64,000 bases of DNA from Betaproteobacteria bacterium (GTDB lineage Bacteria > Pseudomonadota > Gammaproteobacteria > Burkholderiales > CAIKXV01), in assembly GCA_021298815.1 (NCBI GenBank), contig JAJTHE010000040.1, positions 3,999 to 67,998 on the forward strand, in the 5' to 3' direction. How positions within the stretch are numbered: position 1 is the stretch's first letter; each line of letters begins with the position of its first letter. A program made the translations under genes and the position numbers. The notes beneath the pieces were generated by a model that made no database searches, had not been told where the DNA came from, and saw nothing but the letters and a program-made list of their open reading frames with translations. This document shows positions 1 through 64,000 of the stretch, one piece after another.

Positions 1-208
1 GGCGCGACAGCACCGCCTCGAGCTGCACCTTGGTGACGGGACCACCGGCCACGTCCGGGTCGAGCACCTTCACCACCAGGAAATGCTTCTCGCGGTCGCG
101 CGGCACCACGGCGGTCCACTTGCCCAGCAGCAGCTTGCGCGGATCGACCCGGTTGCGCGCCGGTGCGGAGCCCTCCCCGGCCGCCCGCCCCTTGCCGTGC
201 GCCTCCAC
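1..208 (-). CDS. TIGR02450-like Trp-rich small protein, 5' part only (continues past the left window edge)
   Basis: Absent from the ORF track because it has no stop inside the window. My translation of the reverse strand from GTG 208 is VEAHGKGRAAGEGSAPARNRVDPRKLLLGKWTAVVPRDREKHFLVVKVLDPDVAGGPVTKVQLEAVLSR. The KLLxxKWTAV..P..REKHFLV...LEAV core matches what I remember of the TIGR02450 family. It begins 4 nt after the stop of the upstream M20 gene. The start codon is uncertain. Confidence 0.45.
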   Translation of the reverse strand, partial: MEAHGKGRAAGEGSAPARNRVDPRKLLLGKWTAVVPRDREKHFLVVKVLDPDVAGGPVTKVQLEAVLSR

Positions 209-212
209 CCGC

Positions 213-1508
213 TCAGCCCTTCGCCGGCCGTGGCCTCGAGCAGATGTCGAGCGCCATCAACGCGTAGATCTGCGCCGCCTTGACCATCACGTCGATCTCG
301 ATCTCTTCCGCGCGCGGGCCGATGCGCCGGCCGCGCGGGCCGATCTTGATCGCCGGGATGCCCAGTTCGTTGTAGACGTTGGTATCGGTCCAGATGCTCG
401 CCCTGTCGGGCGCCTCGTGCCGGATCGCCTCGCCGAACAGGTGGCGGTAGATGCCTTCGGCCGCACCGACCAGCGGCTCGACGCCCTTGCCTTCATGGCC
501 GAGCAGCGACTTGTACAGGTCCATCTCGTACTCGATGCCCAGTGCGTCGAGCACGCGCTCGAGCTGTGCCTTGATCTCGACCGGGCGCACCTGCGGCGGC
601 ATCCGGATGTCGACATAGATCGTGCACACGCCGGGGAAGTAGTTCGGCCGGTACGGTGCGCCACCCTCGATCGCGCCGATGTTCACCTTCGGGTACAGCG
701 GCCCGGTCGGCGACTGGTACACGTTGTCGCGCTCGAAGCCGTCGGCCCATTGCTCGACCGCGGCGATCACCCGCGTCATCTTGACGATGGCATTGAGCTC
801 GGACATCGGCATCTTCGCGCGGTCGGAGCCCCAGGCGGCCTCGGCCTTGCCATAGGTGGCGATCTTCAATTGCACGACCCCGGTCTGCGTCCAGACGATG
901 TTGAGGTCGGAGCAGTCGGCGCACACCGCATAGTCGGTGTGCATGCCATGGGTGAGCAGGTGCCGGGTGCCCGCGCCTTCGCCACGGTATTCCTTCGTCT
1001 GCCACGGGCCGACCGGCGTGCGAGAGATCTCGCCCACCACCGCCGCGAACACCACGTCGCCCTTGAGCGCGACGCCGCTCGCCTTCAGTGCCTTCGCAGC
1101 CATCATGAAGGAGGCGACGCCCCCCTTCATGTTGGAGATGCCCAGGCCACGCACCACGCGGCCGTCGACGATCGAGCCGCGCAGCTCGGACTGCGGCTCG
1201 ACCGAGCGCACCATGCGCAGGTCCTCGTCGGTGCCGGTGAAGCTGGTGTCGGTGTGCCCGTTGAAGCCCAGGCTCAGGCCTTCGCCGGAACCCTTCAGGA
1301 TGCCGACCGCGTTGGGACGACCCGCCTCCACTTCCTGGGTGATCGCCTTCAGGCCCTGCCGGCGGAACCAGTCGACGATGAACTCGGCGACCTGCTTCTC
1401 CTGCCCGGTGGGGCTGGGGATGTCGGTGAGGTCGCAGCCGAGCTGTGCCAGCTCGTCGCGGTCGATGTGTGCGAGGACGCGTTTCGCCGCGTCGGTGTCC
1501 AGTGCCAT
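213..1508 (-). CDS. M20-family metallopeptidase/deacylase (ArgE/DapE/CPG2-like)
   Basis: 431-aa track ORF with M20-type metal-ligand context (LSLGFNGHTDTSF, FAAVVGEIS). GGGGAGG Shine-Dalgarno lies 6 nt before ATG 1508. The substrate cannot be inferred. Confidence 0.85.
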   Translation of the reverse strand: MALDTDAAKRVLAHIDRDELAQLGCDLTDIPSPTGQEKQVAEFIVDWFRRQGLKAITQEVEAGRPNAVGILKGSGEGLSLGFNGHTDTSFTGTDEDLRMVRSVEPQSELRGSIVDGRVVRGLGISNMKGGVASFMMAAKALKASGVALKGDVVFAAVVGEISRTPVGPWQTKEYRGEGAGTRHLLTHGMHTDYAVCADCSDLNIVWTQTGVVQLKIATYGKAEAAWGSDRAKMPMSELNAIVKMTRVIAAVEQWADGFERDNVYQSPTGPLYPKVNIGAIEGGAPYRPNYFPGVCTIYVDIRMPPQVRPVEIKAQLERVLDALGIEYEMDLYKSLLGHEGKGVEPLVGAAEGIYRHLFGEAIRHEAPDRASIWTDTNVYNELGIPAIKIGPRGRRIGPRAEEIEIDVMVKAAQIYALMALDICSRPRPAKG

Positions 1509-1530
1509 TGCGTGCCTCCCCTTTGGAGCT

Positions 1531-2499
1531 TCAGTCGATCTTTATCTTCGCCGTGGTCACCACTTCGCGCCACAGCTTGATTTCCCGCGCCAGCTTGTCC
1601 CGGAACATGGCGCCGGTGGTGCCGTCGATGTCCCAGCCGAGGTTCTCCAGGTTGGTGCGGCCCTGGCCGGTGGTCACCACCGCGATGAGCGCGGACTCGA
1701 GCCGGTTGAAGATCTCCTTCGGCAGGCCGCGCGGCGCGGCGAATCCCTGCCAGGACAGGATCTCCATGTCCTTGTAGCCCAGTTCGGTGAGCGTCGGCAC
1801 GTCGGCGAACTGCGCGATGCGCTTGCCGCTGGTCACCGCCATCGCACGCAGCCGGCCGCTGCGGATATGGTTGGCGGCGCTGCCCAGGCTGGTGAAGGTG
1901 AGGTCGACCTCGCCGCCCAGCATCGCGGCCATCGTCGCCCCGGCGCCCTTGAACGGGACGATGATCGCGCTGGTCTTCGTGCGCAGCATCAGCAGTTCCG
2001 AGGTCATGTGGCCCGACGAGCCGAGGCCGGCGACGCCGAAGGTGTGCTTGCCCGGGCTGGACCGCAGCAGCGCCACCACTTCCTTGACGTTCGCCGCGGG
2101 TACCTTGCTGCTCGCCACCAGCACGTTGGGCGTGTTCGCGGACAGGCTCAGCAGGTCGAAGTCGCGCAGGGAGTCGTAGCCCGGGTCCTTGTAGTTGACC
2201 ATGTTGATCGCGAACGTGCCGACCGAACCGATCAGCAGCGTGTTTCCGTCGGGATTGGCCTTCGCCGCCATCGTCGCGCCGATGGTGCTGTTGGCGCCGG
2301 CGCGGATGTCGACCACGATCGTCTGGCCGAGGTTCTCCTGCAGCCGGGCCGCGACCTCGCGCCCGACGACATCCGAGGGACCGCCGGCCGCGAACGGCAC
2401 GATCAGCCGGATCGGCCGGTTCGGCCAGCCCTGTGCCGACGCCATGCCGCTGACCAGCAGCCCGGCGAGGATGCTGCCGATGATCAGACGCTTGTTCAT
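1531..2499 (-). CDS. Bug/TctC-family periplasmic solute-binding protein
   Basis: Track ORF 1531..3579 trimmed to internal ATG 2499. MNKRLIIGSILAGLLVSGMASAQGWPNRPIRLIVPFAAGGPSD is a signal peptide followed by the family hallmark (P-x-R-P-I/V..V-P-F..G-G). GGAGG SD is present. The start overlaps the stop of the upstream GMC gene (ATGA 2496-2499). 322 aa is the usual family size. Confidence 0.9.
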   Translation of the reverse strand: MNKRLIIGSILAGLLVSGMASAQGWPNRPIRLIVPFAAGGPSDVVGREVAARLQENLGQTIVVDIRAGANSTIGATMAAKANPDGNTLLIGSVGTFAINMVNYKDPGYDSLRDFDLLSLSANTPNVLVASSKVPAANVKEVVALLRSSPGKHTFGVAGLGSSGHMTSELLMLRTKTSAIIVPFKGAGATMAAMLGGEVDLTFTSLGSAANHIRSGRLRAMAVTSGKRIAQFADVPTLTELGYKDMEILSWQGFAAPRGLPKEIFNRLESALIAVVTTGQGRTNLENLGWDIDGTTGAMFRDKLAREIKLWREVVTTAKIKID

Positions 2500-4133
2500 G
2501 CTTGGCCTCCAGTTGGAATAGGGGTCGCCGCCGGCATGGCCTGCCCGCGGACAAGCTCCGCTGCGCGCTCGGCGATCATCAGCACGCAGGCATTGATGTG
2601 GGCGGATACCAGGTCGGGCATCACCGACGCATCGGCCACCCGCAGGCGCGCGATGCCATGCACCCGCAGCGCGGGATCGACCACCGCATCCGGACCGTCG
2701 CCCATTCTGCACGTGCCCGCCGGATGATGCACGGTGGTCGCGGTGCGCCGGATCCACGCCTCGACCGCTGCGCGGCTGCGCACCTCCGGCCCCGGCGTGA
2801 GCTGCCGGCCCCGGAACGGCGCCAGCGGCCCGGACAGCGCGAGGTCGCGTGCCCGCTCGAAGCCCTCGACCAGCGTCGCCATGTCGGCCGGATCGGACAG
2901 CAGGTTGAACAGGATGCGCACCCGGTCGGCAGGATCGGCCGAGCGCAGCGTGACTTCGCCGCGGCTCGCGGGATGCAGCAACGCCGGCCGGATGCCATAG
3001 CCGTCCTCGCCCGCCGGCCGCAGCAGCGGGAACCACAGCCGCGGCTTCATCGGCGCGCAGCGGAACATGAACTCGATGTCCGGCACCTCGAGTTGCGGCT
3101 GCGACTTCACGAATGCATACAGCGCGCTGGGCAGCATGGTGGCCGGCCCGGTGCCGGTGAGCCATGCGCGCAGCATGCTCGCCGCCATCCGGTCGGCCCG
3201 CAGTTCGGCATGGAACGGGCCGGGCGTACGCCGCGCGAAGGTGAGCGCGACCGCCACGTGGTCCTGCAGGTTGCGGCCCACCGGCAGGTCGGCCAGCACC
3301 GGGATGCCGAGCCGTTCGAGCTGCGCGGCCGGCCCGATGCCGGAGAGCATCAGCACCTGCGGCGAATTGAAGGTGCCCGCCGACACGATGACTTCGCCGG
3401 CGGCCGCCGCGCGTTGCAGGCGGCCGCCGGCGCGGTACTCGACGCCGGTTGCCGCACCACCTTCGACCAGGATGCGCGCCACGCAGGCGCCGGTGACCAC
3501 CTTCAGGTTGCGGCGGTGGCGCACCGGCCGCAGGTAGGACACCGCCGCCGAGGAGCGCCGCCCGCGATCGATGAAGCATTGCCCGCGGCCGAACCCTTCA
3601 TGCCGTTCGCCGTTGAAGTCCGGGTTCACCGGGTAGCCGGCCTCCCGCCCCGCCTGCAGCCAGGCCTCGTTCAGCGGATCGACGAAGCGGGACCACTGGA
3701 CTCCGGTCGGACCATCGCCGCCGCGGTAGTCGCTCGCGCCGCCCTCCCAGCGCTCGCTGCGCCGGAACCAGGGCAGGACGTCGGCATACCCCCAGCCCCG
3801 GGCGCCCTGCCGCGCCCAGCGGTCGTAGTCGCCCCGGTCGCCGCGGGTGCAGGCCATTATGTTTACCGACGAGGACCCACCGAGCACCTTGCCGCGCATC
3901 GCCTCCAGCGAACGGCCGCCGAGCGCGGGTTCGGGCTCGGTATGCAGGCCCCAGTCGAACAGCTCGTGCTCGTGCAGCTTGCCCACGCCGAGCGGCACGT
4001 GGATCAGCGGATGCCAGTCGATACCGCCCGCCTCCAGCAGCAGCACCTTCGCCTGCGGATCCTCGGACAGCCGGGCGGCGAGCACGCAGCCCGCGGAGCC
4101 GGCACCGACGATGATGTAGTCCCAGCCCGCCAC
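2496..4133 (-). CDS. GMC-family FAD-dependent oxidoreductase (choline/alcohol dehydrogenase-like)
   Basis: 545-aa track ORF with a GTG start. It has the N-terminal FAD fold WDYIIVGAGSAGCVLAARLSED, the GGSSSVNIM signature region, and C-terminal HHPAGTCRMG plus DASVMPDLVSAHINA. Confidence 0.9.
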   Translation of the reverse strand: MAGWDYIIVGAGSAGCVLAARLSEDPQAKVLLLEAGGIDWHPLIHVPLGVGKLHEHELFDWGLHTEPEPALGGRSLEAMRGKVLGGSSSVNIMACTRGDRGDYDRWARQGARGWGYADVLPWFRRSERWEGGASDYRGGDGPTGVQWSRFVDPLNEAWLQAGREAGYPVNPDFNGERHEGFGRGQCFIDRGRRSSAAVSYLRPVRHRRNLKVVTGACVARILVEGGAATGVEYRAGGRLQRAAAAGEVIVSAGTFNSPQVLMLSGIGPAAQLERLGIPVLADLPVGRNLQDHVAVALTFARRTPGPFHAELRADRMAASMLRAWLTGTGPATMLPSALYAFVKSQPQLEVPDIEFMFRCAPMKPRLWFPLLRPAGEDGYGIRPALLHPASRGEVTLRSADPADRVRILFNLLSDPADMATLVEGFERARDLALSGPLAPFRGRQLTPGPEVRSRAAVEAWIRRTATTVHHPAGTCRMGDGPDAVVDPALRVHGIARLRVADASVMPDLVSAHINACVLMIAERAAELVRGQAMPAATPIPTGGQA

Positions 4134-4139
4134 CAGCGT

Positions 4140-5105
4140 TCAGTCCACCGGCTTGATGCCGGCCTCTTTCGCCAGCCGCACCATGCGCACCGCCTGATCC
4201 TTCATCATCGCAGCCATCTGGGCGGGCGTACCGCCGGCGATGTCCAGCCCGGCGTCGGACAGGCGCGCCCGCGTGTCCTTCTCGGCCAGCACGCGGTTCA
4301 GCTCCGTGTTCAACCGGCCGACGATCGAGGCGGGCGTCGCGGGCGGCACCGCCATGCCCATCCAGCCCTCGAACTCGAAGCCGTCGAGCCCGGCTGCGGC
4401 GATCGTCGGCACCCCGGGCAGCGCGTCCGACGCGCGGCTGCCGGTCACGCCCAGCGCGCGCACCTTGCCGGCACGCACCTGCTGGATCGCCTCGGGGATG
4501 GTCTGGAACATCAGGTCGACCTGGCCGCCGAGCAGGTCGACCATCGCCGGCGCACCACCCTTGTACGGCACGTGGACCATCTTCACCTTCGCCAGGCTGC
4601 CGAACAGCTCGCCCGACATGTGCTGCGAGGATCCGTTGCCGCCGGAACCGTAGTTCAGCACGCCGGGACGGGTGCGTGCCAGTGCGATGAATTCCTTCAC
4701 CGACTTCGCAGGCACCGAGGGATTCACGATCAGCACATTGCCCTGGTAGACGACCATGCCGACCGGCGCGAGGTCCTTCAGCGGGTCGTACGGCATCCGG
4801 GTGTAGATGGCCAGGTTGCCGCCGAGCGCCCCCCCGCTGGACAGCAGGAACGCATAGCCATCCGGCGTGGCGCGTGCGACCACCTCACCGGCGATGTTGC
4901 CGCCGGCGCCCGGGCGGGTCTCGATCACCACCGGCTGCGCGAGCAGTTCCGAAAGCCGCGGCGCGACGATCCGACCCACGAGGTCGACGCTGCCGCCGGC
5001 GGCAAAGCCGATCACCATGCGCACCGGCTTGGTCGGCCAGAACTGGGCCAGCGCAGGGGCAGTCGATGTCGCGGCGACCAGTGCGACAGCCAGCATCCGG
5101 ATCAT
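4140..5105 (-). CDS. Bug/TctC-family periplasmic solute-binding protein
   Basis: 321-aa track ORF: MIRMLAVALVAATSTAPALAQFWPTKPVRMVIGFAAGGSVD. GAGGAG SD precedes ATG 5105. Confidence 0.9.
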   Translation of the reverse strand: MIRMLAVALVAATSTAPALAQFWPTKPVRMVIGFAAGGSVDLVGRIVAPRLSELLAQPVVIETRPGAGGNIAGEVVARATPDGYAFLLSSGGALGGNLAIYTRMPYDPLKDLAPVGMVVYQGNVLIVNPSVPAKSVKEFIALARTRPGVLNYGSGGNGSSQHMSGELFGSLAKVKMVHVPYKGGAPAMVDLLGGQVDLMFQTIPEAIQQVRAGKVRALGVTGSRASDALPGVPTIAAAGLDGFEFEGWMGMAVPPATPASIVGRLNTELNRVLAEKDTRARLSDAGLDIAGGTPAQMAAMMKDQAVRMVRLAKEAGIKPVD

Positions 5106-5249
5106 GGTGCTCTCCTCGGGTGACGGGATGGCCGGGAAACGACGACCGCAGCAACAATCGCGCCGCTACGTCCGGCATGGCGGACGGTGCCGGCGCGGCC
5201 CGGCCGCACCGGCCACCGGGTGCCGGACGCGGCCTGCCTCTGCGGTCGC

Positions 5250-6893
5250 TCAGGTGTTCATCTGCGAGAAGCGGACGGTGGCGGCACGGGCGCGGTAGTC
5301 GGTCACCACGTTGACCACCGCCGGGATGCCGGCGTCGACCGCGCGCTGCGCACGCTCCAGCGCCGGACGGATGTCCTCGGGCTTCTCGACATATTCGCCG
5401 TGTGCGCCGAGCGCGATCGCCATCTGGTCGTAGCGGGTGTAGCCGAGGTCGCGGCCGGGCTTCTTGCGTTCGGCGTCGCCGGTCCAGCCACCGTTCAGGC
5501 TGATCACCACCAGCACCGGGATGCGGTGGCGGATCGCGGTGTCGAGCTCGAAGCCGTTGAGGCCGAACGAGCCGTCGCCATGCAGCACGATCACCGGCGT
5601 GTCCGGCTTGGCCATCTTGGCGCCGACGCCGAACGGCATGCCCACGCCCATCGTGCCGAACGGCCCGGAGTTGAGCCGGTGTCCGGCGACATGGGTCGGG
5701 ATCGACTGCCGGCCGTAGTTCAGGATCTCCTGGCCGTCGACGCAGAGGATCGCCTCGCGCGGCATGAAGTCGCGCACCTCCTTGCACAGGCGAAGCGGAT
5801 GGATCGGCACCTGGTCGGTGGACAGGTCGCGCTCCTGCTGTGCCTGCTTCTCGACGTTGATCGCCTGCAGCCGCTCGCGCCATGCCGAGTAGCGCGCCGG
5901 ATCGACGCGCCCGCGCGCCGCCGCCGCCAGCTGCATCAGCACGGCCTTCGCATCGCCGACCAGGCCGACGTCGAGCCGCTGCGTCGAGGCGATCTCGCCG
6001 GGATCGACATCGATGCGGATGACCTTCGCATCGGCGCGTAAGCGTGGCGGCTTCAGGTGGCCGAACACGTAGTTGACCCGGGTGCCGACCACCAGGATCG
6101 CATCGGCTTCCTTCAAGGCGGTCGAGCGCGCGTTCGGATAGCACAGCGGATGGTCCTCGGGCACCACGCCCCGGCCCTGCGGCGTCGTGTAGAACGGCAT
6201 GCCGCTGCCTTCGATCCAGGACCGCAGTTCGGGCGCCGCATCAGACCAGAGCACGCCGCTGCCCGACAGCACGACCGGCCTCTCGGCGGCCGCCAGGATG
6301 CCGATGGCCGCCTCGATGCCGGCGGCATCGGCCTGCGGGCGGCTGCGCACCGGCCCGGTGACCTTCGGCCAGACGACCGTCGCCTCGTCGACCGAACCGA
6401 GCAGCACGTCGGTCGGGAAGTCGAGGTACACCGGGCCGGGCTTGCCGGCCCAGGCGGTACGGAAGGCGAGGTCTATCAGTTCCGGGATGCGGCGCGTCTC
6501 GTAGCAGCGCTCGGCCCACTTGACCATCGGCCGTGCCAGCGCGACCTGGTCGATCTCCTGGAAGCTGCTGGTGCCCCACTCGCTCCACGGGCTGGAGCCG
6601 CCGAGCGCGACCACCGGGGCGCAGTCGACCAGTGCCGTGGCGAGGCCGCTCACCAGGTTGATGGTGCCCGGGCCGGAGCAGGCCATGCACACGCCGGACT
6701 TGTTGGCCACGCGCGAATAGGCATGCGCCATCATCGCCGCGCCCTGTTCGTGGCGCACGTCGATGCCGCGCATGCCGCGATCGATGCAGGCCTTCTCGGC
6801 ACCGAGCATCGGCGCGCCCATCAGGAAGAAGAAGGTATCGACGCCATGCTTCTCGAGGGCCTGGGCGACGAGTTCGGAACCGGTGACGGGCAT
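5250..6893 (-). CDS. Thiamine-diphosphate-dependent enzyme (acetolactate synthase large subunit / oxalyl-CoA decarboxylase-like)
   Basis: Track ORF 5250..7745 trimmed to ATG 6893 (MPVTGSELVAQALEKHGVDTFFFLMG). ThDP-binding motif GDGSFGLNGFELDTAIRHRIPVLVVISLNGGW is present. 547 aa fits the three-domain family. GGAGGAG SD is present. Confidence 0.85.
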   Translation of the reverse strand: MPVTGSELVAQALEKHGVDTFFFLMGAPMLGAEKACIDRGMRGIDVRHEQGAAMMAHAYSRVANKSGVCMACSGPGTINLVSGLATALVDCAPVVALGGSSPWSEWGTSSFQEIDQVALARPMVKWAERCYETRRIPELIDLAFRTAWAGKPGPVYLDFPTDVLLGSVDEATVVWPKVTGPVRSRPQADAAGIEAAIGILAAAERPVVLSGSGVLWSDAAPELRSWIEGSGMPFYTTPQGRGVVPEDHPLCYPNARSTALKEADAILVVGTRVNYVFGHLKPPRLRADAKVIRIDVDPGEIASTQRLDVGLVGDAKAVLMQLAAAARGRVDPARYSAWRERLQAINVEKQAQQERDLSTDQVPIHPLRLCKEVRDFMPREAILCVDGQEILNYGRQSIPTHVAGHRLNSGPFGTMGVGMPFGVGAKMAKPDTPVIVLHGDGSFGLNGFELDTAIRHRIPVLVVISLNGGWTGDAERKKPGRDLGYTRYDQMAIALGAHGEYVEKPEDIRPALERAQRAVDAGIPAVVNVVTDYRARAATVRFSQMNT

Positions 6894-6945
6894 TGCGTGC
6901 TCCTCCGTGTGGTGCACCCGGCTCGCGATGCGTGGCACGGGTTTC

Positions 6946-6955
6946 ATCATATGAT
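6946..6955. promoter_or_regulatory. AT-rich perfect palindrome ATCATATGAT (followed by GATCGATC) upstream of the ThDP-enzyme gene
   Basis: Read directly. It lies 53 nt upstream of ATG 6893, in the 77-nt gap after DUF1028. It may be an operator or part of a promoter, or it may be chance. Confidence 0.2.
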
Positions 6956-6970
6956 CGATCGTTTGGTCGT

Positions 6971-7666
6971 TCAGAGAATGTAGGTCTTGCCCTGCTTCTC
7001 CATCCATTCGTTCTCGCGGCCGAACGCCTCGGGGTCGCCCGGGCGGCCATAGTAGTAGGGCAGCAGCGGCCGATGGATGTCGTAGATCCGCCGCAGTTCG
7101 GCGATCGGCTCGGGATGGTGGTCGACGCGCAGGTCGACCCACGGGAACACCTGGGTCCCGAACACCTTCAGTCCGCTCGAATGCTGCCCGCCGACCTGGC
7201 CGCCCGCGTCGCGTCCGGCTTCCAGGCCGAGCATCAGGCGCTCGTCGAGGTCGAGCGCGGCGGTCGCCTCCCACGAATCGGCCATCGCCTGCGCGGTTCG
7301 TTCGCTGGTCAGGTAGTTGCCCATCGCCACCAGGTTGCGGCGCGTGACCGCGCCCGACCAGACCTTGTTGTTGGCGCCGGTGCGCGCCACCGCGTTGCCG
7401 TCGCGGTCGATCACGCAGATCTGCCGGAACTCGATGCGCGGGTCGCTGGACGCGATCTGCGCCAGCGTGGCCGCCGCGGAGAAGCCCTGCTCGAGCAGGT
7501 TCAGGCCCAGCGGGCCCAGGCGCGGGTCGGTGGTGGCCATGGTGACCACCAGCCCGACGTTGGGCGCGATGAAGGGGCAGCGCGCGCCGACCGCGACCGG
7601 GTTGGTCGAGATCGCGACGCCGAAGCGTCCGGTGCGTTCGCAGCGTCCTGCGATGGCGAAGGTCAT
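6971..7666 (-). CDS. DUF1028-family protein (Ntn-hydrolase-like fold)
   Basis: 231-aa track ORF. The N-terminus MTFAIAGRCERTGRFGVAISTNP and overall size match my memory of DUF1028 proteins. Confidence 0.75.
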   Translation of the reverse strand: MTFAIAGRCERTGRFGVAISTNPVAVGARCPFIAPNVGLVVTMATTDPRLGPLGLNLLEQGFSAAATLAQIASSDPRIEFRQICVIDRDGNAVARTGANNKVWSGAVTRRNLVAMGNYLTSERTAQAMADSWEATAALDLDERLMLGLEAGRDAGGQVGGQHSSGLKVFGTQVFPWVDLRVDHHPEPIAELRRIYDIHRPLLPYYYGRPGDPEAFGRENEWMEKQGKTYIL

Positions 7667-7704
7667 GCCGGTCTCCTGTTGGCAGCGGGAAGGTTTCGAA
7701 GCAT

Positions 7705-8694
7705 CTACTGCGGCGGGATGCGCGCAGCCTTGACGATCGCGGCATAACGCGCGATGTCCGCCTTGATGAAGGCGCCGAACGACTCGGGGCTGCCGCCGGC
7801 GACGTCCAGCCCGAGGTCGAACAGCCGCGCGCGCAGGTCTGCGCCCAGCATCTTCTGCACTTCGCCGTTCAGGCGCAGCACGATCTCGCGTTGCACCGCA
7901 GCCGGTGCCATCAGGCCGATCCAGCCGCGCAGTTCGTAGCCCTTGAGCCCGGACTCGTCCAGCGTGGGCAGGTCGGGGAACACCTTCGAGCGGTCGCGCG
8001 AGGTGACGGCCAGCGGCCTGACCTTGCCGGCCTTCACCATCGGCACGGACGACGGCGCGGTATCGAACATGAAGTCGATCTGGCCGCCCAGCAGGTCAGC
8101 CATCGCGGGCGCCCCGCCCTTGTACGGCACGTGCACGATCTGCGCCCCGGTCATCATCGCGAACAGCTCGGCCGACATGTGCTGCGTGGCGCCAATGCCC
8201 GACGAGCCGTAGTTGAGCGTGCCGGGCCGCGCGCGCGCAAGCGCGATGAACTCCTTCACCGAGCGCGCCGGCACCGACGGATGCACGATCAGCACGTTCG
8301 GCTGGTTGGCCACCAGCGCGACCGGCGCCAGGTCGCGCAGAGGATCGTACGGCAGCTTTGCATAGACGCTCGGCGCCGAGCTGATCGCCGCCGCACTGCC
8401 CATCAGGAGCGTGTAGCCGTCCGGGGCCGCGCGCACCACGGCGTCGGTGCCGATGATGCCGGCCGCCCCGGCCCGGTTGTCGACCACGAACGGCTGCCCG
8501 AGCGCGTCGGACAGCCGCTGGCCGGTGAGCCGGGCGACGGTGTCGATGCTGCCCCCGGGCGGGAACGCGACGACGATTCGCGTCGGCCGGGACGGCCAGG
8601 CGCCCGGCTGTGCCGGCGCCAGTTGCGGCCAGGCGGCCAGCGCCGCGGCAAGGGCGGCGGCGCTGGCCACGGAAAGGGCAGGAACGGCAGTCAC
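7705..8694 (-). CDS. Bug/TctC-family periplasmic solute-binding protein
   Basis: Track ORF 7705..8913 carries a ~70-aa Arg-rich N-terminus that looks non-genuine. The mature part AWPSRPTRIVVAFPPGGSIDTVARL is typical. No in-frame ATG precedes the signal-like VTAVPALSVASAAALAAALAAWPQLAPAQP, so I place the start at GTG 8694 (TTG 8718 is also possible). The start is uncertain. Confidence 0.75.
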   Translation of the reverse strand: MTAVPALSVASAAALAAALAAWPQLAPAQPGAWPSRPTRIVVAFPPGGSIDTVARLTGQRLSDALGQPFVVDNRAGAAGIIGTDAVVRAAPDGYTLLMGSAAAISSAPSVYAKLPYDPLRDLAPVALVANQPNVLIVHPSVPARSVKEFIALARARPGTLNYGSSGIGATQHMSAELFAMMTGAQIVHVPYKGGAPAMADLLGGQIDFMFDTAPSSVPMVKAGKVRPLAVTSRDRSKVFPDLPTLDESGLKGYELRGWIGLMAPAAVQREIVLRLNGEVQKMLGADLRARLFDLGLDVAGGSPESFGAFIKADIARYAAIVKAARIPPQ

Positions 8695-8765
8695 GACAGG
8701 CGGGGACGCGGTAGGCAAGGCAGCTCCGGCAGGATACGGGATACGGCCCGGAGACCCGGTCCCGC

Positions 8766-8775
8766 TGTGATCACA
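8766..8775. promoter_or_regulatory. Perfect palindrome TGTGATCACA, left copy
   Basis: Read directly. It lies about 70 nt upstream of the minus-strand TctC start, and the same 10-mer recurs at 9023-9032. Confidence 0.4.
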
Positions 8776-8923
8776 CGTTACCGCGCCATCGTTCGCATGG
8801 CAACCGCGATGCACGGGCGTCCGTCGTCGGCCGCTTCGACGGCGGCCTCGGCCGGCCAGGCTTGCAGCGGCGATGCACCTGCAGTGCGCACCGGTGGACC
8901 GGCGGCGCGCCACGGCGCACCAT

Positions 8924-8961
8924 CGCGATGCCGCCTGCCGCGCCGCACGGGCGGCATCGCG
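8924..8961. other. Strong stem-loop: 12-bp perfect inverted repeat CGCGATGCCGCC / GGCGGCATCGCG with a 14-nt loop
   Basis: Read directly. It sits in the divergent intergenic region between the two TGTGATCACA copies and has no flanking T-run. Confidence 0.35.
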
Positions 8962-9022
8962 CCGTGCGATCCTGCCGGCCAGGGAGGCAGGACGGACTGG
9001 TACGGAACGTGCATCCCGACGA

Positions 9023-9032
9023 TGTGATCACA
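9023..9032. promoter_or_regulatory. Perfect palindrome TGTGATCACA, right copy
   Basis: Read directly. It abuts the GAGGAG ribosome-binding site and ends 13 nt before ATG 9046. Confidence 0.4.
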
Positions 9033-9045
9033 GAGGAGAACCCCG

Positions 9046-10092
9046 ATGTCCGCTTCCCGCATGTCGTGCAAGACCGCAGCCGCATCCTCCCGCCAGGCGT
9101 CGCGCAACACCCGCCGCCCGCTGCTCGCCGCTTCCGGGGCGCTCGCGGTGCTCGCCGCGGCGCTGCCCGCCATCGCCGCCGCACAGGGGACCCCGTATCC
9201 CAACCGGCCCATCCGGTTCATGGTGCCGTTCGCCGCCGGCGGCGTGTCCGACATCCTCGGCCGCGTGATGGCCGCGAAGATGTCCGAGGTGATCGGCCAG
9301 GCGGTGATCGTCGAGAACCGCGGCGGTGCCGGCGGCACGGTCGGCGCCGACGTGGTGGCGAACGCCAACCCGGACGGCTACATGATCATGCTGTCCAGCC
9401 TGACCACGCAGTCGATCGCGCCGCACATGCTGAAGAAGGTGCCGTACAACACGCAGAGCGCGTTCACGCCGATCGCCGGCGTCGCGCTGTCGCCGAACAT
9501 CATGTCGATCGGCGCCAACCAGCCGATGAAGACGCTGAAGGACGTGATCGCCTTTGCCAAGGGCAACCCGGGCAAGATGAGCTACGGTTCTTCGGGACTG
9601 GGCAGCGTCGGCCACCTCACCGGCGAGATCCTGCGCTCCCTGACCGGGGTCGACATGACCCATGTACCGTTCAAGAGCGCGGGCGTCGCCTACCCGGACG
9701 TGCTCGCCGGCAACATCACCATGGTGATCGACACCCTGCCGTCGGCGCTGCAGCACATCAAGACCGGCACCGTGCGTCCGATCGTGATGCTGTCCCCGAA
9801 GCGCACGCCGCTGCTGCCGGACGTGCAGACCATCACCGAGGCCGGCTATCCCGAGGCCACCCTCAACTTCTGGTCGGGCATCTTCGGGCCGGCCGGGATA
9901 CCGCCGGCCGTGGTCGCGCGCCTGAACGAGGTGATCGTGAAGTCGCTCGCGGCGCAGGACGTGCGCGAGCGGCTGGCGACGCTCGGCGCCGACCCGTGGC
10001 CGGTTTCCGCGGACGAACTCGGCACGCGCGCGCGCGAGGACTTCGTGCGCATGGGCAAGATCATCAAGGCTGCCGGTCTCGGGCCGGAGTGA
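9046..10092 (+). CDS. Bug/TctC-family periplasmic solute-binding protein
   Basis: 348-aa track ORF. A twin-Arg-like n-region (NTRRPLLAASGALAVLAAALPAIAAAQG) is followed by TPYPNRPIRFMVPFAAGGVSD. GAGGAG SD is present. Confidence 0.9.
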   Translation: MSASRMSCKTAAASSRQASRNTRRPLLAASGALAVLAAALPAIAAAQGTPYPNRPIRFMVPFAAGGVSDILGRVMAAKMSEVIGQAVIVENRGGAGGTVGADVVANANPDGYMIMLSSLTTQSIAPHMLKKVPYNTQSAFTPIAGVALSPNIMSIGANQPMKTLKDVIAFAKGNPGKMSYGSSGLGSVGHLTGEILRSLTGVDMTHVPFKSAGVAYPDVLAGNITMVIDTLPSALQHIKTGTVRPIVMLSPKRTPLLPDVQTITEAGYPEATLNFWSGIFGPAGIPPAVVARLNEVIVKSLAAQDVRERLATLGADPWPVSADELGTRAREDFVRMGKIIKAAGLGPE

Positions 10093-10106
10093 CCGCAGGG
10101 CACAGC

Positions 10107-10138
10107 GCCGGGGCGGCGGGACGCACCGTCGCCCCGGC
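10107..10138. terminator. GC-rich hairpin between convergent genes (9-bp stem GCCGGGGCG/CGCCCCGGC, 14-nt loop)
   Basis: Read directly in the 60-nt gap between the TctC stop (10092) and the acyl-CoA synthetase stop (10153). There is no U-tract. Confidence 0.35.
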
Positions 10139-10152
10139 CACCTGCCGGGGCA

Positions 10153-11754
10153 TCAGCCCGCCAGCGACAGCCCGCTGGCGGAGCCGGCCAGCACCGCCTT
10201 GACCGCGCGCCGGTCGATCTTCCCGGCGCCGTTCAGCGGCAACTGGTCCTCGGGCACGATCTGCACCAGCCTCGGATGGGCATACTTGGGGCCGTTGTCC
10301 AGGCAATGCTGGCGGATCCCGTCGGCATCGGCGGCAGCCCCCCGGTTGAGCACCACCATAGCCGCCGGCACCCAACCCTTGACCGCATGCGGCACCGCGA
10401 CCACCACCGCGTTGGCGACCGCGGGATGGCGGAACAGCAGATCCTCCACTTCCTTCGGATAGATGTTCTCGCCGCCGCAGGAGAACATGTCGTCCACGCG
10501 CGACTTGAAGTAGAAGAAGCCGGCGGTATCGCGCCGTACCACGTCGCCGGTGCGCAGCCAGCCATCGACCAGCTTCTCGCGCGTGGCGTCCGGCCGCTTG
10601 TGGTAGCCGATGCAGTTGTACGGAGACTTCAGCCATAGCTCGCCCTCGATCGGACCGGGGGTCGCGAGGTCCACTTCGCTGCCATCCTCCGCCGTGAGGC
10701 GCACGCCCATCTCGGGCGCGAGCACGCCGGCCGAGCCGCGCGGCACCGCGCGGCCGTCGAGCGGCGCGCGGAACGGGCTGCCGCCCTCGGTCAGCCCGTA
10801 GCTTTCGCCCACCTTGACGCCGGGCAGCGCACGCTCGACCTCGTCCATCAGCTCGGGCGTCACCACCGCCGAGCCGATGGTCAGGCTCTTCAGCGCCGAC
10901 AGGTCGAGCGAGGCGATCAGGTCGCGCTGCTGCAGCAGCATGGTGAACACGGCGGCCACGCCCCTGGAGTAGGTGCAGCGGTACCTGGCCAGTGCCTCGA
11001 GGTAGCCCTTCGGCTCGTAGCCCGGCATCAGCACGAACGAGGCCCCGGCGAACAGCGCCGGCTTCACGGTGCCGCGCATCGCGTTCTTGTGGAACAGCGG
11101 CAGCGCGATCATCCCGCGCGCCTCGCTCGACGTCGGCCAGTAGCGCTGGTTGTAGTCGACGTACCAGAGCATCCCCGAGTGCGTCATCATCGCGCCCTTG
11201 GGCAACCCGGTGGAGCCGGAGGTGTAGGGCTGGAACGCCTGCGCGTCGGGCGCCAGCGGCGGTGGCGCATCGAAGCGCGGGCTGGCATCGCGCGCGGCGG
11301 CATAGGCCAGCCAGCCAGGCTCGTCCACCGGCTCGGTCGAGATCCGGTGGGCGATGCCCGCGTCGCGGGCGACATCGACCGCCGCCGCATGCACCGCAGG
11401 CTCGACGAACACCGCCTGGCACTCGGCGTCCTCGAGGATGAACTTCAGCGTGTCGCGCGCGAGGCGGGTGTTGATCGGCACCGGGATCGCGCCGGTGCGC
11501 ATCGTGCCGAAGAAGATCTCGAGGAACTCGGAGCGGTTGCCGACCACCATGCCCACCCGCTCGCCGGCGCGCACGCCCAGCCCGTGCAGCAGCCCGGCGA
11601 CACGGTCGGCGCGCTCGTCCAGCATCGCATAGGTGACCTGCCGCTCCACGCCGCCATGCAGGTCGTAGATCGCCGTCTTGTCAGGCGATCGCTCGACCGA
11701 GGCAGAGAAGAAGTAGCCGAGGTTGGCGGCACGGTTGGCGTCGACTGTGGGCAT
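10153..11754 (-). CDS. AMP-dependent acyl-CoA synthetase/ligase
   Basis: 533-aa track ORF with AMP-binding motif YTSGSTGLPKGAMMTH, plus GESYGLTEG, WLRTGDV and C-terminal NGAGKIDRRAV. GAGGAC SD is present. Confidence 0.9.
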   Translation of the reverse strand: MPTVDANRAANLGYFFSASVERSPDKTAIYDLHGGVERQVTYAMLDERADRVAGLLHGLGVRAGERVGMVVGNRSEFLEIFFGTMRTGAIPVPINTRLARDTLKFILEDAECQAVFVEPAVHAAAVDVARDAGIAHRISTEPVDEPGWLAYAAARDASPRFDAPPPLAPDAQAFQPYTSGSTGLPKGAMMTHSGMLWYVDYNQRYWPTSSEARGMIALPLFHKNAMRGTVKPALFAGASFVLMPGYEPKGYLEALARYRCTYSRGVAAVFTMLLQQRDLIASLDLSALKSLTIGSAVVTPELMDEVERALPGVKVGESYGLTEGGSPFRAPLDGRAVPRGSAGVLAPEMGVRLTAEDGSEVDLATPGPIEGELWLKSPYNCIGYHKRPDATREKLVDGWLRTGDVVRRDTAGFFYFKSRVDDMFSCGGENIYPKEVEDLLFRHPAVANAVVVAVPHAVKGWVPAAMVVLNRGAAADADGIRQHCLDNGPKYAHPRLVQIVPEDQLPLNGAGKIDRRAVKAVLAGSASGLSLAG

Positions 11755-11799
11755 CCGGGTGTCCTCGGCTACGTTCGCGGGCAGGGTTGGAAGGCGCGC

Positions 11800-13095
11800 T
11801 CAGCGCGCGGCGGCGGCCGTGGCGGGGACGGCGAATGCCGGCTCGCGCCCGAGGTAGCCGGCGATGACCCAGGCATAGACCTTCGCCGCGTCGAACACCT
11901 TGTCGACCGAGGCCAGGTCGAGGTCGGTGTGCGCGAACGACTGCTCGCCGGGACCGAAGTTGGCGGTGGGGATGCCCACGTGGTTCAGGTAGCCCTGGTC
12001 ATGCGCGGACTGCCCGTAGAAGGTGCCGACCTCGCGCGCGAGCATCGCGCTGCAGCCGGCCTGCAGCAGCCGGGCCGGCAGCGAGTCCTCGGAGACCAGG
12101 CTCGGGTACATGTAGGCACCAGCCTCGACGTCCACCCGGAACGGCTTGCCGGAGATCGGATCGGGCCAGTCGTCCATCGAGCGCGCCACCGCCTCGATGC
12201 GGGCCACCGCCGCCTGCGGATCGTCGCCGGGGAGCAGGCGCTGGTCGAGCTTCACCACGCACCTGCCCTGCACCGTGTGGGTCGACTTCGGGAAGCTCTC
12301 GATGCCGTTGCAGGTGAGCCAGGCCGTACCCAGGCCCGCGTGGCTGAGGGTGTTCGGGATCTCGATCGCCAGCCGGCGCAGGAACTCCATCGCGCCGACG
12401 ATCGCGTTCGCGCCTTCGTTCGGCCGGCTGGAATGGCTGGGCGACCCGTTCACCGTGGCGGTGACGTCGACGCGGCCGCGGTTACCGAGCTGCAGCTGCA
12501 TCGCGTTGCCGTAGACATAGGCGAGGTCGGCGCGCACGCCCTCCTTCTCGACCACATGGCTGATCGCCAGCGGATTTCCGGTCTCGCCGGACACCAGGCA
12601 GAGCAGCACCAGCCGACCGTCCAGCACGACGCCGGCATCGCGCACCGCCTCGATCGCATGGATCACCGCGGCCAGCGTGCCCTTCTGCTCGCTCGCGCCC
12701 TTGCCCAGCACCGCCTCGCCCGGCATGCCGTGCGGACGGCCGTCGATGATCGTGGCGCCGTACGGATCGGGCATCGTGTTGGGCGGCTGGTTCATCGCAT
12801 GCATCACCAGCATCAGCGAGCGCGAAGCATCCGGCGGCCCCATCTCGGCGATCATGTTGCCCAGCGCATCCTGGCGCACCCGCGTGAAGCCGAGCCCTGC
12901 CATGCGCGGGACCATCGCGGTGCGGATGAACTCGCGCAGCTGCGGCTCGGCCTCCAGCAGGTCGGTCTGCGGGCTGGGCACGCGCAGCACCTCCTGCAGC
13001 ACGGTGCGCGCCCGCTCGTACGACAGGACCGGCGCGAGCTTCGCGGCCAGTGCCTGCGCGGCGCCCGACAGGGTGTTGCGTTCCGATTCGCTCAT
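11800..13095 (-). CDS. M20-family metallopeptidase/deacylase
   Basis: 431-aa track ORF with M20-like segments (LMLVMHAMNQ, GKGASEQKGTLAAVIHAIEAV, VSGETG, NGSPSHSSRP). It is a paralogue-like relative of the gene at 213..1508. Confidence 0.8.
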   Translation of the reverse strand: MSESERNTLSGAAQALAAKLAPVLSYERARTVLQEVLRVPSPQTDLLEAEPQLREFIRTAMVPRMAGLGFTRVRQDALGNMIAEMGPPDASRSLMLVMHAMNQPPNTMPDPYGATIIDGRPHGMPGEAVLGKGASEQKGTLAAVIHAIEAVRDAGVVLDGRLVLLCLVSGETGNPLAISHVVEKEGVRADLAYVYGNAMQLQLGNRGRVDVTATVNGSPSHSSRPNEGANAIVGAMEFLRRLAIEIPNTLSHAGLGTAWLTCNGIESFPKSTHTVQGRCVVKLDQRLLPGDDPQAAVARIEAVARSMDDWPDPISGKPFRVDVEAGAYMYPSLVSEDSLPARLLQAGCSAMLAREVGTFYGQSAHDQGYLNHVGIPTANFGPGEQSFAHTDLDLASVDKVFDAAKVYAWVIAGYLGREPAFAVPATAAAAR

Positions 13096-13142
13096 CGCTG
13101 GCTGCCTGTTCTATAGTCGGTCCATCCACCGGAGAGTCTATC

Positions 13143-14615
13143 TTGAGTTCACTGCTGATTCGAGACGCCGCGATCCTCACCCTCGACCGGGACGACCGGT
13201 ACCTCGCGCGCGGCGACATCCATGTCGTGGATGGACGCATCGTCTCGGTGCACGCCGCCGGCGACGCAGGCGGCGGGCCGGGCACGCGCGGCACCGACGG
13301 CGCGCCCGCGGCCGACCGCGTGGTCGATGGACGCGGACTGCTGGCCGCGCCGGGGCTCGTCAATGCACATACGCATTCGCCGGGGGCGCTGCTCGCCGGC
13401 ACCATGGATACCGAGAGCCATCCGGCCTTCATGTGGCTGAACCAGGCGGACACCAGCGGGCGCACCCCGCAGGAGGTCTACATCAGCGCGATGCTCAACG
13501 CGGTGCAGATGCTGCTCGCGGGCGTGACCACCGCGATCGACCATTTCCCCGCGCAGAACTTCGGGCCCGAGGACATCGCCGCGGCGACGCGCGCCTATGC
13601 GGACAGCGGGATGCGCATGGTGCTCGCGGTACGCATCTTCGACGACACCTTCGGCGACATCTTCCCGCGCGACACGAAGCTGCCGCCCGACCTGGAACGC
13701 GAGCTCGCCCGGGTCGCCCCGCTGCCGCCGAAGCCGCTGGCGCAGACGCGCGAGCTGACCGAGGACGCGATCGCCCGCTACCACGCGCCGGCGCGGCGCC
13801 TGTCGGTGTTCCCCGCCCCGACCAACCCGGTGCGCTGCACCGACGCCCTGCTCGAGATGAGCCGCGACATCGCCGAGCGCTTCGGCGTGGGCATCCATAC
13901 CCACCTGCTGGAATCGAAGGTGCAGACCCGGCTCGCGCAGGAGCGCCACGGCTGCACGATGGTCGAGCACCTCGAACGGCTGGGGATGCTGTCGCCGAAG
14001 CTGTCCTGCGCGCACACCATCTGGATCGACGACCCGGACATCGAGCGGCTGGCCCGCCATGGCGTGGTGGTGGTGCACAACCCGGAGAGCAACCTGAAGC
14101 TCGGCACCGGCATCGCGCCGATCGGGCGCATGGTCGCCGCCGGGGTGACCGTCGCGCTGGGCAGCGACGGCAACGTCACCAACGACAACCAGCAGCTGCA
14201 CGAGGCGATGCGCCTCGCCGCCTGCCTGGGCCGGGTGGTCGAACCGGACCGGCGCAAGTGGGTCACCGCCCGGCAGGCGCTGGCGATGGCCACGCGCGGC
14301 GGTGCCGCCGCCGCGCAGCTCGCCGACATCGGCCGGATCGAGGCTGGCTGCCGCGCCGACATCGTCCTGTACGACCTGTCACGGCCCGAGTGGACGCCGG
14401 TCAACGACCCGGTGCGGCAGATGGTGTTCTCGGAGACCGGCGCCTCGGTGCACACGGTGGTGGTCGACGGCCGCGTGCTGGTCGAGGCGGGACGCATCAC
14501 CGCGTTCGACGCGGCCGCGGTGATCGCCGAAGCGAAGCCGATGCTGGCGGCGATCCGCGAACGTAACCGCGACCTCTACGCATTCGCCCGCCGGATGGGC
14601 GAGCTGTTCCCCTGA
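13143..14615 (+). CDS. Amidohydrolase-superfamily enzyme (aminohydrolase/deaminase/chlorohydrolase-like)
   Basis: Track ORF 13050..14615 trimmed to TTG 13143, which has GGAGAG SD 6 nt upstream (MSSLLIRDAAILTLD). Metal-binding His motifs VNAHTHSPG and GIHTHLLES are present, plus VVHNPESNLKLGTG and GSDG. Confidence 0.85.
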   Translation: MSSLLIRDAAILTLDRDDRYLARGDIHVVDGRIVSVHAAGDAGGGPGTRGTDGAPAADRVVDGRGLLAAPGLVNAHTHSPGALLAGTMDTESHPAFMWLNQADTSGRTPQEVYISAMLNAVQMLLAGVTTAIDHFPAQNFGPEDIAAATRAYADSGMRMVLAVRIFDDTFGDIFPRDTKLPPDLERELARVAPLPPKPLAQTRELTEDAIARYHAPARRLSVFPAPTNPVRCTDALLEMSRDIAERFGVGIHTHLLESKVQTRLAQERHGCTMVEHLERLGMLSPKLSCAHTIWIDDPDIERLARHGVVVVHNPESNLKLGTGIAPIGRMVAAGVTVALGSDGNVTNDNQQLHEAMRLAACLGRVVEPDRRKWVTARQALAMATRGGAAAAQLADIGRIEAGCRADIVLYDLSRPEWTPVNDPVRQMVFSETGASVHTVVVDGRVLVEAGRITAFDAAAVIAEAKPMLAAIRERNRDLYAFARRMGELFP

Positions 14616-14675
14616 CGCGCAGCCTGCCATCGCGTTCGTACCCGTTCCCCACCACCACCGAGACAGGAGACCCCG

Positions 14676-15098
14676 ATGGCCGACGTCGTGCCGCACCTCA
14701 AGCTCACCCATGAAGGCGCCATGAAGATGCTGGCCGCAGGCATGGCGAAGGCGAAGGCGATGGGCCAGGACCAGTGCATCACCATCGTCGACGACGGCGG
14801 ACACCTGCTCGCCTTCGTGCGCATGGACGGCGGCCGCGTGCTATCCACCCACACGTCGCGCAAGAAGGCGATGACCGCCGCGTCCAACCGAAAGCCGACC
14901 GGCAGCCTCGATCCGGCCAACGAGGTGAAGCTGGCGATCGCCTCGGACGGCATGATGACCAACCTGATGGGCGGGCTGCCGATCATCGTCGACGGCCATG
15001 TGATCGGCGCGGTGGGCGTTGGCTCCGGCACCGGCGAGCAGGACCTCGAAGTGGCGAAGGCGGCCATCGCCGCGCTGCCGGGGGCGCAGGCCTTCTGA
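14676..15098 (+). CDS. GlcG/HbpS-like (DUF336) haem-binding-type protein
   Basis: 140-aa track ORF. LTHEGAMKMLAAGMAKAKAMG..ITIVDDGGHLLAFVRMDG..GGLPIIVDGHVIGAVGVGSGTGEQD is the typical family pattern. AGGAGA SD is present. Confidence 0.85.
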   Translation: MADVVPHLKLTHEGAMKMLAAGMAKAKAMGQDQCITIVDDGGHLLAFVRMDGGRVLSTHTSRKKAMTAASNRKPTGSLDPANEVKLAIASDGMMTNLMGGLPIIVDGHVIGAVGVGSGTGEQDLEVAKAAIAALPGAQAF

Positions 15099-15217
15099 GG
15101 CGGGGCCGCCGCCGGGCCGGGCGGCGGGCGGCGTCGCTGCGCCGGCAGGAAGGTGGGCACGCTGGACACGCCGCCCGGGATTGCCTGCCCCGACAGCCGG
15201 GCGGAGGATCCGGAAAC

Positions 15218-15242
15218 TTCAGGAATTCCTGAAATTTCAGGA
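15218..15242. promoter_or_regulatory. Triple half-site operator candidate TTCAGGA-AT-TCCTGAA-AT-TTCAGGA
   Basis: Read directly. It comprises two overlapping perfect 16-bp palindromes (15218-15233 and 15227-15242) in an AT-rich patch 50 nt upstream of the GbsR-type regulator ATG. Confidence 0.55.
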
Positions 15243-15292
15243 TCGAGGTTGTCCTGCGCCTGTCCAGCGCCGGCTGCCCGACCCTTGCCGCC

Positions 15293-15871
15293 ATGGAAAC
15301 ACTGCCGCCGCTGGTCCGCGATTTCGTCCTGCACTTCGGGGAAATGGGCAGCCGCTGGGGGATCAACCGCACCGTCGGGCAGATCTACGCGCTGCTGTTC
15401 GTGTCGCCACGCCCGCTCAACGCCGACGAGATCGCCGAAGCCCTGGGCTTTTCGCGCTCCAACGTCAGCATGGGCCTCAAGGAACTGCAGTCGTGGCGGC
15501 TGACCCAGCCGCACCACCTGCCCGGCGACCGCCGTGAATACTTCGCCGCCCCGCAGGACGTGTGGACGATCTTCCGCACCCTGGCGGAGGAACGGAAGAA
15601 GCGCGAGGTCGAGCCGACGCTCACCATGCTGCGCGGCGCGCTGCTGCAGACGCCGTCGGGCGACGCCGAGCGCCATGCCCAGCAGCGGATGCGCGAGATG
15701 CATGATCTGGTGGAACTGATCACGTTGTGGTTCGACGACGTCGGCAAGCTGGATCCGGCTACGCTGGTGCCGCTGATGAAGATGGGTTCCACGGTCGCAA
15801 AGGTCCTCGAGATGAAGCAGAAGATCACCCAGCTGGCCGGCGGCAGGCAACGCACCGTCGCCGCCGAATGA
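15293..15871 (+). CDS. GbsR/MarR-family winged-helix transcriptional regulator
   Basis: 192-aa track ORF. FVLHFGEMGSRWGINRTVGQIYALLFVSPRPLNADEIAEALGFSRSNVSMGLKELQSW matches the GbsR-type N-terminal wHTH as I remember it. It ends 15 nt before cydA. Confidence 0.8.
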   Translation: METLPPLVRDFVLHFGEMGSRWGINRTVGQIYALLFVSPRPLNADEIAEALGFSRSNVSMGLKELQSWRLTQPHHLPGDRREYFAAPQDVWTIFRTLAEERKKREVEPTLTMLRGALLQTPSGDAERHAQQRMREMHDLVELITLWFDDVGKLDPATLVPLMKMGSTVAKVLEMKQKITQLAGGRQRTVAAE

Positions 15872-15886
15872 CCGGGAACCGCAGCC

Positions 15887-17272
15887 ATGCTCGAGTCCGC
15901 CATCACCGCCGCAGCCACCCCCGACGCGCTGCTGCTCGCACGCATACAGTTCGCGGCCAACATCACGTTCCACATCCTGTTCCCGACGATCACCATCGCG
16001 CTCGCCTGGGTGCTGCTGTTCTTCAAGCTGCGCTTCAACGCCACCGGCGATGCGAAGTGGATGGATGCGTACTATTTCTGGGTGAAGGTGTTCGCCCTGA
16101 CCTTCGCGTTGGGCGTAGTCAGCGGCATCACGATGAGCTTCCAGTTCGGCACCAACTGGCCGGGCTTCATGGAGACGGTCGGCAACATCGCCGGGCCCCT
16201 GCTCGCCTACGAGGTGCTCACCGCCTTCTTCCTCGAGGCGACCTTCCTCGGCATCATGCTGTTCGGCTACCAGCGTGTGGGCAACCGCATGCACACGGTC
16301 GCCACGGTGCTGGTGGCCTTCGGCACGTCCATGTCGGCGTTCTGGATCCTGGTGCTGAACTCGTGGATGCACACGCCGGCCGGCTTCGAGATGATCGACG
16401 GCAAGGCGCATGCCACGGACTGGCTGGCGATCGTGTTCAACCCGTCGCTGCCCTATCGGCTCACCCACATGATGATCGCCTCCGGGCTGACCGTCGCCTT
16501 CCTGGTCGCAGGCATCAGCGCATGGCGCCTGCTGCGCGGCGATCGCACGCCCGCGGTGATGGCGACGCTGAAGGTCGGGACCTGGCTGGGTGCGATCCTG
16601 ATCCCGCTGCAGATCGTGGTCGGTGACCTGCACGGGCTCAACACGCTCGAACACCAGCCGGCGAAGATCGCTGCGATCGAAGGCGTCTGGGAGACCGAAC
16701 GCGGTGCGCCACTGCTGCTGTTCGCGCTGCCCAACGCGCAGACCCGCAGCAACGACTACGCGCTGGGCGTGCCCAACCTCGCGTCGCTGATCCTCACCCA
16801 TGAATGGGACGGTGAGCTGAAGGGCCTGTCCGAGTTCGACGGCATGCATCCGCCGGTGGCCCCGGTGTTCTGGGCGTTCCGCATCATGGTCGGCACCGGC
16901 CTGCTGATGCTGGCGGTGTCGTGGTTCGCGGCCTGGCGGTTGCGGCGCGACGGCACCGTGCCGCCGGCACTGGCGCGGGTGATGGTGGTGATGACCTTCT
17001 CCGGCTGGGTGGCGACGGTGTCGGGCTGGTACGTGACCGAGATCGGACGCCAGCCCTGGCTGGTGCAGGGCGTACTGTCCACGGCCGATGCCGCCTCCGC
17101 CGTACCGGCGGCGGCCGTAGGAACCACCCTCGCCCTCTACCTGACCCTGTACGTGCTGCTGCTGGCCGCCTATGTCGGCGCCCTCTTCCACCTGGCGCGC
17201 AAGGGTGACCGCTCCAGTGCACCGGGCACGCCAGCGACCGGTGCCGCGGTCGCCGGCGGCCTGCGCGCCTGA
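15887..17272 (+). CDS. cydA: Cytochrome bd-type ubiquinol oxidase subunit I (short form, CIO-like)
   Basis: 461-aa track ORF with the typical CydA N-terminus LLLARIQFAANITFHILFPTITIALAWVLLFF and a polytopic membrane profile. The short length suggests a short Q-loop (cyanide-insensitive type). Confidence 0.9.
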   Translation: MLESAITAAATPDALLLARIQFAANITFHILFPTITIALAWVLLFFKLRFNATGDAKWMDAYYFWVKVFALTFALGVVSGITMSFQFGTNWPGFMETVGNIAGPLLAYEVLTAFFLEATFLGIMLFGYQRVGNRMHTVATVLVAFGTSMSAFWILVLNSWMHTPAGFEMIDGKAHATDWLAIVFNPSLPYRLTHMMIASGLTVAFLVAGISAWRLLRGDRTPAVMATLKVGTWLGAILIPLQIVVGDLHGLNTLEHQPAKIAAIEGVWETERGAPLLLFALPNAQTRSNDYALGVPNLASLILTHEWDGELKGLSEFDGMHPPVAPVFWAFRIMVGTGLLMLAVSWFAAWRLRRDGTVPPALARVMVVMTFSGWVATVSGWYVTEIGRQPWLVQGVLSTADAASAVPAAAVGTTLALYLTLYVLLLAAYVGALFHLARKGDRSSAPGTPATGAAVAGGLRA

Positions 17273-17273
17273 C

Positions 17274-18296
17274 ATGGACTACGCGATGCCGGACCTGTCC
17301 ACGCCGGCCGGATGGCTGCCCGTGGTGTTTCTCGCCCTGATGGGCATCTCGATGCTCGCCTACGTGGTGCTGGACGGCTACGACCTCGGCGTCGGCCTGC
17401 TGCTGCGCCACGCATGCGACGCGGACAAGGATCGGATGATCGCGTCCATCGGCCCCTTCTGGGATGCCAACGAGACGTGGCTGGTGCTCGGCGTCGGCCT
17501 GATGCTGACCGCCTTCCCGCTGGCCCATGGCGTGGTGCTGTCCGCACTCTACCTGCCGGTCGCCGCGATGCTGATCGGGCTCACCCTGCGCGGTGTCGCG
17601 TTCGAGTTCCGCGCCAAGGCCGATGCCGCTCACAAGCACCGGTGGAACCTCGCCTTCTTCGCCGGCTCGCTGCTCGCCACCTTCGCCCAGGGCACGATGC
17701 TGGGCTGGTACATCCTCGGCTTCGACCCCGGCACCGGCAGCCTGCTGTTCGCCATGTTCACCGGCTTCGCCCTGTGCGCCGGCTACGGGCTGCTCGGCGC
17801 GACCTGGCTGATCCTCAAGACCGAGGGCGAACTGCAGGTGCACGCGGTCCGCTGGGCCCGGTCCACGCTGTGGGCGACGGCCGCCGGCGTGGCCGCCATT
17901 TCGTTGGCCACGCCGCTGGTCAGCCCGCGCATCTTCGAGAAATGGTTCAGCCTGCCGAACGTGATCGGGCTTGCGCCGATCCCTCTGGCGACGACCGCGC
18001 TGTTCCTGGTGACCGCGACCTTCCTGCAGCGGCTGCCGGCCGCCGAGGATCGCTGGTGCTGGGTGCCCTTCGCCGCGACCGTCGGCGTGTTCGTGCTGGC
18101 CTTCCTCGGCCTCGCCTACAGCCTGTTCCCCTACCTGGTCGTCGACCGCATCACCATCTGGCAGGCGGCCAGCGCGCCGGAGTCGCTGATGATCATCCTG
18201 GTCGGGGCCGCGGTCGTGTTGCCTACCATCTTCGGCTACACCGTCTATGCCTACCGCGTGTTCCGCGGCAAGGCACGCGAGCTCACCTACCTCTGA
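17274..18296 (+). CDS. cydB: Cytochrome bd-type ubiquinol oxidase subunit II
   Basis: Track ORF 17172..18296 trimmed to ATG 17274, 1 nt after the cydA stop. MDYAMPDLSTPAGWLPVVFLALMGISMLAYVVLDGYDLGVG is the CydB hallmark. Confidence 0.9.
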   Translation: MDYAMPDLSTPAGWLPVVFLALMGISMLAYVVLDGYDLGVGLLLRHACDADKDRMIASIGPFWDANETWLVLGVGLMLTAFPLAHGVVLSALYLPVAAMLIGLTLRGVAFEFRAKADAAHKHRWNLAFFAGSLLATFAQGTMLGWYILGFDPGTGSLLFAMFTGFALCAGYGLLGATWLILKTEGELQVHAVRWARSTLWATAAGVAAISLATPLVSPRIFEKWFSLPNVIGLAPIPLATTALFLVTATFLQRLPAAEDRWCWVPFAATVGVFVLAFLGLAYSLFPYLVVDRITIWQAASAPESLMIILVGAAVVLPTIFGYTVYAYRVFRGKARELTYL

Positions 18297-18314
18297 GACC
18301 GACGCCGTCCACGT

Positions 18315-19193
18315 TCACAGCCGGTCGACCGGCAGCTTCAGGTAGCGCACCCCGTTGTCTTCCGGCGGCGGCAGGTCCCCTGCCCGGATGTTCACCTGTA
18401 TCGCAGGCAGGATCAGCACGGGCATCGCGAGCGTCGCGTCGCGCCGCTCGCGCATCTCGACGAACGCCGATGCGGCGATGCCGTCGCGCACATGGATGTT
18501 GCCCGTGCGCTGCGCCGCCACGGTGGTGACCGGGCACGGCGCCCGTCCGTCCGGCGGATAGTCGTGGCACATGAACAGCCTGGTCTGCGCGGGCAGTTCG
18601 AGCAGCGCACGGATCGACCGGTACAGCGTGGCCGCATCGCCGCCCGGGAAGTCACAGCGCGCCGTGCCCACGTCGGGCGGGAACAGCGTATCGCCGAGGA
18701 ACACGGCGTCGCCGACACGGTAGGCACAGTCGGCCGGGGTATGGCCGGGCACGTGCATCACGACCGCCTCGAGCGCGCCGATGCGGAAGGCCTCGCCCGG
18801 CTCGAACAGGTGGTCGAACTGCGAGCCATCGGTGGCGAACTCCGGGCCGAGGTTGAACACCTGGGCGAACACCGACTGCACGGCGCGGATGGATGCCCCG
18901 ATGCCGATGCGCCCGCCCAGCCGTTCGCGCAGCCAGCGCGCGGCACTGAGGTGGTCGGCGTGCGCGTGGGTCTCGAGGATCCACTCGACGCGCAGCGACA
19001 GGCGCTCGACCGCGTCGACCACTCGCTGCGCGGACACGCGCGAGGTACGGCCGGACTTCGGATCGAAGTCCAGGACCGGGTCGACGATCGCGCAGCCGCT
19101 GCCGGCGCCTGCATGCACGACATGGGTGAAGGTGCAGGTGACCGGATCGAACAGCGACTCCACCTGCGGGACCGTCGCGACGGCTGCATCCAT
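18315..19193 (-). CDS. MBL-fold metallohydrolase, ETHE1/persulfide-dioxygenase-like
   Basis: Track ORF 18315..19265 trimmed to ATG 19193 (GGAAGGAGG SD). It has the HAHADH metal motif, and GDTLFPPDVGTARCDFPGGDAATLYRSIRALLELPAQTRLFMCHDY parallels the ETHE1-type C-terminal motif. Confidence 0.8.
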   Translation of the reverse strand: MDAAVATVPQVESLFDPVTCTFTHVVHAGAGSGCAIVDPVLDFDPKSGRTSRVSAQRVVDAVERLSLRVEWILETHAHADHLSAARWLRERLGGRIGIGASIRAVQSVFAQVFNLGPEFATDGSQFDHLFEPGEAFRIGALEAVVMHVPGHTPADCAYRVGDAVFLGDTLFPPDVGTARCDFPGGDAATLYRSIRALLELPAQTRLFMCHDYPPDGRAPCPVTTVAAQRTGNIHVRDGIAASAFVEMRERRDATLAMPVLILPAIQVNIRAGDLPPPEDNGVRYLKLPVDRL

Positions 19194-19207
19194 TTGCGCC
19201 TCCTTCC

Positions 19208-19411
19208 TCAGCGCCCGGCCTTCATCGGGCAGGTGTTGATGCCGAGCAGCGTATAGGCCGGGCAAAAGCCGAACAATGCCGTGCCGAGCGGCACCAGGCC
19301 GATGAGCCCGAACCAGCGCGCGCTGCCTTCGAGCAGGAACACCAGGGAAAGGATGCCCAGCCCGGCGACGATGCGCAAGGTCTTGTCGATCGATCCGACG
19401 TTCTTTTCCAT
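19208..19411 (-). CDS. DUF2892 (YgaP-like) small membrane protein
   Basis: Track ORF 19208..19543 trimmed to ATG 19411 (GGAGAG SD). MEKNVGSIDKTLRIVAGLGILSLVFLLEG..LIGLVPLGTALFGFCPAYTLLGINTC is the typical two-TM DUF2892 pattern. It sits 14 nt upstream of the MBL gene. Confidence 0.8.
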   Translation of the reverse strand: MEKNVGSIDKTLRIVAGLGILSLVFLLEGSARWFGLIGLVPLGTALFGFCPAYTLLGINTCPMKAGR

Positions 19412-19468
19412 CTTGTCTCTCCTTCGGTGGGTGAAGCGGATGGACGGATCCTGCGCGCTCCCGGTCGC

Positions 19469-19496
19469 GGCGTCGGTGACCGCGGTCACCGACGCC
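19469..19496. promoter_or_regulatory. 28-bp perfect palindrome GGCGTCGGTGACCGCGGTCACCGACGCC with GTGA-N6-TCAC core
   Basis: Read directly and checked base by base. It lies between the Crp/Fnr-type gene stop (19571) and the DUF2892 start (19411). The core has CRP/FNR-family half-site spacing. Confidence 0.5.
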
Positions 19497-19570
19497 TGCG
19501 GCCCGCGCCGGCGCGCCAGGCTCCGCTGCGCACGGGCCCGCATGGAGCGCGCCCGGGCGCGCGCTCGCGC

Positions 19571-20251
19571 TCAGCCTGCCGCGGAAGCGACTGCGCGCAG
19601 CCGCACGGGATCGAGGATCTCTATGCGCTCGCGAGACAGCCGCACCAGGCCGTCATCGGCGAAGTGATGCAGCAGGCGGGTGACGATCTCGCGCACGCTG
19701 CCCAGCTCGTCCGCGATCGACTGGTGGGTGACCTGCAGCACGCGGCCGCGGCCAAGCAGCAGCGCGGCCAGCCGCTGGTCGAGGCGCTGGAAGGCGACGG
19801 CTTCGACCAGCGCCATCAGTTCGCCGAGCCGGGCCGAGAACAGCGAGAACACATAGGTGCGGAAGGATTCGTCGCCCGCGACGAGCCTGCGGAACACCGG
19901 CTCGGGCACCGCGACCAGCCGCGCCTCCCGCTCCACCACGCCGCGCGCCGAATACGCGGTTCGCCCGACCAGGCAGCCGGAGGTCAGCACGCAGGCTTCA
20001 CCGGCATGCACCCTGTACAGGAGGATCTCGCGTCCGGTGGACGATACCTTCGACACCCGGATCGCGCCCTCCAGCAGGAACGGCATCGCCTCGCAGGCGG
20101 CATGGTCATCGAACATCAGCGTGCCGGCCGGTACCTCGAGCAGGCGCGCCTGGTCGACCAGCGCATCGAAGCTTTCCGCCGGCAGCCCGGCCAGCACCGG
20201 ATACGCTGCGCGCAGTTCTTCCGCGACGGCGACGCCGATCGGCCCGCTCAT
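19571..20251 (-). CDS. Crp/Fnr-family transcriptional regulator (no FNR-type N-terminal Cys cluster)
   Basis: 226-aa track ORF with a cNMP-binding-like beta-barrel (FLLEGAIRVSKVSSTGREILLYRV) and a C-terminal HTH (VTHQSIADELGSVREIVTRLLHHF). The start overlaps the stop of the ATPase gene (ATGA 20248-20251). Confidence 0.85.
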   Translation of the reverse strand: MSGPIGVAVAEELRAAYPVLAGLPAESFDALVDQARLLEVPAGTLMFDDHAACEAMPFLLEGAIRVSKVSSTGREILLYRVHAGEACVLTSGCLVGRTAYSARGVVEREARLVAVPEPVFRRLVAGDESFRTYVFSLFSARLGELMALVEAVAFQRLDQRLAALLLGRGRVLQVTHQSIADELGSVREIVTRLLHHFADDGLVRLSRERIEILDPVRLRAVASAAG

Positions 20252-23046
20252 GCGGATCGGGACGTCGACAGCACGGCGGCAGGCGCCGCAGGCCCGGCAC
20301 CCGCAGCCGCGGCACCGGTCGGCATCGTGGTCGATGTCCGCGGCGGATCATCCGACAGCAGCCGCATCGCGTTGCCGACCACCAGCAGCGAACTCGCGGA
20401 CATGCCGATCGCGGCCACCCAGGGCGTGACCAGCCCGGCGACCGCCAGCGGCACCGCGACCAGGTTGTATGCCGTCGCCCACAGCAGGTTGCCGCGGATC
20501 ACCCGCAGCGCGCGCCGCGACATCCGGATCGCACCGAGCAGCGACCGCATGTCGGCCTGCTCGCCACGGGCGAGCCACACCATGTCCGCCGCTGCCTGCG
20601 CTACCTGGGTGCCGGACGCCGGCGCGATCGACACCTGTGCCCCGGCGAGCACCGGGGCATCGTTCACGCCGTCGCCGAACATCGCGACGACCCCGCCGCC
20701 CGCCTGCAGGTCGCGCACGAACGCCAGCTTGGCCTCGGGCGACATCCCGCCCTGCACCGGCAACCGTCGTCCCGGGGCAGGCGTGCCCGGCTCGATGCCC
20801 AGTGCCGCGGCGACCGCCGCGACCGTGCCCGGATGGTCGCCCGACAGCAGCATCACCGTCGCTCCATCCGCCTGCAGGCCGGCGACCAGTTCGCGCGCCC
20901 CGGGACGCAGCTGGTCGGCCAGCATGAACGTGGCGAGCACGCCCTGCGCGTCGCCCAGCAGCACGCAGGTCTCGCCGCGCTGCATCGCGACGGCCGCCGC
21001 TGCACCTGCCTCGGCTGCGTCCATGCCCGCCGCGTCCGCCGCGGGCCGCACCGCCGGCGAGGCAGCATCCTGCACCGTGGGCGCGGCCGACAGCGCCGCG
21101 ACGAACGCCGGCGTGCCGAGCCTGAGCAGGATGCCGTCGACCCGGCCCTCGACGCCGCCGCCGGCGACATGCCGCAAGCCCTCCACGACCGGTGGCAGGG
21201 CGTCCGCGCCGGCGGCCGCCAGCGCGTCCCGCACATGGGCCGCCAGCGCCAGGCCCAGCGGATGCTCGGAACGCTGCTCCAGCGCGGCGACCGCGCGCAG
21301 CAGGTCGACCACCGCCGGACTGCCCTGCGCGCGCGCCGCGCCGGATCGCGGCTGGAAGTCGGTCACGCGCAGGCTGCCGGTGGTGAGCGTGCCGGTCTTG
21401 TCGAACACGAACACCGAGGCCCGCGCCAGCGTCTCGATCGCATGGCCACGGGTGGGCAGCAGCCCGAAGCGCGCCAGCGCGCTCGCGGCCGCGGCGAGCG
21501 CCGCCGGCGTGGCGAGCGACAGCGCGCAGGGACAGGTGATCACCAGCACCGCGACCGTCACCCACAGCGCATGCGCCGGGTCATGCCATCCCCACCACAG
21601 GGCCGTGGCCGCTGCGACCAGCAGCAGCCCGAGCACGAACTGCCCGGCCACCCGGTCGGCCAGCGCGGCCAGCGGCGGCTTCTCGGACGCCGCGCGATCG
21701 AGCAGCCGCACGATCCCCGCAAGCACGGTCTGCTCGCCGATGCGCTCGACCCGGATGACGAGCGGCGACACCAGGTTCACCGCGCCGCCGGTGACCGGGG
21801 CCCCGGCGGCGCGCAGCACCGGGCGGCTCTCGCCGGTCAGCAGCGCTTCGTCGACCTCGCCCTCGCCGTCCAGCACGCGGCCATCGGCCGGGATGCGTTC
21901 GCCCGGGCGCACCAGCAGCACGTCGCCGGCCTTCAGCCGTACCACCGGCACGGTCTCGACGGGCTGTTGCAACGGCCAGGCCGGCAGCAGGCTGGCGGTG
22001 GCCGGGATGAGCCGTGCCAGTTCGTCGGTCGCGCGCGCGGCGCGCGCGCGCACCTGCGACTCGAGATAACGCGCACCGAGCAGCAGGAACAAGAACATCG
22101 TGACCGAATCGAAATAGACATCGCCGACGCCGGTGAGGGTGGCGAACACGCTCGCCCCGAACGCTCCCCCGATGCCGATCGCCACCGGCACGTCCATGCC
22201 GACGCGGCGCGCACACAGGTCGCGCCAGGCCGCGCTGAAGATGGGTGCCGCCGAGTACACGATCACCGGCAACGTAAGGATGAGCCCCGCCCAGCTCATC
22301 AGCCGGTCGACATCGGCGGTCATGTCGCCGTCGGCGATCCAGACCGGGAACGCGTACATCATCACCTGCATCATGCCCAGGCCGGCGATCGCCAGCCGCG
22401 CCAGCGCGCGCTTGCGCTCGACCCGGTGCAGGTCGTCCATGCGCGTCGCGTCGTACGGGCTCGCGCGGTAGCCGATGCTCGCGATCGCCGACAGGATCGA
22501 AGACAGAGACCCGCGTGCGGCGTCCCAGCGCACCCGCGCACGGCGGGTCGCATAGTTGACCTCAACCCCGGTGACCCCGGGCACGCGCGCCAAGGTGCGT
22601 TCGGTCAGCCAGACGCAGGCGGCGCAGGTGATGCCTTCGATCAGCAGCGCCGCTTCGCGCTCGTCGTGCGCCTGGCCGTCGCGCGCTACCCGCGCACCCA
22701 CGGGCCCGGGCACCGTCCGGACGAACGAGGCCTGCACCGCCGGGTCGTCGTACAGCAGCAGTTGCGCCAGCGACTGCGGCATGGCCTCGGCGGCCGACGC
22801 CGGCATGGACTCGCGGTGTTCGTAGTAGCGCTCGAGGCCGCCATCGACGATGGCCATCGCCACCGCGCGGCAGCCGGTGCAGCACATCTCGCGCGCATGG
22901 CCACCGATGGTGACGGTGAGCCCGGACACCCCGCCCAGCGGCAGCCCGCAGTGGAAGCAGAGCCCGTCCGCGGGTGCCACGGTGGACGGGCCTGCGCGGC
23001 CGTCATTGCTGCGGGATGCCCCGGGCGTCGATTCCGCTTCCTTCAT
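20248..23046 (-). CDS. ccoI: Heavy-metal (copper) translocating P1B-type ATPase, FixI/CcoI-like
   Basis: Track ORF 20248..23100 trimmed to ATG 23046 (GGGAGG SD). It has the FixI-type N-terminus CFHCGLP..CCTGC, an HMA domain GITCAACV, and the CPC, DKTGTLT, SEHPLG and GDGVNDAP motifs. Confidence 0.9.
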   Translation of the reverse strand: MKEAESTPGASRSNDGRAGPSTVAPADGLCFHCGLPLGGVSGLTVTIGGHAREMCCTGCRAVAMAIVDGGLERYYEHRESMPASAAEAMPQSLAQLLLYDDPAVQASFVRTVPGPVGARVARDGQAHDEREAALLIEGITCAACVWLTERTLARVPGVTGVEVNYATRRARVRWDAARGSLSSILSAIASIGYRASPYDATRMDDLHRVERKRALARLAIAGLGMMQVMMYAFPVWIADGDMTADVDRLMSWAGLILTLPVIVYSAAPIFSAAWRDLCARRVGMDVPVAIGIGGAFGASVFATLTGVGDVYFDSVTMFLFLLLGARYLESQVRARAARATDELARLIPATASLLPAWPLQQPVETVPVVRLKAGDVLLVRPGERIPADGRVLDGEGEVDEALLTGESRPVLRAAGAPVTGGAVNLVSPLVIRVERIGEQTVLAGIVRLLDRAASEKPPLAALADRVAGQFVLGLLLVAAATALWWGWHDPAHALWVTVAVLVITCPCALSLATPAALAAAASALARFGLLPTRGHAIETLARASVFVFDKTGTLTTGSLRVTDFQPRSGAARAQGSPAVVDLLRAVAALEQRSEHPLGLALAAHVRDALAAAGADALPPVVEGLRHVAGGGVEGRVDGILLRLGTPAFVAALSAAPTVQDAASPAVRPAADAAGMDAAEAGAAAAVAMQRGETCVLLGDAQGVLATFMLADQLRPGARELVAGLQADGATVMLLSGDHPGTVAAVAAALGIEPGTPAPGRRLPVQGGMSPEAKLAFVRDLQAGGGVVAMFGDGVNDAPVLAGAQVSIAPASGTQVAQAAADMVWLARGEQADMRSLLGAIRMSRRALRVIRGNLLWATAYNLVAVPLAVAGLVTPWVAAIGMSASSLLVVGNAMRLLSDDPPRTSTTMPTGAAAAGAGPAAPAAVLSTSRSA

Positions 23047-23074
23047 CCGCGTTGGCCTCCCGCATCGTCGACGC

Positions 23075-23674
23075 CTAGAACTTGTAGCCGACGCCCACAC
23101 CCAGCACCACCGGATCGATCTTCAGGCTGGACACGAAAGCCCCGGCCGCCGTCTTCACGTCGGTGTCGATCCAGATCTTCTTGAGGTCGACGTTCAGGTA
23201 CCAGTTCCCGGACAGCCGGTAGTCGAAGCCGGCCTGGATCGCGCCTCCGGTGCTGGTCTTGTCGACGGTGAGTGCACCGCCGGCGAGGTCGACATCGTAG
23301 AATCGGGTGTAGTTCAGTCCCACGCCGACGTATGGCTTGAAAGCCTGCGACGGCATGAAATGGTACTGCAGCAGCAGCGTCGGCGGCAGGTGCTTGACCG
23401 TGCCCACGCTCGCGCCGGCGTTGGTCACCGTATGCCGCTGGGTCGCGAGGATCAGTTCGACCGCGATGTTCGGCGTGAAGAACCAGCTCAGGTCGAGCTC
23501 CGGCGTGACTTCGTTGGACACGCCCAGGTTGAGCGGCGACGAACTCTCGTTCGGCATGATGCTCAGCAACCGCCCACGCACCATCAACTGGGCGTTGGCA
23601 TCCGGTGCCGGCAGCATAGCCGCGGTTCCGGTGGCCATCATCGCAGCGGCGGCAAGCGATCGGGAGATCTTCAT
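23075..23674 (-). CDS. ompW: OmpW-family outer-membrane beta-barrel protein
   Basis: Track ORF 23075..23740 trimmed to ATG 23674 (AAGGAAAG SD). A signal peptide MKISRSLAAAAMMATGTAAMLPAPDANA is followed by alternating beta-strand sequence ending in GVGVGYKF. Confidence 0.85.
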   Translation of the reverse strand: MKISRSLAAAAMMATGTAAMLPAPDANAQLMVRGRLLSIMPNESSSPLNLGVSNEVTPELDLSWFFTPNIAVELILATQRHTVTNAGASVGTVKHLPPTLLLQYHFMPSQAFKPYVGVGLNYTRFYDVDLAGGALTVDKTSTGGAIQAGFDYRLSGNWYLNVDLKKIWIDTDVKTAAGAFVSSLKIDPVVLGVGVGYKF

Positions 23675-23751
23675 TTTTCTTTCCTTCTTCCTGATGGGAA
23701 CGGTTTCGGTGAGCAGCGACACGATGCTAAGTCCGACCACGCCGCCGCGGG

Positions 23752-23765
23752 TTGATGTAGGTCAA
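23752..23765. promoter_or_regulatory. FNR/Anr-type box TTGATgtagGTCAA (one mismatch to TTGAT-N4-ATCAA)
   Basis: Read directly in the divergent ompW/aat intergenic region. Its centre is about 85 nt upstream of the ompW ATG. Confidence 0.45.
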
Positions 23766-23833
23766 CCGCCGTTCATCCCGAGGCCTGCGGGCGGGCGCCG
23801 CGGCCAGGCGCGCGGGCCGCGTAGAATCGAGGG

Positions 23834-24622
23834 ATGATCGCGTGGCTCGAAACCGACGATCCGTTCCCGCCGCTGGCCGCCGCGCTGTCGGAACCCGCCG
23901 GGCTGCTCGCGGCCGGCGCCGACCTCTCCGCGCGACGGCTGGTCGATGCCTATGCGCGCGGCATCTTCCCCTGGTTCAACCCGGGCGACCCGATCCTCTG
24001 GTGGAGCCCGGACCCGCGCATGGTGCTGCTGCCGGCGGAACTGCATGTGCGCCGGTCGTTGCGCAAGCGCCTGCGGCAGCAAGGCCACGAGGTGCGCGTG
24101 GATACCGCGTTCCGCGAGGTGATCACCGCCTGCGGCGCGCCGCGCAATGGCCAGAACGGCACCTGGATCACGGCGCAGATGGCCGATGCCTACTGCACGC
24201 TGCATGCGCTGGGCATCGCGCATTCGGTCGAGACCTGGATCGACGGCCGGCTGGCCGGCGGGCTGTACGGCATCGCGCTCGGGCGGGTGTTCTTCGGCGA
24301 GTCTATGTTCACGCGCGTGCCCGATGCGTCGAAGATCGCCTTCGTCCACCTCGTGCGCCAGCTCGAACGATGGGGCTTCGGCCTGATCGACTGCCAGATG
24401 CGCACCGAGCACCTGGCCAGCTTCGGCGCGCGCGAGATACCGCGGGCGGATTTCGCGGCACGGCTCGCGGAGTTGCTACACTACGAAGGGTGGGGTCCCG
24501 GTGGATCCTCGCCCGACCCGGCAGGCGGCCCGGGGAAGCTTCCGTACAGTGCATGGCCGGGCGGCTGCCATCGCATCGATCCGGACCTCACCGACGGCGA
24601 ACCGGCGCCGGACCTGCGCTGA
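23834..24622 (+). CDS. aat: Leucyl/phenylalanyl-tRNA--protein transferase
   Basis: 262-aa track [46 protein letters not shown] and GFGLIDCQ are classic Aat motifs. It has a ~30-aa Pro/Gly-rich C-terminal tail. Confidence 0.9.
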
Positions 24623-24667
24623 CACCACGTTGAACCGACGACGCCCAGAAGCCCAGACGCCAACACG

Positions 24668-25423
24668 ATGACCCGGCTCAACGACTTCCCGATCTCGGTG
24701 CTGCAGTTCTACACCACGGCGCGCTATCCGTGCAGCTACCTGCCCGACCGGATGGCACGGTCGCAGGTCGCCACGCCAAGCCACCTGATCGACAGCGCGG
24801 TCTACAGCGAACTGGTGCGTTCGGGCTTCCGCCGCAGCGGCGCATTCACCTACCGGCCCTACTGCGACAGCTGCCGGGCCTGCGTGCCGGTGCGCATCCT
24901 GGTCGACGCCTTCGAACCCACGCGCGCGCAGAAGCGCGCGTCGGTGCGCCACTCGACGCTGTCTTCCGAACTGCTCGATCTGCGCTATTCGCCGGAGCAC
25001 TACGCGCTCTACCTGCGCTACCAGGCCCTGCGCCATTCCGGCGGCGGCATGGACCACGACAGCCGCGAGCAGTACCGGCACTTCCTGCTCCAGAGCAACA
25101 TCCGTTCGCACCTGGTCGAGTTCCGGGACCCGGAGGCCGCCGGGCGCACGCTGCGCATGGTGAGCATCGTCGACCGGCTGGAAGACGGCCTGTCTTCCGT
25201 GTACACCTTCTTCGAGCCGAACGCGCCGGGCGCGAGCTACGGCACCTACAACATCCTGTGGCAGGTCGACCTCTGCCGCCGCCTCGGGCTGCCCTACCTC
25301 TACCTCGGCTACTGGATCGGCCAGAGCCGGAAGATGGCCTACAAGGTGAACTTCCAGCCGATGGAAGGCCTGATCGACGGTCGCTGGCAGCCGCTGCCGC
25401 GGCATCGCGCCGGCCACCGCTGA
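24668..25423 (+). CDS. bpt: Arginyl/leucyl-tRNA--protein transferase (bacterial ATE-type, Bpt)
   Basis: 251-aa track ORF. CSYLPDR..FRRSG...[16 protein letters not shown] and the C-terminal [12 protein letters not shown] are typical of the family. It is adjacent to aat, as in many proteobacteria. Confidence 0.9.
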
Positions 25424-25454
25424 GCCGCCGGTCCGGCAGGCGCCCCGCCGCACG

Positions 25455-25931
25455 ATGGCTGACCTCCTCCCCGGACGCCAGCCCCTGCCGGTCGCGTACA
25501 TCGACGAATCCGCCTGCATCGGCTGCACGATCTGCATCCAGAAATGCCCGGTCGACGCGATCGTCGGTGCCAGCCGGCGCATGCACACGGTGATCTCCGC
25601 CGAGTGCATCGGCTGCAAGCTGTGCATCGCGCCCTGCCCGGTCGACTGCATCACGATGCGCGATGCGCCCGACGGGCAGCCGCGGCCCGATCCCGCCGTG
25701 GTGCGCGAGCGCCACCGCTTCCGGCAACTGCGGCTGGCACGCGAGCCCGCCGAGCGTGCAGGGCGCCTCGCGGCCAAGGCACAGGCGAAGCTGGCCAGCC
25801 TGGAACAGGCACCGCCCGAAGCGGACACCGATCGCAGGCGCTCGGTGATCGAGCGCGCCCTGGCGCGCGCGCGAGAACGACAGGCCGCGGCCGGCACGCC
25901 GCCCCGCCCCGTTCCGCCCGCTGGCGGCTGA
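25455..25931 (+). CDS. 2x[4Fe-4S] ferredoxin, RnfB-related
   Basis: 158-aa track ORF with two CxxCxxCxxxCP motifs ([24 protein letters not shown]) followed by a charged helical tail. Confidence 0.85.
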
Positions 25932-26036
25932 GCCGGGGACCGCAGCCGCTGCCGGTGCGTCCGGGCGCAACACGGGCCCGGCCACGCATCGTGTAGCCTA
26001 CGCGCATCTTCCGCATCGTTCGCGCCGCCCGCCTTC

Positions 26037-27422
26037 ATGCCACGAAACCGCGCAGTCCCCGCCCACCCTCCCGTTCCTCCCCGTGACGCCAGTGCCGTCC
26101 GCCCCGGGTCAACGGCCGCCACCGCCACGCAGCCGCTGCTGCCATGCACGCTCGGCCCGGGCGGCGGGCTGCGCTTCGCGCGTGGCATCCGGGCGGGACG
26201 CTGGGTGTTCGCCACCGGCCAGCTGGCCGTCGACTTCGAACATGGGGGCATCGCAGCGGACGTGCTGCGCAGCCGCTCGCCGCTGTCGGGCAGGCCCGGC
26301 CACCTGCGCGAGTCCGCGCGCGTGTTCGACCACCTGGAGCAGGTGCTGGCGGCCGGCGGCAGCTCGCTGGCGCGCATCGTGCGCAGCGACCAGTACTTCA
26401 CCAACTGGGCCGCGGTCAGCCACTACCACACGGAGCGCGTGCGGCGGTTCCGTCCGCTGGTGCCGCCGACCACGTCGGTGCTGGTGCCGGGGCTGCTCTA
26501 CCCGGACGCCAGCCTGGACGCGCAGTTCATCGCGCTGGCGCCGGCGTTCGATGCGCCGATCGAGGCGGTCTATCCGCCGGGCCTGCACGTGCCGTCCACG
26601 TCCGGCTTCGCGCCCGTGGTGCGCGCCGGTGACCACGTGTTCATCGCCGGCTTCATGGCCGCGCACCAGCCCGGAGACCTCGGCGGCATCGCACCCGAGG
26701 CGAAGGTCCCCGACGGCCACCTGTGGAAGGGCACGCGCATCAAGCTCGAAGCCGACTACGCGATGAAGCACAAGATCGCCGTCGCGCTGGAGGGCGCCGG
26801 CTCTTCGATCGCATCGATGGTCAAGGCCCAGGTCTACCTGCGCGACATGCACGACCTGCCGGCGTTCAACGAAGTGTGGGAGCGCTGGTTCCCCGACGCG
26901 CGCAGGCGTCCGGCAGTCAGCTACATCCCGACCTCCACGCCCGGCTTCGCCATCGAGGATGCCCGGCTGGAGATCAACGCGATCGGCCTCGTCGATGGCG
27001 CGACCACCCGGCGCCGGAACATCGATGGCGGCTTCCATACGGGCATCGACGGCCAGCCCGGCGCAGTGCTGGCCGGGGACCTACTGCTCTGCTCCGCGCT
27101 GCTCGCCGCGGACGCGGACGGCCCGTTGCCCGGGTGCCTGCCCGATCCGGCGCAGCCCTGCTTCGGTTCAGCCACCGAGGCGCAGGTCGACCATATCGTC
27201 GACCGTGCGCTCGCGCTGTGCGCGGCTGCCGGCACCACCCTGTCCAACATGGCCCGGCTGCAGCTGTTCATGACCGACCTGGGCGAGCTCGATGCGGCAT
27301 GGCGCGCCTTCCAGCGCAGGCTGCCCGGGCTCCACCTGCCGCTGTCCGCGGTCCAGGTGCCGGGACCGCTGCCGGTACCGGGCTGCACCGTGATGGCAGA
27401 CCTCTGGGTCTACGCACCGTGA
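26037..27422 (+). CDS. Triple-domain RidA/YjgF/L-PSP-family protein
   Basis: 461-aa track ORF in which three successive RidA-like segments can be read by eye (see finding). The first ~35 aa are Pro/Ala-rich. There is no obvious SD at ATG 26037, so the start is uncertain. Confidence 0.75.
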   Translation: MPRNRAVPAHPPVPPRDASAVRPGSTAATATQPLLPCTLGPGGGLRFARGIRAGRWVFATGQLAVDFEHGGIAADVLRSRSPLSGRPGHLRESARVFDHLEQVLAAGGSSLARIVRSDQYFTNWAAVSHYHTERVRRFRPLVPPTTSVLVPGLLYPDASLDAQFIALAPAFDAPIEAVYPPGLHVPSTSGFAPVVRAGDHVFIAGFMAAHQPGDLGGIAPEAKVPDGHLWKGTRIKLEADYAMKHKIAVALEGAGSSIASMVKAQVYLRDMHDLPAFNEVWERWFPDARRRPAVSYIPTSTPGFAIEDARLEINAIGLVDGATTRRRNIDGGFHTGIDGQPGAVLAGDLLLCSALLAADADGPLPGCLPDPAQPCFGSATEAQVDHIVDRALALCAAAGTTLSNMARLQLFMTDLGELDAAWRAFQRRLPGLHLPLSAVQVPGPLPVPGCTVMADLWVYAP

Positions 27423-30400
27423 TCGCCGTGCTTCGCAGCGGGCGCCTGCGCCGCATCGCCCTCTGGCTCGCCGGCATCTTCGTGCTGTTGGTACTGGCCG
27501 GGTTCTTCATCGTTCCGCCGGTGGCGAAATCGCTGATCGTCAAGCAGGCCGGCAAGGCCCTGGGCCGCGAGGTATCGATCGAGAAGCTGTCGGTCAATCC
27601 GTTCGCGCTGTCCGCGACCGTATCGGGCTTCAGGCTGTACGAAGCAGGATCGAAGGCGGTGTTCGCCTCGGTCGACGAACTCTACGTGAACATCGAATCG
27701 AGTTCGCTGTGGAACCTCGCGCCGGTGGTGGGCGCGCTGAAGGTCAGCGCACCCAAGCTCAGCATCGTGCGCCTGCCCGGCGAGCGCTTCAACTTCAGCG
27801 ACATCCTCGAGACGCTGGCCAGGCAGCCGAAGCGCGAAGGCAAGGCGCACTTCTCGCTGAACAACATCGAACTGGTCGACGGACGGATCGACATCGACGA
27901 CCGGGTCGAGGAGACCACGCACGCGATCACTGGCATCCGGCTGGGCATTCCGTTCCTGTCCAACCTGCCGGCCAAGGTCGCGCTGAAGGTGACGCCGTCC
28001 TTCGCTGCGAGCTTCAACGGCACCGACATCGAACTGAAGGGCGAGACCGTTCCGTTCCAGGACACGCTCGAGAGCTCGCTGCAGATCTCGCTCGACGACC
28101 TCTCGCTCGGCCGCTACCTGCGCTACGTCCCCGCCACGCTCGGCTTCGACATGCCGACGGGCACGCTGGACAGCGACCTTCGCCTCTACTTCATCCGCGT
28201 CGCCGGCAAGCCGCAGCGCCTGACCCTTTCCGGCACCGCGCGCCTGCGCGATCTCTCGGTGCTCGACCTGGCGAAGGCACCGCTGCTCGCGCTGCCGGTG
28301 CTGGAAGTGGACATCGAGTCGATCGACGTGTTCGCACGCGACGTCGACATCTCCAGGGTCACGATCAACGGCCTGTCGATCGACGCAGTGCGCGGCCGCG
28401 ACCGCCGGCTGAACCTGATGGCGCTGGTGCCGCTGCCGGAGAAGGGGGCGGCCGCGAAGGCGGCCGTGCCGCCCAGGACCGGCGCGACGAGCCCCGGACC
28501 GGCGGCGGCGCCGCTGCGCTTCTCGGTCACCGAGCTCGCGCTGAACGATGGCCGCATCGTGTTCACCGACCGCGCGCTGGCAGCGCCGTTCCGCACCGAA
28601 CTGGCCGATGTCGACGTGTCAGTGAAGGGCTTGACCAACGAACGCCCGGAGCCTGCGCAGGTCACGGCATCCATCCGCACCGGCTTCGGCGAAACGGTGT
28701 CGGCCCAGGCCGCATTCACCCTCGCCCCGGCTGCGGCCCAGGGCACGCTCGAACTCGCCGGCCTGCGTCCACGCAACTATGCGCCCTACTACGGGCCGCT
28801 GGTCCGCATCGAGGTCGACGATGCGAAGGTCGACCTGTCGACCCGGTTCCGGGTCGCCACCAGCGGCGACAGGCTCGATGCGGCGGTGGAGGCACTGACC
28901 GTTTCCGTCGCGGACCTGCGCACCCGTCGCAGCGGCGAGAAGGAACTGCTGCTCAATGTGAAGGCGCTCGCCGTGAGGGGCGTGGACATAGACCTCGCGC
29001 GCCGCGCCGCCACGGTCGGCGAGTTCAGCGCGCGCGACGCGCTCGCGCGGGTCGAACGGGCGAAGGACGGACGGCTGAACCTGGCATCGCTGCTCGCCGA
29101 TCCCGCCAGCGGTGCAGCAGCCACGGCCCGGCCGGCACCCGCGCAGCCGGCCGCGGCCGCGGCGCCCGCCACCGCCCCTGCCGACGCCGCGCCATGGACC
29201 TGGTCGCTGCGCCGCGCGGCGCTCGAGCGCATCAACCTTCGCTTCGACGACCGCGTGCCGGCCGAACCGGTGGCGATCGAGATCTCGGACCTCGCCGCCA
29301 CCGTCGAGGACCTCAACAGCACGAAGGGATCGCGGGCCAAGGCAACGCTGCGCATGGCGATCAACCGCGGCGGCAGCCTGTCGGCCCGGGGCCAGTTCGC
29401 GATCGAGCCGATGGCGGGCAGCTTCGACTTCGACGCACGGTCGATCGCCGTGCTGCCGCTGCAGCCCTACTTCACCGAGCGGCTGAACGTGGTGATCACC
29501 GGCGGCGAGGTCACGGCGAAGGGGTCCCTGAGTGCCGATGCGTCGGCCACGCCGCTGCGCGCCAGCTTCAACGGCGAAGCGAACATCGCCAACTTCGCCG
29601 CCCTCGAGCGGCTGACCAACGAGGAACTGCTGCGCTGGAAGTCGCTGTTCTTCGGCGGGGTCAGCGTGACGGCCGGCCCGACCCAGGTGGCGATCGGCGA
29701 GATCGCGCTGTCCGACTTCTTCGCGCGCATCATCCTGTCCGAGAAGGGCCGCCTCAACCTGCAGGACATCGGGCGGCAGGAAGCGGGCGCAGCACCGGCC
29801 ACCCCTGCCGCCCCTGCGGTGGCGACGGCAGCGGGCACGCCGCCGCCCGTCGCCGTCGCGCGTGCCGCGCAGGCGGCCGCGCCGGCAGCCCCGGCAAGGC
29901 CGGCGGCGGCGGCGCCGTTCCCGGTGAAGATCGGCCGCATCTCGCTGGCCTCGGGCAACATCAACTTCTCCGACCTGTTCGTGCGGCCGAACTTCCGGCT
30001 CAACCTCACCGGCATGACCGGGACCGTGTCCGCGCTCACCTCCGACCCCGGCACCGCCGCGGACATGGAACTGCGTGGCCAGCTCGACGGCAGCGCGCCG
30101 GTGGAGATCACCGGCCGCCTCAATCCGATCGCCACGCCGCTGCTAGTCGACATCAAGGGCACGGTGCGCGGCGCGGAACTGTCCACGCTGTCGCCGTACT
30201 CGACGAAGTACACCGGCTACGGCATCGAGCGCGGTCGCCTGACCCTGAACGTGGCGTACAAGGTCGAGGGGCGCAAGATCGATGCCGAGCACCGGATATT
30301 CCTAGACCAGCTCACCTTCAGCACCGAACGCATCGAGGGCCCCGCGGTGGTCAAGCTGCCGATCCTGTTCGCGGTGCGGCTGCTGCAGAACCGGCGCGGC

Positions 30401-31123
30401 GAGATCGACCTGAACCTGCCGATCAGCGGCACGCTCGACGATCCGAAGTTCCGCATCGGCCCGATCATCTGGCAGGTGGTGGTCAACCTGATCACGCGCG
30501 CGGTGACCGCGCCGTTCACCCTGCTCGCATCGCTGGGCGGCGGCAGCGCAGAGGAGCTGTCCGTGGTCGAGTTCGAACCGGGCCGCGCGGCGCTGTCGGA
30601 GGCCGCGCGCAAGCGCCTGGCCACGCTCGGCAAGGCACTCGCTGACCGGCCGTCGCTGCGGCTGGAGCTCGCCGGCAGCACGGATGCCGAAGCCGATCGC
30701 GAAGGCGTGCGCCGCGTCCAGCTGGAGTCGGCGGTGCGCGCGCAAAAGGCGCGCGAGCTGGCGCGCAAGGGCGAGGCGGTCGTCGGGCTGGATACGGTGA
30801 AGCTCGACCCGAAGGAATACGAGGCCTTCCTGCGCGCCGCCTACCGCGAGGCGAAGTTCCCCAAGCCGCGCAATGCGATCGGGATGCTGCGCGAACTGCC
30901 GGTGCCCGAGATGGAGACCCTGATGCTGACCAACACGGCAGTGACCGCCGACGACCTGCGCGAGCTGGCGGTGGCGCGCGCGCGCGCGGTCGAGACCTAC
31001 CTGGTGAAGGAGGCCGGGCTGTCGCCTGAACGCGTGTTCCTGGTCCAGGGCAAGCAGGCCGCCGAGGCCACCGCTGCGAAGGCGAAGCTGCCCGGCACGC
31101 GCGTGGACCTTGCGATCCGTTGA
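27419..31123 (+). CDS. DUF748-domain giant envelope protein (AsmA-like), N-terminally membrane-anchored
   Basis: Track ORF 26723..31123 trimmed to GTG 27419, which overlaps the upstream stop (GTGA). The product (1234 aa) begins [63 protein letters not shown], a positively charged n-region plus TM and the DUF748 N-terminal pattern. The body is long and beta-rich with Ala/Pro linkers. Confidence 0.8.
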
Positions 31124-31146
31124 ACCCAGGCTGCCGCTCGACGACG

Positions 31147-31881
31147 ATGGAAGAGAAGATCCGGGTTTCCAAGCTGATGGCCGCGCAGGGGCTGTGCTCC
31201 CGGCGCGAGGCCGACGCCTACATCGAGCGCGGCTGGGTCAGCGTCGATGGCGTCGTGGTGAAGGAGCTGGGCACGCGCATCCTCGCGCACCAGAAGATCA
31301 CGCTTTCGCCCGCCGCGACCGCGAGGCAGCACGAGCGAGTCACGGTGCTGCTGAACAAGCCGATCGGCTACGTCTCGGCGCAGGCGGAAGCCGGGTACAG
31401 GCCTGCGGTGGTGCTGGTCGCCGCCGGCAGCCGCTTCGCCGGCGATGCTGCGCCGCTGCGTTTCGAACCGTCGCACCTGCGCGGCCTTGCGCCGGCAGGA
31501 CGGCTGGACATCGACTCGACCGGGCTGCTGGTGCTGACCCAGGACGGGCGCATCGCGCGCCAGCTGATCGGCGCCGACAGTGAGGTCGAGAAGGAGTACC
31601 TGGTGCGGGTCGAGGGCCGCCTGCCCGGCGACGGCATGGCGCTGCTCAACCATGGCCTGAGCCTGGATGGCGTGCAGCTGAAGCCCGCGGAGGTCGGCTG
31701 GCAGAACGATGACCAGCTCCGCTTCGTGCTGCGGGAGGGCCGCAAGCGGCAGATCCGGCGCATGTGCGAAGCCGTGGGGTTGCGCGTCACCGGGCTGAAG
31801 CGGGTGCGCATCGGCCGGGTGCGACTGAGCGACCTTCCGGTCGGCCAGTGGCGCTACCTCGCCCCCGGCGAGCGGTTCTGA
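31147..31881 (+). CDS. Pseudouridine synthase, RsuA/RluF-type with S4 domain
   Basis: Track ORF 31120..31881, with ATG 31147 preferred. It has the S4 domain [31 protein letters not shown] and the catalytic motif [17 protein letters not shown]. Confidence 0.85.
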
Positions 31882-31973
31882 GCCCTTCGGTGGCCGGCCG
31901 CCGGGCCGGACAGGCAGCGCCGCCGCTATAATCCGCGTCCCGGTCGGTCGGACCGCAAGCGGAGCAGACAACG

Positions 31974-33185
31974 ATGGCACTTCCCCTCGAAGGAGTGAAG
32001 GTGGTCGACCTGACCAACGTGCTGGCAGGGCCTTTCTGCACGATGACCATGTCCGACCTGGGTGCGGAAGTGCTCAAGGTCGAGAACTTCCCGGAGGGCG
32101 ACCTTTCGCGCCGGCTGTCGCCGAAGATCAACGACGAGAGCTACTGCTTCGCGATGGTCAACCGGAACAAGCGCAGCATCGGCCTCGACCTGAAGAGCCC
32201 GCGCGGCAAGGAGGTGTTCATGAAACTCGCCGCCGGCGCGGACGTGATCCTCGAGAACATGCGCCCGGACGCGAAGTTCCACATGGGCGTCGACTACGAG
32301 TCGGTGAAGAAGGTCAACGAGAAGATCATCTACGCCTCGATCTCCGGCTTCGGCCAGACCGGGCCCTATGCGAAGAAGGGCGGCTACGACATCGTCGCCC
32401 AGGGCATGACCGGCATCATGCGCATGACCGGCGACCAGGGCGGCCGCCCAGCCAAGGTCGGCATCGCGATGAACGACGTGGCCGGCGGCATCACCGCCCT
32501 GTACGCGATCCTCGCTGCCTACATCCACCGCCTGCGCACCGGCGAGGGCCAGTACCTCGAGACCTCGCTGGTCGATGCCGGCCTCGCCTGGATGATGTGG
32601 GAGTCGGCGGCGTTCTTCGGCGCCGGCGAGGTCGCGATGGCCAATGGCACGCGCCATCGACGGTCGGCGCCCTATCAGGCCTTCCGCACCGCAGATGGCT
32701 ACGTGACGGTCGGCGCCAACAGCGAGAAGATGTGGGCGAGCTTCTGCAACGACGTGCTCGGGCGCCCGGAGATGCTGCAGGACGAACGCTTCGAGGGCCT
32801 GCAGAACCGCCTCGCGAACGTCGACGCGCTGCAGGACGAGATCGAGAAGGTGCTGACCACGCAGCCCACGGCGCACTGGGTGCCGCTGCTGGACAAGGCG
32901 GCTGTGCCCGGGGGACCGGTCTACACCTTCGACGAGACCGTGGAAGACCCGCACATCAAGGCGCGCGAGATGTTCTTCGACGTCGAGCATCCGATCATCG
33001 GCAAGATGAAGAACATCGGCTACCCGGTGAAGTTCTCGCGCACGCCGCAGCAGTTCAGGTCCGCCGCGCCCTGGCTCGGGCAACACACCACCGACGTGCT
33101 GGGCGAGCTCGGCTACACGGCGGCGCAGATCGAATCGCTGTTCGGCGATTCGGTGGTGTTCGACAAGTACCGCAAGCCCGCCTGA
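31974..33185 (+). CDS. Family III CoA-transferase (CaiB/BaiF)
   Basis: 403-aa track ORF. LEGVKVVDLTNVLAGPFCTMTMSDLGAEVLKVE and the internal GYD(I/V)V..G motif are typical of the family. Confidence 0.9.
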   Translation: MALPLEGVKVVDLTNVLAGPFCTMTMSDLGAEVLKVENFPEGDLSRRLSPKINDESYCFAMVNRNKRSIGLDLKSPRGKEVFMKLAAGADVILENMRPDAKFHMGVDYESVKKVNEKIIYASISGFGQTGPYAKKGGYDIVAQGMTGIMRMTGDQGGRPAKVGIAMNDVAGGITALYAILAAYIHRLRTGEGQYLETSLVDAGLAWMMWESAAFFGAGEVAMANGTRHRRSAPYQAFRTADGYVTVGANSEKMWASFCNDVLGRPEMLQDERFEGLQNRLANVDALQDEIEKVLTTQPTAHWVPLLDKAAVPGGPVYTFDETVEDPHIKAREMFFDVEHPIIGKMKNIGYPVKFSRTPQQFRSAAPWLGQHTTDVLGELGYTAAQIESLFGDSVVFDKYRKPA

Positions 33186-33207
33186 GCGCGGCACGGGCAT
33201 CCGCGCG

Positions 33208-33849
33208 TTGAACCCCGCGAAGCGGCGCGCCATCTTCGAGCGGTTCGCCTCGGCGAACCCGCATCCGAAGGGCGAACTCGACTGGCAGACGCCGTTCCAG
33301 TTGCTGGTCGCCGTGATCCTCTCGGCGCAGGCGACCGACCGCAGCGTCAACCTCGCCACCGCGAGCCTGTTCCGCGAGGCACCGGGCCCGCGCGAGATGC
33401 TCGCGCTCGGCCGGGAAGGCATCGAACGCCACATCCGTACGATCGGGCTGTTCCGCGCCAAGGCGAAGCATGTCGAGGAGACCTGCGCGATCCTGCTCGC
33501 GGAACACGGCGGCGAAGTGCCCGACGACCGCGAGGCACTGGAACGCCTGCCGGGGGTCGGGCGCAAGACCGCAAACGTGATCCTGAACATCGCCTTCGGC
33601 CATCCGACGATCGCGGTGGACACCCACCTGTTCCGGCTCGGCAACCGCATCCCGCTCGCGCCGGGCAGGACGCCGCTGGAGGTCGAGCGGCGGCTGCTGA
33701 AGTTCGTGCCGCCGGACTACCTGCAGCATGCGCACCACTGGCTGATCCTGCACGGGCGCTACGTGTGCAAGGCCGTGCGTCCTGACTGCCCGAACTGCCT
33801 GATCAACGACCTGTGCGAGTACCGCGGCAAGACGGTGGCCGACGCATGA
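33208..33849 (+). CDS. nth: Endonuclease III
   Basis: 213-aa track ORF (TTG start) with HhH-GPD motif LPGVGRKTANVIL and C-terminal Fe-S cluster ligands C-x6-C-x2-C-x5-C (CKAVRPDCPNCLINDLC). Confidence 0.92.
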   Translation: MNPAKRRAIFERFASANPHPKGELDWQTPFQLLVAVILSAQATDRSVNLATASLFREAPGPREMLALGREGIERHIRTIGLFRAKAKHVEETCAILLAEHGGEVPDDREALERLPGVGRKTANVILNIAFGHPTIAVDTHLFRLGNRIPLAPGRTPLEVERRLLKFVPPDYLQHAHHWLILHGRYVCKAVRPDCPNCLINDLCEYRGKTVADA

Positions 33850-34283
33850 GCATGTTCCAGCCCACGCGCGACGAAGCGCGCAGCTTCCTCGCCGATGTCT
33901 GGCGCAAGCACAAGGCGCGTGAACCGCTTGCACCGCTGGAAGCGGTGACGGTCGACATCATCGCGGCGCATCCCGAGTACCACCTGCTGCTCGAGACCGT
34001 GCCCGCGGCCGACCGGCGCGACTTCCTGCCCGAGGGCGGCGAGGCGAACCCGTTCCTGCACCTGCATCTGCACCTGGCGCTGGCCGAGCAACTGTCGATC
34101 GACCAGCCGCCGGGCATCGCCGCAGCCTACCGGCAACTCCTGGCCCGCATGGGCGAGCCGATGGCCGCGCAGCACGCGGTGATCGACTGCCTGGCCGAAA
34201 CCCTGTGGCGATCGCAGCGCGACCAGGCGCCGCCCGATGGCGAGGCCTACCTCGCATGCGTTCGGCGGCGCGCCTCCGGCTAG
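33846..34283 (+). CDS. DUF1841-family protein
   Basis: Track ORF 33813..34283 trimmed to ATG 33846, which overlaps the nth stop (ATGA). HPEYHLLLE and NPFLHLHLHLALAEQLSIDQPPGI are typical of DUF1841. Confidence 0.8.
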   Translation: MSMFQPTRDEARSFLADVWRKHKAREPLAPLEAVTVDIIAAHPEYHLLLETVPAADRRDFLPEGGEANPFLHLHLHLALAEQLSIDQPPGIAAAYRQLLARMGEPMAAQHAVIDCLAETLWRSQRDQAPPDGEAYLACVRRRASG

Positions 34284-34663
34284 TTGCGGACGGTCGAGAG
34301 CGTGCCCTTGAGGCGCGCGTAGTATGCCGCGAGGTCGCGGAAATCCTGCTCGCTCAGGTTGGCGATCTGTGCCGTCATGATCGCGTTCTTGCGTGCGCCC
34401 GTGCGGTAGGAGCGCAATGCATGCAGCAGGTAGTCTTCGTACTGGCCAGCGAGCCGCGGGAACGTCGGCGCTATGCTGTTGCCGTCCGCTCCGTGGCACG
34501 CCGCGCAGGGCTTGGACAGTTCCGCGCCGCGCTGCACGTTCTGCGCGATCGCCGGCGCAGCCAGCAGGGAAAGGAGAAGGCCCGCGCAGGCCGCCACGCG
34601 TATGGTGCAGCCTCCGAGGGACAGGGGGCCGAGGGACAGGGTCGTCATGGTCGTCGCGCTCAT
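34280..34663 (-). CDS. Monohaem class I cytochrome c (c4-domain-like)
   Basis: Track ORF 34280..35236 trimmed to ATG 34663 (ATG 34648 is also possible). It has a signal peptide, the haem motif CAACHG, and a distal Met region KNAIM..DLAAYYARL. Confidence 0.8.
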   Translation of the reverse strand: MSATTMTTLSLGPLSLGGCTIRVAACAGLLLSLLAAPAIAQNVQRGAELSKPCAACHGADGNSIAPTFPRLAGQYEDYLLHALRSYRTGARKNAIMTAQIANLSEQDFRDLAAYYARLKGTLSTVRN

Positions 34664-35025
34664 TTGCCGGCCGCCGTCGTCGAACGCAGGCCGCCCTGGC
34701 CGTAGAACGCGGCGAGGTCCGCCATCGCCTGGTCTGTCAGCGACGAGGCGATGGCGCGCATCGTCGGATGGGTGCGTTCGCCGCTGCGATAGGCCTGCAG
34801 CGCCGCAACGATGTATTCGGGATACTGGTTGCCGATCTTCGGGAAGTGGAAGACCTCGGGATACGCGTTGCGCAGGCCGCTGATGCCATGGCAGCCGGAA
34901 CACATCGCTGCACGCTGGGCACCCATCCGGGCGTCGCCGGTGACGGTCTGGGCGGACGCCGTGACGGCGGACGCGCCGAGCAGGACGGCCGCCACGCCGA
35001 TGAAACTGCTGACTGCATTCTTCAT
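34660..35025 (-). CDS. Monohaem class I cytochrome c (c4-domain-like)
   Basis: Track ORF 34660..35262 trimmed to ATG 35025 (MKNAVSSFIGVAAVLLGASAVTASA). It has the haem motif CSGCHG and THPTM..DLAAFYGQ. Its stop overlaps the next cytochrome start (ATGA). Confidence 0.8.
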   Translation of the reverse strand: MKNAVSSFIGVAAVLLGASAVTASAQTVTGDARMGAQRAAMCSGCHGISGLRNAYPEVFHFPKIGNQYPEYIVAALQAYRSGERTHPTMRAIASSLTDQAMADLAAFYGQGGLRSTTAAGK

Positions 35026-35301
35026 CGCTACACTGCTTTCTCGCACCGCAAAGTGGCACGGACTGTAATGGAATCGGGGGTACCCGGTCAATCGACGCAG
35101 GGCCGTTGCTCCCGGCCCGGTTTGCCGCAATGCCCCGCTTCGCCGATAATCGACGGCGGTCGGATGCAGCTGGGCCCACGCTGCCCGGATCGAGCGCGTT
35201 GCCGTACCTTGCGACGCATGCGGCGCCCTCGCCCAACCACCATCCATCGTCCGTCGGGACATCCGGAAAACGTGGCTCCGATTTTAACCGATTCGAACAG
35301 G

Positions 35302-37128
35302 TTGCCCCGTACGTTCCTTCGTGTGTTTCCCTTCATGCGCTGGCTGCCGGGAACGACCCGCCAGAGCGCACGCGCCGACCTGATCGCCGGCCTGACCGGC
35401 GCGGTGATCGTGCTGCCGCAATGCGTCGCCTTCGCGACCCTGGCGGGCATGCCGATCGAGTACGGCCTTTACTGCGCGATGGTGCCAGCCGTGATCGCCG
35501 CGCTGTTCGGGTCGTCCTGGCACCTGGTTTCCGGCCCGACCAACGCGATCTCGATCGTGCTGTTCGCCTCGCTCGCGCCACTGGCCGAGCCGGGCAGCGC
35601 CCGCTACGTCGAACTGGCCCTGACCGTGACGCTGCTGGTCGGCGCCATGCAGCTCGCGATGGGGCTCGCGCGGCTGGGCACGCTGGTCAACTTCATCTCG
35701 CATACGGTGATCGTCGGCTTCATGGCGGCGGCCGCGGTGGTGATCATCGATGCGCAGCTGAGCACCTTCTTCGGCCTCCCGATCGCGCGCGGGGCCGGCT
35801 TCTTCGACACGTGGGGGGCGCTGGTGATGCGCGCCGACGAGATCGACCTGCATGTGACCAGCGTCAGCCTGATCACGCTGGTCAGTGCCATCCTGCTGCG
35901 ACGCTACCTGCCGCGCTGGCCCTACATGATCATCGCGATGGCGGTGGGTGCGCTGGCGGCGCTGGCGATCGAGTCCGCCACCGCCGGCGCCGCGCGCATC
36001 GCGACGGTCGGCGCGTTGCCGGCCGCGCTGCCGCCGCTGTCGATGCCCGACCTGTCCTCCACGACGCTCCGCGAGACCGGCGCGATCGCCCTCGCCATCA
36101 CCATCCTGGCGCTGACCGAAGCCGTGTCGATCGCGCGCAGCATCGCGGTGCGCTCCGGCCAGCGCGTGGACAGCACGCAGGAGTTCATCGGCCAGGGCCT
36201 GTCCAACATGGCGGGCGCGTTCTTCTCCAGCTATGCGTCCAGCGGCTCGTTCAACCGCAGCGGGGTCAACTACGAAGCCGGCGCGCGCTCGCCGCTGGCG
36301 GCCGCCTCCTCGGCGCTGTTCCTGCTCGCGATCCTGTTCGCCGTGGCCCCGCTCGCGGCCTACCTGCCGAACGCGGCGATGGCTGCGGTACTGCTGATCG
36401 TGGCCTGGGGACTGATCGACTTCCGCGGCATCCGGCAGATCCTCGCCGCGAGCCGCAGCGAGGCGGCAGTGCTCCTGCTCACCATCCTGTCGGGCGTCTT
36501 CGTGAGCCTCGAGTTCTGCATCCTCGCAGGTGTGATGCTCTCGCTGATGCTGTACCTGAACCGTACCTCCCGCCCTGCGCTGGTGCCGCTGGTGCCCACG
36601 GCGGCACCGGTCGACGAACCGGGCCGGCGCCGGTTCGTGCCGCTGGCCAGGGCGGGCACCGCGGGCGAACCAGCGCAGCGCCCGCCGCAGTGCCCGCCGC
36701 AGTGCCCGCAACTGCTCGTGCTGCGCGTCGACGGTTCGCTGTTCTATGGCGCGGTCGAGCATGTGCGCGACCGGCTGCACGAGCTGGCCGGCGGCCCGGG
36801 GCAGCCGCGGCACCTGCTGCTGCTCGGCGACGGCATCAACCTGATGGACATGGCCGGGGCGCACCTTCTCGAGGGCGAGGCGAAGCGGCTCGCGGACGCA
36901 GGCGGCGGGCTGCATCTCGCCGCGATGAAGCCGGCGGTGGTGGAGATGCTCGATCGCTCCGGGGCGCTCGCCGCGATCGGGGCCGGCCGCCTGTTCGAGC
37001 GCAAGGAGGATGCACTGGCGGCGATCGTGCCGCGGCTGGATGCAGCGACCTGCGCCGGCTGCACGGCACGCGTGTTCGACCAGTGCCCGGCGGCAACGTG
37101 CGCGGCACCGACGCAGGCCACCCGATGA
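35302..37128 (+). CDS. SulP/SLC26-family anion transporter with C-terminal STAS domain (paralogue 1)
   Basis: Track ORF 34393..37128 trimmed. The conserved N-terminal PF(M/L)RW segment precedes the first ATG (35335), so I prefer TTG 35302 (MPRTFLRVFPFMRWLPG); ATG 35335 is the alternative. ADLIAGLTGAVIVLPQCVAFATLAGMP is present, and a STAS-like tail LLVLRVDGSLFYGA. Confidence 0.85.
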   Translation: MPRTFLRVFPFMRWLPGTTRQSARADLIAGLTGAVIVLPQCVAFATLAGMPIEYGLYCAMVPAVIAALFGSSWHLVSGPTNAISIVLFASLAPLAEPGSARYVELALTVTLLVGAMQLAMGLARLGTLVNFISHTVIVGFMAAAAVVIIDAQLSTFFGLPIARGAGFFDTWGALVMRADEIDLHVTSVSLITLVSAILLRRYLPRWPYMIIAMAVGALAALAIESATAGAARIATVGALPAALPPLSMPDLSSTTLRETGAIALAITILALTEAVSIARSIAVRSGQRVDSTQEFIGQGLSNMAGAFFSSYASSGSFNRSGVNYEAGARSPLAAASSALFLLAILFAVAPLAAYLPNAAMAAVLLIVAWGLIDFRGIRQILAASRSEAAVLLLTILSGVFVSLEFCILAGVMLSLMLYLNRTSRPALVPLVPTAAPVDEPGRRRFVPLARAGTAGEPAQRPPQCPPQCPQLLVLRVDGSLFYGAVEHVRDRLHELAGGPGQPRHLLLLGDGINLMDMAGAHLLEGEAKRLADAGGGLHLAAMKPAVVEMLDRSGALAAIGAGRLFERKEDALAAIVPRLDAATCAGCTARVFDQCPAATCAAPTQATR

Positions 37129-39263
37129 ACCGACTGCTCCCTTTCCTTCGCTGGTGGCCGCTGAAGCGCGACGTGCTGCGCGCCGACATCGTCGCCGGCA
37201 TCAGCGTCGCGCTGGTGCTGGTGCCGCAGTCGATGGCCTACGCGCAGCTCGCTGGCATGCCGGCCTACTACGGGCTGTACGCGGGATTCCTGCCGGTGAT
37301 CGTGGCCGCGCTCTGGGGCTCGTCGAACCAGCTCGCCCATGGCCCGGCGGCCGTGTCTTCGATCCTCACCGCCTCGGCGCTGGCGCCGCTCGCCACGCTC
37401 GGCTCCGAGAACTTCGTCGCGCTGGCCATCCTGCTCGCGTTCATGGTGGGCGTGATCCAGCTCGCGCTGGGCCTGTGCCGGATGGGCAACGTGGTGAGCT
37501 TCCTGTCGCACCCGGTCATCCTCGGCTTCACCTCCGCGGCGGCGATCATCATCGGGCTGTCCCAGCTCAACAAGCTGTTCGGGCTGCCGCTCGGACGCAG
37601 CGACTTCTTCCTCGGCGACGTCTGGCAGATGCTGCTGCAGATGCCCGATGCACACCTGCCGAGCCTGGCGATAGGGATCGGCGCGATCGCCGTCATCTGG
37701 GCGTTCCGGCGCTGGCTGCCCCGGTGGCCGGGCGTTCTGGTCGCCGTCGCGCTGGGCACCGCGGTGAGCTGGGGCATCGGCTTCGAGCGCAAGGCGACGG
37801 CACCGGCCGACGCCTTCGCAGATCCGCACGTGCTGGCGATCGCGCGCGACTACCAGCAGGCGCGCGCACAGGTGCGCGAACTGGACGCAACGATCGAGGG
37901 CCTGCGCCGCGCGGACTCTGCCGCGGTCCCGCGCAGCGAAGCCCTGGCCCGCCGCTACGAGATCGAGCTCAAGCAGCTGGAACGCACCGACCTCGAGCGC
38001 GAGAACGCGCAGCGCCTGCGCGACCTGCGCCAGCTCGCGTTCCACGCCAGGCACGATGCGGATGGCGCGATCGTCTCGCTCGAGACGCCAGCGGCCGGCA
38101 GCAGCGGCGGCGGCGCCTGGCGCATCCGCGACATCCGCGGCGGCCGGGTGCAGCTCTCCGGCGGCGGGGAGGTGGTCGGCACCATCCCCGCGGGCCTGCC
38201 TTCGATCGGACTGCCGCAGCTGTCCTGGGACGCGGTGCGCTCGCTGATCAGCGCCGCGCTGGTGATGGCACTGATCGGCTTCGTCGAGGCGGTGTCGATC
38301 GGCAAGGCGATGGCCGCCCGCACCCGGCAGCGCATCGACGCCAACCAGGAACTGCTCGGACAGGGACTCGCCAACATCGCCGGCAGCCTCACGCAGGCCT
38401 TCCCCACCATGGGGTCGTTCTCGCGCTCGGCGGTGAACATCAGCGCCGGGGCCCGCACCGGCATGGCCAGCGTGGTCACCGGCCTGCTGATGCTGCTCAC
38501 CCTGGTCGCGCTGACGCCGCTGCTGTACCACCTGCCGCAGGCGGTGCTCGCCGCGGTGATCATGATGGCAGTGACCAGCCTGTTCGGCTTCCGGGCGATG
38601 AACCGGGCCTGGCGCGCGCATCGCCATGACGGCATCGCCGCATGGGTCACCTTCTTCGCCGCGCTCCTGCTGGCGCCGGCCATCGACTACGGCGTGCTGA
38701 TCGGTGCAGTGCTGGCCGTGCTGCTCTACCTGTTCCGCACGATGCGGCCACGCATGGCGCTGCTGTCGCGCCATCCCGACGGCACGCTGCGCGACGCGCG
38801 CGTGCACGGGCTGCCCACCAGCGAACGGCTGGTCGTGCTGCGCTTCGACGGCTCGCTCTATTTCGCCAACGTGCCGTATTTCGAGGACAGCGTGCTGGAG
38901 GCGGTGGCATCCTTCCCGCAGGCGCGCGAGGTCCTGATCGTCTGCGAAGGGCTCAACGCGATCGACGCATCCGGGGTGGAGGTGATCGAACACCTGTCGG
39001 AGCGACTGGCGGCCGCCGGCATCACGCTGTCGATGTGCGCGGTCAAGCTGCAGGTGATGGCGGTGTTCGACCGTACCGGCCTGTCGGCGAAGCTGGGCCC
39101 CGGAAACCTGTTCCGCTCGGCCGACCAGGGCATCGCAGCCATCGCCCTGCGCACCCCGGATCCGACCATCGCCGCCTGCCTGATGCTGCCGCGACCTGCG
39201 GCGCAGCCGGCGGCCCCTTCGGCAAGCACGACGCCGTCACCGGCCGCCATGCCGCCCCTATAA
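37125..39263 (+). CDS. SulP/SLC26-family anion transporter with STAS domain and a ~128-aa internal insertion (paralogue 2)
   Basis: Track ORF 35106..39263 trimmed to ATG 37125, which overlaps the paralogue-1 stop (ATGA). MNRLLPFLRWWPLKRDVLRADIVAGISVALVLVPQSMAYAQLAGMP is present, and the STAS tail LVVLRFDGSLYFANVPYF. 712 aa. Confidence 0.88.
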   Translation: MNRLLPFLRWWPLKRDVLRADIVAGISVALVLVPQSMAYAQLAGMPAYYGLYAGFLPVIVAALWGSSNQLAHGPAAVSSILTASALAPLATLGSENFVALAILLAFMVGVIQLALGLCRMGNVVSFLSHPVILGFTSAAAIIIGLSQLNKLFGLPLGRSDFFLGDVWQMLLQMPDAHLPSLAIGIGAIAVIWAFRRWLPRWPGVLVAVALGTAVSWGIGFERKATAPADAFADPHVLAIARDYQQARAQVRELDATIEGLRRADSAAVPRSEALARRYEIELKQLERTDLERENAQRLRDLRQLAFHARHDADGAIVSLETPAAGSSGGGAWRIRDIRGGRVQLSGGGEVVGTIPAGLPSIGLPQLSWDAVRSLISAALVMALIGFVEAVSIGKAMAARTRQRIDANQELLGQGLANIAGSLTQAFPTMGSFSRSAVNISAGARTGMASVVTGLLMLLTLVALTPLLYHLPQAVLAAVIMMAVTSLFGFRAMNRAWRAHRHDGIAAWVTFFAALLLAPAIDYGVLIGAVLAVLLYLFRTMRPRMALLSRHPDGTLRDARVHGLPTSERLVVLRFDGSLYFANVPYFEDSVLEAVASFPQAREVLIVCEGLNAIDASGVEVIEHLSERLAAAGITLSMCAVKLQVMAVFDRTGLSAKLGPGNLFRSADQGIAAIALRTPDPTIAACLMLPRPAAQPAAPSASTTPSPAAMPPL

Positions 39264-39353
39264 TCGCGCTCCACGCGAATGCAGCACGGCAGCACGCGCA
39301 CGGGAGGAGGCATGGTCGCCCCCGGTCGCGCCATCCCAGACAGGACGACGGCA

Positions 39354-39905
39354 ATGGGCTTCCGCCTCACCAGGATATACACCCGCACCGGAGACGGCGG
39401 CGACACCGGCCTGGGCGACGGCAGCCGGGTCGCGAAGGACTCGCCGCGGGTCGAGGTGCTCGGGGTCGTCGACGAGCTCAACTGCGCGATCGGCCTTCTG
39501 CTGGTCGAACCGGTATCCGCGGAAGTGCGGGAATGCCTGACCGCGGTCCAGCACGACCTGTTCGACCTCGGGGGCGAGCTGAGCATCCCGGGATACACGG
39601 CGGTGACCGAGCGCCATGTCACCCGCATCGAGGAAGTCCTCGACCGCTTCAACGGCACGCTCGAACCCCTGAAGGACTTCATCCTGCCCGGCGGCTCCCG
39701 CGCCGCCGCCGCCTGCCATTTCGCGCGTACCCTCGCCCGACGCGCGGAACGGCGGATGGTAACGCTCGGTTCGACCGAACCGGTGTCGCCGCTCGCCCAG
39801 AAGTACCTCAATCGCCTGTCGGACCTTCTGTTCGTGCTGTGCCGGGTGGTCAATCGCGATGCGGGCGTGGCAGACGTGCTCTGGCAGAAGGGCCGGACGC
39901 TCTGA
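39354..39905 (+). CDS. PduO-type ATP:cob(I)alamin adenosyltransferase
   Basis: Track ORF 39279..39905 trimmed to ATG 39354. MGFRLTRIYTRTGDGGDTGLGDGSRVAKDSPRVEVLGVVDELNCAIG is the family N-terminus. Confidence 0.85.
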   Translation: MGFRLTRIYTRTGDGGDTGLGDGSRVAKDSPRVEVLGVVDELNCAIGLLLVEPVSAEVRECLTAVQHDLFDLGGELSIPGYTAVTERHVTRIEEVLDRFNGTLEPLKDFILPGGSRAAAACHFARTLARRAERRMVTLGSTEPVSPLAQKYLNRLSDLLFVLCRVVNRDAGVADVLWQKGRTL

Positions 39906-39906
39906 A

Positions 39907-40503
39907 ATGGCTTCCGGCGTCGCGGCGGACCCGCTCGACCCTGCCCGGCTGCGCGACCTGGTCGCGCGCTGCGCGCTGCACGACCAGGCCGCCTTCGCCG
40001 AACTCTATCGTACCTCCAGCGCGAAACTGTTTGCCGTCGCCGTCCGTATATTGAGACGGGACGACCTGGCCGAGGAGGCCCTTCAGGACAGCTTCGTGAA
40101 CATCTGGAACCATTGCGTCGACTACCGCGCCGACCTTGCAGCACCGATGACCTGGATGACCAGCATCGTGCGCAACCGTGCGCTCGACCTGAAGCGCCGG
40201 CCCTCGATCGAGGTGACCGGCGAGGACAGCGATGCCTGGGTGGAGGCGTTCGAGGATGATGCGCCCGGTCCGCTCGAGCGCTTGTCCGAGGCTGGGGCGG
40301 CGCGCCGGCTGCAGGACTGCCTGTCGGTGATCGAGGCAGGCCAGCGGCAGGCGATCGCGCTGGCGTTCATGCATGGTCTGACCCATGCCGAGCTGTCCGG
40401 CCACCTGCGCATGCCGCTGGGCACGGTCAAGACCTCGATCCGGCGCGGCATGTCGAAACTCAAGAACTGCCTGGGCGGAAGCGCCGGCACAAGCCGGGCC
40501 TGA
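39907..40503 (+). CDS. ECF-type RNA polymerase sigma-70 family factor
   Basis: Track ORF 39859..40503 trimmed to ATG 39907, 1 nt after the upstream stop. Region 2 is LAEEALQDSFVNIWNH..TWMTSIVRNRALD, and region 4 is QRQAIALAFMHGLTHAELSGHLRMPLGTVKTSIRRG. Confidence 0.88.
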   Translation: MASGVAADPLDPARLRDLVARCALHDQAAFAELYRTSSAKLFAVAVRILRRDDLAEEALQDSFVNIWNHCVDYRADLAAPMTWMTSIVRNRALDLKRRPSIEVTGEDSDAWVEAFEDDAPGPLERLSEAGAARRLQDCLSVIEAGQRQAIALAFMHGLTHAELSGHLRMPLGTVKTSIRRGMSKLKNCLGGSAGTSRA

Positions 40504-40515
40504 GCGCGGATCCCG

Positions 40516-41322
40516 ATGCGCTACGATGACCCCGAACTGCGTGACCGCCTCGCCTCGGAGTACGTGCTCGGTACGCTGCACGGGCGGGCGCGGGCGCGTT
40601 TTTGCAGCCTGATGCGCTACGACCCCGACCTGCGCGCACGGGTCTCGGCCTGGGAGGCGCGCCTGGCACCGCTGGCCGAGGCGATACCGGCGCGGGAACC
40701 CCCGGCCGCGGCATGGGACGGCATCGCCGCGCGCCTCGGGCATGCGGGCGCAGTTCGGCCGCCGGCGAAAGCCGGTGCCGCCGCCGGTGCCGGCGGCGGC
40801 GGCCTGGCCGGCTGGTGGCGCGGTCTCGCCATCGCCGCCAGCCTGAGTACCCTTGCCCTGGCCGCGCTGCTGGCCGGCACTGGACTGCGCCCCGGCGGCG
40901 AGGCCGTGCCGACCGCCGCGACCGGCGGTACCGCGCAGGTCGCCTCGGCACCGGTGCAGGAAGGCATGATGGCGATCCTGACCGATGCCGAGGCACGGCC
41001 GACGATGCTGGTGTCCTGGCCGATGCAGCCAGGCAGCGACGGCATGGTCGAACTGAGGGTGCGGATCATCATGGACCATCCGACCATGGACCCGAATACC
41101 GCCTGGGAACTCTGGCTGCTGCCGCGCGCGGAAGGCGGCGCGCCGCGATCGGTCGGGCTGGTCGGCATCGAGGCCGAACAGCGCCTGCGCGTCGATGCGT
41201 CGATGCTCAAGGCGCTGCTCGAAGCGCAGGGGATGGCCCTGAGCAACGAACCCGATGGCGGCTCGCCGACCGGCACGCCGACCGGGCCGGTCATCTTCCG
41301 CGGACCCTGCGTCCGAACCTGA
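40516..41322 (+). CDS. Anti-sigma factor, RskA-like (single-pass membrane)
   Basis: 268-aa track ORF. The N-terminal anti-sigma domain LASEYVLGTLHGRARARFCSLMRYDPDLRARVSAWE is followed by a central TM (WWRGLAIAASLSTLALAALLAG) and a C-terminal extracytoplasmic domain. Confidence 0.8.
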   Translation: MRYDDPELRDRLASEYVLGTLHGRARARFCSLMRYDPDLRARVSAWEARLAPLAEAIPAREPPAAAWDGIAARLGHAGAVRPPAKAGAAAGAGGGGLAGWWRGLAIAASLSTLALAALLAGTGLRPGGEAVPTAATGGTAQVASAPVQEGMMAILTDAEARPTMLVSWPMQPGSDGMVELRVRIIMDHPTMDPNTAWELWLLPRAEGGAPRSVGLVGIEAEQRLRVDASMLKALLEAQGMALSNEPDGGSPTGTPTGPVIFRGPCVRT

Positions 41323-41378
41323 GCGGCCGCGGGGTAACAGGCAGGCCGCGGCCCCGGATCCGGAGGCCCCGGACCCGA

Positions 41379-41996
41379 TCAGCCCTGCTGCTGCCAGACC
41401 TGCAGCAGTTGCGCGCTCACGTGGCGCAGGCGCTGGTTGAGCAGCAGCACCAGTTGCAGGAGGATCTTCTGGCCGAGGTGGGGATGGTCCTTCATGATGC
41501 GCTCGAGGCCCTTGCGCGGCAGCGCCGCGAAGGTGACCGGGGTGGCGGCGATGCAGGTGGCGAAGCGCGGTTCGCCGTCGATCAGCGACATCTCGCCGAG
41601 CGTCTTGCCCGGGGCGGCGACGCCGACCAGCGATCGTTCCACCTCCGCGCCCTTCTTGAACACCTCGACATAGCCCTCGAGCACCAGCACCATGAAGTCG
41701 CCCGGGTCGCCCTCGATGATGAAGGGAACGCCGGTGCCGACCCGGTAGATCTGCAGGAACCCGGCGAAGCGCTGCAGGTCGTCGTCGGAGAACTGGGAGA
41801 GCAGCGCGCTCTCGCGCAGCACCTTCTCGATCAACGGCACGAACCCGATGCCCAGCCCCAGCCGTTCGATCGACGGCGGCACGGGCGGCATCGCGGAAGC
41901 GGATGCGGCCGGGGCGCCGGCGGCGGACGAAGCCTGTGCCGCCGCCGGCCGGACATTGGCTGGCGGCATCGTCGTCTCGCCTGGAAATTCGGACAT
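41379..41996 (-). CDS. Stand-alone cyclic-nucleotide-binding-domain protein
   Basis: 205-aa track ORF. An Ala-rich N-terminus is followed by FIIEGDPGDFMVLVLEGYVEVFK..GKTLGEMSLIDGEPRFATCIA (cNMP-binding pattern). GGAGTG SD is present. Confidence 0.75.
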   Translation of the reverse strand: MSEFPGETTMPPANVRPAAAQASSAAGAPAASASAMPPVPPSIERLGLGIGFVPLIEKVLRESALLSQFSDDDLQRFAGFLQIYRVGTGVPFIIEGDPGDFMVLVLEGYVEVFKKGAEVERSLVGVAAPGKTLGEMSLIDGEPRFATCIAATPVTFAALPRKGLERIMKDHPHLGQKILLQLVLLLNQRLRHVSAQLLQVWQQQG

Positions 41997-42153
41997 CGAT
42001 TCACTCCATGCACGTGCCGGACCCGGGCTTATCCTGCCGGCCCTTTACGCGCCTGTATCGAAGGATACGCGCGACTACAATCCGGGGGGAACACCAACGC
42101 CACACCGGCGACGTGTCTTTTCTCACATTCCAGCCCGCCCAGGGAGCCCCGAG

Positions 42154-42894
42154 ATGACCGAAACCACCCCTCCCAGCCTGACCGGCAAGGTGCCGCGCGA
42201 TCGTATCGCCACCCTGTCGCTGCCCCGCCTGCCCGGATCGCTGGTCGATGCGTACCGCGGACTGGTCGACCTCACCGGGACGGTCTCTGACGCGATGGAC
42301 GCGCTGGGGCTGGTCGGCGCGGTGCCTGCCCAGGTCCTGCAGCCGATGCTGGCGGGCAGGCGCGTGGTCGGCCAGGCGGTGACCGTGCGCAACGTCGAGA
42401 AGAAACAGCAGGTTTTCCGCGCCGCGTCCGAGAAGGTCAACCTGATGGGCGAGGCCGAGGCGCACAACCTCGCCCGGCCAGGCGACATCGTGGTGATCGA
42501 GGGGCTGATGGGCTGCTCGAACCTGGGGGGACAGTCCGCCACCATCGGCCACCGCCAGGGCGAGGCCGCGGTGATCGTCGACGGTTCCATCCGCGACCCG
42601 GACGCCTCGCGCGAACTCGGCTTCCCGGTGTGGTGCCGCGGCGTGACGCCGGTGACCGGCAAGTGGCGCCTCGAGACGGTCGAGATCAACGGCCCGGTCG
42701 CGATCTGCGGCGTCCAGGTGCGTGCCGGCGACCTGGTCTGCGCCGACGACGCGGGCGTCTGCTTCGTGCCCTTCGACCACGCCGAAGCCGTGCTGGCCGA
42801 GGCGATGAAGATCGACGCCGGCGACACACTGCGCAAAGAAGAGATCGTCCGCGGCGTCGACGTGAAGACCCTGGTCACGAAGAAGTACAAATGA
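42154..42894 (+). CDS. RraA-family protein (RNase E regulator / HMG-CHA aldolase-oxaloacetate decarboxylase fold)
   Basis: Track ORF 41848..42894 trimmed to ATG 42154 (GGGAG SD). GDIVVIEG...NLGGQSATIGHRQGEAAVIVDGSIRD is the RraA-like core. Confidence 0.8.
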   Translation: MTETTPPSLTGKVPRDRIATLSLPRLPGSLVDAYRGLVDLTGTVSDAMDALGLVGAVPAQVLQPMLAGRRVVGQAVTVRNVEKKQQVFRAASEKVNLMGEAEAHNLARPGDIVVIEGLMGCSNLGGQSATIGHRQGEAAVIVDGSIRDPDASRELGFPVWCRGVTPVTGKWRLETVEINGPVAICGVQVRAGDLVCADDAGVCFVPFDHAEAVLAEAMKIDAGDTLRKEEIVRGVDVKTLVTKKYK

Positions 42895-42909
42895 AATCCG
42901 GATGACCCT

Positions 42910-42935
42910 GGGGTCTGACCCCGGGGTCAGACCCC
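42910..42935. terminator. 26-bp perfect palindrome GGGGTCTGACCCCGGGGTCAGACCCC between convergent genes
   Basis: Read and checked directly. It would fold as an 11-bp stem with a CCGG loop, and it sits in the 49-nt gap between convergent stops (42894 and 42944). There is no U-tract. Confidence 0.45.
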
Positions 42936-42943
42936 GCTTCCGG

Positions 42944-43789
42944 TCAGTCGAGCCTGAAGCCGCGGGCGCGGATGTAGGCACCGAAGTCGGCACGCTCAGG
43001 TACCGAGTACTGCCGGGCCTTGTCCTCGGACCAGCCGTAGAAGTCGGCGACGCCGAGGTCGCGCGCGCGGCGCTGGCGCCGGTACGGCTGGCGTGCATGG
43101 CGCCAGCGGTCGTAGCCATCGATCGCCGAGCGCGTGGCCTCGTCTCCGGCATCCTGGTAGCCGTCGGCATGCACGGTGAGGGACAGCGGCAGGCGCGGGC
43201 TGATCATGCCCTCGCCCGCAGGCCAGCCGACCGCGAGCCCGGCGACGGGAAAAACCCGTTCGGGCAGCTGCAGGAAATCGCTGACCGCCTGGGCGCGGTT
43301 GCGGATCTGGCTGATCGGGCAACAGCCCAGGCCGACCGCCTCGGCGGCGACGACGAACGACCCGAGCACGATGCTGGCATCGACCGCGGCATTGAAGAAC
43401 CAGTCGAGATGGTCGTTGGCGAACGCCACGCCGCGCCACTCGGCGACCTGGTGCTGGCGCCGGTGGTTGCCGCAGAACACCAGCAGTGCCGGTGCGGCGG
43501 CGATCCACGGATCGGGCGCGATCAGCGGCGCGAGCCCGGCCCGGCGCTGCGGATCGGTGACCACGAGGATGTCGCGGCTCTGCATGTCGCTCTTGGTCGG
43601 CGAGGACAGCGCGATCGCAGCCAGCGTGTCGAGCATCGCGCGCGGCAGCGGCCGGTCGGCCCAATCGCGGATCGAGACATGCGCGGCCATACGAACATGG
43701 GTGTCGTTCGCGAACGCGGTGTCCAGTTCGCCTGCGTCCTGGAACCGCTCGGCCAGCAGCCGCGAAAGTTCCACTGCCGGATCAGCCAT
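42944..43789 (-). CDS. Nitroreductase-family flavoprotein
   Basis: 281-aa track ORF (GGGGAG SD) with the general nitroreductase-fold pattern (SPTKSDMQSRDILVVTD, AAEAVGLGCCPI). The assignment is by eye only. Confidence 0.7.
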   Translation of the reverse strand: MADPAVELSRLLAERFQDAGELDTAFANDTHVRMAAHVSIRDWADRPLPRAMLDTLAAIALSSPTKSDMQSRDILVVTDPQRRAGLAPLIAPDPWIAAAPALLVFCGNHRRQHQVAEWRGVAFANDHLDWFFNAAVDASIVLGSFVVAAEAVGLGCCPISQIRNRAQAVSDFLQLPERVFPVAGLAVGWPAGEGMISPRLPLSLTVHADGYQDAGDEATRSAIDGYDRWRHARQPYRRQRRARDLGVADFYGWSEDKARQYSVPERADFGAYIRARGFRLD

Positions 43790-43835
43790 CTTCGGGACTC
43801 CCCTGGTGGCTGCGACGCACCCCTCAGGCCATTCC

Positions 43836-45251
43836 TCAGGCGCCGCCGCAGCGTTCCTCGATGTAGCGCTTCACCGCCGCGGTGTCGGCATCCATCACGT
43901 CGAAGCGACGCGGCGCCGACTCGAGCGACTCGAAGCCGGGCGGCCGCGCAGGAGGACGGCCAAGCGCCTCGACGATCGTAGCCTCGAACTTCACCGGCAG
44001 GGCCGTTTCGAGGCACACGACGTTCTCGCCGGGTTCGCGCAGTTCCAGCGCCACCTTGATGCCATCGGCGGTATGCGTATCGACGATGCGGCCGCTGCCT
44101 TCGAAGGTGCCGCGGATGGTGCGCAGCCGGTCGGCATGCGTGCTGTGCCCGGACACGAACCCGGTCGCCGCCACCCGGCCGAACTCGCCACTGGCGACCA
44201 GGTCGAACGCGCCGCTGCGGTCGATCTCGCGCCAAAGGGCGGCAACGCGCGCGCCGTCGCCGTCGACCAGGTCGTAGACGTAGCGCTCGAAGTTGGAAGC
44301 CTTCGAGATGTCCATCGACGGGCTGGACGTCTGCCGCGTCTCCCGCGAGGTGCGCGGCCGGTAGGTGCCGGTGCGGAAGAACTCGTCGAGCACGTTGTTC
44401 TCGTTCGTCGCCAGCATCAGCCGCCGGATCGGCAGGCCCATGCGGCGGGCGACATGGCCAGCGCAGATGTTGCCGAAGTTGCCCGAAGGCACGCAGAACG
44501 ACACCGCCTCGTCCTCGGAACGGGTCGCCGCGAACCAGCCCTTGAAGTAGTACACCACCTGCGCGACCAGCCGCGCCCAGTTGATCGAGTTGACGGTGCC
44601 GATGCGATGGCGCGCCTTGAACGCGAGGTCGCCACTGACCGCCTTCACGATGTCCTGGCAGTCGTCGAACACGCCGCGGATCGCGATGTTGTGGATGTTC
44701 GGGTCCATCAGCGAGAACATCTGCGCCGTCTGGAACGGGCTCATCGCCTCGTGTGGCGACAGCATGAACACGCGGATCCCGGCCTTGCCGCGCATTGCGT
44801 ACTCGGCGGCCGATCCGGTGTCGCCCGAGGTCGCGCCGAGGATGTTCAGCGATTCCCCGCGTTCGGCCAGCACGAACTCGAACAGGTTGCCGAGCAGCTG
44901 CATCGCGACGTCCTTGAACGCGAGCGTCGGGCCGTTGGACAACTGCAGCAGGTGCAGGCCCGGCTGCAGCGTGGTGAGCGGCGTCACCGCCTCGGAGCCG
45001 AACACCTCCGCGCGGTAGGTGCGGTCGACGATGGAACGCAGCGCCGCCGGCGGGATGTCGTCGATGAACAGCGAAAGGATCTCGAAGGCCAGTGCGCGGT
45101 AGTCGAGGCCGCGCCAGCGCGCGAGCGTGGCCCGGTCGACCTGCGGATAGCGCTCGGGCATCGCCAGCCCGCCGTCGGGCGCCAGCCCCTGGAGCAGGAT
45201 CTCGCGGAAGCTCGCCGGCGCCATCCCGCCGCGGGTGCTCAGGTAGCGCAC
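43836..45251 (-). CDS. thrC: Threonine synthase
   Basis: 471-aa track ORF with a GTG start. It has the MRYLSTRG N-terminus, the PLP-lysine motif GPTLAFKD, and GATSGDTGSAA. Confidence 0.92.
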   Translation of the reverse strand: MRYLSTRGGMAPASFREILLQGLAPDGGLAMPERYPQVDRATLARWRGLDYRALAFEILSLFIDDIPPAALRSIVDRTYRAEVFGSEAVTPLTTLQPGLHLLQLSNGPTLAFKDVAMQLLGNLFEFVLAERGESLNILGATSGDTGSAAEYAMRGKAGIRVFMLSPHEAMSPFQTAQMFSLMDPNIHNIAIRGVFDDCQDIVKAVSGDLAFKARHRIGTVNSINWARLVAQVVYYFKGWFAATRSEDEAVSFCVPSGNFGNICAGHVARRMGLPIRRLMLATNENNVLDEFFRTGTYRPRTSRETRQTSSPSMDISKASNFERYVYDLVDGDGARVAALWREIDRSGAFDLVASGEFGRVAATGFVSGHSTHADRLRTIRGTFEGSGRIVDTHTADGIKVALELREPGENVVCLETALPVKFEATIVEALGRPPARPPGFESLESAPRRFDVMDADTAAVKRYIEERCGGA

Positions 45252-45254
45252 CGG

Positions 45255-46595
45255 CTACAGCTCTTCCAGGCGCAGGCGGGTGACGCTGCCGGTCACCGTC
45301 GCCAGGGCCTCGATGCGCGCGATCGCATCGACCATGTCGCGCTCGATCGTGCGGTGGGTGAGCAGGATGATGTCCGCCTCGTGCTCGCCGGCGGCCGGCT
45401 CCTTCTGCACCATCGCATCGATCGAGATAGTGCGGTCGGCCAGGATGCGCGTGATGTCGGCGAGCACGCCGGGCTTGTCCTGCACCCGCATGCGCAGGTA
45501 GTAGGCGGTCTCGATGTCCTGGATCGGCAGGATCGGCAGGTTGGAGATGCGGTCGGGCTGGAAGGCCAGGTGCGGCACGCGGTTCTCGGGGTCGACCGTC
45601 GCCAGCCGGGTGACGTCGACCAGGTCGGCGACCACCGCCGATGCAGTCGGCTCGGAGCCCGCGCCGGCACCGTAGTACATGGTCTGGCCGACGGCATCGC
45701 CCTTCACCAGCACCGCGTTCATCACGCCCTCGACGTTCGCGATCAGCCGCTTCGCCGGGATCAGCGTCGGGTGCACCCGCAGCTCGATGCCGGCGGCAGC
45801 GCCCTCGCCCACGCGCCGGGTGATGCCCAGCAGCTTGATCCGGTAGCCGAGTTCCTCGGCGTAGCGGATGTCCTCGGCGGTCAGCCTGGTGATGCCCTCG
45901 GTGTACGCGCGCTCGAACTGCATCGGCACGCCGAAGGCGATCGCCGACATGATGGTGAGCTTGTGCCCGGCATCGATGCCCTCGATGTCGAAGGTCGGGT
46001 CCGCTTCCGCGTAGCCGAGCTTCTGCGCCTGCGCGAGCACCGTGTCGAACGCAAGGCCCTTGTCGCGCATCTCGGACAGGATGAAGTTGCTGGTGCCGTT
46101 GATGATGCCGGCGATCCATTCGATGCGGTTGGCGGTCAGCCCTTCGCGCAGCGCCTTGATGATCGGGATGCCACCGCCGACCGCCGCCTCGAACGCGACC
46201 ATCACGCCCCTGGCCTGCGCGGCGCCGAAGATCTCGTTGCCGTGCAGCGCGAGCAGAGCCTTGTTGGCGGTGACCACGTGCTTGCCATGGGCGATCGCCT
46301 CGAGGATGAGGTCCTTCGCGATGCCATAGCCGCCGATCAGTTCGACCACGATGTCGATGTCCGGGTCGCGCACCACCGAAAAGGCGTCGTCGACGACCTG
46401 CGCAGGCGCCTCGCCGGCGACGGTGCACCCGGCCACCAGCGCACGGGCGCGGGCGAGGTCCTTGTCGGCGACCCGGATGATGCGGATGCCACGCCCCGCC
46501 CGTCGTTCGATCTCGTCACGGTTGCGCGCGAGCACCCCGAAGGTACCCCCGCCGACGGTGCCGATGCCCAGCAGACCCACGTTGATCGGTTTCAT
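45255..46595 (-). CDS. hom: Homoserine dehydrogenase
   Basis: 446-aa track ORF with NAD fold [17 protein letters not shown], a catalytic domain and a C-terminal ACT-like domain. It has a 1-nt stop/start overlap with the upstream aminotransferase. Confidence 0.92.
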   Translation of the reverse strand: MKPINVGLLGIGTVGGGTFGVLARNRDEIERRAGRGIRIIRVADKDLARARALVAGCTVAGEAPAQVVDDAFSVVRDPDIDIVVELIGGYGIAKDLILEAIAHGKHVVTANKALLALHGNEIFGAAQARGVMVAFEAAVGGGIPIIKALREGLTANRIEWIAGIINGTSNFILSEMRDKGLAFDTVLAQAQKLGYAEADPTFDIEGIDAGHKLTIMSAIAFGVPMQFERAYTEGITRLTAEDIRYAEELGYRIKLLGITRRVGEGAAAGIELRVHPTLIPAKRLIANVEGVMNAVLVKGDAVGQTMYYGAGAGSEPTASAVVADLVDVTRLATVDPENRVPHLAFQPDRISNLPILPIQDIETAYYLRMRVQDKPGVLADITRILADRTISIDAMVQKEPAAGEHEADIILLTHRTIERDMVDAIARIEALATVTGSVTRLRLEEL

Positions 46596-47791
46596 CAGAG
46601 CAGCCCATCCTTGCGGAACATCTCTTTCACGCCGCGCGTGGCCTGGCGGATGCGCGACTCGTTCTCGATAAGCGCCAGGCGCACATGGTCGTCGCCGTAC
46701 TCGCCGAAGCCGATGCCGGGCGAGGCGGCGAGCCTGGCCTCTTCGAGCAGCTTCTTCGAGAACTCGAGCGAACCCATCTTCGCGTACGGCTCCGGGATCT
46801 TCGCCCAGATGTACATCGCCGCCTTTGGCGACTCGACCATCCAGCCGGCCGCGTGAAGGCCCTGCACCATCACGTCGCGCCGCTTCTGGTAGGTCATCGC
46901 GATCTCGTGCACGCAGTCCTGCGGGCCCTCGAGCGCGAGGATCGAGGCGATCTGGATCGGGGTGAAGGTTCCGTAGTCGTGGTAGCTCTTCATCCGCGCC
47001 AGCGCCGACACGAGGTCGCGGTTGCCGACCATGAAGCCGACGCGCCAGCCGGCCATGTTGTAGCTCTTCGACATCGTGAAGAACTCGACCGCGACGTCGC
47101 GCGCACCGGGCACCTCCATGATCGACGGCGCACGGTAGCCGTCGAACGTGATGTCCGCGTAGGCGAGGTCATGCACGACATAGATGTCGTGGCGGCGCGC
47201 GATGTCGATGATCTTCTCGAAGAACGGCAGGTCGACGCACTGGCTGGTCGGGTTCGACGGGAAGTTGAGGATCAGCATCTTCGGCTTCGGGTACGACTCC
47301 TTCATCGCGCGGTCGAGCTCGTCGAAGAAGTCCACCCCCGGCGTCATCCGCACGTGGCGGATGTCGGCTCCGGCGATCACCGGGCCGTAGATGTGGATCG
47401 GGTAGCTGGGGTTGGGCACCAGCACGATGTCGCCGCGGTCGAGGGTGGCCAGCGCCAGGTGCGCGATGCCTTCCTTCGAGCCGATGGTGACGATCGCCTC
47501 GCTGTCCGGGTCGAGTTCGACCCCGTAGCGGGTCTGGTACCAGCTGCAGATCGCCTTGCGCAGCCGCGGGATGCCCTTGGACGCCGAGTAGCCATGCGTG
47601 TCGGGCCGCTGCGCCGCCTCGACCAGCTTGGCGACGATGTGCGGCGGCGTCGGCCCGTCAGGGTTGCCCATCGACAGGTCGATGATGTCCTCGCCGCGGC
47701 GGCGGGCGGCCATCTTCAGTTCCGCCGTGATGTTGAACACGTACGGCGGCAGGCGTCGGATGCGGGCGAATTCTTCCATCTGTTCAGTCAC
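46595..47791 (-). CDS. Class I/II PLP-dependent aminotransferase (AlaC-like)
   Basis: 398-aa track [11 protein letters not shown] and the PLP-lysine motif [15 protein letters not shown] are present. It is the first gene of the aminotransferase-hom-thrC unit. Confidence 0.9.
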
Positions 47792-47905
47792 CTGGCACCG
47801 CGACGGCGGGCCGGCGGCACATTGTGGAAAGCCTTCGAGTTTACCCGAGCCGACCGTCCCGCGCGCCCGCGGGCGGATACGGTCAGGCGGCGGCGGCCGA
47901 CACCC

Positions 47906-48766
47906 TCAGCCGGCGAATTCCGCGCTGGCGCTCAACGCGACCGCGCCGGTGTCGTCCTCCGCCCAGAGCTTCGCGCTGCGCCCGTCGGCCGACGGCTCGC
48001 CGCACAGGGTGATCGCCCGGTTGACGAACAGCGGGCGGACGTTGCGCGAGGCCATGTTGCGCAGCGGGCTCGATGCATGCGTGCGCGCCAGCTCGAACAC
48101 CAGCAGCGTGGTCAGGCCGCCGTTCATCACCAGCGCCGGATAACCCTCGGTGCCGGTCACGTACGGATGGTCGTAATGGATGCGGTGGCCGTTGAAGGTC
48201 AGCGCCGAATACCGGAACAGCATCACCGGGTCCGGCGTCACCACCTTCTTCCAGACCGCCGTGCCGGGCGCCGGCATCGGTACCGCCGGCGCCTTCGGTG
48301 CGGCCGGATCCGGTTCCTCGCGGTAGACGATGTCCTGTTCCTCGACCACCGCCAGCCCGCGCGGGCTGGAGATCTCGGTGCGCACCGTGACGAACACCAT
48401 CTGCCCAGACTTACCGACCTTCGGCGTGACGCTCTGGATCACCGATTCGCGCTTCGCCTCGTCGCCCACCCGCAGGTCGCCCTGGAACGTGATGCGCTTG
48501 CCGGCGAACATCCGCCGCGGCAGGGGTACCGGCGGCAGGAAGTCGCCACGCTGCGGATGCCCGTCCGGCCCGATCTGGGACTGGCGCACCACGCGCGGGA
48601 ACAGGATCGAGTGCCAGCCGATGGGCAGCACGTCGCCCGCCTTCGGGCGCGGATCGTCGCGGTCGAGCGTGCACGACAACCGGTGCACCGACGGCACGGT
48701 CACGTAGTCGATGTCGGATTCGCGGTTGCCGATCCACTCGGCGAGGCGGTCGAGGTCATGGGTCAT
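47906..48766 (-). CDS. FAS1-like/MaoC-N-type hot-dog dehydratase (acyl-CoA hydratase-like)
   Basis: Track ORF 47906..48790 trimmed to ATG 48766 (GAGGAG SD). The 286-aa double hot-dog-like layout (PIGWHSILFP..; ..FRYSALTFNGHRIHYD) fits my memory of HTD2/mesaconyl- or itaconyl-CoA hydratase-type proteins. Confidence 0.7.
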   Translation of the reverse strand: MTHDLDRLAEWIGNRESDIDYVTVPSVHRLSCTLDRDDPRPKAGDVLPIGWHSILFPRVVRQSQIGPDGHPQRGDFLPPVPLPRRMFAGKRITFQGDLRVGDEAKRESVIQSVTPKVGKSGQMVFVTVRTEISSPRGLAVVEEQDIVYREEPDPAAPKAPAVPMPAPGTAVWKKVVTPDPVMLFRYSALTFNGHRIHYDHPYVTGTEGYPALVMNGGLTTLLVFELARTHASSPLRNMASRNVRPLFVNRAITLCGEPSADGRSAKLWAEDDTGAVALSASAEFAG

Positions 48767-48861
48767 TGACTGCTCCTCTGTGCGTAACACTTCGTTTCAG
48801 TGCTTGCGGATCGTACACCGGAGGCGAATACTGTCGTCATTGCGGTCGCGGCCAGCGACGC

Positions 48862-48904
48862 AAGCAGCTTCGGCCGGGAGGGGCGACCCTGCCGGCTGCT
48901 TTTT
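48862..48904 (+). terminator. Canonical intrinsic terminator on the plus strand (imperfect GC-rich hairpin AAGCAGC..GCTGCTT followed by TTTTT)
   Basis: Read directly: AAGCAGCTTCGGCCGGGAGGGGCGACCCTGCCGGCTGCTTTTT. The T-run is on the plus strand although both flanking genes are on the minus strand. On the minus strand the hairpin follows the MCP stop but has no U-run. Confidence 0.45.
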
Positions 48905-48929
48905 GGGTGCCGCGCGGGGAAGCGCTCCC

Positions 48930-50453
48930 TCAGGCGCCCAACCGGTACTGGCCCACGGCATCGCCCAGCGCCTCCGCGGTCGCGCTCAGCTGCAGCGCAT
49001 CGCCGGCGATGGCGGTGGTCGCCTCGCGCGCCTGGCCGGTCATCGCGGCGATCCGCGCGACATGGCTGCTCATTGCGCCGGTCGCGCCGGCATGCTGCTC
49101 GAGCGCCGCGGCGATCTCGCGTACGCTGTCGCGGGCCTGCGCCGACTGCTCGCGGATCGCGCCGATCGTGGCGCCGGCGTCGCCGGCGTACGACAACCCG
49201 GCATCGACACGCTGCACCGCGTCGGCGATGCGCTCGGTCACCTCTGCCCGCACGACCATGATCTCCTCGATCATCCGGCTGATCTCGCCGGTCGAGCGCC
49301 CGGTCTCGTCGGACAGCTTGCGCACCTCGTCGGCGACCACCGCGAAGCCGCGGCCGGCGTCGCCGGCACGCGCTGCCTCGATCGCCGCGTTCAAGGCGAG
49401 CAGGTTGGTCTGCTCGGCGATATCCCGGATGATACGCACCACGTCCTGCACCGCGGCAGATTTCTCGCCCAGCGTCTCGACCACGGCAGCCGCTTCGTTC
49501 ACCGAGCGCGCCATCGAGCGCATCGAGCCCACGGCTTCCTCGATCACCGTCGCGCCGAGGGCGGCGCGCTGCGCCGACTGCTCGGCCGCGGTGCACGCCT
49601 GCTGCGCGCTCTGCGCGATGGTGTTCACCGAAGCGCCGATCTGGTCAACGGCGACCGCCGCGGCGCTTGCCGCCTGTGTCTGGTCGCTGCTGCCCTCCGC
49701 GATCCGGCGCGCCGAATCGGCAAGGGACGCCGATGCCGCAGCCATCTGGCGGGCGCTGCCGCCAGCGGTCTGCAGCGTCGACACCAGGCGCGACTGCATG
49801 CGCTCGAGCGCTGCGATCATCGGGCTGTCGGCCACGGCACGCTGGTCGAAGGCGTGGTCCAGCCGGCCCTCGGCCACGCTGCCGGCGAAGGCGACCGCCT
49901 GCTGGCTGCGTTCGACCATGCGCGCGAGCATCGTCGCCAGGTAGCAGAGTACGCCCGCCTCCACCACGACATAGGCGGCATGCAGCAGCACCCAGCCGAA
50001 ACCCTGGGCCTGCGGGAACACGTAGACGCCGAAGCCTGCGCGCTGCATCGCGTCGAAGCCGAGGTGGTGCAGGGCGATCACCGCGGCCGCGAACACCACC
50101 GGGCGCCAGTCGCAATACGCGAGCAGGAAGGCAAGCAGCACGAAGATGCCGAAGTGCATCTCGATCAGGCCTTGGCTGAGCTGGATCATCAGCGCGGAGA
50201 AGATCATCAGCGATGCGGCCACGGCCAGCCGCACCGCCAGGCTGCCGGGAGCGGCGAGGTACAGGCCGAGGGGAACCGCGAGCGCCGGGATGCCGACCAT
50301 CAGCGCCTGGGCGAGCCCGCCCAGCGTCGCGGCCATGCCGACGCAGATCACCAGCAGCAGCATGCAGGTGGCGAGCATCAGGCGGTCGGTGCTGCGCTGC
50401 AGGTCCTGCAGCAGGTCGGGCCCTGGCGCGCCCGGCGGGGATGCGGTCGTCAT
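48930..50453 (-). CDS. Methyl-accepting chemotaxis protein with polytopic (about 6 TM) N-terminal membrane sensor
   Basis: Track ORF 48930..50651 trimmed to ATG 50453. The conserved signalling hairpin is [38 protein letters not shown]. The N-terminal 200 aa is hydrophobic, with His residues inside predicted helices. Confidence 0.85.
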
Positions 50454-50463
50454 CGAAGGACTT

Positions 50464-50613
50464 TCATCGCAATGCCGCGCAGGTGACGCCGCGCAGCCGG
50501 TTCTCGGATTCCATGTCCCACAGCAGGACGGCGGTCGTGCCCAGCCACAGGAAGAACAGGAACACCAGGAAACGCGGGGAGATGGCGCGTCCCGGCAACA
50601 GCGGTGTTTGCAT
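50464..50613 (-). CDS. 49-aa single-TM small protein (hypothetical), immediately upstream of the MCP
   Basis: Not in the track because it is below the size cut-off. My translation is [55 protein letters not shown] lies 8 nt before ATG 50613. Third-codon positions are mostly G/C, like the real genes here. The stop lies 10 nt before the MCP ATG. Confidence 0.4.
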
Positions 50614-50691
50614 GGAATGCGCTCCACCCGACGTTGCCGTATTAACGGCACGCCCGGCAGCGGCTTTAGCGCGGCATCGCGCGCGCCATTC

Positions 50692-51648
50692 TCACTCGGC
50701 AGCGATGCCCGCGTTGCGGATCAGCGTGCCCCAGTAGGACAGTTCCTGGGCGATGGTACGGGCGAAGGCCGCGGGATCCTGGTACTGCGCGAAAGCCCCC
50801 TGCGAATCGGCCTTTTCCCGGAATTCCCTGCCCTCGACGATGCGCCGGACCTCCTCCGACAGCCGCCTGACCACGTCCGACGGCATGCCAGCGGGGCCGA
50901 GCAGGCCGAACCAGGACGCCACTTCATATTTCGGGAAGCCGGCCTCGGCTGCGGTCGGCACGTTCGGCATCGAAGGATGCCGGTTGCGCGCCGCATAGGC
51001 GATCGCACGCAGCTTGCCCGCCTGTACCTGCTGGATCACGCCGGGCGGCGTGGTGATGAAGATGTCGATGTTGCCGCCCATCAGGTCGAGCACCGCCGGC
51101 CCGCTGCCCTTGTACGGCACATGGATCATCTTCCCGCCGACCTGCTGCTCGAGGATCTCGCCGGCCAGGTGCTGGATCGATCCCGGCCCGGAGGAACCGT
51201 AGCTGACCTTGCCCGGGTTGGCACGGATCAGCTCGGCCAGTTCCTTCATCGTGGCCACCTTCGTCGACGGCCCCACGGCGATCACCTGCGGTGCGTAAAG
51301 CGCCATCGCGATCGGCGTGAAGTCCTTCACCGGGTCCCACTTCAGGCCCTTGAACAGGTGCGGATTGCCGACATGGAAGCCCGAGAACTGCAGCAGCAGC
51401 GTATGCCCGTCGGGTTTTGCCCGTGCGACCATCTCGGTGCCGATGTTGCCGGACGCGCCGCCGCGATTCTCGACGATCACCGGCTGGCCGAGTGCCTTCG
51501 CCAGCGGCTCCTGCAGCAGGCGGGCGGTGAAGTCGGTGGAACCGCCGGGAACGGTGGCGACGATCATCGTGACCGGCCGGGACGGGAACGATTGCGCCCA
51601 GGCAGCCGTCGACAGGCCCAGCAGCAGGGCGGCGATCATCCGTTTCAT
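50692..51648 (-). CDS. Bug/TctC-family periplasmic solute-binding protein
   Basis: 319-aa track ORF (50692..51651); ATG 51648 is preferred because GGAGGAG SD lies 6 nt upstream. [39 protein letters not shown]. Confidence 0.9.
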
Positions 51649-51732
51649 CACTTGCTCCTCCGGTGGATGCCTGGCGCCGGACTGTGCCGTCCGGACATCG
51701 CAGGGCGAATCAGGGTAAGGACCAGGGCACGC

Positions 51733-52134
51733 TCAGGATTCCACGTAGCGGGAAATCTCGATCAGGTTGAGGTCCGGATCGCGAACATACACCGAGCGGA
51801 TGCGCCCGGTGGCCCCGGTGCGCGGACCCGGGCCTTCCTCGATCGGGACGCCCGCGGCCTGCAGGCGCTCGACCACCGCCTCGAGCGGGATCGAGGCGAT
51901 GAAGCAGAGGTCGAGCGCGCCCGGCACCGGCAGGTGCGCCCGCGGCTCGAACTCGGCACCCTTCACGTGCAGGTTGATCTTCTGGCTGCCGAAGCGGAAC
52001 GCGATCCGACCCTCGGGCAACTGCGGCGACACGCCGAAGCGCTCCAGTTCCATGCCGAGCACGCGCGTGTAGAAGTCGATCGCGCGCTCGGGGTCGGTGG
52101 TGGTCAGCACGAGATGGTCGAGGTGGTCGATCAT
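51733..52134 (-). CDS. VOC-family (glyoxalase/bleomycin-resistance/dioxygenase fold) protein
   Basis: Track ORF 51733..52662 trimmed to ATG 52134, which overlaps the upstream stop (ATGA). MIDHLDHLVLTTTDPERAIDFYTRVLGMEL. 133 aa. Confidence 0.8.
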   Translation of the reverse strand: MIDHLDHLVLTTTDPERAIDFYTRVLGMELERFGVSPQLPEGRIAFRFGSQKINLHVKGAEFEPRAHLPVPGALDLCFIASIPLEAVVERLQAAGVPIEEGPGPRTGATGRIRSVYVRDPDLNLIEISRYVES

Positions 52135-53105
52135 GGCGCCTCCGCGGCGCGGGCGCGCGCCTGCGCGACCGAGGCCGGCACCGGGTGCAGGTCCAGGCGG
52201 CGCCCCGCCTTCACCACCTGCCCCGGCAGTTCGTGCCCGACCAAGGCGCCGAGCCGGCGTGCGCAGGCGAGCAGCGCCGGCAGGTCCACGCCCGTGCCGA
52301 AACCTTCCAGCGCCAGCATGTGCGCGAGGTCTTCGGTGCACACGTTGCCGGTCGCACCCGGCGCATACGGGCACCCGCCCAGGCCGCCGAGCGACGCATC
52401 GAAACGGTCCACGCCCGCGTGCAGCGCGGCCAGCGCATTCGCCAGGCCCATGCCGCGCGTGTTGTGCACGTGGAGGGTGAGCATCGCCTGCGGGAAGCGC
52501 GTGCGAAACGCGGTACACAGCGCCGCCACCTGCGAGGGATACGCCATGCCGGTGGTGTCGCAGAGGGTGACCCCGCGCGCGCCGGCGTCGATGAAGGTCG
52601 CCGCGAAGCCGAGCACCTCGGCCGCCTGCACGTCGCCTTCCATCGGGCAGCCGAAGCTGCACGACAGCGAGACGTTCACCGGCACCTGCGCGTCGGCGGA
52701 CAGGCGGACCACCTGCAGCAGCTGGGCTACCGAGGCCGCGCGCCCCATCCGCAGGTTGGCCAGGTTGTGCGTCTCCGAGCAGGACATCACCAGGTTGAAT
52801 TCGTCCGGCGGCGCGGCCAGCGCGCGCTCCACGCCGCGCACGTTCGGCACCAGCACCGTGTACTCGACGCCTGGCACGCGCGCGATGCGGCGCATCACCT
52901 CGTCGGCGTCGGCCAGCATCGGTATCGCCTTCGGGGAGGTGAACGAGGTGACTTCGATCTTCGCCAGCCCGGTACGCGACAGCGCATCGACGAAGGCCAC
53001 CTTGTCGTCGGTAGCGACGAAGGTGGCTTCCGCCTGCAGGCCGTCGCGCATCGCGACGTCCTGCAGGTACACCCGGCGGCCCGGTTCGTTCGCGTCGCCG
53101 TCCAT
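52131..53105 (-). CDS. Hydroxymethylglutaryl-CoA lyase-like (DRE-TIM) C-C lyase
   Basis: Track ORF 52131..53438 trimmed to ATG 53105, a 1-nt overlap with the upstream stop. VYLQDVAMRDGLQ, TLHVHNTRGMGLANALAALHAGV and GGLGGCPYAPGATGNVCTEDL are present. Confidence 0.88.
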   Translation of the reverse strand: MDGDANEPGRRVYLQDVAMRDGLQAEATFVATDDKVAFVDALSRTGLAKIEVTSFTSPKAIPMLADADEVMRRIARVPGVEYTVLVPNVRGVERALAAPPDEFNLVMSCSETHNLANLRMGRAASVAQLLQVVRLSADAQVPVNVSLSCSFGCPMEGDVQAAEVLGFAATFIDAGARGVTLCDTTGMAYPSQVAALCTAFRTRFPQAMLTLHVHNTRGMGLANALAALHAGVDRFDASLGGLGGCPYAPGATGNVCTEDLAHMLALEGFGTGVDLPALLACARRLGALVGHELPGQVVKAGRRLDLHPVPASVAQARARAAEAP

Positions 53106-54379
53106 CAGCCCGCCTGCGTGCCGGTCGCGATCACCTTCCGCGCCACCAGCTCGGCGATCGCCCCTTCGCTGATGCCCAGCTCGCGCAGGACTTCGGCGGT
53201 ATGGCTGCCCAGGGTCGGCGCCAGCGTGGACAGCCGCCCGGGCGTCGCCGACAGCTTCGGCACGACACCGGGCACGTCGAGCGGATAACCCTCGGCCGTG
53301 GCGATGCGCCGGATCATCCCGCGTGCCTGGTAGTGCGGATCCTCGGCGATATCGCGCGCGGTATAGATACGCCCTGCCGGCACGCGCGCACGGTTGAGGC
53401 CGTCGAGCACCTCGGCCAGCGGCCGTGCCGCCGTCCATGCGCCGATCGCCGCGTCGAGTTCCGCCGCCCGCTTCGCGCGCCCGTCATTGGACGCGAGGTC
53501 CGGCGCGTCGCGCAGGTCCGGGCGTCCGATCAGGTCCATCAGCCGGCGGTAGATGCTGTCGCCATTGCCACCGATCAGAACCGCACCGTCGGCGCAGCGG
53601 TAGGCATTGCTGGGCGCGATGCCGGGCAGCGCACTGCCGGCCGGTTCACGCACCGCCCCGAAGGCGCTGTATTCGGGCAGCAGGCTCTCCATGCAGTTGA
53701 ACACCGCCTCGTACAGCGCGACGTCGATCACCTGCCCCCTGCCGGCGGCGCCGGACGCCTTGCGGTGGTGGAGCGCGAGCAGCACGCCGATCACCCCGTG
53801 CAGCGCGGCGAGCGTGTCTCCGATCGACACGCCCACCCGCACCGGCAGCCGGCCCGGTTCGCCCGACAGGTGGCGCAGCCCACCCATCGCCTCGGCGATG
53901 ACGCCGAACCCCGGGCGGTCGGCATACGGTCCATCCTGCCCGTAGCCCGAGATGCGCAGCATCACCAGGCCCGGGTTGTCGCGAGCCAGCGCCTCGTAGC
54001 CCAGTCCCCAGCCCTCGAGCGTGCCCGGCTTGAAGTTCTCGATCACCACGTCGGCCTCCGCGGCGAGGCGGCGGCACAGGTCCTGTCCTTCGGCGCAACG
54101 CAGGTCGATCGCGATCGAGCGCTTGTTGCGCGACTGCACCTGCCACCACACCGAAGTGCCGTTCTTCAGCATCCGCCACTTGCGCAGCGGATCGCCACTG
54201 CCGGGCGGCTCGACCTTGATCACGTCCGCACCGAAATCGGCCAGCATCTTGCCGGCGAACGGCCCGGCGATGAGCTGGCCCAGCTCGAGCACCTTCAGGC
54301 CGGCCAGCGCCATCGGGGGAGCGGTGTCCGCGCCGGCCGGGCCGGCCGCGGCGGTTGCGGACGAAGGGGTGTCGGACAT
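53105..54379 (-). CDS. Family III CoA-transferase (CaiB/BaiF)
   Basis: Track ORF 53105..56536 trimmed to ATG 54379; ATG 54313 (MALAGLKVLELG) is an alternative. LAGLKVLELGQLIAGPFAGKMLADFGADVIKVEPP is present. Confidence 0.85.
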   Translation of the reverse strand: MSDTPSSATAAAGPAGADTAPPMALAGLKVLELGQLIAGPFAGKMLADFGADVIKVEPPGSGDPLRKWRMLKNGTSVWWQVQSRNKRSIAIDLRCAEGQDLCRRLAAEADVVIENFKPGTLEGWGLGYEALARDNPGLVMLRISGYGQDGPYADRPGFGVIAEAMGGLRHLSGEPGRLPVRVGVSIGDTLAALHGVIGVLLALHHRKASGAAGRGQVIDVALYEAVFNCMESLLPEYSAFGAVREPAGSALPGIAPSNAYRCADGAVLIGGNGDSIYRRLMDLIGRPDLRDAPDLASNDGRAKRAAELDAAIGAWTAARPLAEVLDGLNRARVPAGRIYTARDIAEDPHYQARGMIRRIATAEGYPLDVPGVVPKLSATPGRLSTLAPTLGSHTAEVLRELGISEGAIAELVARKVIATGTQAG

Positions 54380-54429
54380 CGAGGCGCCATTGTCGGTTGC
54401 GACAGGCGCAAGCGTAACACCGGACAGGG

Positions 54430-56331
54430 TCACTCCCCCCCGGCGGCCAGCACCCGGTTGCGCCCCTGGCGCTTGGCCTCGTACATCGCCTCGTCTGCCC
54501 GGCCGAGCGCCTGCGGGCCGGTCTCGCCGGGCCGCATGCAGGCGACCCCGGCACTGAACGTGATCAGTACCTTGTCGTTGTTGTGCAGGAAGAACTGGCG
54601 CGTCAGCTCGCGCTGCAGCCGCTCGACGACCATCTTCGCATCGGGCAGCGGCGTCTCGGGCAGCAGCAGGACGAACTCCTCGCCACCGTAGCGGCCGATG
54701 GTGTCCGACGGGCGCAGCATCGGACGCACCACGCCCACCAGGTGGCGCAGGGCCTCGTCGCCGGCATGGTGGCCGAGGCGGTCGTTCAGGTTCTTGAAGT
54801 TGTCGAGGTCGATCACCGCGAAGCACAGATCGGAACGGTAGCGCTGGGCGCGCGAGGCCTCGCGCTCGACCGCCTCGTCGAGCCCGCGCCGGTTCAACGC
54901 ACCGGTCAGCGCATCCTCGCGCAGCGCCGCGCTGACCCGGGAGAGTTCCGCCTCGAGCTCGGCCACCTTGGCGCGCGCCCGTTCCGCCTGCTCGCTCACG
55001 CCCAGCACGTCGTCGCGCGAGCGCGTGGCATCGACCTGCATCTTGCGGATGTCGACCATCAGGTCGTCGAGCACGTCGCGCAGGCCATCGACGTTGTCGG
55101 TCACCCGCACGCGCTCGGTGTAGACGACGATGCGCGCCTCGTAATCGACTGCGCTCTGCGCCATCTCGCCCACCCGCTCGACGAACACGCCGATCAGTTC
55201 CTTCAGCGCGCGCTTCATCTCCTGCAGCGCGCCCTTGAGTGCCTGCTGGCGCTCCGCGGTCTCGCGGAACTGGGCCTGCGCATCGGCGAGCGAACGGGAA
55301 CTGGGCGGCTGCGCGACGGTGCGCCCGAGCAGCTGCACCTGCCCGCAGATCCACCGGTCGTCCTCCACCAGCTCGGCAAGGTTGGCCACCAGCATGCGTA
55401 CCAGCGTCATCGAGTCCTCGACGATCAGGCGCTGCTCGACCTGCATCAGCTCGGCCTCGCGCAGCGCATGGCCGATCGCGGTGTCGATCGCCCGGCAGTC
55501 GGCCGGCGTCGTCGCCGCACGCACCAGCGGCGGCAGCCGGGACACCGCGCCAGCCAGTTTCGGATGCCCGGAGACGCGTGGTGCCAGCTCGCGCTCGAAC
55601 ACGCCGGCGAGCAGGTCGCGCAGCGACTGCGCGAGGTCCTCGACCATCGGCAGCAGGGTCACCGCACCGGGTGCGACCGGCATCGCGGCAATGCCGTTGA
55701 ACACCGGCGATGCCTGCCATGCGGCCGGTGCCAGCGCTGCCGGCCCGGTCGTCGGCGGCGCGCCGGCGGACGCGCCGCCGGGCAGTGCACCAGCCGCGCC
55801 GGCAGGGGCGGCAGGGCCTGTCGCAGGCGCGGATCCGCTCGCCTCGACCCCGCGCTCGGCGCCGCCGTCGCCGTCGCGGTCCTCGTCGCCGGCCTCCACG
55901 AGCAGTGCGCCCGGTGCCGAGGGCAGCGACTCGCCCCATGACTTGACCAGCGCGGCGATCTTGTCGCCGAGCTGCGGGGAACGACGGAACTTGATCAGCA
56001 GGCGCTCCAGCCCGTCGCGCTTCTGGATCAGCGAAACGCCCGAATGACGCACCTCGAGCTGGCGCAGCAGGTCGCGGATCACCTGCGACCAGTCGGCACC
56101 CTCCGGCTCGGCCGGCGCCCCCGCCCCCGCGCCCGCGGCCGGTGTCGCGCCCGGATCGGCGACCACCATGGCCGGCGTGCCGGCGATCTCGGCGTACACG
56201 CGCACATAGTTCTCGGGGGTCGGGGCGATGCGGCGGCTGGCGAGCAGCTTCAGCGTCTCGCGCGCGAGTTCGCCCGGCGTGCGGGTTGCTGCAGCGGCGC
56301 TGCGGGGAGACGGGTTGGGCTGGGAGGACAT
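54430..56331 (-). CDS. GGDEF diguanylate cyclase with ~460-aa uncharacterised N-terminal region
   Basis: 633-aa track ORF. The C-terminal GGDEF domain has active site RYGGEEF and an RxxD I-site (RPSD) five residues upstream. The N-terminus is helical/coiled with Ala/Gly/Pro-rich low-complexity stretches. Confidence 0.85.
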   Translation of the reverse strand: MSSQPNPSPRSAAAATRTPGELARETLKLLASRRIAPTPENYVRVYAEIAGTPAMVVADPGATPAAGAGAGAPAEPEGADWSQVIRDLLRQLEVRHSGVSLIQKRDGLERLLIKFRRSPQLGDKIAALVKSWGESLPSAPGALLVEAGDEDRDGDGGAERGVEASGSAPATGPAAPAGAAGALPGGASAGAPPTTGPAALAPAAWQASPVFNGIAAMPVAPGAVTLLPMVEDLAQSLRDLLAGVFERELAPRVSGHPKLAGAVSRLPPLVRAATTPADCRAIDTAIGHALREAELMQVEQRLIVEDSMTLVRMLVANLAELVEDDRWICGQVQLLGRTVAQPPSSRSLADAQAQFRETAERQQALKGALQEMKRALKELIGVFVERVGEMAQSAVDYEARIVVYTERVRVTDNVDGLRDVLDDLMVDIRKMQVDATRSRDDVLGVSEQAERARAKVAELEAELSRVSAALREDALTGALNRRGLDEAVEREASRAQRYRSDLCFAVIDLDNFKNLNDRLGHHAGDEALRHLVGVVRPMLRPSDTIGRYGGEEFVLLLPETPLPDAKMVVERLQRELTRQFFLHNNDKVLITFSAGVACMRPGETGPQALGRADEAMYEAKRQGRNRVLAAGGE

Positions 56332-56548
56332 CGATCGATCGTTCGGACAGCGGCGGTGACGCGGTCGCCCCGCGGCATCCGTTCGTGTACCCCCTCGTTA
56401 TCGGTCGGGCCACGCGCAAATGTAGGGTGACAGCGAATCCGGGGCAAGTCCCCTGTCCGCGACACTCGCGATCGCGTTCGCGCCGCCGGCAGGCGCGGCC
56501 CGGGCCCAGCCGCGGGCCGCGGGTGCAGGCCAGCAACAGGCATGCGAA

Positions 56549-57910
56549 TCATCGTGGCGCCTGCCAGGCGCGCGCACGCACGCCGATCGCCACCAGCAGG
56601 CCGTAGCCGACCAGGCCTGCGGCCACCGCGCCGAACACCCCGGCCAGCCCGAGCCCGAGCGGACCGGCTGCCAGCGCGCCGCCGCCGGCCGCACAGCCGA
56701 AACGCACAACGGCCGCCGCGAACGGCCAGCGCATGCGTCCGGCACCCTGGCTGGCGAAGTACAGCGCCATGCCCAGGCCGAGCAGCGCGTAGGCTGGTCC
56801 GATGATGCGCAAGGCGAGGCGCGCCACCTCCGCCACTGCAGGGTCGTCGGTGAACAGGCCGATCCAGGCGTCCGGGAACGCGGCGGCCGCGATGCCGATC
56901 GCGGCGCAGGCGGCGCAGACCAGCCAGCCGCCGCGCCAGGCCAGTGCGCGCGCCCGGGTCCATTCGCCGGCACCTACCCGGCGACCGACCTGCTGGGTCA
57001 GGGTTGCACCGATGCCGAACGACAGCGGCACCATCAGGAACTCGAGGCGGGCGGCGATGCCATAGGCGGCGATCGCCGCCGGCCCGAAGCCGGCAATGAG
57101 GGCGGTTACCGCGACCGTGGTCGCAACGGCGAGGGTCGCCATCGCCGACGCCACCGCGCCGACAGACAGGATGCGCGCGAACAGCGCCGCGCACAGGGGT
57201 CCGCGCAGGCGGGGAACGAATCCGCAACCGCCCGCCATCACGGCGCGCAGCAGCAGCGCCGAAGTCGCGGCAAACACCAGGCAATAGGCGATCGGCAGGC
57301 CGACGATGCCCAGCGCCGGCAGCGGTCCGGCCCCGAACATCAGCGCGGCACCGAGCAGCGGCTCGACGGTCCAGGCGGCCGCGATAAGCTTCCCAGGCAT
57401 CGCCATCACGCCGGCGCCGCGCAGCACCGAGGCGAGTGTCGCCGCCAGCCACTGCAGCGGCACGCCGAGGAACAGCACGCCCGCGTACAGCACGGCCAGG
57501 TCGAGCACCAAGCCGCGCGCACCGATCGCGGCGAACAGCGGCCGGCCGGCCACCTGCATCAGCAGGCAGAACAGCAGCCCGAGCCCGACGCCGATCAGCA
57601 ACGCATGCCGGATCAGTGCGGCGGCCTCGTCGCGCCGTCCGGCACCGAGCGTGCGCGCGATCGCGGCGCTCACGCCACCGCCCATCGCGCCGGTGGACAT
57701 CATGTTCATCAGCAGCGCGAACGGCAGCACCAGCGCATAGGCGGCGAGCGCTTCGGTGCCGAGGCGGCCGACCAGTGCCGTCTCGGCGATCAGCGCGCCG
57801 CCCTGGGCGAAGCCGACCAGCGTCGTCGGCAGGGACTGGCGCAGCAGCGGGCCGATGCGCTCGTCGTACGCCACGGGTGCGGCCGCGGCCTGTGGCGACG
57901 GACCAGTCAA
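56549..57910 (-). CDS. MATE-family efflux transporter
   Basis: Track ORF 56549..58618 trimmed to TTG 57910, which overlaps the dioxygenase stop (TTGA). The 453-aa product has about 12 hydrophobic segments and a MATE-like N-terminus LRQSLPTTLVGFAQGGALIAETALVGRLGTEALAAY. Confidence 0.8.
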   Translation of the reverse strand: MTGPSPQAAAAPVAYDERIGPLLRQSLPTTLVGFAQGGALIAETALVGRLGTEALAAYALVLPFALLMNMMSTGAMGGGVSAAIARTLGAGRRDEAAALIRHALLIGVGLGLLFCLLMQVAGRPLFAAIGARGLVLDLAVLYAGVLFLGVPLQWLAATLASVLRGAGVMAMPGKLIAAAWTVEPLLGAALMFGAGPLPALGIVGLPIAYCLVFAATSALLLRAVMAGGCGFVPRLRGPLCAALFARILSVGAVASAMATLAVATTVAVTALIAGFGPAAIAAYGIAARLEFLMVPLSFGIGATLTQQVGRRVGAGEWTRARALAWRGGWLVCAACAAIGIAAAAFPDAWIGLFTDDPAVAEVARLALRIIGPAYALLGLGMALYFASQGAGRMRWPFAAAVVRFGCAAGGGALAAGPLGLGLAGVFGAVAAGLVGYGLLVAIGVRARAWQAPR

Positions 57911-58794
57911 CGCGCGGGCGACATCCTGAAGTCGAACTCGACCAGGCTGAACGGATTCGGCAGGCGATGGCGCGCCGCCTCTTGCGGCGCATCGCGGCGG
58001 ACGAAGGGCAGCGCGAGGGATGTGCGCACGCCGAACACGGCATCCTGGTCGATGTACGGATCGTCGGCCGGGAACAGTTCGGTGGTGAGCGGGGCATGGC
58101 CCTCGGCCAGCACCCGGAAATGGAAGTGCGCCGGACGCCAGGCATGGCGGCCGCCGGCCCGCAGCAGCCCGCCCACCGGGCCGTCGTAGGGCACGGTGTA
58201 GGGCGCGGGGCGTACCGTGGTGAACGCGTACACGCCGTCGTCGCCGAGCGGCATGCGGAAACGCAGGTTGTCGGGCCGCTGCGTCGGATCCTGCTGCCAG
58301 TAGTGGCCGAGCGCGTTGGTCTGCCAGAAATCGATCGTGGCCCCGCGCACCGGACGGCCTTCCAGGTCGAGCACGCGTCCGCGCACCAGCACCGGCTCGC
58401 CGGTGTTCTCGCGGATCAGGTCGCCCCCGACCGGCAGCTCCGGCGAACCTTCCGCATGGAACGGACCGAGCACGCTGCGCTCGGTCGCGCCCGGCACGCT
58501 CTGCAGCAGGTCGGTGAGCGAGGTCAGCCCGAGGATGTCGGAGGTCAGCACGAACTCGTTGCGCTTCTCGTCCGTGATCGCCGCCGCGGCGGTGAGGAAG
58601 GCGATGCCCGCACGCCACTCCTCGGGCCTGAGCTCGACCTCGCGCGCGAACGCATGCAGGTGGCGCACCAGCGCGCCGATCACTTCCTTCAGGCGTGGAT
58701 CACCGGCGCCGTCGAACGATGCGAGCACGGCATCGGTGAGGGTATTGCGGTCGATGCCTTGCATGGGCGGCCTCGCGGGTTCAGTCATCCACAT
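57907..58794 (-). CDS. Intradiol ring-cleavage dioxygenase (hydroxyquinol/catechol 1,2-dioxygenase-like)
   Basis: 295-aa track ORF. The N-terminal helical domain is DPRLKEVIGALVRHLHAFAREVELRPEEW and the catalytic domain is GPFH..DFWQTNALGHYW..RPAHFHFRV. ATG 58788 is an alternative start. Confidence 0.88.
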   Translation of the reverse strand: MWMTEPARPPMQGIDRNTLTDAVLASFDGAGDPRLKEVIGALVRHLHAFAREVELRPEEWRAGIAFLTAAAAITDEKRNEFVLTSDILGLTSLTDLLQSVPGATERSVLGPFHAEGSPELPVGGDLIRENTGEPVLVRGRVLDLEGRPVRGATIDFWQTNALGHYWQQDPTQRPDNLRFRMPLGDDGVYAFTTVRPAPYTVPYDGPVGGLLRAGGRHAWRPAHFHFRVLAEGHAPLTTELFPADDPYIDQDAVFGVRTSLALPFVRRDAPQEAARHRLPNPFSLVEFDFRMSPAR

Positions 58795-58808
58795 CCGGGA
58801 TCGGATGT

Positions 58809-58823
58809 CGGGGTCCGACCCCG
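58809..58823. repeat. CGGGGTCCGACCCCG, a short relative of the 42910-42935 palindrome
   Basis: Read directly in the 31-nt spacer between the TctC stop and the dioxygenase start. It shares the GGGGTC(T/C)GACCCC core and a preceding CGGATG. Confidence 0.3.
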
Positions 58824-58825
58824 TC

Positions 58826-59875
58826 TCAATCGGCCTTCAGGCCGAGCTGCTTCACTACCTTCGCATAGCGTTCGACGTCACGGCGCAGTACCTTGTCGAA
58901 CTCGGCGGCCGTCATCGGCGTCGGCTCGATCGCCAGCGCGTTCATGCGGTCGCGCACATCGGCGGCGTTGAGCGCGCGGTTGATCTCGGCATTGAGGCGG
59001 CCGACTACCGGCGCTGGCGTGCCGGCGGGCGCGAGGAAGGCGATCCAGGTGTAGTCGGCGAACCCGGGATAGCCAAGCTCGGCCACCGTCGGCACGTCAG
59101 GCAGGGCCGCGGAGCGCTTCGCGCTCGTCACCGCGATCGGCCGGATCTTTCCCGCCTGCGACAGCGGCACCGCCGGTGGCATCGAGGTGCTGCCGATCGG
59201 CACCTGTCCGCCGAGCACCGCGGTGACCGCGGCAGCCGGGGTGTGCGGCACGTGCGTGATGTCGACGTTGTTGAGCTGCCGGAACAGCACTTCGGCGGCC
59301 AGGTGGGTCGTCGTGCCGGTGCCCGACGACGCATAGCTCAGGCGTTCGCTGCGGGCCAGCGCGAGCAGCTCCTTCAGGCTGCTGGCCTTGACCGAGGGAT
59401 GCACGAACAGGATGTTCGGGGTGAGCGTCGCCATCGCGACCGGCGCGAAATCGCGGATCGCGAACCCGGGGCGTGCGAACAGACTCACGTTCACTGCGAA
59501 CGCGACGCTGGTGCCGAGCAGCACATGGCCATCGGGTGCCGACTTCGCGACGATCTGCGCGCCGATGTTGCCGCCGGCGCCGCCCCGGTTGTCGATCACC
59601 AACGGCTGGCCGAACGCCTCGGCGAGCCGCGGCTGCACCAGCCGGGCGATGGTGTCGGTGGTGGCCCCGGGGGGGAATGCCACCACCAGCCGCAACGGCC
59701 GCGAGGGGAACGCCTGGGCCTGGGCCTGGGCCTGGGCCTGGGCCTGCGCCTGGACCTGGGCCTGGACCTGGGCCTGCGCCTGCGCCTGGGGCGCGATGAT
59801 CGCCCCGGCCAGCGGCAGGACGATGGCGACGGCACGGGCCGAGGCCCGGATCATCGCTGCGGATTTCGAATGCAT
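58826..59875 (-). CDS. Bug/TctC-family periplasmic solute-binding protein with an (Ala/Val-Gln)n linker after the signal peptide
   Basis: Track ORF 58826..60502 trimmed to ATG 59875 (GGAGGAG SD). MHSKSAAMIRASARAVAIVLPLAGAIIAPQAQAQAQVQAQVQAQAQAQAQAQAQAFPSRPLRLVVAFPPGATTD. Confidence 0.88.
   Translation of the reverse strand: MHSKSAAMIRASARAVAIVLPLAGAIIAPQAQAQAQVQAQVQAQAQAQAQAQAQAFPSRPLRLVVAFPPGATTDTIARLVQPRLAEAFGQPLVIDNRGGAGGNIGAQIVAKSAPDGHVLLGTSVAFAVNVSLFARPGFAIRDFAPVAMATLTPNILFVHPSVKASSLKELLALARSERLSYASSGTGTTTHLAAEVLFRQLNNVDITHVPHTPAAAVTAVLGGQVPIGSTSMPPAVPLSQAGKIRPIAVTSAKRSAALPDVPTVAELGYPGFADYTWIAFLAPAGTPAPVVGRLNAEINRALNAADVRDRMNALAIEPTPMTAAEFDKVLRRDVERYAKVVKQLGLKAD
59712..59789. repeat. 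Hexanucleotide tandem repeat, 13 units of GCCTGG (variants GCCTGC, ACCTGG), inside the coding sequence
   Basis: Counted directly. It is in frame and encodes the AQ/VQ dipeptide run of the TctC precursor. Confidence 0.9.
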
Positions 59876-59914
59876 GCTGTCTCCTCCTGCCGGCGGCCGG
59901 ATCGCGCCGCCGCG

Positions 59915-59962
59915 GTCGCCGTGGCCGTGGCCGTGGTTGTGGTTGTGGTTGTGGTTGTGGTC
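59915..59962. repeat. Hexanucleotide tandem repeat, 8 units of GTGGYY (GTCGCC, GTGGCC x2, GTGGTT x4, GTGGTC), intergenic
   Basis: Counted directly. It lies 40-87 nt upstream of TctC ATG 59875 and 15 nt downstream of the RutE-like stop. Confidence 0.9.
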
Positions 59963-59976
59963 TTGCCTGCCGCCCG

Positions 59977-60648
59977 TCACAGCAGCGTGCACATCTCGTC
60001 GAAGGACAGCCGCGGCAGGCGCGGTGGCAGCGCCGCGACATCGCCGTAGCCCAGGTTGACCATGAAGTTCGACCTGAACGACGCGCCATGGAAGAACACT
60101 TCGTCGACCTTCGCGTTGTCGAAGCCCGACATCGGACCGACATCCAGGCCGAGCGCCCGTGCGGCGATGATCAGCCAGGCGCCCTGCAGCGTGCTGTTGC
60201 GCAGCGCGTAAGGCTCGGCCGCATCCGGATGCGTGCGGAAATGCGTCGCATGGTCGCCAGCCGGGAACAGCTTCGACAGATGCTCGTAGAACAGCGTGTC
60301 GTAGGCGATCACCGCGGTCACCGGCGCCTCGCGCACCTTCGCGACGTTGCCGGCATCCATCGCCGGGATCAGCCTTGCCTTGCCCTCCCGGCTGCGGACG
60401 AACAGGATCCGCGCCGGGCTGCAGTTGGCGCTGGTCGGGCCCCATTTCATCATCTCGTGCAGCTTGCGAAGCATGTCGTCGTCGACTTCGCGCGACAGCC
60501 ACATCTTGTGCGAACGCGCGCCGGTGAGCAGGCTCGCGACCGCGGCCTGCAGCGCCGCCGGGCTGAGCGCGGCGAACCGGGCACGCACCGCCAGCGCGTC
60601 GGACACCGCCTGCTCCTTCTGCTCGTCGGTGTTCATGTGCTGGCTCAT
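59977..60648 (-). CDS. RutE-family nitroreductase-fold protein (malonic semialdehyde reductase-like)
   Basis: Track ORF 59977..60885 trimmed to ATG 60648, which overlaps the upstream stop (ATGA). WGPTSANCSPARILFV, LQGAWLIIAARALGLDVGPMSGFD and PRLPRLSFDEMCTLL closely follow the RutE pattern I remember. Confidence 0.85.
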   Translation of the reverse strand: MSQHMNTDEQKEQAVSDALAVRARFAALSPAALQAAVASLLTGARSHKMWLSREVDDDMLRKLHEMMKWGPTSANCSPARILFVRSREGKARLIPAMDAGNVAKVREAPVTAVIAYDTLFYEHLSKLFPAGDHATHFRTHPDAAEPYALRNSTLQGAWLIIAARALGLDVGPMSGFDNAKVDEVFFHGASFRSNFMVNLGYGDVAALPPRLPRLSFDEMCTLL

Positions 60649-61559
60649 GATGCGGCCGCCAGCGTGCGTGCCTCCCGGGCGCGGATCTTCTCGTGCCTGC
60701 GCAGCAGCTTCTCGGCGCGCACCACGATCGGGATGTCGATCATCTTGCCGTCGATCTGGAACGACCCGCGGCCCTCGGCTGCGTACTTCACGTTCATCTC
60801 GATCACCTTGCGCGCGAACTCGACCTCGGCGGCCGACGGCGAGTATTCCGCGTTGACGATCTTCACCTGTCCCGGATGGATGCACCCGGCGCCGTCGAAG
60901 CCGAAGCGGCGCGACTTGCGCACCATCGCCGCGAACTTGTTCCAGTCGCTGAAGTCGGCGACCGTGCCGATGAAGCCGAGCGGCATGACCCCGGCCGCGC
61001 GCGCGGCGATGATCATCCGCTGCTTCGGATGCAGCAGCACGTCCTCGTCGGGCAGCATGTCGCAGTTGAGCGCGAAATCCTCGCCGCCGATGTTCATCGC
61101 CACCACCCGCGGGCAGGCGCGCGGGATCTCGTCGAGGCGACGGAAGGCATCGGGTGTCTCGATCATGGTGATGAACTTCGTGTGTCCCACCACCATGCCG
61201 CGCTTCAGTTCGAGTTCGCTGACCAGTTCGTCGAGCAGCCGCACGTGCGAGGCGCTGTCGGCCTTGGTGATCGCCAGGCCATCGACGTCCGGGCAGATGG
61301 AATGCTCGATGTCGCGCACCGCCAGCGACAGCGGCTGGTTGATGCGCACCACGACATCCGAGCCGCCCTGGCGCACGCGCGCCGCGTTCTTCTCGACCAG
61401 GGTGCGCGCATTGGCCTTCTCGCCCGGCGGCACTGCATCCTCCAGGTCGAGCTGGATCACGTCTGCCGCGCGGGTGTGGGCCCTGTCGACGAACTTCTCG
61501 ACGTTGACCGGCACGTAGAGCAGCGAACGCCAGACCGGCAGTTCATCCTGGGTATGCAT
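60645..61559 (-). CDS. HpcH/HpaI aldolase / citrate lyase beta (CitE)-like acyl-CoA lyase
   Basis: Track ORF 60645..61796 trimmed to ATG 61559 (GGGAGA SD). RSLLYVPVNVEKFVDRAHTRAADVIQLDLEDAV, MIETP and GGEDFA are CitE-family landmarks. 304 aa. Confidence 0.85.
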   Translation of the reverse strand: MHTQDELPVWRSLLYVPVNVEKFVDRAHTRAADVIQLDLEDAVPPGEKANARTLVEKNAARVRQGGSDVVVRINQPLSLAVRDIEHSICPDVDGLAITKADSASHVRLLDELVSELELKRGMVVGHTKFITMIETPDAFRRLDEIPRACPRVVAMNIGGEDFALNCDMLPDEDVLLHPKQRMIIAARAAGVMPLGFIGTVADFSDWNKFAAMVRKSRRFGFDGAGCIHPGQVKIVNAEYSPSAAEVEFARKVIEMNVKYAAEGRGSFQIDGKMIDIPIVVRAEKLLRRHEKIRAREARTLAAAS

Positions 61560-61590
61560 CCGGGGTCTCCCTTTCAAGGTATCGGAGTGT

Positions 61591-62877
61591 TCAGCCATGC
61601 GCCTGGAGATCGTCCGGCGGATCGACCAGCGCGCCGCAGGCGCGCAGGGCTGCGATGCGCTGCGGGTCGAAGCCGGCGTCCGCCAGCACCTCGTCATTGT
61701 GCTCGCCCAGCGCCGGTGCGGGCAGCCTGATCGCCCCCGGGGTCCCGGACAGCCGGGGCACCACGCAATGCATCGGCACCTGCCCCATGTCGGCATCGGG
61801 ATAGTCGGCCAGCACCTCGCGCTCGATCACGTAGGGATCCTGCATGATCTGCGAGATATCGTATATCGGACCCACGGTCACTTCCGCCCGGTCGAAGAAC
61901 GCGAGGTTCTCGGCAAGCGTCATCCCGGCGATGAATTCGCCGATCACCGCATCGAGCGCCGCCGAATGGCGCAGCCGCTCGGCATTGGTGCGGAAGCGCG
62001 GGTCGTCGACCAGGTCCGCGCGGCCGATCGCACGCAGCACGCGCTCGGCCATGGCCTGGGTCGACGCGGACAGGCAGACCCAGCGCTCGTCGCGGGTCCG
62101 GTAGGCGTTGCGCGGCGCCGCGGTGGTGGACCGGCTGCCGGTGCGCGAACGCAGGCGTCCGCTCGCGCGATAGCTGGCGGCCTGCGGCCCCATCACCGAG
62201 AACAGCGGGTCGAACAGCGACAGGTCGATCGACTGGCCTGCGCCGGCGTTCACCTCGACCTCGCGCAGGGCGATCATCGTCGCGAACGCGCCATAGAGGC
62301 CGGCCGTGCAGTCGGCGAGCTGCATCGGCGGCAGCACCGGCTCGCGGTCCTCGAAGCCGTTCAGCGCGGCGAAGCCGGACATCCCCTCGGCCAGGGTGCC
62401 GAACCCCGGCTTGTGCCGGTACGGACCGTCCTGGCCCCAGCCGGTCACGCGCACCAGCACCAGCTTCGGGTTTCGCGCATGCAGCACCGCCGGACCGAGG
62501 CCCATCTTCTCCAGCGTGCCGGGGCGGAAGTTCCCGATCAGCACCTGTGCGCCTTCCACCAGCGACAGCCGGGCCTCGATCGCCCCCGGCCGGCGCAGGT
62601 TCAGGCACAGGCTCTTCTTGTTGCGGGCATAGACCTTCCAGTTGGTCGGCACGTCGGCGACCAGCCAGTCGCGCAGCGCATCGCCGTCGGGCGTCTCGAC
62701 CTTGACCACCTCGGCGCCGAAATCGGCCAGCGCCAGGCTCACCATGTTGCCCGCGACCACCCGCGACAGGTCGAGCACGCGTACGCCCTGCAGCGGACCG
62801 GTGGCGCCGGGTTCGAACGCGCGCTGCCGAAGCGGCGTGGCTGGCACGCGATCCGCCTTCGCGGGGTCTTCGGCCAT
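61591..62877 (-). CDS. Family III CoA-transferase (CaiB/BaiF)
   Basis: Track ORF 61591..63105 trimmed to ATG 62877. LQGVRVLDLSRVVAGNMVSLALADFGAEVVKVETP is present. 428 aa. Confidence 0.85.
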   Translation of the reverse strand: MAEDPAKADRVPATPLRQRAFEPGATGPLQGVRVLDLSRVVAGNMVSLALADFGAEVVKVETPDGDALRDWLVADVPTNWKVYARNKKSLCLNLRRPGAIEARLSLVEGAQVLIGNFRPGTLEKMGLGPAVLHARNPKLVLVRVTGWGQDGPYRHKPGFGTLAEGMSGFAALNGFEDREPVLPPMQLADCTAGLYGAFATMIALREVEVNAGAGQSIDLSLFDPLFSVMGPQAASYRASGRLRSRTGSRSTTAAPRNAYRTRDERWVCLSASTQAMAERVLRAIGRADLVDDPRFRTNAERLRHSAALDAVIGEFIAGMTLAENLAFFDRAEVTVGPIYDISQIMQDPYVIEREVLADYPDADMGQVPMHCVVPRLSGTPGAIRLPAPALGEHNDEVLADAGFDPQRIAALRACGALVDPPDDLQAHG

Positions 62878-62882
62878 GGCGG

Positions 62883-63962
62883 TCAATCCGGACGGATGCC
62901 CGCTTCGCGGGCCACCTTGCGCCAGAACAGGATCTCGTCGCGCACGATGCGGGTGAACTCCTCCGGCGTGGTGCCTGCAGGCTCCGCGCCTTCGGCGGCA
63001 AGACGCTCGCGCATCTCGGCCGTCTGCAGCACCTTGACCGTCTCGGCGTTCAGGCGGTCGATGATCGGCTTCGGCGTCCCGCCCGGCGCGAACAGCCCCC
63101 ACCACAGCACGGCCGCATACCCCGGCACGCCGGACTCGGCGATCGTCGGCACGTCGGGTACGAACGGCGAACGCACCGGCGTCGACACGGCCAGCGCCCG
63201 CACCCGTCCCGACTTCACCTGCGGCATCACGTTCGGGATGCCCGACAGCAGGAACTGGATCTGGCCGCCCATCAGGTCGATGAGCGCGGGGCCGATACCC
63301 TTGTACGGCACGTGCACCGTCTGCACCTTCGCCATCCGGTTTAGCACCTCGGTGGCGAGATGGTTGACCCCACCGCTGCCGGAGGATCCGTAGTTGAGCG
63401 AACCCGGCTTCGCGCGCGCCAGCGCGATCAGTTCCTGCATCGTCTTCGCCGGGAACTCGGCGGACACCGTGATCATCAGCGCCCCCATGCCAAGCCGGGT
63501 CACCGGCGCGATGTCGCGGAACGGATCGAACGGCACCTTCGACTGGATCGCCACGTTGGTGGTGAACGAGGTCGAGTGGATCATCAGGTTGTAGCCGTCC
63601 GGCGGCGCCTTCGCGACGATGCCCGCCCCGAGCAGCCCGCCCGCGCCAGGACGGTTGTCGATCAGGACCGGCTGCCCCAGCGACTCGCTCAGCCGCTGGC
63701 CGACGATGCGTCCGAAGATGTCGTTGCTGCCGCCGGGCGTGAACGGCACGACGAAGCGCAGCGGACGGTTCGGGTACGGCTGGGTCGGGGCGGCCTGTGC
63801 GGACGCAGGCGCGGCGGGCAGCAGGTACAGCGCGGCCCCTGCGCAGGCGGTGGACAGGGCGCAGGCGACGGACAGCACAACCCGGGACGCCGGCGGGCGG
63901 GCAGCCGGCACGGCACGCAGGCCATGCGCGCCGGGCGCGGATGCAACGTGGCGGGGGATCAT
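62883..63962 (-). CDS. Bug/TctC-family periplasmic solute-binding protein
   Basis: 359-aa track ORF with AAGGAG SD before ATG 63962. A long n-region and signal segment are followed by PYPNRPLRFVVPFTPGGSND. Confidence 0.88.
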   Translation of the reverse strand: MIPRHVASAPGAHGLRAVPAARPPASRVVLSVACALSTACAGAALYLLPAAPASAQAAPTQPYPNRPLRFVVPFTPGGSNDIFGRIVGQRLSESLGQPVLIDNRPGAGGLLGAGIVAKAPPDGYNLMIHSTSFTTNVAIQSKVPFDPFRDIAPVTRLGMGALMITVSAEFPAKTMQELIALARAKPGSLNYGSSGSGGVNHLATEVLNRMAKVQTVHVPYKGIGPALIDLMGGQIQFLLSGIPNVMPQVKSGRVRALAVSTPVRSPFVPDVPTIAESGVPGYAAVLWWGLFAPGGTPKPIIDRLNAETVKVLQTAEMRERLAAEGAEPAGTTPEEFTRIVRDEILFWRKVAREAGIRPD

Positions 63963-64000
63963 CGATACTCCTTCGGATGTCTCGGTGCGGCCCGTGCTCG

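Follow-up and report, generated by a model that had tools for sequence, protein, structure and literature searches.

The locus described here raises the question of which protein reads a short, AT-rich array of alternating repeats that precedes a set of cytochrome bd genes, and in what arrangement it does so. The array lies in the window, the 64-kb stretch of DNA that was analysed as a whole and to which all coordinates refer, and it stands ahead of three co-oriented genes in the order regulator–cydA–cydB. An earlier note on this DNA had proposed that the array is the autoregulatory operator of the regulator gene. That proposal has since been supported by the presence of the same box at all 80 orthologous loci compared, by a published footprint of the regulator CydE together with the known repression by CioR, and by the protein family of the regulator itself. 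Very probably the element, which we refer to as the CydE box, is the operator of a CydE/CioR-type repressor whose gene is the next one downstream. The genes concerned are as follows.

15293 to 15871, plus strand: cydE/cioR-type regulator gene, 192 aa, GbsR-type winged-helix protein of the MarR superfamily
15887 to 17272, plus strand: cydA/cioA, cytochrome bd subunit I, 461 aa, short form (Pfam Cyt_bd_oxida_I, E=3e-161)
17274 to 18296, plus strand: cydB/cioB, cytochrome bd subunit II, 340 aa (Pfam Cyt_bd_oxida_II, E=3e-84 for the containing ORF)

The regulator and its genomic setting

The three genes are closely packed. The distances given in the earlier note, 50 nt from the element to the regulator ATG (15293) and 15 nt from the regulator stop codon (15871) to the cydA ATG (15887), are correct, and the cydB ATG lies 1 nt past the cydA stop codon; this last start was taken from the sequence, and cydB homologues in relatives are 336–340 aa long.

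The regulator matches the Pfam family MarR_2 (E=2e-8), and its best match by sequence in the PDB is Mj223 (1ku9, E=2e-12), the structural template of the GbsR family. The same entry is the top Foldseek match (E=4e-9) of its AF2 model (pLDDT 86). As judged from these sequence matches and from the predicted structure, the fold is that of a GbsR/Mj223-like winged-helix protein of the MarR superfamily. The regulator has more than 8000 homologues, most of them named 'GbsR/MarR family'.

A 'CydE' subgroup of 34 GbsR-type proteins adjoining cydAB was described by Ronzheimer et al. in 2018; such proteins are ~19–21% identical to GbsR and are without the aromatic cage that binds choline (PMC6207618). 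The signature SRSNVSMGLKELQSWRL...PGDRRE...AEER[KR][KR]RE of the window regulator is common to the CydE proteins printed in Suppl. Fig. S1 of that paper. The Bacillus proteins GbsR, OpuAR and OpcR are repressors that respond to choline or glycine betaine (Nau-Wagner 2012; Ronzheimer 2018, PMC6207618). They share with the CydE type the Mj223-like winged-helix, MarR-type dimer family and the principle of a repressor released by a small ligand, but they are linked to opu and gbs genes, whereas the CydE-type proteins are linked to cydAB. When compared with the osmoprotectant-regulator class, the window regulator scored only 49.8 bits against the NCBIfam CudC model, whose cut-off is 218, and its neighbours in the window are cydAB, an HbpS-like gene and an amidohydrolase gene, with no linkage to opu, gbs or cud genes.

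The surroundings of the operon are shared with the closest relatives (loci L081–L089; window 13050–15098), where the order is M20 peptidase (minus strand), amidohydrolase, HbpS-like gene, cydE, cydA, cydB and MBL-fold hydrolase (minus strand). HbpS-like proteins are a haem-binding or haem-degrading family, and the gene is absent from the P0005 lineage.

Anatomy of the element

Positions 15218–15242 are TTCAGGAATTCCTGAAATTTCAGGA, which reads as TTCAGGA-AT-TCCTGAA-AT-TTCAGGA, three 7-bp half-sites in alternating orientation on a 9-bp register. An inverted-repeat search returns two overlapping perfect 16-bp palindromes within it, at 15218–15233 and 15227–15242. Sequence and coordinates of the triple half-site and of both palindromes were re-read in the window and are exactly as first reported. 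The count of three half-sites was right as far as it went; a fourth, degenerate one at 15209–15215 had been overlooked. As this fourth half-site stands in register before the first, the element as a whole spans 38 bp and forms an imperfect palindrome, found by the same kind of search as a 19+19 nt inverted repeat whose arms are 89% complementary with no gap between them. The parts of the element are named as follows.

15207 to 15244, no strand: full symmetric operator, a 38-bp imperfect palindrome with the halves GATCCGGAAACTTCAGGAA and TTCCTGAAATTTCAGGATC
15217 to 15234, no strand: core CydE box, the 18-bp palindrome CTTCAGGAATTCCTGAAA, made of the convergent half-sites H1 and H2; proposed primary dimer site
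15218 to 15224: H1, TTCAGGA, half-site of the core
15227 to 15233: H2, TCCTGAA, half-site of the core
15236 to 15242, plus strand: H3, third half-site, TTCAGGA, 9 bp in register after H2
15209 to 15215, minus strand: H0, fourth half-site, TCCgGAA, degenerate (1 mismatch), 9 bp in register before H1

An equally valid parse of the 38-bp element is a tandem pair of TCCKGAAAYTTCAGGA with an 18-bp offset. Its outer ATCC...GGAT symmetry is retained in the close relatives of the window. The remark that this is the most AT-rich patch of the region also holds, with 15200–15249 being the lowest 50-nt bin of 14000–16500 at a GC fraction of 0.50, against about 68% GC in the surroundings.

Within the window the element is unique. 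Its 16-mer occurs once at up to 3 mismatches where 0.01 occurrences are expected, and the family core TTTCAGNAATTNCTGAAA, from which the window core departs by one mismatch, likewise occurs once at up to 3 mismatches (0.02 expected), the core being its sole match; these figures exclude a chance origin. Three of the 8 copies of TTCAGGA on both strands of the 64 kb fall inside the 25-bp element.

The flanking DNA holds further repeats. A leader insertion of ~14 nt, CGCCTGTCCAGCGC (15257–15270), from which the close relatives are free, forms with CGCTGGACACGC (15160–15171) a 12-nt inverted repeat that is 92% complementary, has its arms 86 nt apart and brackets the operator. Further upstream, 15100–15140 consists of nested palindromes of 94% GC right after the stop codon of the HbpS-like gene; they are probably a terminator-type hairpin without a T-run, a stretch in which the consensus terminator scan made no call.

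Characterised systems of the same type

The best studied relative is CydE of Alishewanella sp. WH16-1, where Xia et al. in 2018 found cydE, cydA and cydB to be co-transcribed and repressed by the GbsR-type protein CydE (PMC6096048). DNase I footprinting of CydE on the cydEAB promoter gave the sequence TATTTCAGAAATTTCTGAAAGTTCA, and a short oligonucleotide of it was shifted too (PMC6096048). The EMSA showed two shifted species, which the authors ascribed to a separate second site, the unrelated sequence GGGATGCGCATATGCAAAT; sulfate at millimolar concentration was reported as the inducer (PMC6096048). A count of the terms 'palindrom', 'inverted repeat' and 'motif' in that paper gave 0 for each, and it left the architecture and conservation of the site undescribed (PMC6096048). 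A Bordetella CrpH paper cites Xia 2018 only and adds nothing on regulation.

The likeness of the window regulator to the Alishewanella CydE protein was traced via other CydE-group proteins. At the DNA level, window 15215–15239 is identical to the footprint at 20 of 25 positions, and the footprint agrees with the family consensus at 21 of 25. The five differences between window and footprint lie at -2, 0, 6, 11 and 18 from the core start, of which 6, 11 and 18 are variable in the family and -2 and 0 are conserved. The core lies inside the footprint, which covers H3 as well (...CTGAAAGTTCA). The two loci share the gene order and an operator with three alternating half-sites on a 9-bp register; the window differs in having the fourth half-site, which completes the 38-bp palindrome, and in being without the second footprinted site, as GGGATGCGCATATGCAAAT has 0 matches in it at up to 3 mismatches. 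The hosts also differ, a high-GC Burkholderiales-like genome in the case of the window and an Alteromonadaceae genome in that of Alishewanella. The Alishewanella footprint was also sought as an exact 25-mer in metagenome contigs, with 0 matches.

The second system is CioR of Chromobacterium violaceum, which binds to the cioRAB promoter and acts there as an autorepressor (Batista et al. 2025, PMC11837568). Cyanide induces cioRAB in a CioR-dependent yet apparently indirect manner, Zn or Fe at >=100 µM frees CioR from DNA in vitro, and the CioR operator was left unmapped (PMC11837568). The window regulator is 70–71% identical to the regulator of the Chromobacterium cioRAB-type loci L003 and L005, and the CydA proteins are 72% identical. 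These loci share with the window an orthologous regulator, the operon layout and a box upstream of the regulator gene. Their promoters differ in having an FNR-like box that abuts the CydE box and in being under OsbR and CviR control, while the window is without an FNR-like box.

In the alignment of the regulator, H14, H75, M18, M60, M136, M162, E17, D79 and E82 are invariant and H137 nearly so, and there is no cysteine in the 192-aa protein. These histidine, methionine and acidic residues, with the lack of cysteine, may bear on the release of CioR that has been reported for Zn and Fe.

Conservation of the CydE box

A scan of species-representative genomes gave 80 loci with regulators 64–75% identical to that of the window, from the Burkholderiales, Neisseriales, Rhodocyclales, the Xanthomonadales/Lysobacterales group and several Alphaproteobacteria, and so from the beta-, gamma- and alphaproteobacteria; with the window added, 81 sequences were compared. 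In 77 of these 80 the regulator gene is followed directly by a co-oriented cydA, and 2 of the exceptions are truncated contigs.

Looking for the half-site upstream of orthologous GbsR–cydAB units, a check proposed in the earlier note, found the motif at 80/80 loci in three proteobacterial classes. With the window included, the 18-bp core TTTCAGNAATTNCTGAAA precedes the regulator gene in 81/81 sequences, with 0 mismatches in 38, 1 in 28 (hence no more than 1 in 66) and 4 in the worst case. Information content is 1.4–2.0 bits at 14 of the 18 positions (T0–T2, C3, A4, A7, A8, T10 and C12–A17), and positions 6 and 11 are free to vary. The conservation profile extends from -9 to +26 relative to the core start, running 3' into the third half-site (T19, T20, C21, A22, A25) and 5' into TTnCTAnA(A)T, where most loci read a -10-like hexamer, TAnAAT, that abuts the core.

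The individual half-sites are kept to different degrees. At up to 1 mismatch, H1 is present in 80/81 loci and H2 in 81/81, and TTCAG in the H3 register in 55/81, compared with roughly 1.6% expected for a random 5-mer; the close relatives of the window keep H3 within this limit. A good H0 (up to 1 mismatch) was found in 18/81, all four half-sites in 16/81 including the window, and at least three in-register half-sites in 56/81. The window departs from most orthologues in carrying the fourth half-site in place of the -10-like hexamer beside the core, and in the distance from core start to start codon, 76 nt against about 32 nt in most of the others. Throughout the 684 kb made up by the loci and the window, no comparable independent second box exists at up to 3 mismatches. 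The remaining matches are register shifts within the same array and five 3-mismatch hits outside arrays, at least some of them coding.

The box is also met in front of unusual oxidase genes. In Thiomonas (L047) and Phenylobacterium (L071) the same regulator and box precede a divergent CydA of 42–48% identity, compared with ~72% elsewhere, and in Limnohabitans (L055) no cydA was detected downstream of regulator and box. The regulator–box module thus seems to have been paired with more than one lineage of bd oxidase.

The position of H3 in the leader bears on translation. No recognisable Shine–Dalgarno sequence precedes the regulator ATG in the window (15270–15292). Among orthologues such as L051, L072, L078, L011, L017 and L022, H3 directly abuts the ATG in several, from Arenimonas, and in others TTTGGAGAA with its GGAG stands in the place of H3, so that nucleotides of the operator double as ribosome-binding site. 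The idea that H3 is conserved merely as a ribosome-binding site was rejected, as it is kept equally well where the start codon is distant (8 of 13 loci at distances of 43 nt or more, 47 of 68 at shorter ones).

Conservation as sequence also bears on a structural explanation, in which the palindrome would be a hairpin, either a 5'-UTR stem-loop for mRNA stability or translation or a cruciform, and not a protein site. As RNA, 15207–15244 does fold to a 15-bp stem, and folding of the 91-nt leader gives -31.9 kcal/mol (MFE), but the corresponding z-score of -2.0 is unremarkable. There is no covariation, with core positions 6 and 11 being Watson–Crick complementary in only 19/81 sequences, and paired positions are conserved as sequence, not as complementarity. 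Rfam gave no match at E<=1 for 15050–15350, and the left arm would be untranscribed if the start site lies near 15216, as predicted below. We consider a hairpin extremely unlikely and return to the CydE box as a protein-binding site.

Promoter context and FNR-like boxes

The promoter proposed for the window overlaps the left end of the operator.

15181 to 15209, plus strand: putative sigma-70-type promoter, -35 TTGCCT (15181–15186), 17-nt spacer, -10 GAGGAT (15204–15209)

From these hexamers the start of transcription is predicted near 15216, at the left end of the core. Since a strict sigma-70 and terminator consensus scan of 14900–16000 found nothing, we only infer the start site in the window. 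A phylogenetic footprint was made with close relatives whose regulators are 88–94% identical and whose intergenic DNA has a mean column identity of 60%. Amid this diverged DNA the operator is invariant, together with T15181, G15183, C15184 and C15185 (the TTGCC block 15181–15185) and A15205, A15208 and T15209. In Comamonadaceae orthologues FNR-like boxes are centred 40.5–41.5 bp before the core start, which as class II spacing places the start site at about the core start. The TAnAAT hexamer abutting the core in most other lineages agrees with a start placed there. On any of these promoter readings the operator would cover the -10, the +1 and the early transcribed region. The conserved TGGACA...TTGCC blocks were also considered as a sigma-54 promoter, a reading rejected from the sequence since the GG-to-GC offset is 19 and not 12.

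Another block that is invariant in all close relatives amid diverged intergenic DNA is GCTGGACA (15161–15168), which may serve as an activator or UP-type site; it lies ~50 bp before the predicted transcription start.

FNR/Anr-like boxes (TTGAT-N4-ATCAA, up to 1 mismatch) were found in 18/81 cydE promoter regions, where about 0.9 would be expected, and they take two preferred positions relative to the CydE box. Their centre lies 8.5–9.5 bp before the core start in L003, L005, L006, L008, L010, L012, L028 and L073, and 39.5–41.5 bp before it in L024, L049, L067, L068 and L070. The more distant position, in Comamonadaceae, is class II-like. The abutting boxes belong to Neisseriales and Azoarcus; with class II spacing, transcription would there begin at the start codon, which suggests that the mRNA is leaderless or that FNR represses.

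The frequency of these boxes is one reason to ask whether another protein reads the array, for instance FNR/Anr, a MarR protein like OsbR or a regulator of quorum sensing, and the array stands beside the GbsR-type gene by mere coincidence. FNR/Anr commonly controls operons of the cyd/cio type, and in C. violaceum OsbR and CviR do so as well (PMC11837568). Where FNR boxes occur among the orthologues, though, they are elements separate from the CydE box, and the window has none at up to 1 mismatch from -160 to +30 of the core. The element was also rejected as an FNR/Anr site itself, its dyad being TTCAG-N6-CTGAA and not TTGAT-N4-ATCAA. Because box and regulator gene occur together in 81/81 sequences from three classes, and because purified CydE footprints the box directly (PMC6096048), a different factor is very unlikely, and the CydE/CioR-type repressor is retained as the protein that reads the box.

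Half-site geometry and the number of dimers

The two perfect 16-bp palindromes are not equivalent. In TTCAGGA-AT-TCCTGAA the half-sites converge (TTCAG...CTGAA) with pentamer centres 11 bp apart, while in TCCTGAA-AT-TTCAGGA they diverge (CTGAA...TTCAG) with centres 7 bp apart. A centre spacing of 11 bp corresponds to one helical turn and is usual for a winged-helix dimer. As polarity is opposite and spacing different, one dimer geometry cannot read both palindromes, and the primary dimer site was assigned to 15217–15234 since near-invariance in the family is limited to the convergent pair.

This bears directly on a model drawn from the earlier note, in which two equivalent dimer sites share the central half-site and the dimers compete or alternate. 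The model can draw on the perfect symmetry of both 16-mers, on the 56/81 loci that have three or more half-sites in register, and on the two shifted species in the CydE EMSA (PMC6096048). It is at odds with the 11-bp convergent and 7-bp divergent arrangements, and with the weaker keeping of H3 (55/81) compared with H1 (80/81) and H2 (81/81). Its three-site scheme also ignores H0, which makes the element symmetric about the convergent core, and the EMSA bands were ascribed by Xia et al. to their separate second site (PMC6096048). The palindromes are thus not equivalent as dimer sites, and the competing-dimer model is unlikely.

We tentatively put forward another possibility, which we hold to be well short of probable: that the CydE box consists of as many as four alternating half-sites, phased on a 9-bp register, and takes more than one dimer, as a central dimer with flanking ones or as a tetramer, giving a cooperative, switch-like release of the bd oxidase, and that most lineages have traded the upstream flank for a -10 hexamer. 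On such a reading promoter strength and repressor cooperativity would evolve against each other, being written in the same nucleotides. We know of no structure or stoichiometry for any CydE-type protein on DNA, and no description of a phased-array architecture or of its conservation across classes was found in the literature. The operators of OhrR, MepR and MarR are (pseudo-)palindromic half-site arrays over the -10/+1 region, sometimes with two dimers bound; their half-site sequence differs from that of the CydE box.

A model for the window and its meaning

For the window itself we infer binding, the position of promoter and start site, stoichiometry and inducer, and the mechanism we propose is as follows. 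A dimer of the 192-aa GbsR-type winged-helix protein would bind the convergent 18-bp palindrome at 15217–15234. H0 and H3, which flank the core symmetrically, would extend the contact surface or recruit additional dimers, each flanking dimer using one specific and one non-specific half-site. The occupied operator would overlap the -10/+1 region of the cydE–cydA–cydB promoter, so that bound repressor would block the binding or the escape of RNA polymerase. The outcome would be negative autoregulation: the level of the cyanide-insensitive-type cytochrome bd oxidase would stay low until the repressor is released under an inducing condition.

The earlier note had called the signal sensed by the regulator unknown. 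This stands in that no physiological ligand is established, but candidates have been reported, namely sulfate for CydE, and cyanide, acting indirectly, and Zn or Fe for CioR.

Cytochrome bd/CIO oxidases allow respiration despite cyanide, sulfide, nitric oxide and metals, and they are studied as drug targets. The present analysis assigns the cydAB genes of the window to a CydE/CioR autorepression circuit. The element is in that sense an ordinary regulatory site and a new instance of a characterised operator; what is modestly new is that the box is now defined for the whole family, that it overlaps the -10 region and that it is built symmetrically of three to four half-sites. For CioR an operator mapped by homology is now supplied. 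The box is also a defined DNA substrate for studying stoichiometry and the disputed inducer, and as one 18-bp sequence found across beta-, gamma- and alphaproteobacteria it provides a search pattern for annotating these operons.

Follow-up and report, generated by a model that had tools for sequence, protein, structure and literature searches.

A CRP-like inverted repeat upstream of a DUF2892 gene as the probable operator of an adjacent Crp/Fnr-type regulator in Betaproteobacteria

The window, that is, the whole 64-kb stretch of betaproteobacterial DNA analyzed here (G+C content of 70%), carries a gene for a Crp/Fnr-family regulator followed, after a spacer of 159 nt, by a gene for a small YgaP-like transmembrane protein with a DUF2892 domain. 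All of the relevant genes at this locus are located on the minus strand, and Table 1 lists them together with the other features described below. Upstream of the regulator lie an OmpW gene and a gene for a copper P1B-ATPase. The stop codon of the ATPase gene overlaps the ATG of the regulator in the form of ATGA (20248-20251), and the same 4-nt overlap is present in four related loci (L081, L082, L087, and L088), so that the ATPase and the regulator are probably cotranscribed, which implies translational coupling of the copper pump and the regulator. On the other side, a gene for a metallo-beta-lactamase-fold protein begins 14 nt past the DUF2892 gene, and therefore the two probably form one operon. 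When the product of this second gene was compared with the NCBIfam profile bifunc_ST_SDO, which describes Blh, the E value was 1.8e-111, with an alignment covering profile positions 138 to 423 only and a score below the cutoff. The Blh-like gene converges on cydAB (15887-18296, cytochrome bd), an arrangement that is kept in L081, L082, and L088, and together they make up a neighborhood with a sulfide stress and respiration theme.

Table 1. Coordinates of genes and sequence features at the locus, in window positions
Feature	Position	Strand	Remarks
OmpW gene	23075-23740	-	
CcoI/FixI-type copper P1B-ATPase	20248-23100	-	PF12156, HMA, E1-E2_ATPase
Crp/Fnr-family regulator, 226 aa	19571-20251	-	Cys53/Cys87/Cys93 invariant; recognition helix GSVREIVTRLL
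28-bp perfect palindrome GGCGTCGGTGACCGCGGTCACCGACGCC	19469-19496	.	Longest perfect palindrome in the window
Putative operator core, 20 bp, TCGGTGAC-N4-GTCACCGA	19473-19492	.	Conserved in close relatives
GAC directly after the right half-site	19472-19474	-	Offsets 9-11 from the center; G in 63/65, A in 55/65, C in 58/65 promoters
Predicted -10 hexamer CAGGAT	19448-19453	-	Offsets 30-35 from the palindrome center
Predicted transcription start, A	19441	-	Inferred from geometry; 30-nt leader
Ribosome-binding site AAGGAGA of the DUF2892 gene	19418-19424	-	AGGAG conserved there in orthologous loci
DUF2892/YgaP-like transmembrane protein gene, 67 aa	19208-19411	-	PF11127, E = 5.5e-23; conserved putative target gene
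Metallo-beta-lactamase-fold protein, similar to the Blh dioxygenase domain (persulfide dioxygenase type)	18315-19193	-	Pfam Lactamase_B

The spacer between the regulator and DUF2892 genes contains a sequence equal to its own reverse complement, made up of two 14-nt arms with zero gap. The original prediction had described this self-complementarity over 28 positions and had placed the near edge of the palindrome 58 nt from the DUF2892 ATG (19411) and its far edge 75 nt from the regulator stop codon (19571); sequence, coordinates, and both distances were found to be exact. An arm of 14 was not reached in any of 300 dinucleotide-preserving shuffles of the window, where the maximum was an arm of 13, seen once. 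In Escherichia coli, the CRP site is TGTGA-N6-TCACA, the FNR site is TTGAT-N4-ATCAA, and class II sites are centered at -41.5. The two half-sites of the palindrome, GTGA-N6-TCAC (that is, GTGAC-N4-GTCAC), have the same spacing as these CRP and FNR sites. When the window was searched for GTGAC-N4-GTCAC, a search that the original prediction had proposed for the genome, the exact sequence occurred once, and the matches with one mismatch (5 seen versus 2.9 expected) were not above chance level.

The regulator had thousands of relatives in the search, and 24 of them were aligned. A genome scan with one genome per species provided at least 566 tblastn-confirmed matches to the regulator, and 80 loci were kept among the matches listed; the subfamily is present in several hundred betaproteobacterial species genomes. 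A DUF2892 gene came after the regulator on the same strand in 61 of these 80 species-level loci, and the distance was at most 400 nt in 54. The other neighbors of the regulator differed widely among loci, which, together with this pairing, indicates that the conserved unit consists of the regulator and DUF2892. Along similar lines, the first open reading frames (ORFs) after DUF2892, when clustered across loci, were mostly genes without a Pfam match or unrelated genes, and both the Blh-like gene downstream of DUF2892 and the upstream ATPase gene were specific to the clade of the window. Judging from these neighborhoods, DUF2892 would usually be a single-gene target, with the dioxygenase confined to the clade of the window.

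The regulator-DUF2892 spacers contained an inverted repeat, usually CTGTAACC..GGTTACAGAC, and the usual form of the site in relatives was TGTAAC-N4-GTTACA. Upstream of DUF2892, the strict pattern GT[AG]A[CT]-N4-[AG]T[CT]AC was found in 65 of 70 nonredundant loci, and three of the other five had a near match. From the center of the site to the DUF2892 ATG, the distance was 67.5 to 72.5 nt in 51 of the 65 loci, the value for the window (71.5 nt) being the mode, while the distance to the regulator stop codon ranged from -74.5 nt (inside the regulator ORF) to about +2980 nt. In the loci with a separated regulator and DUF2892 gene (L002, L005, L029, L047, and L058), the site remained with DUF2892. 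The site, its geometry, and its position, also relative to the promoter, are conserved across many genomes and species, and the site travels with DUF2892. The neighborhood of regulator and motif was found in dozens of species of Burkholderiales, Rhodocyclaceae, Gallionellaceae, and others. In 19 of the 80 loci, there was no DUF2892 downstream of the regulator on its strand, and 17 of these 19 also had no motif beside the regulator. Two loci without DUF2892 had the site after the regulator, in one case (L039, 4699-4712) before the gene of a 154-aa protein ending in CVACH and in the other (L048, 1341-1354) before an RND efflux adaptor gene. Away from the regulator and DUF2892 genes, there were seven strict matches in the first 80 loci (ca. 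0.6 Mb).

A position weight matrix (PWM) was built from 44 distinct orthologous sites, with the site of the window left out. It gave the window site a score of 21.9 bits, compared with 9.4 bits for the runner-up in the 64 kb, which is located within long ORFs, and a maximum of 15.0 in 30 shuffles. The matrix detected no credible second site in the window, the match at 32301-32320 being inside long ORFs, and the search within the window for other sites that could serve autoregulation, the ATPase/OmpW promoter, or cydAB gave no credible candidate. Together, the family-wide motif, its fixed position, and the PWM score indicate that the palindrome is the form taken in the window by a promoter element shared across the family.

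What is conserved is shorter than the 28-bp symmetry. Among close relatives, only the 20 innermost base pairs (TCGGTGAC-N4-GTCACCGA) and the C that comes next were conserved; variation affected the CGCG in the center and the four outermost pairs (GGCG/CGCC). In other Betaproteobacteria, the orthologous counterpart of this 20-bp core is the site (C)TGT(A/G)AC-N4-GT(T/C)ACA(G). The core was unchanged in L081, L082, and L084/L001 and differed at one position in L087 and L088; accordingly, the form TCGGTGAC-N4-GTCACCGAC was retained by the close relatives (regulators 75 to 89% identical), with a single substitution in the latter two. The full 28-bp symmetry is specific to the window, and the extra symmetry beyond the 20 bp is probably incidental. 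The original prediction had taken the length of perfect symmetry as a sign of function, a view that these comparisons do not support, given that the length is peculiar to the window. The argument from length is therefore without weight, and the reading of the site as a probable operator stands without it. When contigs from metagenomes were scanned for TCGGTGAC-N4-GTCACCGAC, 117 of the 119 matches had no DUF2892 at the expected distance and were mostly in unrelated GC-rich DNA, so that this pattern alone is not diagnostic. The same scan contributed five further loci of the family (L141, L176, L182, L191, and L194). One of these, the metagenomic locus L194, whose regulator is 48% identical, has an identical 26-nt palindrome, GCGTCGGTGACCGCGGTCACCGACGC, upstream of DUF2892, in reverse-complement orientation (core at ca. 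4351-4370) and 81.5 nt before the DUF2892 ATG. The recurrence of GCGTCGGTGACCGCGGTCACCGACGC could be due either to chance in G+C-rich DNA or to a preference at the flanking positions.

The region between the site and the DUF2892 gene also had a conserved layout. The GAC that directly follows the right half-site is in register with the GAC of TTGACA, if this -35 hexamer is set 17 nt before the predicted -10, and may be a -35 remnant. In 55 of the 65 orthologous promoters, the best -10-like hexamer (TCAAAT, TGTAAT, TCCAAT, etc.) started at offset 30 or 31 from the center of the site, and a TGn extension preceded it in 34 of the 65. Moreover, C-A was common at offsets 41 and 42, which fits a start site. 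If the hexamer is taken as -12 to -7, the center of the site falls at -41.5, where CRP and FNR are located at class II promoters, and a class II placement, at approximately -41.5, is predicted from this geometry. The predicted hexamer in the window is a weak -10, and a consensus scan detected no canonical sigma-70 promoter in the region, as expected for an activator-dependent promoter.

The regulator itself has HTH_Crp_2 and cNMP-binding domains (PF13545, PF00027, and PF00325). Its recognition helix, GSVREIV(S/T)RLL, showed no variation in the alignment of 24 sequences and very little in the other loci, and the helix segment VREIVTR is matched in alignments by RETVSR in a solved CRP (4ev0) and by R-V-T-V-T-R in NtcA. 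In CRP, residues 180, 181, and 185 are the DNA base contacts (PMC1274295). By homology, the R-E-x-x-x-R helix of this putative cognate Crp/Fnr protein would fit the GTGA half-site. Cysteines 53, 87, and 93 were invariant in all of the 98 regulators examined. By comparison with CRP, Cys87 and Cys93 appear to follow a Gly-Glu that we take as the start of the phosphate-binding cassette. The nearest solved relative of the family profile was PDB 3dv8 (E = 6e-41), in which the three cysteines and an R-E-x-x-T-R helix are kept; it is an uncharacterized Crp/Fnr regulator from structural genomics, and its record gives neither a function nor a ligand nor a DNA site.

Several known regulators were considered as possible identities of this protein and rejected. 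CRP was discarded on the grounds of its NCBIfam score (PRK11753, 30.1 bits versus a cutoff of 266), and NtcA, although it was the best NCBIfam match, reached 49.7 against a cutoff of 245. The original prediction had pointed out that the regulator lacks the N-terminal Cys cluster of FNR, which agrees with our analysis: the first cysteine is residue 53, and the helix (R-E-I-V-T-R) and the site (GTGAC-N4-GTCAC) also argue against FNR. HcpR2 was rejected because Glu is retained in the helices of 55 of the 55 loci listed and the target is DUF2892. Literature searches for links between Crp/Fnr regulators and either DUF2892 or persulfide dioxygenase gave no description of this regulator family. By its sequence, the regulator belongs to an uncharacterized Crp/Fnr subfamily with three invariant cysteines. 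A covariation between helix (T/S191 and H/K/R195) and operator (GGTGAC versus TGTRAC), clean in the first set of loci, was broken by L176 and L194, which have Lys and Ser, respectively, in the helix and GGTGAC-type sites in both cases; given these exceptions and the phylogenetic confounding, we treat it as weak.

Considering all of these data, we regard it as probable that the palindrome is the operator of the adjacent regulator, located in the promoter of the operon of DUF2892 and the Blh-like dioxygenase in a class II arrangement. The original prediction had preferred an operator to a terminator, and that choice is favored by the synteny, the motif, its fixed position, the PWM score, the offset of the -10, and the helix. 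A dimer of the regulator would recognize the two GTGAC half-sites through its CRP-like Arg-Glu-x-x-x-Arg helix, with the center of the site ca. 41.5 nt upstream of the predicted start (near 19441) and overlapping the -35 region. From there, as a class II regulator of the Crp/Fnr type, it would activate by touching RNA polymerase, and the signal would be sensed via the three invariant cysteines of the sensor domain. Binding by the adjacent regulator is suggested by the synteny and the logic of the helix, and activation rather than repression is suggested by the placement of the site. Points that count against this explanation are the weak -10 of the window, the imperfect covariation of helix and operator, the poor specificity of the pattern in the metagenome scan, the long perfect symmetry of the window, which the explanation does not account for (hairpin of -26.1 kcal/mol versus an orthologous median of -11.7, and its recurrence in L194), and the fact that a site over the -35 could equally repress.

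The last of these points leads to the main variant, in which the operator and the regulator are the same but the dimer blocks RNA polymerase at the -35, or read-through from the regulator gene, until the signal releases it. The site does overlap the predicted -35, and the partial -35 (GAC) with an often extended -10 could allow transcription independent of an activator. Furthermore, the known regulators of operons of the YgaP/Blh type (BigR, YgaV, and SqrR) are repressors released by persulfide, and the strong induction of the Azospira DUF2892 gene by sulfide (see below) fits derepression as well as activation. However, the center was at -41.5 to within ca. 1 nt in 55 of the 65 promoters, which is a hallmark of class II Crp/Fnr activation, and most characterized Crp/Fnr proteins activate from this position. 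The -35 also lacks the TTG, the part that matters most, the -10 of the window is poor, and the consensus scan provided no sigma-70-like promoter. Repression is thus rather unlikely, although it keeps appreciable weight, and an activator site of class II is the most likely reading of the promoter layout.

It is far less probable that the palindrome acts chiefly as an RNA hairpin, be it an intrinsic terminator, an attenuator, or a 3'-end stabilizer of the ATPase-regulator transcript. It is indeed on the transcribed strand, 75 nt past the regulator stop, and could form a G+C-rich stem of 12 bp with a 4-nt loop (-26.1 kcal/mol); the whole intergenic RNA folded better than shuffles (z = -2.67), and hairpins that lack a clear U-run are often used by bacteria with a high G+C content. 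Against this, a U-run was absent both here, where the minus strand after the palindrome reads GCGACCGGGAGCGCGCAGGATCC, as the original prediction had also noted, and at all 64 orthologous sites. Hairpins at the orthologous sites were weak: their energies ranged from -3.1 to -17.4 kcal/mol around a median of -11.7, and none had arms longer than 8 bp. What is conserved is the sequence and not the pairing alone, including the asymmetric GAC; the half-sites vary independently, and in RNA, a mixed site of the type TGTAAC...GTCACA would leave an A opposite a C. The position is fixed with respect to the ATG that follows and not to the stop codon that precedes it, and Sulfuritalea loci have the left half of the site inside the coding end of the regulator. 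Thus, an intrinsic (Rho-independent) terminator was rejected, the stem being present but without a U-run and with a position that is not tied to the upstream stop. No Rfam family was detected in 19100-19800, and the consensus scan detected no terminator at the site. In the genome of the window alone, the palindrome may conceivably have a hairpin role in addition. Just as improbable is a genuine transcription factor site read by another protein, for example, a Crp/Fnr paralogue encoded elsewhere: CRP-like half-sites are recognized by many members of the family, and the 19 loci without DUF2892 after the regulator, with 17 of them also without the adjacent motif, indicate that regulator and motif are separable, but the motif adjoins the regulator gene in dozens of species, L039 and L048 keep it directly downstream of the regulator although another gene follows, and the residues of the regulator helix fit the half-site.

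In order to put the predicted regulator-operator pair into perspective, we compared it with known systems. It resembles class II CRP and FNR promoters in its inverted 5-bp half-sites, which are spaced alike from center to center, in the predicted center at -41.5 over a poor -35, and in a regulator that combines a cNMP-like sensor with HTH_Crp_2 and has the CRP-type R-E-x-x-x-R helix. It differs from FNR in that, instead of the N-terminal cluster, there are three cysteines, one N-terminal in the sensor domain and two just after the Gly-Glu, and from both CRP and FNR in its half-site (GGTGAC in the window and TGT(A/G)AC in relatives). Also unlike CRP and FNR, the family seems to be tied to a single conserved local target rather than to a demonstrated global regulon. 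According to Rodionov et al. (2005, PMC1274295), sites of HcpR2, GTAAC-N4-GTTAC, are found upstream of hcp genes, and Pro occupies, in HcpR2 proteins, the position that corresponds to Glu181 of CRP. The HcpR2 core is almost identical to the majority form TGTAAC-N4-GTTACA, both regulators belong to Crp/Fnr, and both were predicted by comparative genomics; however, Glu is kept in the family studied here, the target is DUF2892 rather than hcp, and the taxa are others. NtcA of cyanobacteria binds the site GTA-N8-TAC and is among the closest solved structures, and the TGTA-N8-TACA of the relatives formally fits its consensus. Nevertheless, the helix (R-E-I-V-S/T-R versus R-V-T-V-T-R in NtcA) is different, the site of the window has GTG and not GTA, and the context is not related to nitrogen.

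A different kind of comparison is provided by BigR, YgaV, and SqrR, ArsR-family persulfide-sensing repressors that control Blh and YgaP-type genes. They share with the system described here the YgaP-like and Blh-type targets, the adjoining regulator gene, and cysteine chemistry as the likely sensing mechanism. However, their ArsR winged-helix fold and their DNA site are unrelated to those of the Crp/Fnr regulator, so that the resemblance is in role only.

Sulfide or persulfide, Cu(I)/copper, and Fe-S or redox are the candidate signals for the regulator. Pointing to sulfide, a Blh-type sulfur dioxygenase is encoded in the operon of the window, next to an operon for a sulfide-insensitive cytochrome bd, and genes of the YgaP and Blh types are elsewhere under the persulfide-sensing repressors of the ArsR family named above. 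In Azospira suillum PS, the DUF2892 gene Dsui_0042 tops the table of genes differentially expressed on H2S addition, with a 9.45-fold change, and it lies beside Dsui_0043, annotated as a "cAMP-binding protein" (PMC5358917) and, by this annotation, a candidate orthologue of the regulator. The pointers to copper include the overlap of the regulator with the CcoI-type copper ATPase gene in the window and the presence of the site before the RND efflux adaptor in one locus (L048). An Fe-S cluster on the three cysteines is possible. Together, the Azospira induction, the Blh-type dioxygenase, and the neighbors CopA/CopZ or CcoI point to sulfide or copper stress. The first two of these neighbors come from Gallionellaceae and related genomes (L014, L027, L031, and L080), in which regulator, putative operator, DUF2892, sometimes a Tll0287-like gene, a CopA-type copper ATPase gene, and a CopZ chaperone gene follow on one strand, so that the cassette is linked to copper export a second time and independently.

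As a DNA element, the site would be ordinary, a conventional transcription factor operator. However, it anchors a testable triplet of regulator, operator, and target for a Crp/Fnr subfamily without a described function, which is widespread (the at least 566 matches mentioned above) and paired almost everywhere with a DUF2892 (YgaP-like) gene. The sulfide induction in Azospira is the sole experimental hint to the role of this pair, and the three invariant cysteines are the obvious candidate for the sensing mechanism. Tentatively, we propose that this unstudied subfamily could sense a thiol-reactive signal by a Cys triad in the region that corresponds to the nucleotide pocket of CRP and switch on the YgaP-like protein via TGT(A/G)AC-N4-GT(T/C)ACA, a reading that we consider possible though short of probable. 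The signal would most plausibly be sulfide or persulfide and, alternatively, Cu(I). If this were true, the regulator would be a nonhomologous equivalent of BigR, SqrR, and YgaV, the persulfide sensors of the ArsR type.

Three other palindromic sequences were observed in the window. Directly past the regulator stop, at 19547-19562, there is a 16-nt perfect palindrome, GCGCGCCCGGGCGCGC, which is better placed than the 28-mer for any hairpin ending the regulator transcript. The second longest perfect palindrome in the window (26 nt, GGGGTCTGACCCCGGGGTCAGACCCC, 42910-42935) is located between convergent ORFs ending at 42894 (plus strand) and 42944 (minus strand) and resembles a bidirectional terminator hairpin. 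Finally, GATCCGGAAACTTCAGGAATTCCTGAAATTTCAGGATC (15207-15244) holds two overlapping 16-nt perfect palindromes (15218-15233 and 15227-15242) ca. 50 nt before the gene of a MarR/GbsR-like regulator (15293-15871), a gene that itself precedes cydAB, and is probably the operator of that regulator.

Follow-up and report, generated by a model that had tools for sequence, protein, structure and literature searches.

Does a single polypeptide in this DNA stand in for the three subunits of a RidA trimer and, if so, does it still carry out RidA chemistry? The question is raised by an ORF on the forward strand of the 64,000-nt stretch of DNA analysed here (the window). The initial annotation described this ORF as three successive RidA segments in one chain that could fold into a trimer-like body with three non-equivalent sites, called such an architecture unusual for the family, and took the overlap of its stop with the start of a DUF748 gene as a hint of a functional link. 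The features on which the discussion rests are the following.

25455..25931 (+): 2x[4Fe-4S] ferredoxin gene, 105 nt upstream of the start of the three-domain Rid gene (Pfam Fer4_21/Fer4; synteny)
26037..27422 (+): gene for a 461-aa three-domain Rid protein (3x-Rid) (ORF and translation, PF01042)
26037..26126 (+): N-terminal Pro/Ala-rich extension, aa 1-30 (pLDDT 53-65)
26127..26537 (+): Rid domain 1, aa 31-167 (Pfam 31.5 bits when scanned alone; 2csl, E 1.9e-8)
26559..26990 (+): Rid domain 2, aa 175-318, closest of the three to RidA (Pfam 47.1 bits; hhalign to YjgF)
26664..26735 (+): conserved loop that is inserted in domain 2 after strand 3 and before helix 1, PGDLGGIAPEAKVPDGHLWKG (near-invariant residues; pLDDT 77-84)
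27012..27413 (+): Rid domain 3, aa 326-459, the most diverged (6l8p, E 7.9e-10; hhalign 98.3-98.8%; model topology)
27419..27422 (+): GTGA overlap, with the downstream start on the stop of the 3x-Rid gene (read from the sequence; frame of ORF 26723..31123)
27419..31123 (+): gene whose 1234-aa product is a DUF748 protein, AsmA-like at its N-terminus (Pfam)

The 3x-Rid ORF comprises 461 codons from an ATG start, and its GC3 of 0.90 is typical of coding sequence in this window of 70% GC. The identical protein is present in NCBI as "RidA family protein" under MCE2947445.1 (405 aa) and MFO0522029.1 (461 aa). The N-terminal extension is probably disordered, judging from its pLDDT in the predicted model; it begins with an MPRxR start that is common to orthologues at 82-83% identity, and it is missing from the ~430-aa paralogues. 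No hydrophobic signal-peptide core was found in the N-terminus, and a secreted protein was rejected on this ground. A promoter and terminator scan of 23700-32000 gave no match, a result that is uninformative at 70% GC.

PF01042, the Endoribonuclease L-PSP/Rid profile, matched the whole protein in three stretches (E 4.7e-23, 81.9 bits; cut-off, 27.3 bits). When the segments were scanned alone, segment 1 (aa 46-166; 31.5 bits, E 1.9e-7) and segment 2 (aa 187-316; 47.1 bits, E 2.9e-12) stayed above this cut-off, whereas segment 3 (12.5 bits, E 0.15) fell below it, and the count of three therefore needed extra evidence for domain 3. This came from a 16-sequence profile of the domain, which matched PDB chains of the RidA family (6l8p, E 7.9e-10; 2dyy, 5.5e-8; 3k0t, 6.9e-8), and from hhalign, in which the domain profiles matched each other with probabilities of 98.5% (domains 1 and 2), 98.3% (domains 1 and 3), and 98.8% (domains 2 and 3), at E-values of 1e-14 to 5e-17 and 17-26% identity. 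The profile of domain 1 matched the RidA chain 2csl (E 1.9e-8). Judging from such high probabilities at such low identity, the three domains are homologous and strongly diverged. The loop insertion of domain 2, which provided the search pattern [GE]GIAPEA[KRQ][VM], has near-invariant residues at G213, G217-A222, P225, G227, L229, W230, and G232. Both by profile and by predicted fold, the protein belongs to the Rid superfamily (YjgF/YER057c/UK114, PF01042). The initial annotation has proved sound in these respects: the peptide strings that it quoted were all found in the translation of the ORF, its boundaries (aa 45-165, 185-320, and 335-461) agree with the Pfam envelopes and with the strand/helix pattern of the model, and the strong divergence that it noted is borne out by the hhalign identities, with domains 1 and 2 passing Pfam alone and domain 3 recognized by profile only.

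AlphaFold2, supplied with an alignment of 62 full-length homologues (A1), predicted one compact three-lobed body (mean pLDDT 92.2, pTM 0.90), in which pLDDT dropped below 85 only in residues 1-30, in one linker, and in the loop of domain 2. The RidA order of strands and helices (beta-alpha-beta-alpha-beta-beta) occurs three times in this model, at residues ~31-167, 175-318, and 326-459. The top Foldseek matches in the PDB were the single-chain chorismatases 4bps, 5ag3, and 5a3k (E 1.2e-10 over ~390 columns; TM 0.60-0.62 on the target, rmsd 5.3-5.8 Å, 10% identity), and the next were single RidA subunits, each on one lobe, with TM of 0.83-0.89. One chorismatase, FkbO, is said to have been described by Juneja and colleagues (Juneja et al., in 2014) as a monomer whose pseudo-threefold symmetry resembles the RidA trimer. 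The high pTM and the chorismatase match, taken together with this reported symmetry, support the view that the 3x-Rid chain would form a covalent pseudo-trimer, the trimer-like packing being read from the pTM and a moderate whole-chain match rather than from a superposition on a RidA trimer. The proposal of a trimer-like body in one chain is thus supported by the predicted structure and by the Foldseek matches, those of the single lobes and the moderate one of the whole chain.

Whether the clefts of such a body could work as RidA sites depends on the pocket residues. In TdcF, seven of these are invariant, namely Y17, G31, N56, N88, R105, P114, and E120, and the last extends across the subunit interface (PMC1884159). 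Imine hydrolysis requires Arg105 (Niehaus et al., 2015; PMC4433059). These positions were mapped onto the three domains by HMMER and by hhalign to YjgF; for domain 3, the Arg position was taken from the HMMER profile alignments, the global hhalign alignment to YjgF having misaligned its C-terminal third. The YjgF sequence used for mapping carries all seven numbered pocket residues. At the Arg105 position, Thr145-Thr146-Ser147 were found in domain 1, Val294 in domain 2, and Leu436/Ser437 in domain 3, and the Glu120 position of domain 3 is occupied by Asp455. Domain 2 keeps four of the seven pocket residues, as F191 (Y17), G205 (G31), N278 (N88), and E312 (E120), and domains 1 and 3 keep fewer than four. 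The invariant set of seven that marks the RidA subfamily is therefore incomplete throughout, its Arg105 is absent from each of the three domains, and the protein scored 57 bits with the NCBIfam model TIGR00004 (Rid family detoxifying hydrolase), for which the cut-off is 106.25 bits. By these marks the protein falls outside the RidA subfamily. Since no domain has an Arg105 equivalent, a canonical role as a 2-aminoacrylate/imine deaminase appears unlikely. The search for the conserved Arg of imine-hydrolysing RidA, which the initial annotation had recommended, accordingly came out negative (T145/T146, V294, and L436 in the three domains), and its expectation of three non-equivalent sites fits the residues at the Arg105 and Glu120 positions, which differ between the domains. 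A single-sequence alignment had pointed to R289 of a local ARRR as the RidA arginine; this candidate was rejected because the family alignment puts V294 at that position, and the RRR stretch behind the reading is an insertion present only in some close orthologues.

How did a Rid protein come to have no such arginine at all? The first search returned 1079 matches, nearly all of 420-465 aa and with >90% of the query covered, and, with clustering at 50% identity, the 119 representatives found at E<1e-30 are colinear with the window protein over aa ~45-461, down to 27% identity. At least 382 3x-Rid loci were found in species-representative genomes, mostly of uncultured Burkholderiales and often with several paralogues per genome; distant branches contain proteins labelled Actinomycetota, Chloroflexi, and Nitrospinota, and no relative was found by tblastn at E<=1e-10 among 72,556 plasmids. 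The arginine was counted in 318 full-length family members gathered in this analysis, which are a biased sample. Its equivalent is present in all three domains of 66 of them (in motifs such as PPAR-T; 25-30% identity to the window protein), in domain 2 only of 95, and in no domain of 154, including the window protein, with three members showing other patterns. Consistent with this, 159 of 188 distant family members (<40% identity) have Arg at position 294, and the clade of the window protein has Val or Thr there. On the simplest reading of these sequences, a Rid domain that bore the Arg would have been triplicated once, long ago, and its sites would then have been lost step by step; in the aligned series the window protein is at the extreme without any Arg.

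The fused architecture itself is already published, and it occurs commonly in metagenomes. The name "3x-RidA" was used for presumed covalently linked trimers by Niehaus et al. (2015; BMC Genomics 16:382; PMC4433059), the only paper on fused or tandem Rid proteins that we found in the literature. The window protein is a further uncharacterised member of this group, and the view that its architecture is unusual for the family has to be given up in the face of a name dating from 2015 and of the numbers of representatives and loci given above.

Loss of the arginine could mean that catalysis was lost altogether. Invariance was judged over the 62 sequences of A1, which reach down to 45% identity. 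R116, D118, Q119, R134, and T146 are invariant in domain 1, W230, K263, E312, and N314 in domain 2, and C395 and D455 in domain 3; D273 is a further invariant polar residue of the alignment. In terms of sequence conservation, this speaks for a ligand site that has been remodelled but kept, and against decay.

The gene neighbourhood gives two quite different pictures for the window gene and its paralogues. The downstream protein matched DUF748 with 1064.8 bits, AsmA at its N-terminus (E 3e-16), and OmpA in a C-terminal stretch (E 5e-8), and it has a membrane anchor. Its GTG start at 27419 overlaps the TGA stop of the 3x-Rid gene at 27420-27422, exactly the overlap that had been noticed from the sequence. 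A DUF748 gene directly follows the 3x-Rid gene in all 10 orthologue loci (69-83% identity), the closest ones, which share the conserved block aat-bpt-fdx-3xRid-DUF748. The synteny in these 10 loci extends over a larger block, which includes a P-type ATPase and OmpW before aat and, beyond DUF748, genes for a pseudouridine synthase, a family III CoA-transferase, nth, and DUF1841. In the window, aat, bpt, and the ferredoxin gene lie upstream of the 3x-Rid gene, and the last four genes of this list lie downstream of it. The adjacency of DUF748 in them is uninformative because the entire block is syntenic. No DUF748 gene was found near the 3x-Rid gene in 70 paralogue loci (42-53% identity). The survey of orthologues and their neighbours thus upholds the DUF748 neighbour for the orthologues (10/10) and not for the paralogues (0/70), and the functional link that had been suggested does not follow from an adjacency that exists only inside a syntenic orthologue block.

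The paralogues are found beside uptake genes instead. TctC, a transporter receptor, accounts for 42 of 119 immediate neighbours by Pfam, and a TctC homologue lies within 400 bp of the 3x-Rid gene in 57 of 70 paralogue loci by tblastn, whereas the remainder of these loci has about one TctC per 11 kb. Part of this adjacency is background, because these genomes abound in TctC genes (seven in the window). Individual paralogue contigs contain tctCBA-3xRid operons, tandem 3x-Rid pairs, TRAP transporters, and GntR/FCD regulators, as well as C-N hydrolases or dehydrogenases (FmdA_AmdA, Polysacc_deac_1, M20, M24, and 2-Hacid_dh), and 11 of 107 second neighbours are single-domain PF14588 YjgF-like proteins. 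Because the paralogues adjoin transporter genes, their context points to a role of the 3x-Rid family in the processing of carboxylates or amino-acid-like compounds that the cell has taken up. The window gene has no TctC neighbour, in spite of the seven TctC genes in the window, and the paralogue context is therefore a weak guide to the function of this copy.

Several explanations have to be weighed against this evidence. The database labels ("RidA family protein" and "enamine deaminase RidA") imply an ordinary RidA-type enamine/imine deaminase, merely fused, that guards PLP enzymes or clears the imines formed by amine oxidases. We consider this unlikely: a PF01042 score well above the cut-off, distant colinear relatives with the Arg in one or all domains, and paralogue contexts that sometimes include amine oxidase, aminotransferase, amidase, or M20/M24 hydrolase genes would fit it, but the residue that is missing here from every domain is essential (PMC4433059), the TIGR00004 score is far below its cut-off, and the Arg-less Rid4-7 subfamilies are presumed not to be imine deaminases. 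The opposite extreme, a catalytically dead pseudo-enzyme whose three RidA sites have all degenerated and which persists as a stable scaffold or sensor, strikes us as quite unlikely. Polar residues are invariant over 62 sequences, charged ones in the pocket-forming strands included, and an Arg-less clade with several paralogues per genome beside uptake genes fits substrate diversification. In favour of a dead enzyme are the stepwise loss of Arg in the lineage, first down to domain 2 alone and then altogether, and the departure of the window copy from the transporter-linked context.

A dedicated two-gene module, in which the 3x-Rid protein would serve the downstream DUF748/AsmA-like envelope protein as a partner, for example in cytoplasmic ligand binding or regulation, is in our opinion very unlikely. 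It has in its favour the 4-nt GTGA overlap, which implies co-transcription and possibly translational coupling, and an adjacency that persists in 10 of 10 orthologue loci although the DUF748 identity falls to 45%; it is set back by the synteny of the entire block in those loci, by the complete absence of DUF748 from the 70 paralogue loci, and by the pairing of a 3x-Rid protein that has no signal peptide with a membrane-anchored DUF748 protein. Judging from the whole-chain structural matches, in which chorismatases come out best, one might also think of a chorismatase-like enzyme of the FkbO/Hyg5/XanB2 type, with chorismate or some similar enolpyruvyl compound as its substrate, the more so as D455 stands where Hyg5 has its essential C-terminal Glu-334, a likeness by position only. 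This we regard as extremely improbable. The identity is 10%, the family profile retrieved no chorismatase chain even at E<=10, PF01042 was the only Pfam match and no chorismatase-specific one appeared, the surroundings contain nothing of polyketide, xanthomonadin, or ubiquinone metabolism, and nothing in the sequence or context of the window protein points to chorismate as its substrate.

We therefore favour, as the likely explanation, a cytoplasmic single-chain Rid pseudo-trimer with remodelled, non-Arg105 chemistry. In this view, an ancestral Rid domain whose strand 3 and helix 1 were joined by a long loop would have been triplicated, and the three copies would be arranged around a pseudo-threefold axis like three RidA subunits, resulting in three inter-domain clefts that are no longer equivalent. 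Because polar residues are invariant, we infer that the protein still binds a small molecule or acts as an enzyme. It would use one or two remodelled clefts, most likely one with domain 2, rather than three RidA sites; its substrate may be a carboxylate-type metabolite, and its chemistry would be other than the Arg105-dependent hydrolysis of 2-iminopropanoate or 2-aminoacrylate. Across the family, uptake genes of the TctC/TTT and TRAP types and genes for C-N hydrolases accompany 3x-Rid, which suggests catabolism of imported organic or amino acids. The window copy seems to have left this transporter context and would now reside in a housekeeping block, co-oriented with the DUF748/AsmA-like gene, with which it is probably co-translated; a joint function of the two is unsupported. 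A bolder version goes further, making the Arg-less clade a new type of enzyme that reuses the fused Rid scaffold as the chorismatases did, with a single asymmetric site between domains 1 and 2 (R116, D118, Q119, R134, and T146 together with E312, N314, K263, and W230), and in the orthologue group an enzyme recruited as a partner of the AsmA-like DUF748 envelope protein, to which it would be translationally coupled. Taken as a whole, we hold this combination to be distinctly unlikely.

What the locus means lies largely in the family. When a homotrimer is fused into one chain, its three interface sites become free to diverge, and the 3x-Rid family records this process. The 318 members, with three, one, or no Arg, form a useful natural series for the passage from symmetric to asymmetric oligomeric enzymes, and the label "RidA family protein / enamine deaminase" is probably functionally wrong for the Arg-less clade. 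Of greatest interest among the by-products are the stepwise disappearance of the catalytic Arg across a fused family and the strong TctC linkage of its Arg-less clade. For the window itself this carries little weight, the architecture being published, the protein annotated, and the DUF748 link a matter of local synteny only.

Among known systems, the 3x-RidA proteins come closest (Niehaus et al., 2015). The window protein has the architecture by which they were defined, three tandem Rid domains in one polypeptide of ~400-460 aa, and it is colinear with relatives that bear the RidA motif PAR[ST] in all three domains (66 of 318). The published example, EF_0115 of Enterococcus faecalis (PMC4433059), can be likened to it by described architecture only. 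The window protein differs from 3x-RidA in having no Arg105 in any domain and a score below the TIGR00004 cut-off, and its clade is found largely in uncultured Burkholderiales and is mostly TctC-linked. In the absence of the catalytic Arg and the retention of an acidic pocket residue, the window protein resembles Rid4-Rid7, Arg-less subfamilies that occur mainly in Proteobacteria and are presumed not to be imine deaminases (PMC4433059). However, Rid4-Rid7 are single-domain homotrimers, whereas 3x-Rid is fused, and the Arg position is occupied by Trp in Rid4 and Rid7 and by Thr/Ser, Val/Thr, and Leu/Ile in the clade of the window protein.

The chorismatases FkbO, Hyg5, and XanB2 (4BPS, 5AG3, 5A3K) are also single chains with a YjgF-like domain (PMC3949708), and the predicted model shares their three-lobed single-chain fold. 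At ~10% identity, a sequence relationship to the window protein is not detectable; they are also ~130 residues shorter, and their genomic context differs. Homotrimeric RidA/YjgF/TdcF (1QU9, 2UYN, 2CSL), in contrast, are related to the 3x-Rid domains by sequence homology as well as by the RidA fold predicted for each of them, and domain 2 keeps the equivalents of Y17, G31, N88, and E120. The equivalents of Arg105, N56, and P114 are missing in the window protein, and in each of its domains a long insertion separates strand 3 from helix 1. RidA, YjgF, and TdcF are built from three identical subunits, whereas in 3x-Rid one chain takes their place, and its clefts are therefore non-equivalent.

The arginine of the RidA PAR[ST] motif is present in all three domains of P0165, P0185, P0189, P0277, and 62 other proteins of the family alignment, which are distant colinear relatives (25–30% identity to the window protein), and is kept in domain 2 only in another 95 family members. 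Judging from these aligned residues, one fused family shows a graded series of predicted site loss. Arg291 is conserved among the closest orthologues, those with 60% identity or more; it lies two residues ahead of the strand whose Val294 occupies the RidA Arg105 position. Paralogues have Ile, Val, or Pro at position 291. Arg291 is a candidate that may stand in for the lost arginine:

26901–26912, + strand, RRRP (aa 289–292), containing Arg291

NCBI record MCE2947445.1, the same exact protein, is only 405 aa long and starts at Val57 (26037–26207 affected), so that the earliest of the conserved strands, with the LLPV motif, G50, A53, G54, and W56, are lost. Because MFO0522029.1 (NCBI) is the 461-aa version and orthologues at 82–83% identity have the MPRxR start in common, sequence comparison supports ATG 26037 as the true start.

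Around the paralogues, a trio recurs in which the triple-Rid gene is followed by tctC and a gene for a ~160-aa single-domain Rid-like protein (PF14588, YjgF_endoribonc; 11 of 107 second neighbors of triple-Rid genes). Pairs of diverged triple-Rid paralogues also share one cluster in three loci, separated by one gene or a tctCBA operon.

L024, L029 (8001–11025, example), L030, L031, L044, L045, L058, L061, L064, L068, L072: trio
L081, 4681–8314: paralogue pair
L085, 7001–14730: paralogue pair
L087, 7001–10709: paralogue pair, FmdA_AmdA amidase between the two

For some MAGs with the gene, from lakes and soil, the record title reads "Bordetella parapertussis" or "uncultured Streptomycetaceae/Streptomyces" (loci L003, L026, L031, L045, L061 and L025, L036, L053); these titles are probably automatic mislabels of uncultured Burkholderiales.

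Seven TctC/Bug-type solute-receptor homologues lie within the 64-kb window, typical for Burkholderiales with expanded tripartite tricarboxylate transporter receptors, and none of the seven adjoins the triple-Rid gene:

1534–2442, − strand
4152–5099, − strand
7723–8628, − strand
9196–10080, + strand
50704–51636, − strand
58829–59710, − strand
62886–63782, − strand

Near the triple-Rid gene lie the genes below, with a ferredoxin gene next after the aat-bpt pair; the aat-bpt-ferredoxin order is kept in every orthologous locus reaching that far.

23834–25423, aat, for a Leu/Phe-tRNA-protein transferase, next to bpt, for a homologue of Arg-tRNA-protein transferase
27419–31123, + strand, DUF748 protein gene

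In the DUF748 protein, the N-terminus is AsmA-like (aa 10–168), the C-terminus gives a weak OmpA-like match (aa 1171–1212), and there are long Ala/Pro-rich linkers; the protein resembles the cell-envelope bridge proteins of the AsmA-like type.

Follow-up and report, generated by a model that had tools for sequence, protein, structure and literature searches.

A domain without described relatives, predicted to be periplasmic, is inserted between the inverted repeats of a bacterial SulP/SLC26 transporter

A tandem pair of SulP genes, one with an insertion

The window, a stretch of 64 kb from a Betaproteobacteria bacterium, contains two adjacent genes for SulP/SLC26 transporters, here termed SulP1 and SulP2. 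The stop codon of SulP1 and the start codon of SulP2 overlap by 4 bp (ATGA). The two genes and the main parts of SulP2 are as follows:

35335-37128, + strand: SulP1, 597 aa, insert-less SulP/SLC26 paralogue with a STAS domain
37125-39263, + strand: SulP2, 712 aa plus stop, insert-bearing SulP/SLC26 transporter gene
37167-37778, + strand: first inverted repeat, TM1-TM7 (aa 15-218; AF2 helices, Pfam profile 1-213)
37788-38171, + strand: inserted α/β domain, predicted to be periplasmic (aa 222-349; exactly 128 extra in-frame residues)
38226-38732, + strand: second inverted repeat, TM8-TM14 (aa 368-536; AF2 helices, alignment to 7LHV)
38751-39119, + strand: cytoplasmic STAS domain (aa 543-665; Pfam, AF2)

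SulP cores consist of two inverted repeats of TM helices joined by short loops. As judged from Pfam, TIGR00815, the AF2 helices and Foldseek, SulP2 possesses this core as a complete 14-helix 7+7 inverted repeat. Its transporter domain matches PF00916 (Sulfate_transp) with 339.5 bits (cut-off 23.2) and TIGR00815 with 412.3 bits (cut-off 380.45), and a STAS domain is detected at aa 564-665 (PF01740, 61.4 bits, cut-off 22.6). The full-length model matched SLC26 structures, and only these, in Foldseek with E-values down to 1.7e-30.

In SulP1, the Pfam match to PF00916 is continuous (296.8 bits; STAS 49.3 bits), whereas the match in SulP2 falls into two stretches. The first of these covers aa 18-223, corresponding to positions 1-213 of the 380 profile positions, and then breaks; the TIGR00815 match picks up again at aa 347. 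BLASTP aligns aa 8-211 and aa 351-702 of SulP2 with SulP1 and leaves the segment between them unaligned, and in an alignment with prestin the path from residue 217 to 347 of SulP2 corresponds to residues 306 to 314. An earlier reading of the DNA from its sequence alone (the sequence-only reading) had claimed an extra segment relative to SulP1. The BLASTP gap, the split PF00916 match and the prestin alignment all bear this out, and both the coordinates given for the segment and the peptides quoted from it proved exact.

The insertion takes the place of a TM7-TM8 linker that measures about 8-10 residues in SulP1 and in solved SLC26 structures. It thus sits at the junction of the two inverted repeats, between the gate/scaffold domain and the mobile core/transport domain, and interrupts no core element according to Pfam, TIGR00815 and structure alignment. 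On the 7+7 architecture (PMC3988826), TM7 of SulP2 (aa 203-218) is assigned to the static gate/scaffold half.

Coding status and distribution of the insertion

The GC content at the third codon position of the insert is 0.906, compared to 0.89-0.95 in the rest of SulP2. The insert has the same dS as the remainder of SulP2, and its dN/dS amounts to 0.39-0.43. An insert of 120-140 aa occupies the same site in all of the 120 best homologues (54-100% overall identity, 685-733 aa) and is present at 80 of 80 related genomic loci, which were retrieved with the junction peptide [GA]GGEVVGx[IV]P. Together with a confidently predicted fold (see below), the GC content, dN/dS and universal presence rule out a frameshift, a mis-called frame or a low-complexity artefact.

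Within the family the insert measures 123-171 aa (median 137), the 128-aa copy of SulP2 being among the shortest. When the tree is computed from core sequences without the insert, the 82 carriers group as one monophyletic clade, and the clade that they represent spans more than 150 species from several phyla. Its members are common among chemolithoautotrophic bacteria, including those that oxidise iron and sulfur; a cultured carrier is Pelomicrobium methylotrophicum. How widespread the insertion is had been left by the sequence-only reading to an alignment of homologues; this alignment shows it to be widespread and to define a large clade rather than to be peculiar to the SulP2 studied here. 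One apparent intermediate with an 82-aa insert (locus L034, positions 3077-5011) looks, by eye, like a mis-clustered TauE/SafE-type permease fused to USP-like domains rather than a SulP protein.

Predicted fold and membrane side

AF2 predicts a compact α/β fold for the insert, both in isolation (pLDDT 93.3, pTM 0.82) and within full-length SulP2, where pLDDT is about 82-89 over most of the segment, with lower values of 58-68 in the loop aa 321-330 and near the tip of the hairpin. The elements follow each other in the order strand, 29-residue helix, 33-residue helix and four strands:

37785-37805, + strand: strand β1 (aa 221-227; full-length and insert-only models, E3-9 in the latter)
37824-37910, + strand: helix α1 of the hairpin (aa 234-262; AF2)
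37911-37931, + strand: hairpin tip (aa 263-269), the most variable part
37932-38030, + strand: helix α2 of the hairpin (aa 270-302; AF2)
37950-37985, + strand: distal half of α2 (aa 276-287), consensus L-x-Y-E-I-E-L-L-x-L-E-L
37995-38033, + strand: base of α2 (aa 291-303), motif E-x-E-N-R-x-R-x-R-x-L-R-K
38037-38165, + strand: strands β2-β5 (aa 305-347; AF2)
38160-38201, + strand: GGGE hinge (G346-G347-G348-E349) and V-V-G-x-I-P-x-G-L-P motif, the junction of the domain to TM8

Strand β1 runs directly on from TM7 via a conserved G-F-E (F220, E221). Helix α1 displays a single a/d hydrophobic stripe formed by V236, L239, F243, I250, L253 and I257, while the intra-hairpin hydrophobic positions of α2 are 276, 280, 283, 287, 290 and 301. 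This 3-4 spacing on both helices and the short turn at aa 263-269 describe an antiparallel two-helix coiled coil, which projects by roughly 45 Å as judged from helix length. At the C-terminal end, the V-V-G-x-I-P-x-G-L-P motif that follows the GGGE hinge is found family-wide.

The sequence-only reading had described charge-rich helices followed by a Gly-rich, β-like piece, i.e., a coiled coil with a Gly-rich tail. The two helices and the strands ending in GGGE agree with this description, which missed the strand preceding them. The coiled coil is likewise predicted; in the AF2 model, however, it is a hairpin set into a five-stranded sheet and not a linear arrangement with a separate tail. A Gly-rich end does exist, but the glycine run forms an invariant hinge at the C-terminal boundary of the domain.

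The insert contains 21 K/R and 20 D/E residues. Its charged composition and the α/β prediction rule out extra membrane helices, and they sustain the view of a soluble module placed just before G-x-I-P-x-G-L-P in an otherwise normal SulP core. Neither of the outcomes that would have spoken against this view, absence from all homologues or membrane helices of a normal core, was encountered: the insert occurs in all close homologues and lies outside the TM core.

Both topology parity and the positive-inside rule predict a periplasmic location for the domain. The 7+7 fold of SLC26 proteins has both its N- and C-termini in the cytoplasm (PMC3988826), so that the loop after TM7 is expected to be external. 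Consistently, the short cytoplasmic loops of SulP2 hold 11 K/R residues and its short external loops only one. Taken together, the segment is very probably an autonomous, conserved periplasmic domain of ~130 residues in the TM7-TM8 linker, built from a five-stranded sheet and a hairpin, which was acquired once and defines its clade.

Search for relatives

Searches with the insert of the window and 32 family inserts gave no significant Pfam match; at E-values of up to 1, the list of the 25 families that the 32 inserts hit most often consisted of generic coiled-coil families below threshold. A sequence-profile search of the PDB likewise returned only sub-threshold generic coiled-coil matches, and Foldseek with the insert model found no match at E ≤ 0.001 among PDB and viral structures. 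HMMER with the 128-aa insert alone yielded two real matches in a library of 1.8 billion sequences, both being SulP fragments. Homologues that are ~33% identical over 128 aa score near the significance limit of this search, which therefore says little on occurrence outside SulP proteins; a profile of the 32 inserts recovered none of the 120 known positives, but only two fragments of short length, and is regarded as uninformative. No published description of such a SulP insertion was found in a literature search, in line with the earlier statement that it was not known as characterised, and the databases searched gave nothing comparable. The inserted domain is without described relative, a folded domain in a SulP protein of otherwise known type.

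Like SulP2, the solved structures of AtSULTR4;1 (7LHV), prestin (7V73), SLC26Dg (5DA0) and BicA (6KI1) combine a 7+7 core with a C-terminal STAS domain. Unlike SulP2, solved SLC26 structures have a short TM7-TM8 linker and lack a structured extracytoplasmic domain.

Among the top 50 PDB matches of the Foldseek search, seven were membrane fusion proteins, with alignments that span the entire domain (2f1m, 5xu0, 9tg4_E, 3fpp). In AcrA, MacA and Spr0693, as predicted for the insert, a β-domain is split by an antiparallel α-hairpin that reaches into the periplasm. This shared topology raises the idea of a built-in periplasmic adaptor that mimics AcrA/MacA and connects the transporter with the cell wall or with a channel in the outer membrane, which we regard as highly improbable. 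The fold matches, a lead at most, are not significant (E 0.4-2.5, TM-score 0.31-0.44, r.m.s.d. 14-20 Å), and HlyD, Biotin_lipoyl_2 or similar Pfam families gave no signal, be it with the insert of the window or in the list of 25 families obtained with the 32 inserts. Unlike the adaptors, the insert belongs to the polypeptide of the transporter itself, is built on a sheet of five strands in place of the lipoyl sandwich and carries a non-conserved tip on helices of only about 45 Å. Moreover, an SLC26 dimer would provide two hairpins compared to six in known adaptors, and no gene for an outer-membrane factor is found among the recurrent neighbours (ORFs of at least 90 aa).

A coiled-coil insertion is also present in mycobacterial MmpL4/MmpL5, where it is considerably longer than in SulP2 and lies within an existing large periplasmic domain; family and fold are unrelated to SulP2. 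These RND transporters are reported to carry a helical hairpin or coiled coil in their extracytoplasmic part (PMC12346298, 10.64898/2026.01.07.698164).

Conservation and charge of the domain

Column conservation was derived from 108 non-redundant sequences. It is concentrated at the base of the domain, which comprises the ENRxRxRxLRK motif (E293 0.82, N294 0.73, R297 0.69, R299 0.73, R302 0.88), the strand landmarks W332 (0.95), R333 (0.89) and I334 (0.84), and the hinge; in the strands, L344 (0.93) is nearly invariant as well. The two junctions are asymmetric, with conserved F220 (0.92) and E221 (0.98) at the N-terminal side compared to invariant G346-G348 at the C-terminal side. The hairpin tip shows an entropy above 3 bits, contains gaps and differs in length between homologues.

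The mean net charge is +3.3 at the base and -1.5 in the distal hairpin. In the SulP2 studied here, A295 occupies the position of the first arginine of the base motif, and the net charge of the base is only +1. Helical-wheel reasoning identifies a second conserved hydrophobic stripe on α2, formed by Y278, L282 and L285 and flanked by glutamates. It lies opposite the intra-hairpin core and is therefore a candidate for a protein-protein contact.

Overall, sequence change is much faster in the insert than in the core (entropy 2.33 compared to 0.96 bits; dN/dS about 0.4 compared to about 0.1), and insert-less paralogues with the same core coexist with insert-bearing proteins. Both observations would be expected of a largely neutral decoration, that is, a stable domain that was gained a single time, sits in a surface loop permissive to it and contributes nothing specific to transport. 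The nearly invariant landmark residues, clear purifying selection and the lack of a single loss, both among the 82 proteins in the tree of the core and among the 120 homologues from the database, spread over several phyla, make such neutrality unlikely.

Substrate motif and gene neighbourhood

AtSULTR4;1 is the solved structure closest to SulP2 in sequence (E 4.5e-87). In the alignment to 7LHV, GSFSRSAVN of SulP2 (aa 430-438, TM10) is identical to residues 389-397 of the plant protein, and E388 in TM8 aligns with its conserved E347. From work on SULTR4;1, we take the TM10 motif to be the anion site and the TM8 acidic residue to contribute as it does there. E388, G430, F432, R434, V437 and N438 are invariant in the insert-bearing clade. 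SulP2 stays below the equivalog cut-offs for BicA (NF050096, 126 bits compared to 880) and for the C4-dicarboxylate carrier DauA (NF008660, 211.5 bits compared to 614).

Neighbouring genes were clustered from ORFs of at least 90 aa. SulP1 orthologues (45-80% identity) lie near the insert-bearing gene at 24 of the 80 loci, nine of them in immediate tandem. Directly downstream of it, among the 59 loci with at least 3 kb of downstream sequence, dabB-dabA (PF00361 + PF10070) follows on the same strand at 10 and a hyfB-like cluster at eight. A γ-carbonic-anhydrase-like hexapeptide protein is encoded at eight loci. At 28 of 79 loci, flanks of up to 6 kb on each side contain a histidine kinase and/or an NtrC-type sigma-54 regulator, usually divergent from a c8-sulP2-dabBA unit, as found in Thiobacillus or Gallionellaceae; the kinase is laid out as TM, a roughly 140-aa periplasmic helical segment, HAMP, HisKA and HATPase. 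The recurrent neighbours that could be named are thus the kinase, the regulator, DabA/B, Hyf-like subunits, the hexapeptide-repeat protein, a DmsC-like protein and an unknown 137-aa protein. Of the smaller clusters, about ten read as antisense ORFs, and two others correspond to a 280-aa and a 166-aa protein.

SulP-family members are known as bicarbonate carriers (PMC10880623, PMC12628692); PMC12628692 assayed SulP proteins by complementing E. coli without carbonic anhydrase (ΔyadF ΔcynT) at ambient CO2 and by measuring intracellular dissolved inorganic carbon (DIC). The clade shares with the DIC toolkit of chemolithoautotrophs (DAB/DAC, BicA-type SulP) its position upstream of dabB-dabA and near the γ-carbonic-anhydrase-like gene, while SulP2 itself differs in having no dab genes at its locus and a binding-site motif of the sulfate-transporter type. 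The 64-kb window contains no dab, hyf, γ-carbonic-anhydrase-like or kinase homologues, and the link to bicarbonate is therefore one of clade-level synteny only. SulP2 itself may be an oxyanion carrier: synteny favours bicarbonate or a related C1 oxyanion, and the motif fits sulfate equally well.

The kinase and regulator genes, together with the exposed hydrophobic stripe, might be taken to indicate that the hairpin contacts the periplasmic sensor of the HAMP kinase, so that the occupancy or conformation of the transporter would set sigma-54-dependent sulP2-dab or sulP2-hyf expression, as with other transporters that serve as co-sensors of kinases. We consider such co-sensing doubtful. At most loci, that of SulP2 included, a kinase of this type is missing from the surroundings, conservation of the insert does not depend on an adjoining kinase, and in known transporter/kinase pairs such as DctA-DcuS the contacts run through the cytoplasm or the membrane.

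Alternatively, the domain could serve as a docking platform for a periplasmic partner, e.g. a carbonic anhydrase, with which it would make up a metabolon for bicarbonate transport where the transporter opens to the periplasm. Extracellular carbonic anhydrase IV reportedly binds the TM7-TM8 loop of AE1, which has a related 7+7 fold, and both the clade-level linkage to dabBA and the γ-carbonic-anhydrase-like protein and the outward hairpin patch with its flanking glutamates would suit this role. It nevertheless seems quite unlikely, as no conserved gene for a secreted protein is found among the recurrent neighbours (ORFs of at least 90 aa) and the γ-carbonic-anhydrase-like protein has, by eye, no obvious signal peptide.

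A tentative working model

SLC26/SulP transporters have been studied intensively, as exemplified by prestin, pendrin, plant sulfate uptake and cyanobacterial BicA. To our knowledge, every solved member exposes short loops only on its extracytoplasmic face. A folded domain placed exactly where the static half of an elevator transporter is joined to its moving half offers a natural experiment on how this linker behaves, and may provide a handle to regulate or decorate the external side of the transporter. Gating, partner binding and sensing, the roles suggested by the sequence-only reading, are candidate functions.

We infer a working model that is possible but that we hold with less than even confidence, in which SulP2 is an oxyanion carrier with a scaffold-anchored periplasmic module, combining a positive anion vestibule with a protein-contact hairpin. 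The domain would be fixed to the scaffold side, TM7 passing straight into β1 via G-F-E, and would be linked to the moving core at TM8 by the Gly-Gly-Gly hinge only. With this hinge as the sole tie, elevator movement of the core would stay possible beneath the domain. The net-positive base (ENRxRxRxLRK, W-R-I-K/R) would sit at the periplasmic mouth of the anion pathway and could receive the anionic substrate as an electrostatic vestibule or canopy, and the hairpin could engage in protein-protein contact through its Y278/L282/L285 stripe. The most economical contact would be the hairpin of the second SLC26 protomer, giving a four-helix bundle over the dimer interface. Against this model stand A295 and the low base charge in the SulP2 studied here, and the variable sequence and length of the tip, which are hard to reconcile with precise docking by the tip but would be compatible with a lateral stripe. 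Bicarbonate as its substrate is further opposed by the missing dab, hyf, γ-carbonic-anhydrase-like and kinase genes in the window, by the TM10 motif shared with the plant sulfate transporter and by the missed BicA cut-off.

A more specific proposal, in which the domain turns the SLC26 dimer into a CO2-concentrating node whose arginine-rich base captures bicarbonate while the hairpin recruits a carbonic anhydrase or a kinase sensor, appears improbable. If true, uptake would be coupled to the sensing of inorganic carbon in chemolithoautotrophs. The recurrent association of the clade with DAB, hyf-like modules and a sigma-54 two-component system means that the domain could add a component to the handling of inorganic carbon (or sulfate). 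Since no Pfam model covers the domain, it is invisible to annotation, and the proteins that carry it are listed merely as "SulP family inorganic anion transporter".

A clean insertion in the TM7-TM8 linker of SulP2

The two adjacent SulP genes lie in the following context in the window:

33208-35262 and 39279-41322: flanks of the pair, with endonuclease III, DUF1841, two cytochromes c (minus strand), a PduO-type cobalamin adenosyltransferase, and an ECF sigma factor with an RskA-type anti-sigma factor
35335-37128, plus strand: SulP1, SulP/SLC26 gene, 597 aa, insert-less
37125-39263, plus strand: SulP2, SulP/SLC26 gene, 712 aa, insert-bearing
37788-38171, plus strand: the insert, exactly aa 222-349 of SulP2

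The stop codon of SulP1 and the start codon of SulP2 share 4 bp (ATGA, 37125-37128), which suggests translational coupling. Pfam Sulfate_transp matched SulP1 in one piece and SulP2 in two stretches, the first of which (aa 18-223) ends at profile position 213 of 380. BLASTP of SulP2 against SulP1 aligned aa 8-211 and aa 351-702 and skipped the segment in between, and comparison with solved structures matched SulP2 217 to 347 with prestin 306 to 314. Thus, SulP2 carries a clean 128-residue insertion in a linker that normally has fewer than 10 residues. These three comparisons confirm the insertion noticed in the sequence-only reading and its position directly before the V-V-G-x-I-P-x-G-L-P motif.

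SulP2 itself is a bona fide SulP/SLC26 member, scoring above the TIGR00815 sulP cut-off (412 vs 380) and far below the equivalog cut-offs of BicA (126 vs 880) and DauA (211 vs 614). Among solved structures it comes closest to that of the plant H+/sulfate symporter AtSULTR4;1 (E 4.5e-87), with which it shares an identical TM10 motif, GSFSRSAVN, and an aligned TM8 glutamate (E388 in SulP2).

GC3 of the insert is 0.906, compared to 0.89-0.95 across the remaining gene. Measured against the two closest genomic relatives, dS in the insert equals that elsewhere in SulP2 (about 0.65), while its dN/dS of 0.39-0.43 exceeds the values of the membrane core (0.08-0.15) and of STAS (0.19-0.31). The insert is read in this frame, and the selection acting on it is purifying but relaxed. 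Together with its presence in all homologues examined, these values rule out an artefact.

The insert defines a widespread SulP clade

An insert of 120-140 residues was found at the same site in each of the 120 top database homologues, which are 685-733 aa long and 54-100% identical. Searching for the junction peptide [GA]GGEVVGx[IV]P, with one genome per species, confirmed at least 152 relatives, and a gap of roughly 400 nt separates the two core halves in each of the 80 loci kept. Carriers are chiefly Betaproteobacteria (Gallionellaceae, Sideroxydans, Thiobacillus, Sulfuritalea, Sulfuricella, Rhodocyclaceae, Hydrogenophilus, Pelomicrobium and Burkholderiales metagenome-assembled genomes); others belong to Chromatiaceae and other Gammaproteobacteria, Desulfobulbus, Desulfobacteraceae and Methylomirabilota/Rokubacteria. 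A neighbour-joining tree restricted to core columns placed the 82 insert-bearing proteins in one clade with no insert-less sequence within. This is consistent with a single acquisition, in a tree sample picked through the insert motif. Five loci (L024, L035, L038, L054 and L080) encode two insert-bearing paralogues close together, in tandem or convergent.

Literature searches turned up no account of a structured insertion at the TM7-TM8 site of SulP/SLC26 proteins; this clade is thus marked by a predicted periplasmic domain that had not been described. Searches with only the insert as query had very little sensitivity: a profile search recovered none of the 120 known carriers, only two short fragments, and a single sequence run against 1.8 billion representatives matched two SulP fragments. 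Copies of the domain outside SulP proteins may therefore have escaped detection.

Predicted fold and location

AlphaFold2 modelling of full-length SulP2 (121-sequence alignment, mean pLDDT 83) predicted the following elements in the insert:

aa 221-227: strand
aa 234-262: helix
aa 270-302: helix
aa 305-310, 316-320, 331-338 and 341-347: strands

In ten-residue blocks, pLDDT of the insert was mostly about 82-89, except at the hairpin tip (aa 261-270), where it fell to 68, and near aa 321-330, where it fell to 58. Modelled alone from 32 diverse inserts, it yielded the same elements at a pLDDT of 93.3 and a pTM of 0.82. The insert is thus predicted to be an autonomous alpha/beta domain with a five-stranded base and an antiparallel helical hairpin, in support of the earlier proposal of an inserted soluble module. 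The hairpin helices, of 29 and 33 residues, would span about 45 Å as judged by helix length.

In the SLC26 fold, both termini are cytoplasmic and two inverted repeats comprise TM1-7 and TM8-14 (PMC3988826), which places the linker after TM7 outside the cytoplasm. From this topology we infer that the insert is periplasmic; the distribution of Lys/Arg in the short SulP2 loops fits, with 11 in those assigned cytoplasmic vs 1 in the external ones.

The insert gave no match in Pfam, where single members hit only generic coiled-coil families below threshold, and a profile search of PDB sequences returned only weak coiled-coil noise. Foldseek with the insert model against the PDB and a viral structure library found nothing at E <= 0.001. 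The only recurrent full-length alignments were to the membrane fusion proteins AcrA, MacA and Spr0693 (E 0.4-2.5, TM-score 0.31-0.44, r.m.s.d. 14-20 Å), in which an alpha-hairpin likewise interrupts a beta domain. We treat this likeness as an architectural analogy rather than as membership. That the insert would act as an adaptor to the outer membrane seems very improbable; no outer-membrane factor gene is conserved near insert-bearing SulP2 among the related loci. A conceptual parallel is offered by the mycobacterial MmpL4/5 transporters, whose periplasmic domains are reported to carry a coiled-coil insertion.

Conservation within the insert and a proposed role

Over 108 non-redundant family members, mean column entropy was 2.33 bits in the insert, 0.96 in the core and 1.38 in STAS. 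Conservation is lowest at the hairpin tip (aa 263-272), where the length differences also lie; at 128 aa, the window's copy lies at the short end of the family range of 123-171. Conserved positions are F220 and E221 where TM7 meets β1, the α2 residues L276, Y278, E281, L282 and L285 in its distal half, and W332-R333-I334 and L344 within the final two strands. E291, E293, N294, R295, R297, R299, L301, R302 and F306 form family landmarks at the α2 base, and the invariant G346-G347-G348-E349 runs into V-V-G-x-I-P-x-G-L-P. We regard it as unlikely that a domain with this pattern is a near-neutral decoration, the relaxed selection and high entropy being the features such a reading would account for.

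Helix α1 has a single hydrophobic stripe. One stripe of α2 faces α1 (276, 280, 283, 287, 290, 301), and a second (278, 282, 285), with conserved glutamates on its flanks, points away from α1. The mean net charge in the family is +3.3 for the base (aa 290-349) and -1.5 for the distal hairpin; in the window's copy, the values are +1 and 0.

Within the elevator mechanism, TM7 would belong to the gate/scaffold and TM8 to the core/transport domain. The conserved non-glycine N-terminal junction into β1 and the invariant triple glycine at the C-terminal end argue for a rigid mount on the scaffold and a flexible hinge to the moving core, so that transport movements could continue beneath the insert. 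The conserved positive base would sit at the mouth on the periplasmic side, where it may help to capture or select anions, and the outward Y278/L282/L285 stripe may mediate a protein contact, for which the second hairpin of the SLC26 dimer would be the most economical partner. We put forward this combination of scaffold mount, glycine hinge, positive base and hairpin contact tentatively, as possible but short of probable.

Gene neighbourhood

Recurrent neighbours of insert-bearing SulP2 genes in the related loci (L numbers are locus handles)
SulP1-type insert-less paralogue: 24 of 80 loci; in 9 of them directly upstream and in tandem, the arrangement of the window
dabB (PF00361) and dabA (PF10070), directly downstream, same strand: 10 of the 59 loci whose downstream sequence is long enough (L043, 4425-9177; L013, 7432-11975; L005, L008, L010, L011, L028, L031, L039, L044)
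hyf-like module after SulP2, with NuoH-like and HyfE-like subunits: 8 of these 59, Rhodocyclaceae and Sulfuritalea-type (L036, 7303-12258; L016, L034, L067, L070, L072, L075, L079)
186-aa hexapeptide-repeat protein: 8 loci; its best named matches, each scoring under the cut-off, are the CcmM gamma-CA domain and "carbonic anhydrase"
HAMP histidine kinase and/or NtrC-type sigma-54 regulator: 28 loci (e.g. L004, 1425-4284; L011, 720-3812; L069, 2148-4971)
137-aa protein directly upstream of SulP2: 6 loci (e.g. L008, 4531-4944)

Only the first of these recurrent neighbours, SulP1, is present in the window. The SulP1-type paralogues are 45-80% identical to SulP1. As SLC26 proteins form dimers, SulP1 and SulP2 could conceivably pair as a heterodimer. 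The 137-aa protein had no Pfam or NCBIfam match.

The DAB inorganic-carbon uptake genes encode proteins of about 480 aa (dabB) and 1070-1100 aa (dabA); L012 shows the same arrangement in an incomplete locus sequence. The leader of the hyf-like module (669 aa) passes the "hydrogenase 4 subunit B" equivalog cut-off (863 vs 667 bits), and the module includes a further PF00361 subunit. Clade synteny points to a putative role in bicarbonate or C1-oxyanion handling, and the binding-site motif speaks just as much for sulfate. We consider it unlikely that the insert serves to dock a periplasmic enzyme, for instance carbonic anhydrase. In L036, a gamma-CA-like hexapeptide protein lies between SulP2 and the hyf-like module.

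The kinase and regulator genes adjoin SulP2, mostly divergently, and the kinase bears a periplasmic helical segment of roughly 140 aa. A co-sensing contact between this neighbouring kinase and the hairpin is an unlikely role, on a par with near-neutral decoration; the window has neither kinase nor regulator. The position of the insert on the gate-core linker and the tie of its clade to DAB, hyf-like and sigma-54 loci make this domain of putative function worth pursuing in both structural and physiological work.

Within window 36640-37125 (SulP1 aa about 436-597), the linker ahead of STAS contains a Pro/Cys-rich repeat, PPQCPPQCPQ, and the C-terminal tail, TCAGCTARVFDQCPAATCAAP, is Cys-rich. 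Both could be metal- or redox-related, and SulP2 has no counterpart of them. An endonuclease III-like ORF, its N-terminus read by eye, also precedes the SulP1-SulP2 pair in the related Burkholderiales locus L046, one of five loci in this ORF cluster. In the Gallionellaceae-type loci L007, L009, L020, L022, L026 and L029 (2269-3240 in L029), a DmsC-like membrane anchor gene (PF04976) lies immediately upstream of the SulP1-type gene, and in L060 such a gene lies upstream of SulP2. L034 encodes a 644-aa protein (3077-5011) between its SulP1-type and SulP2 genes; it initially clustered with SulP proteins, an assignment set aside on reading by eye, which indicated a TauE/SafE-type permease with two USP-like domains.
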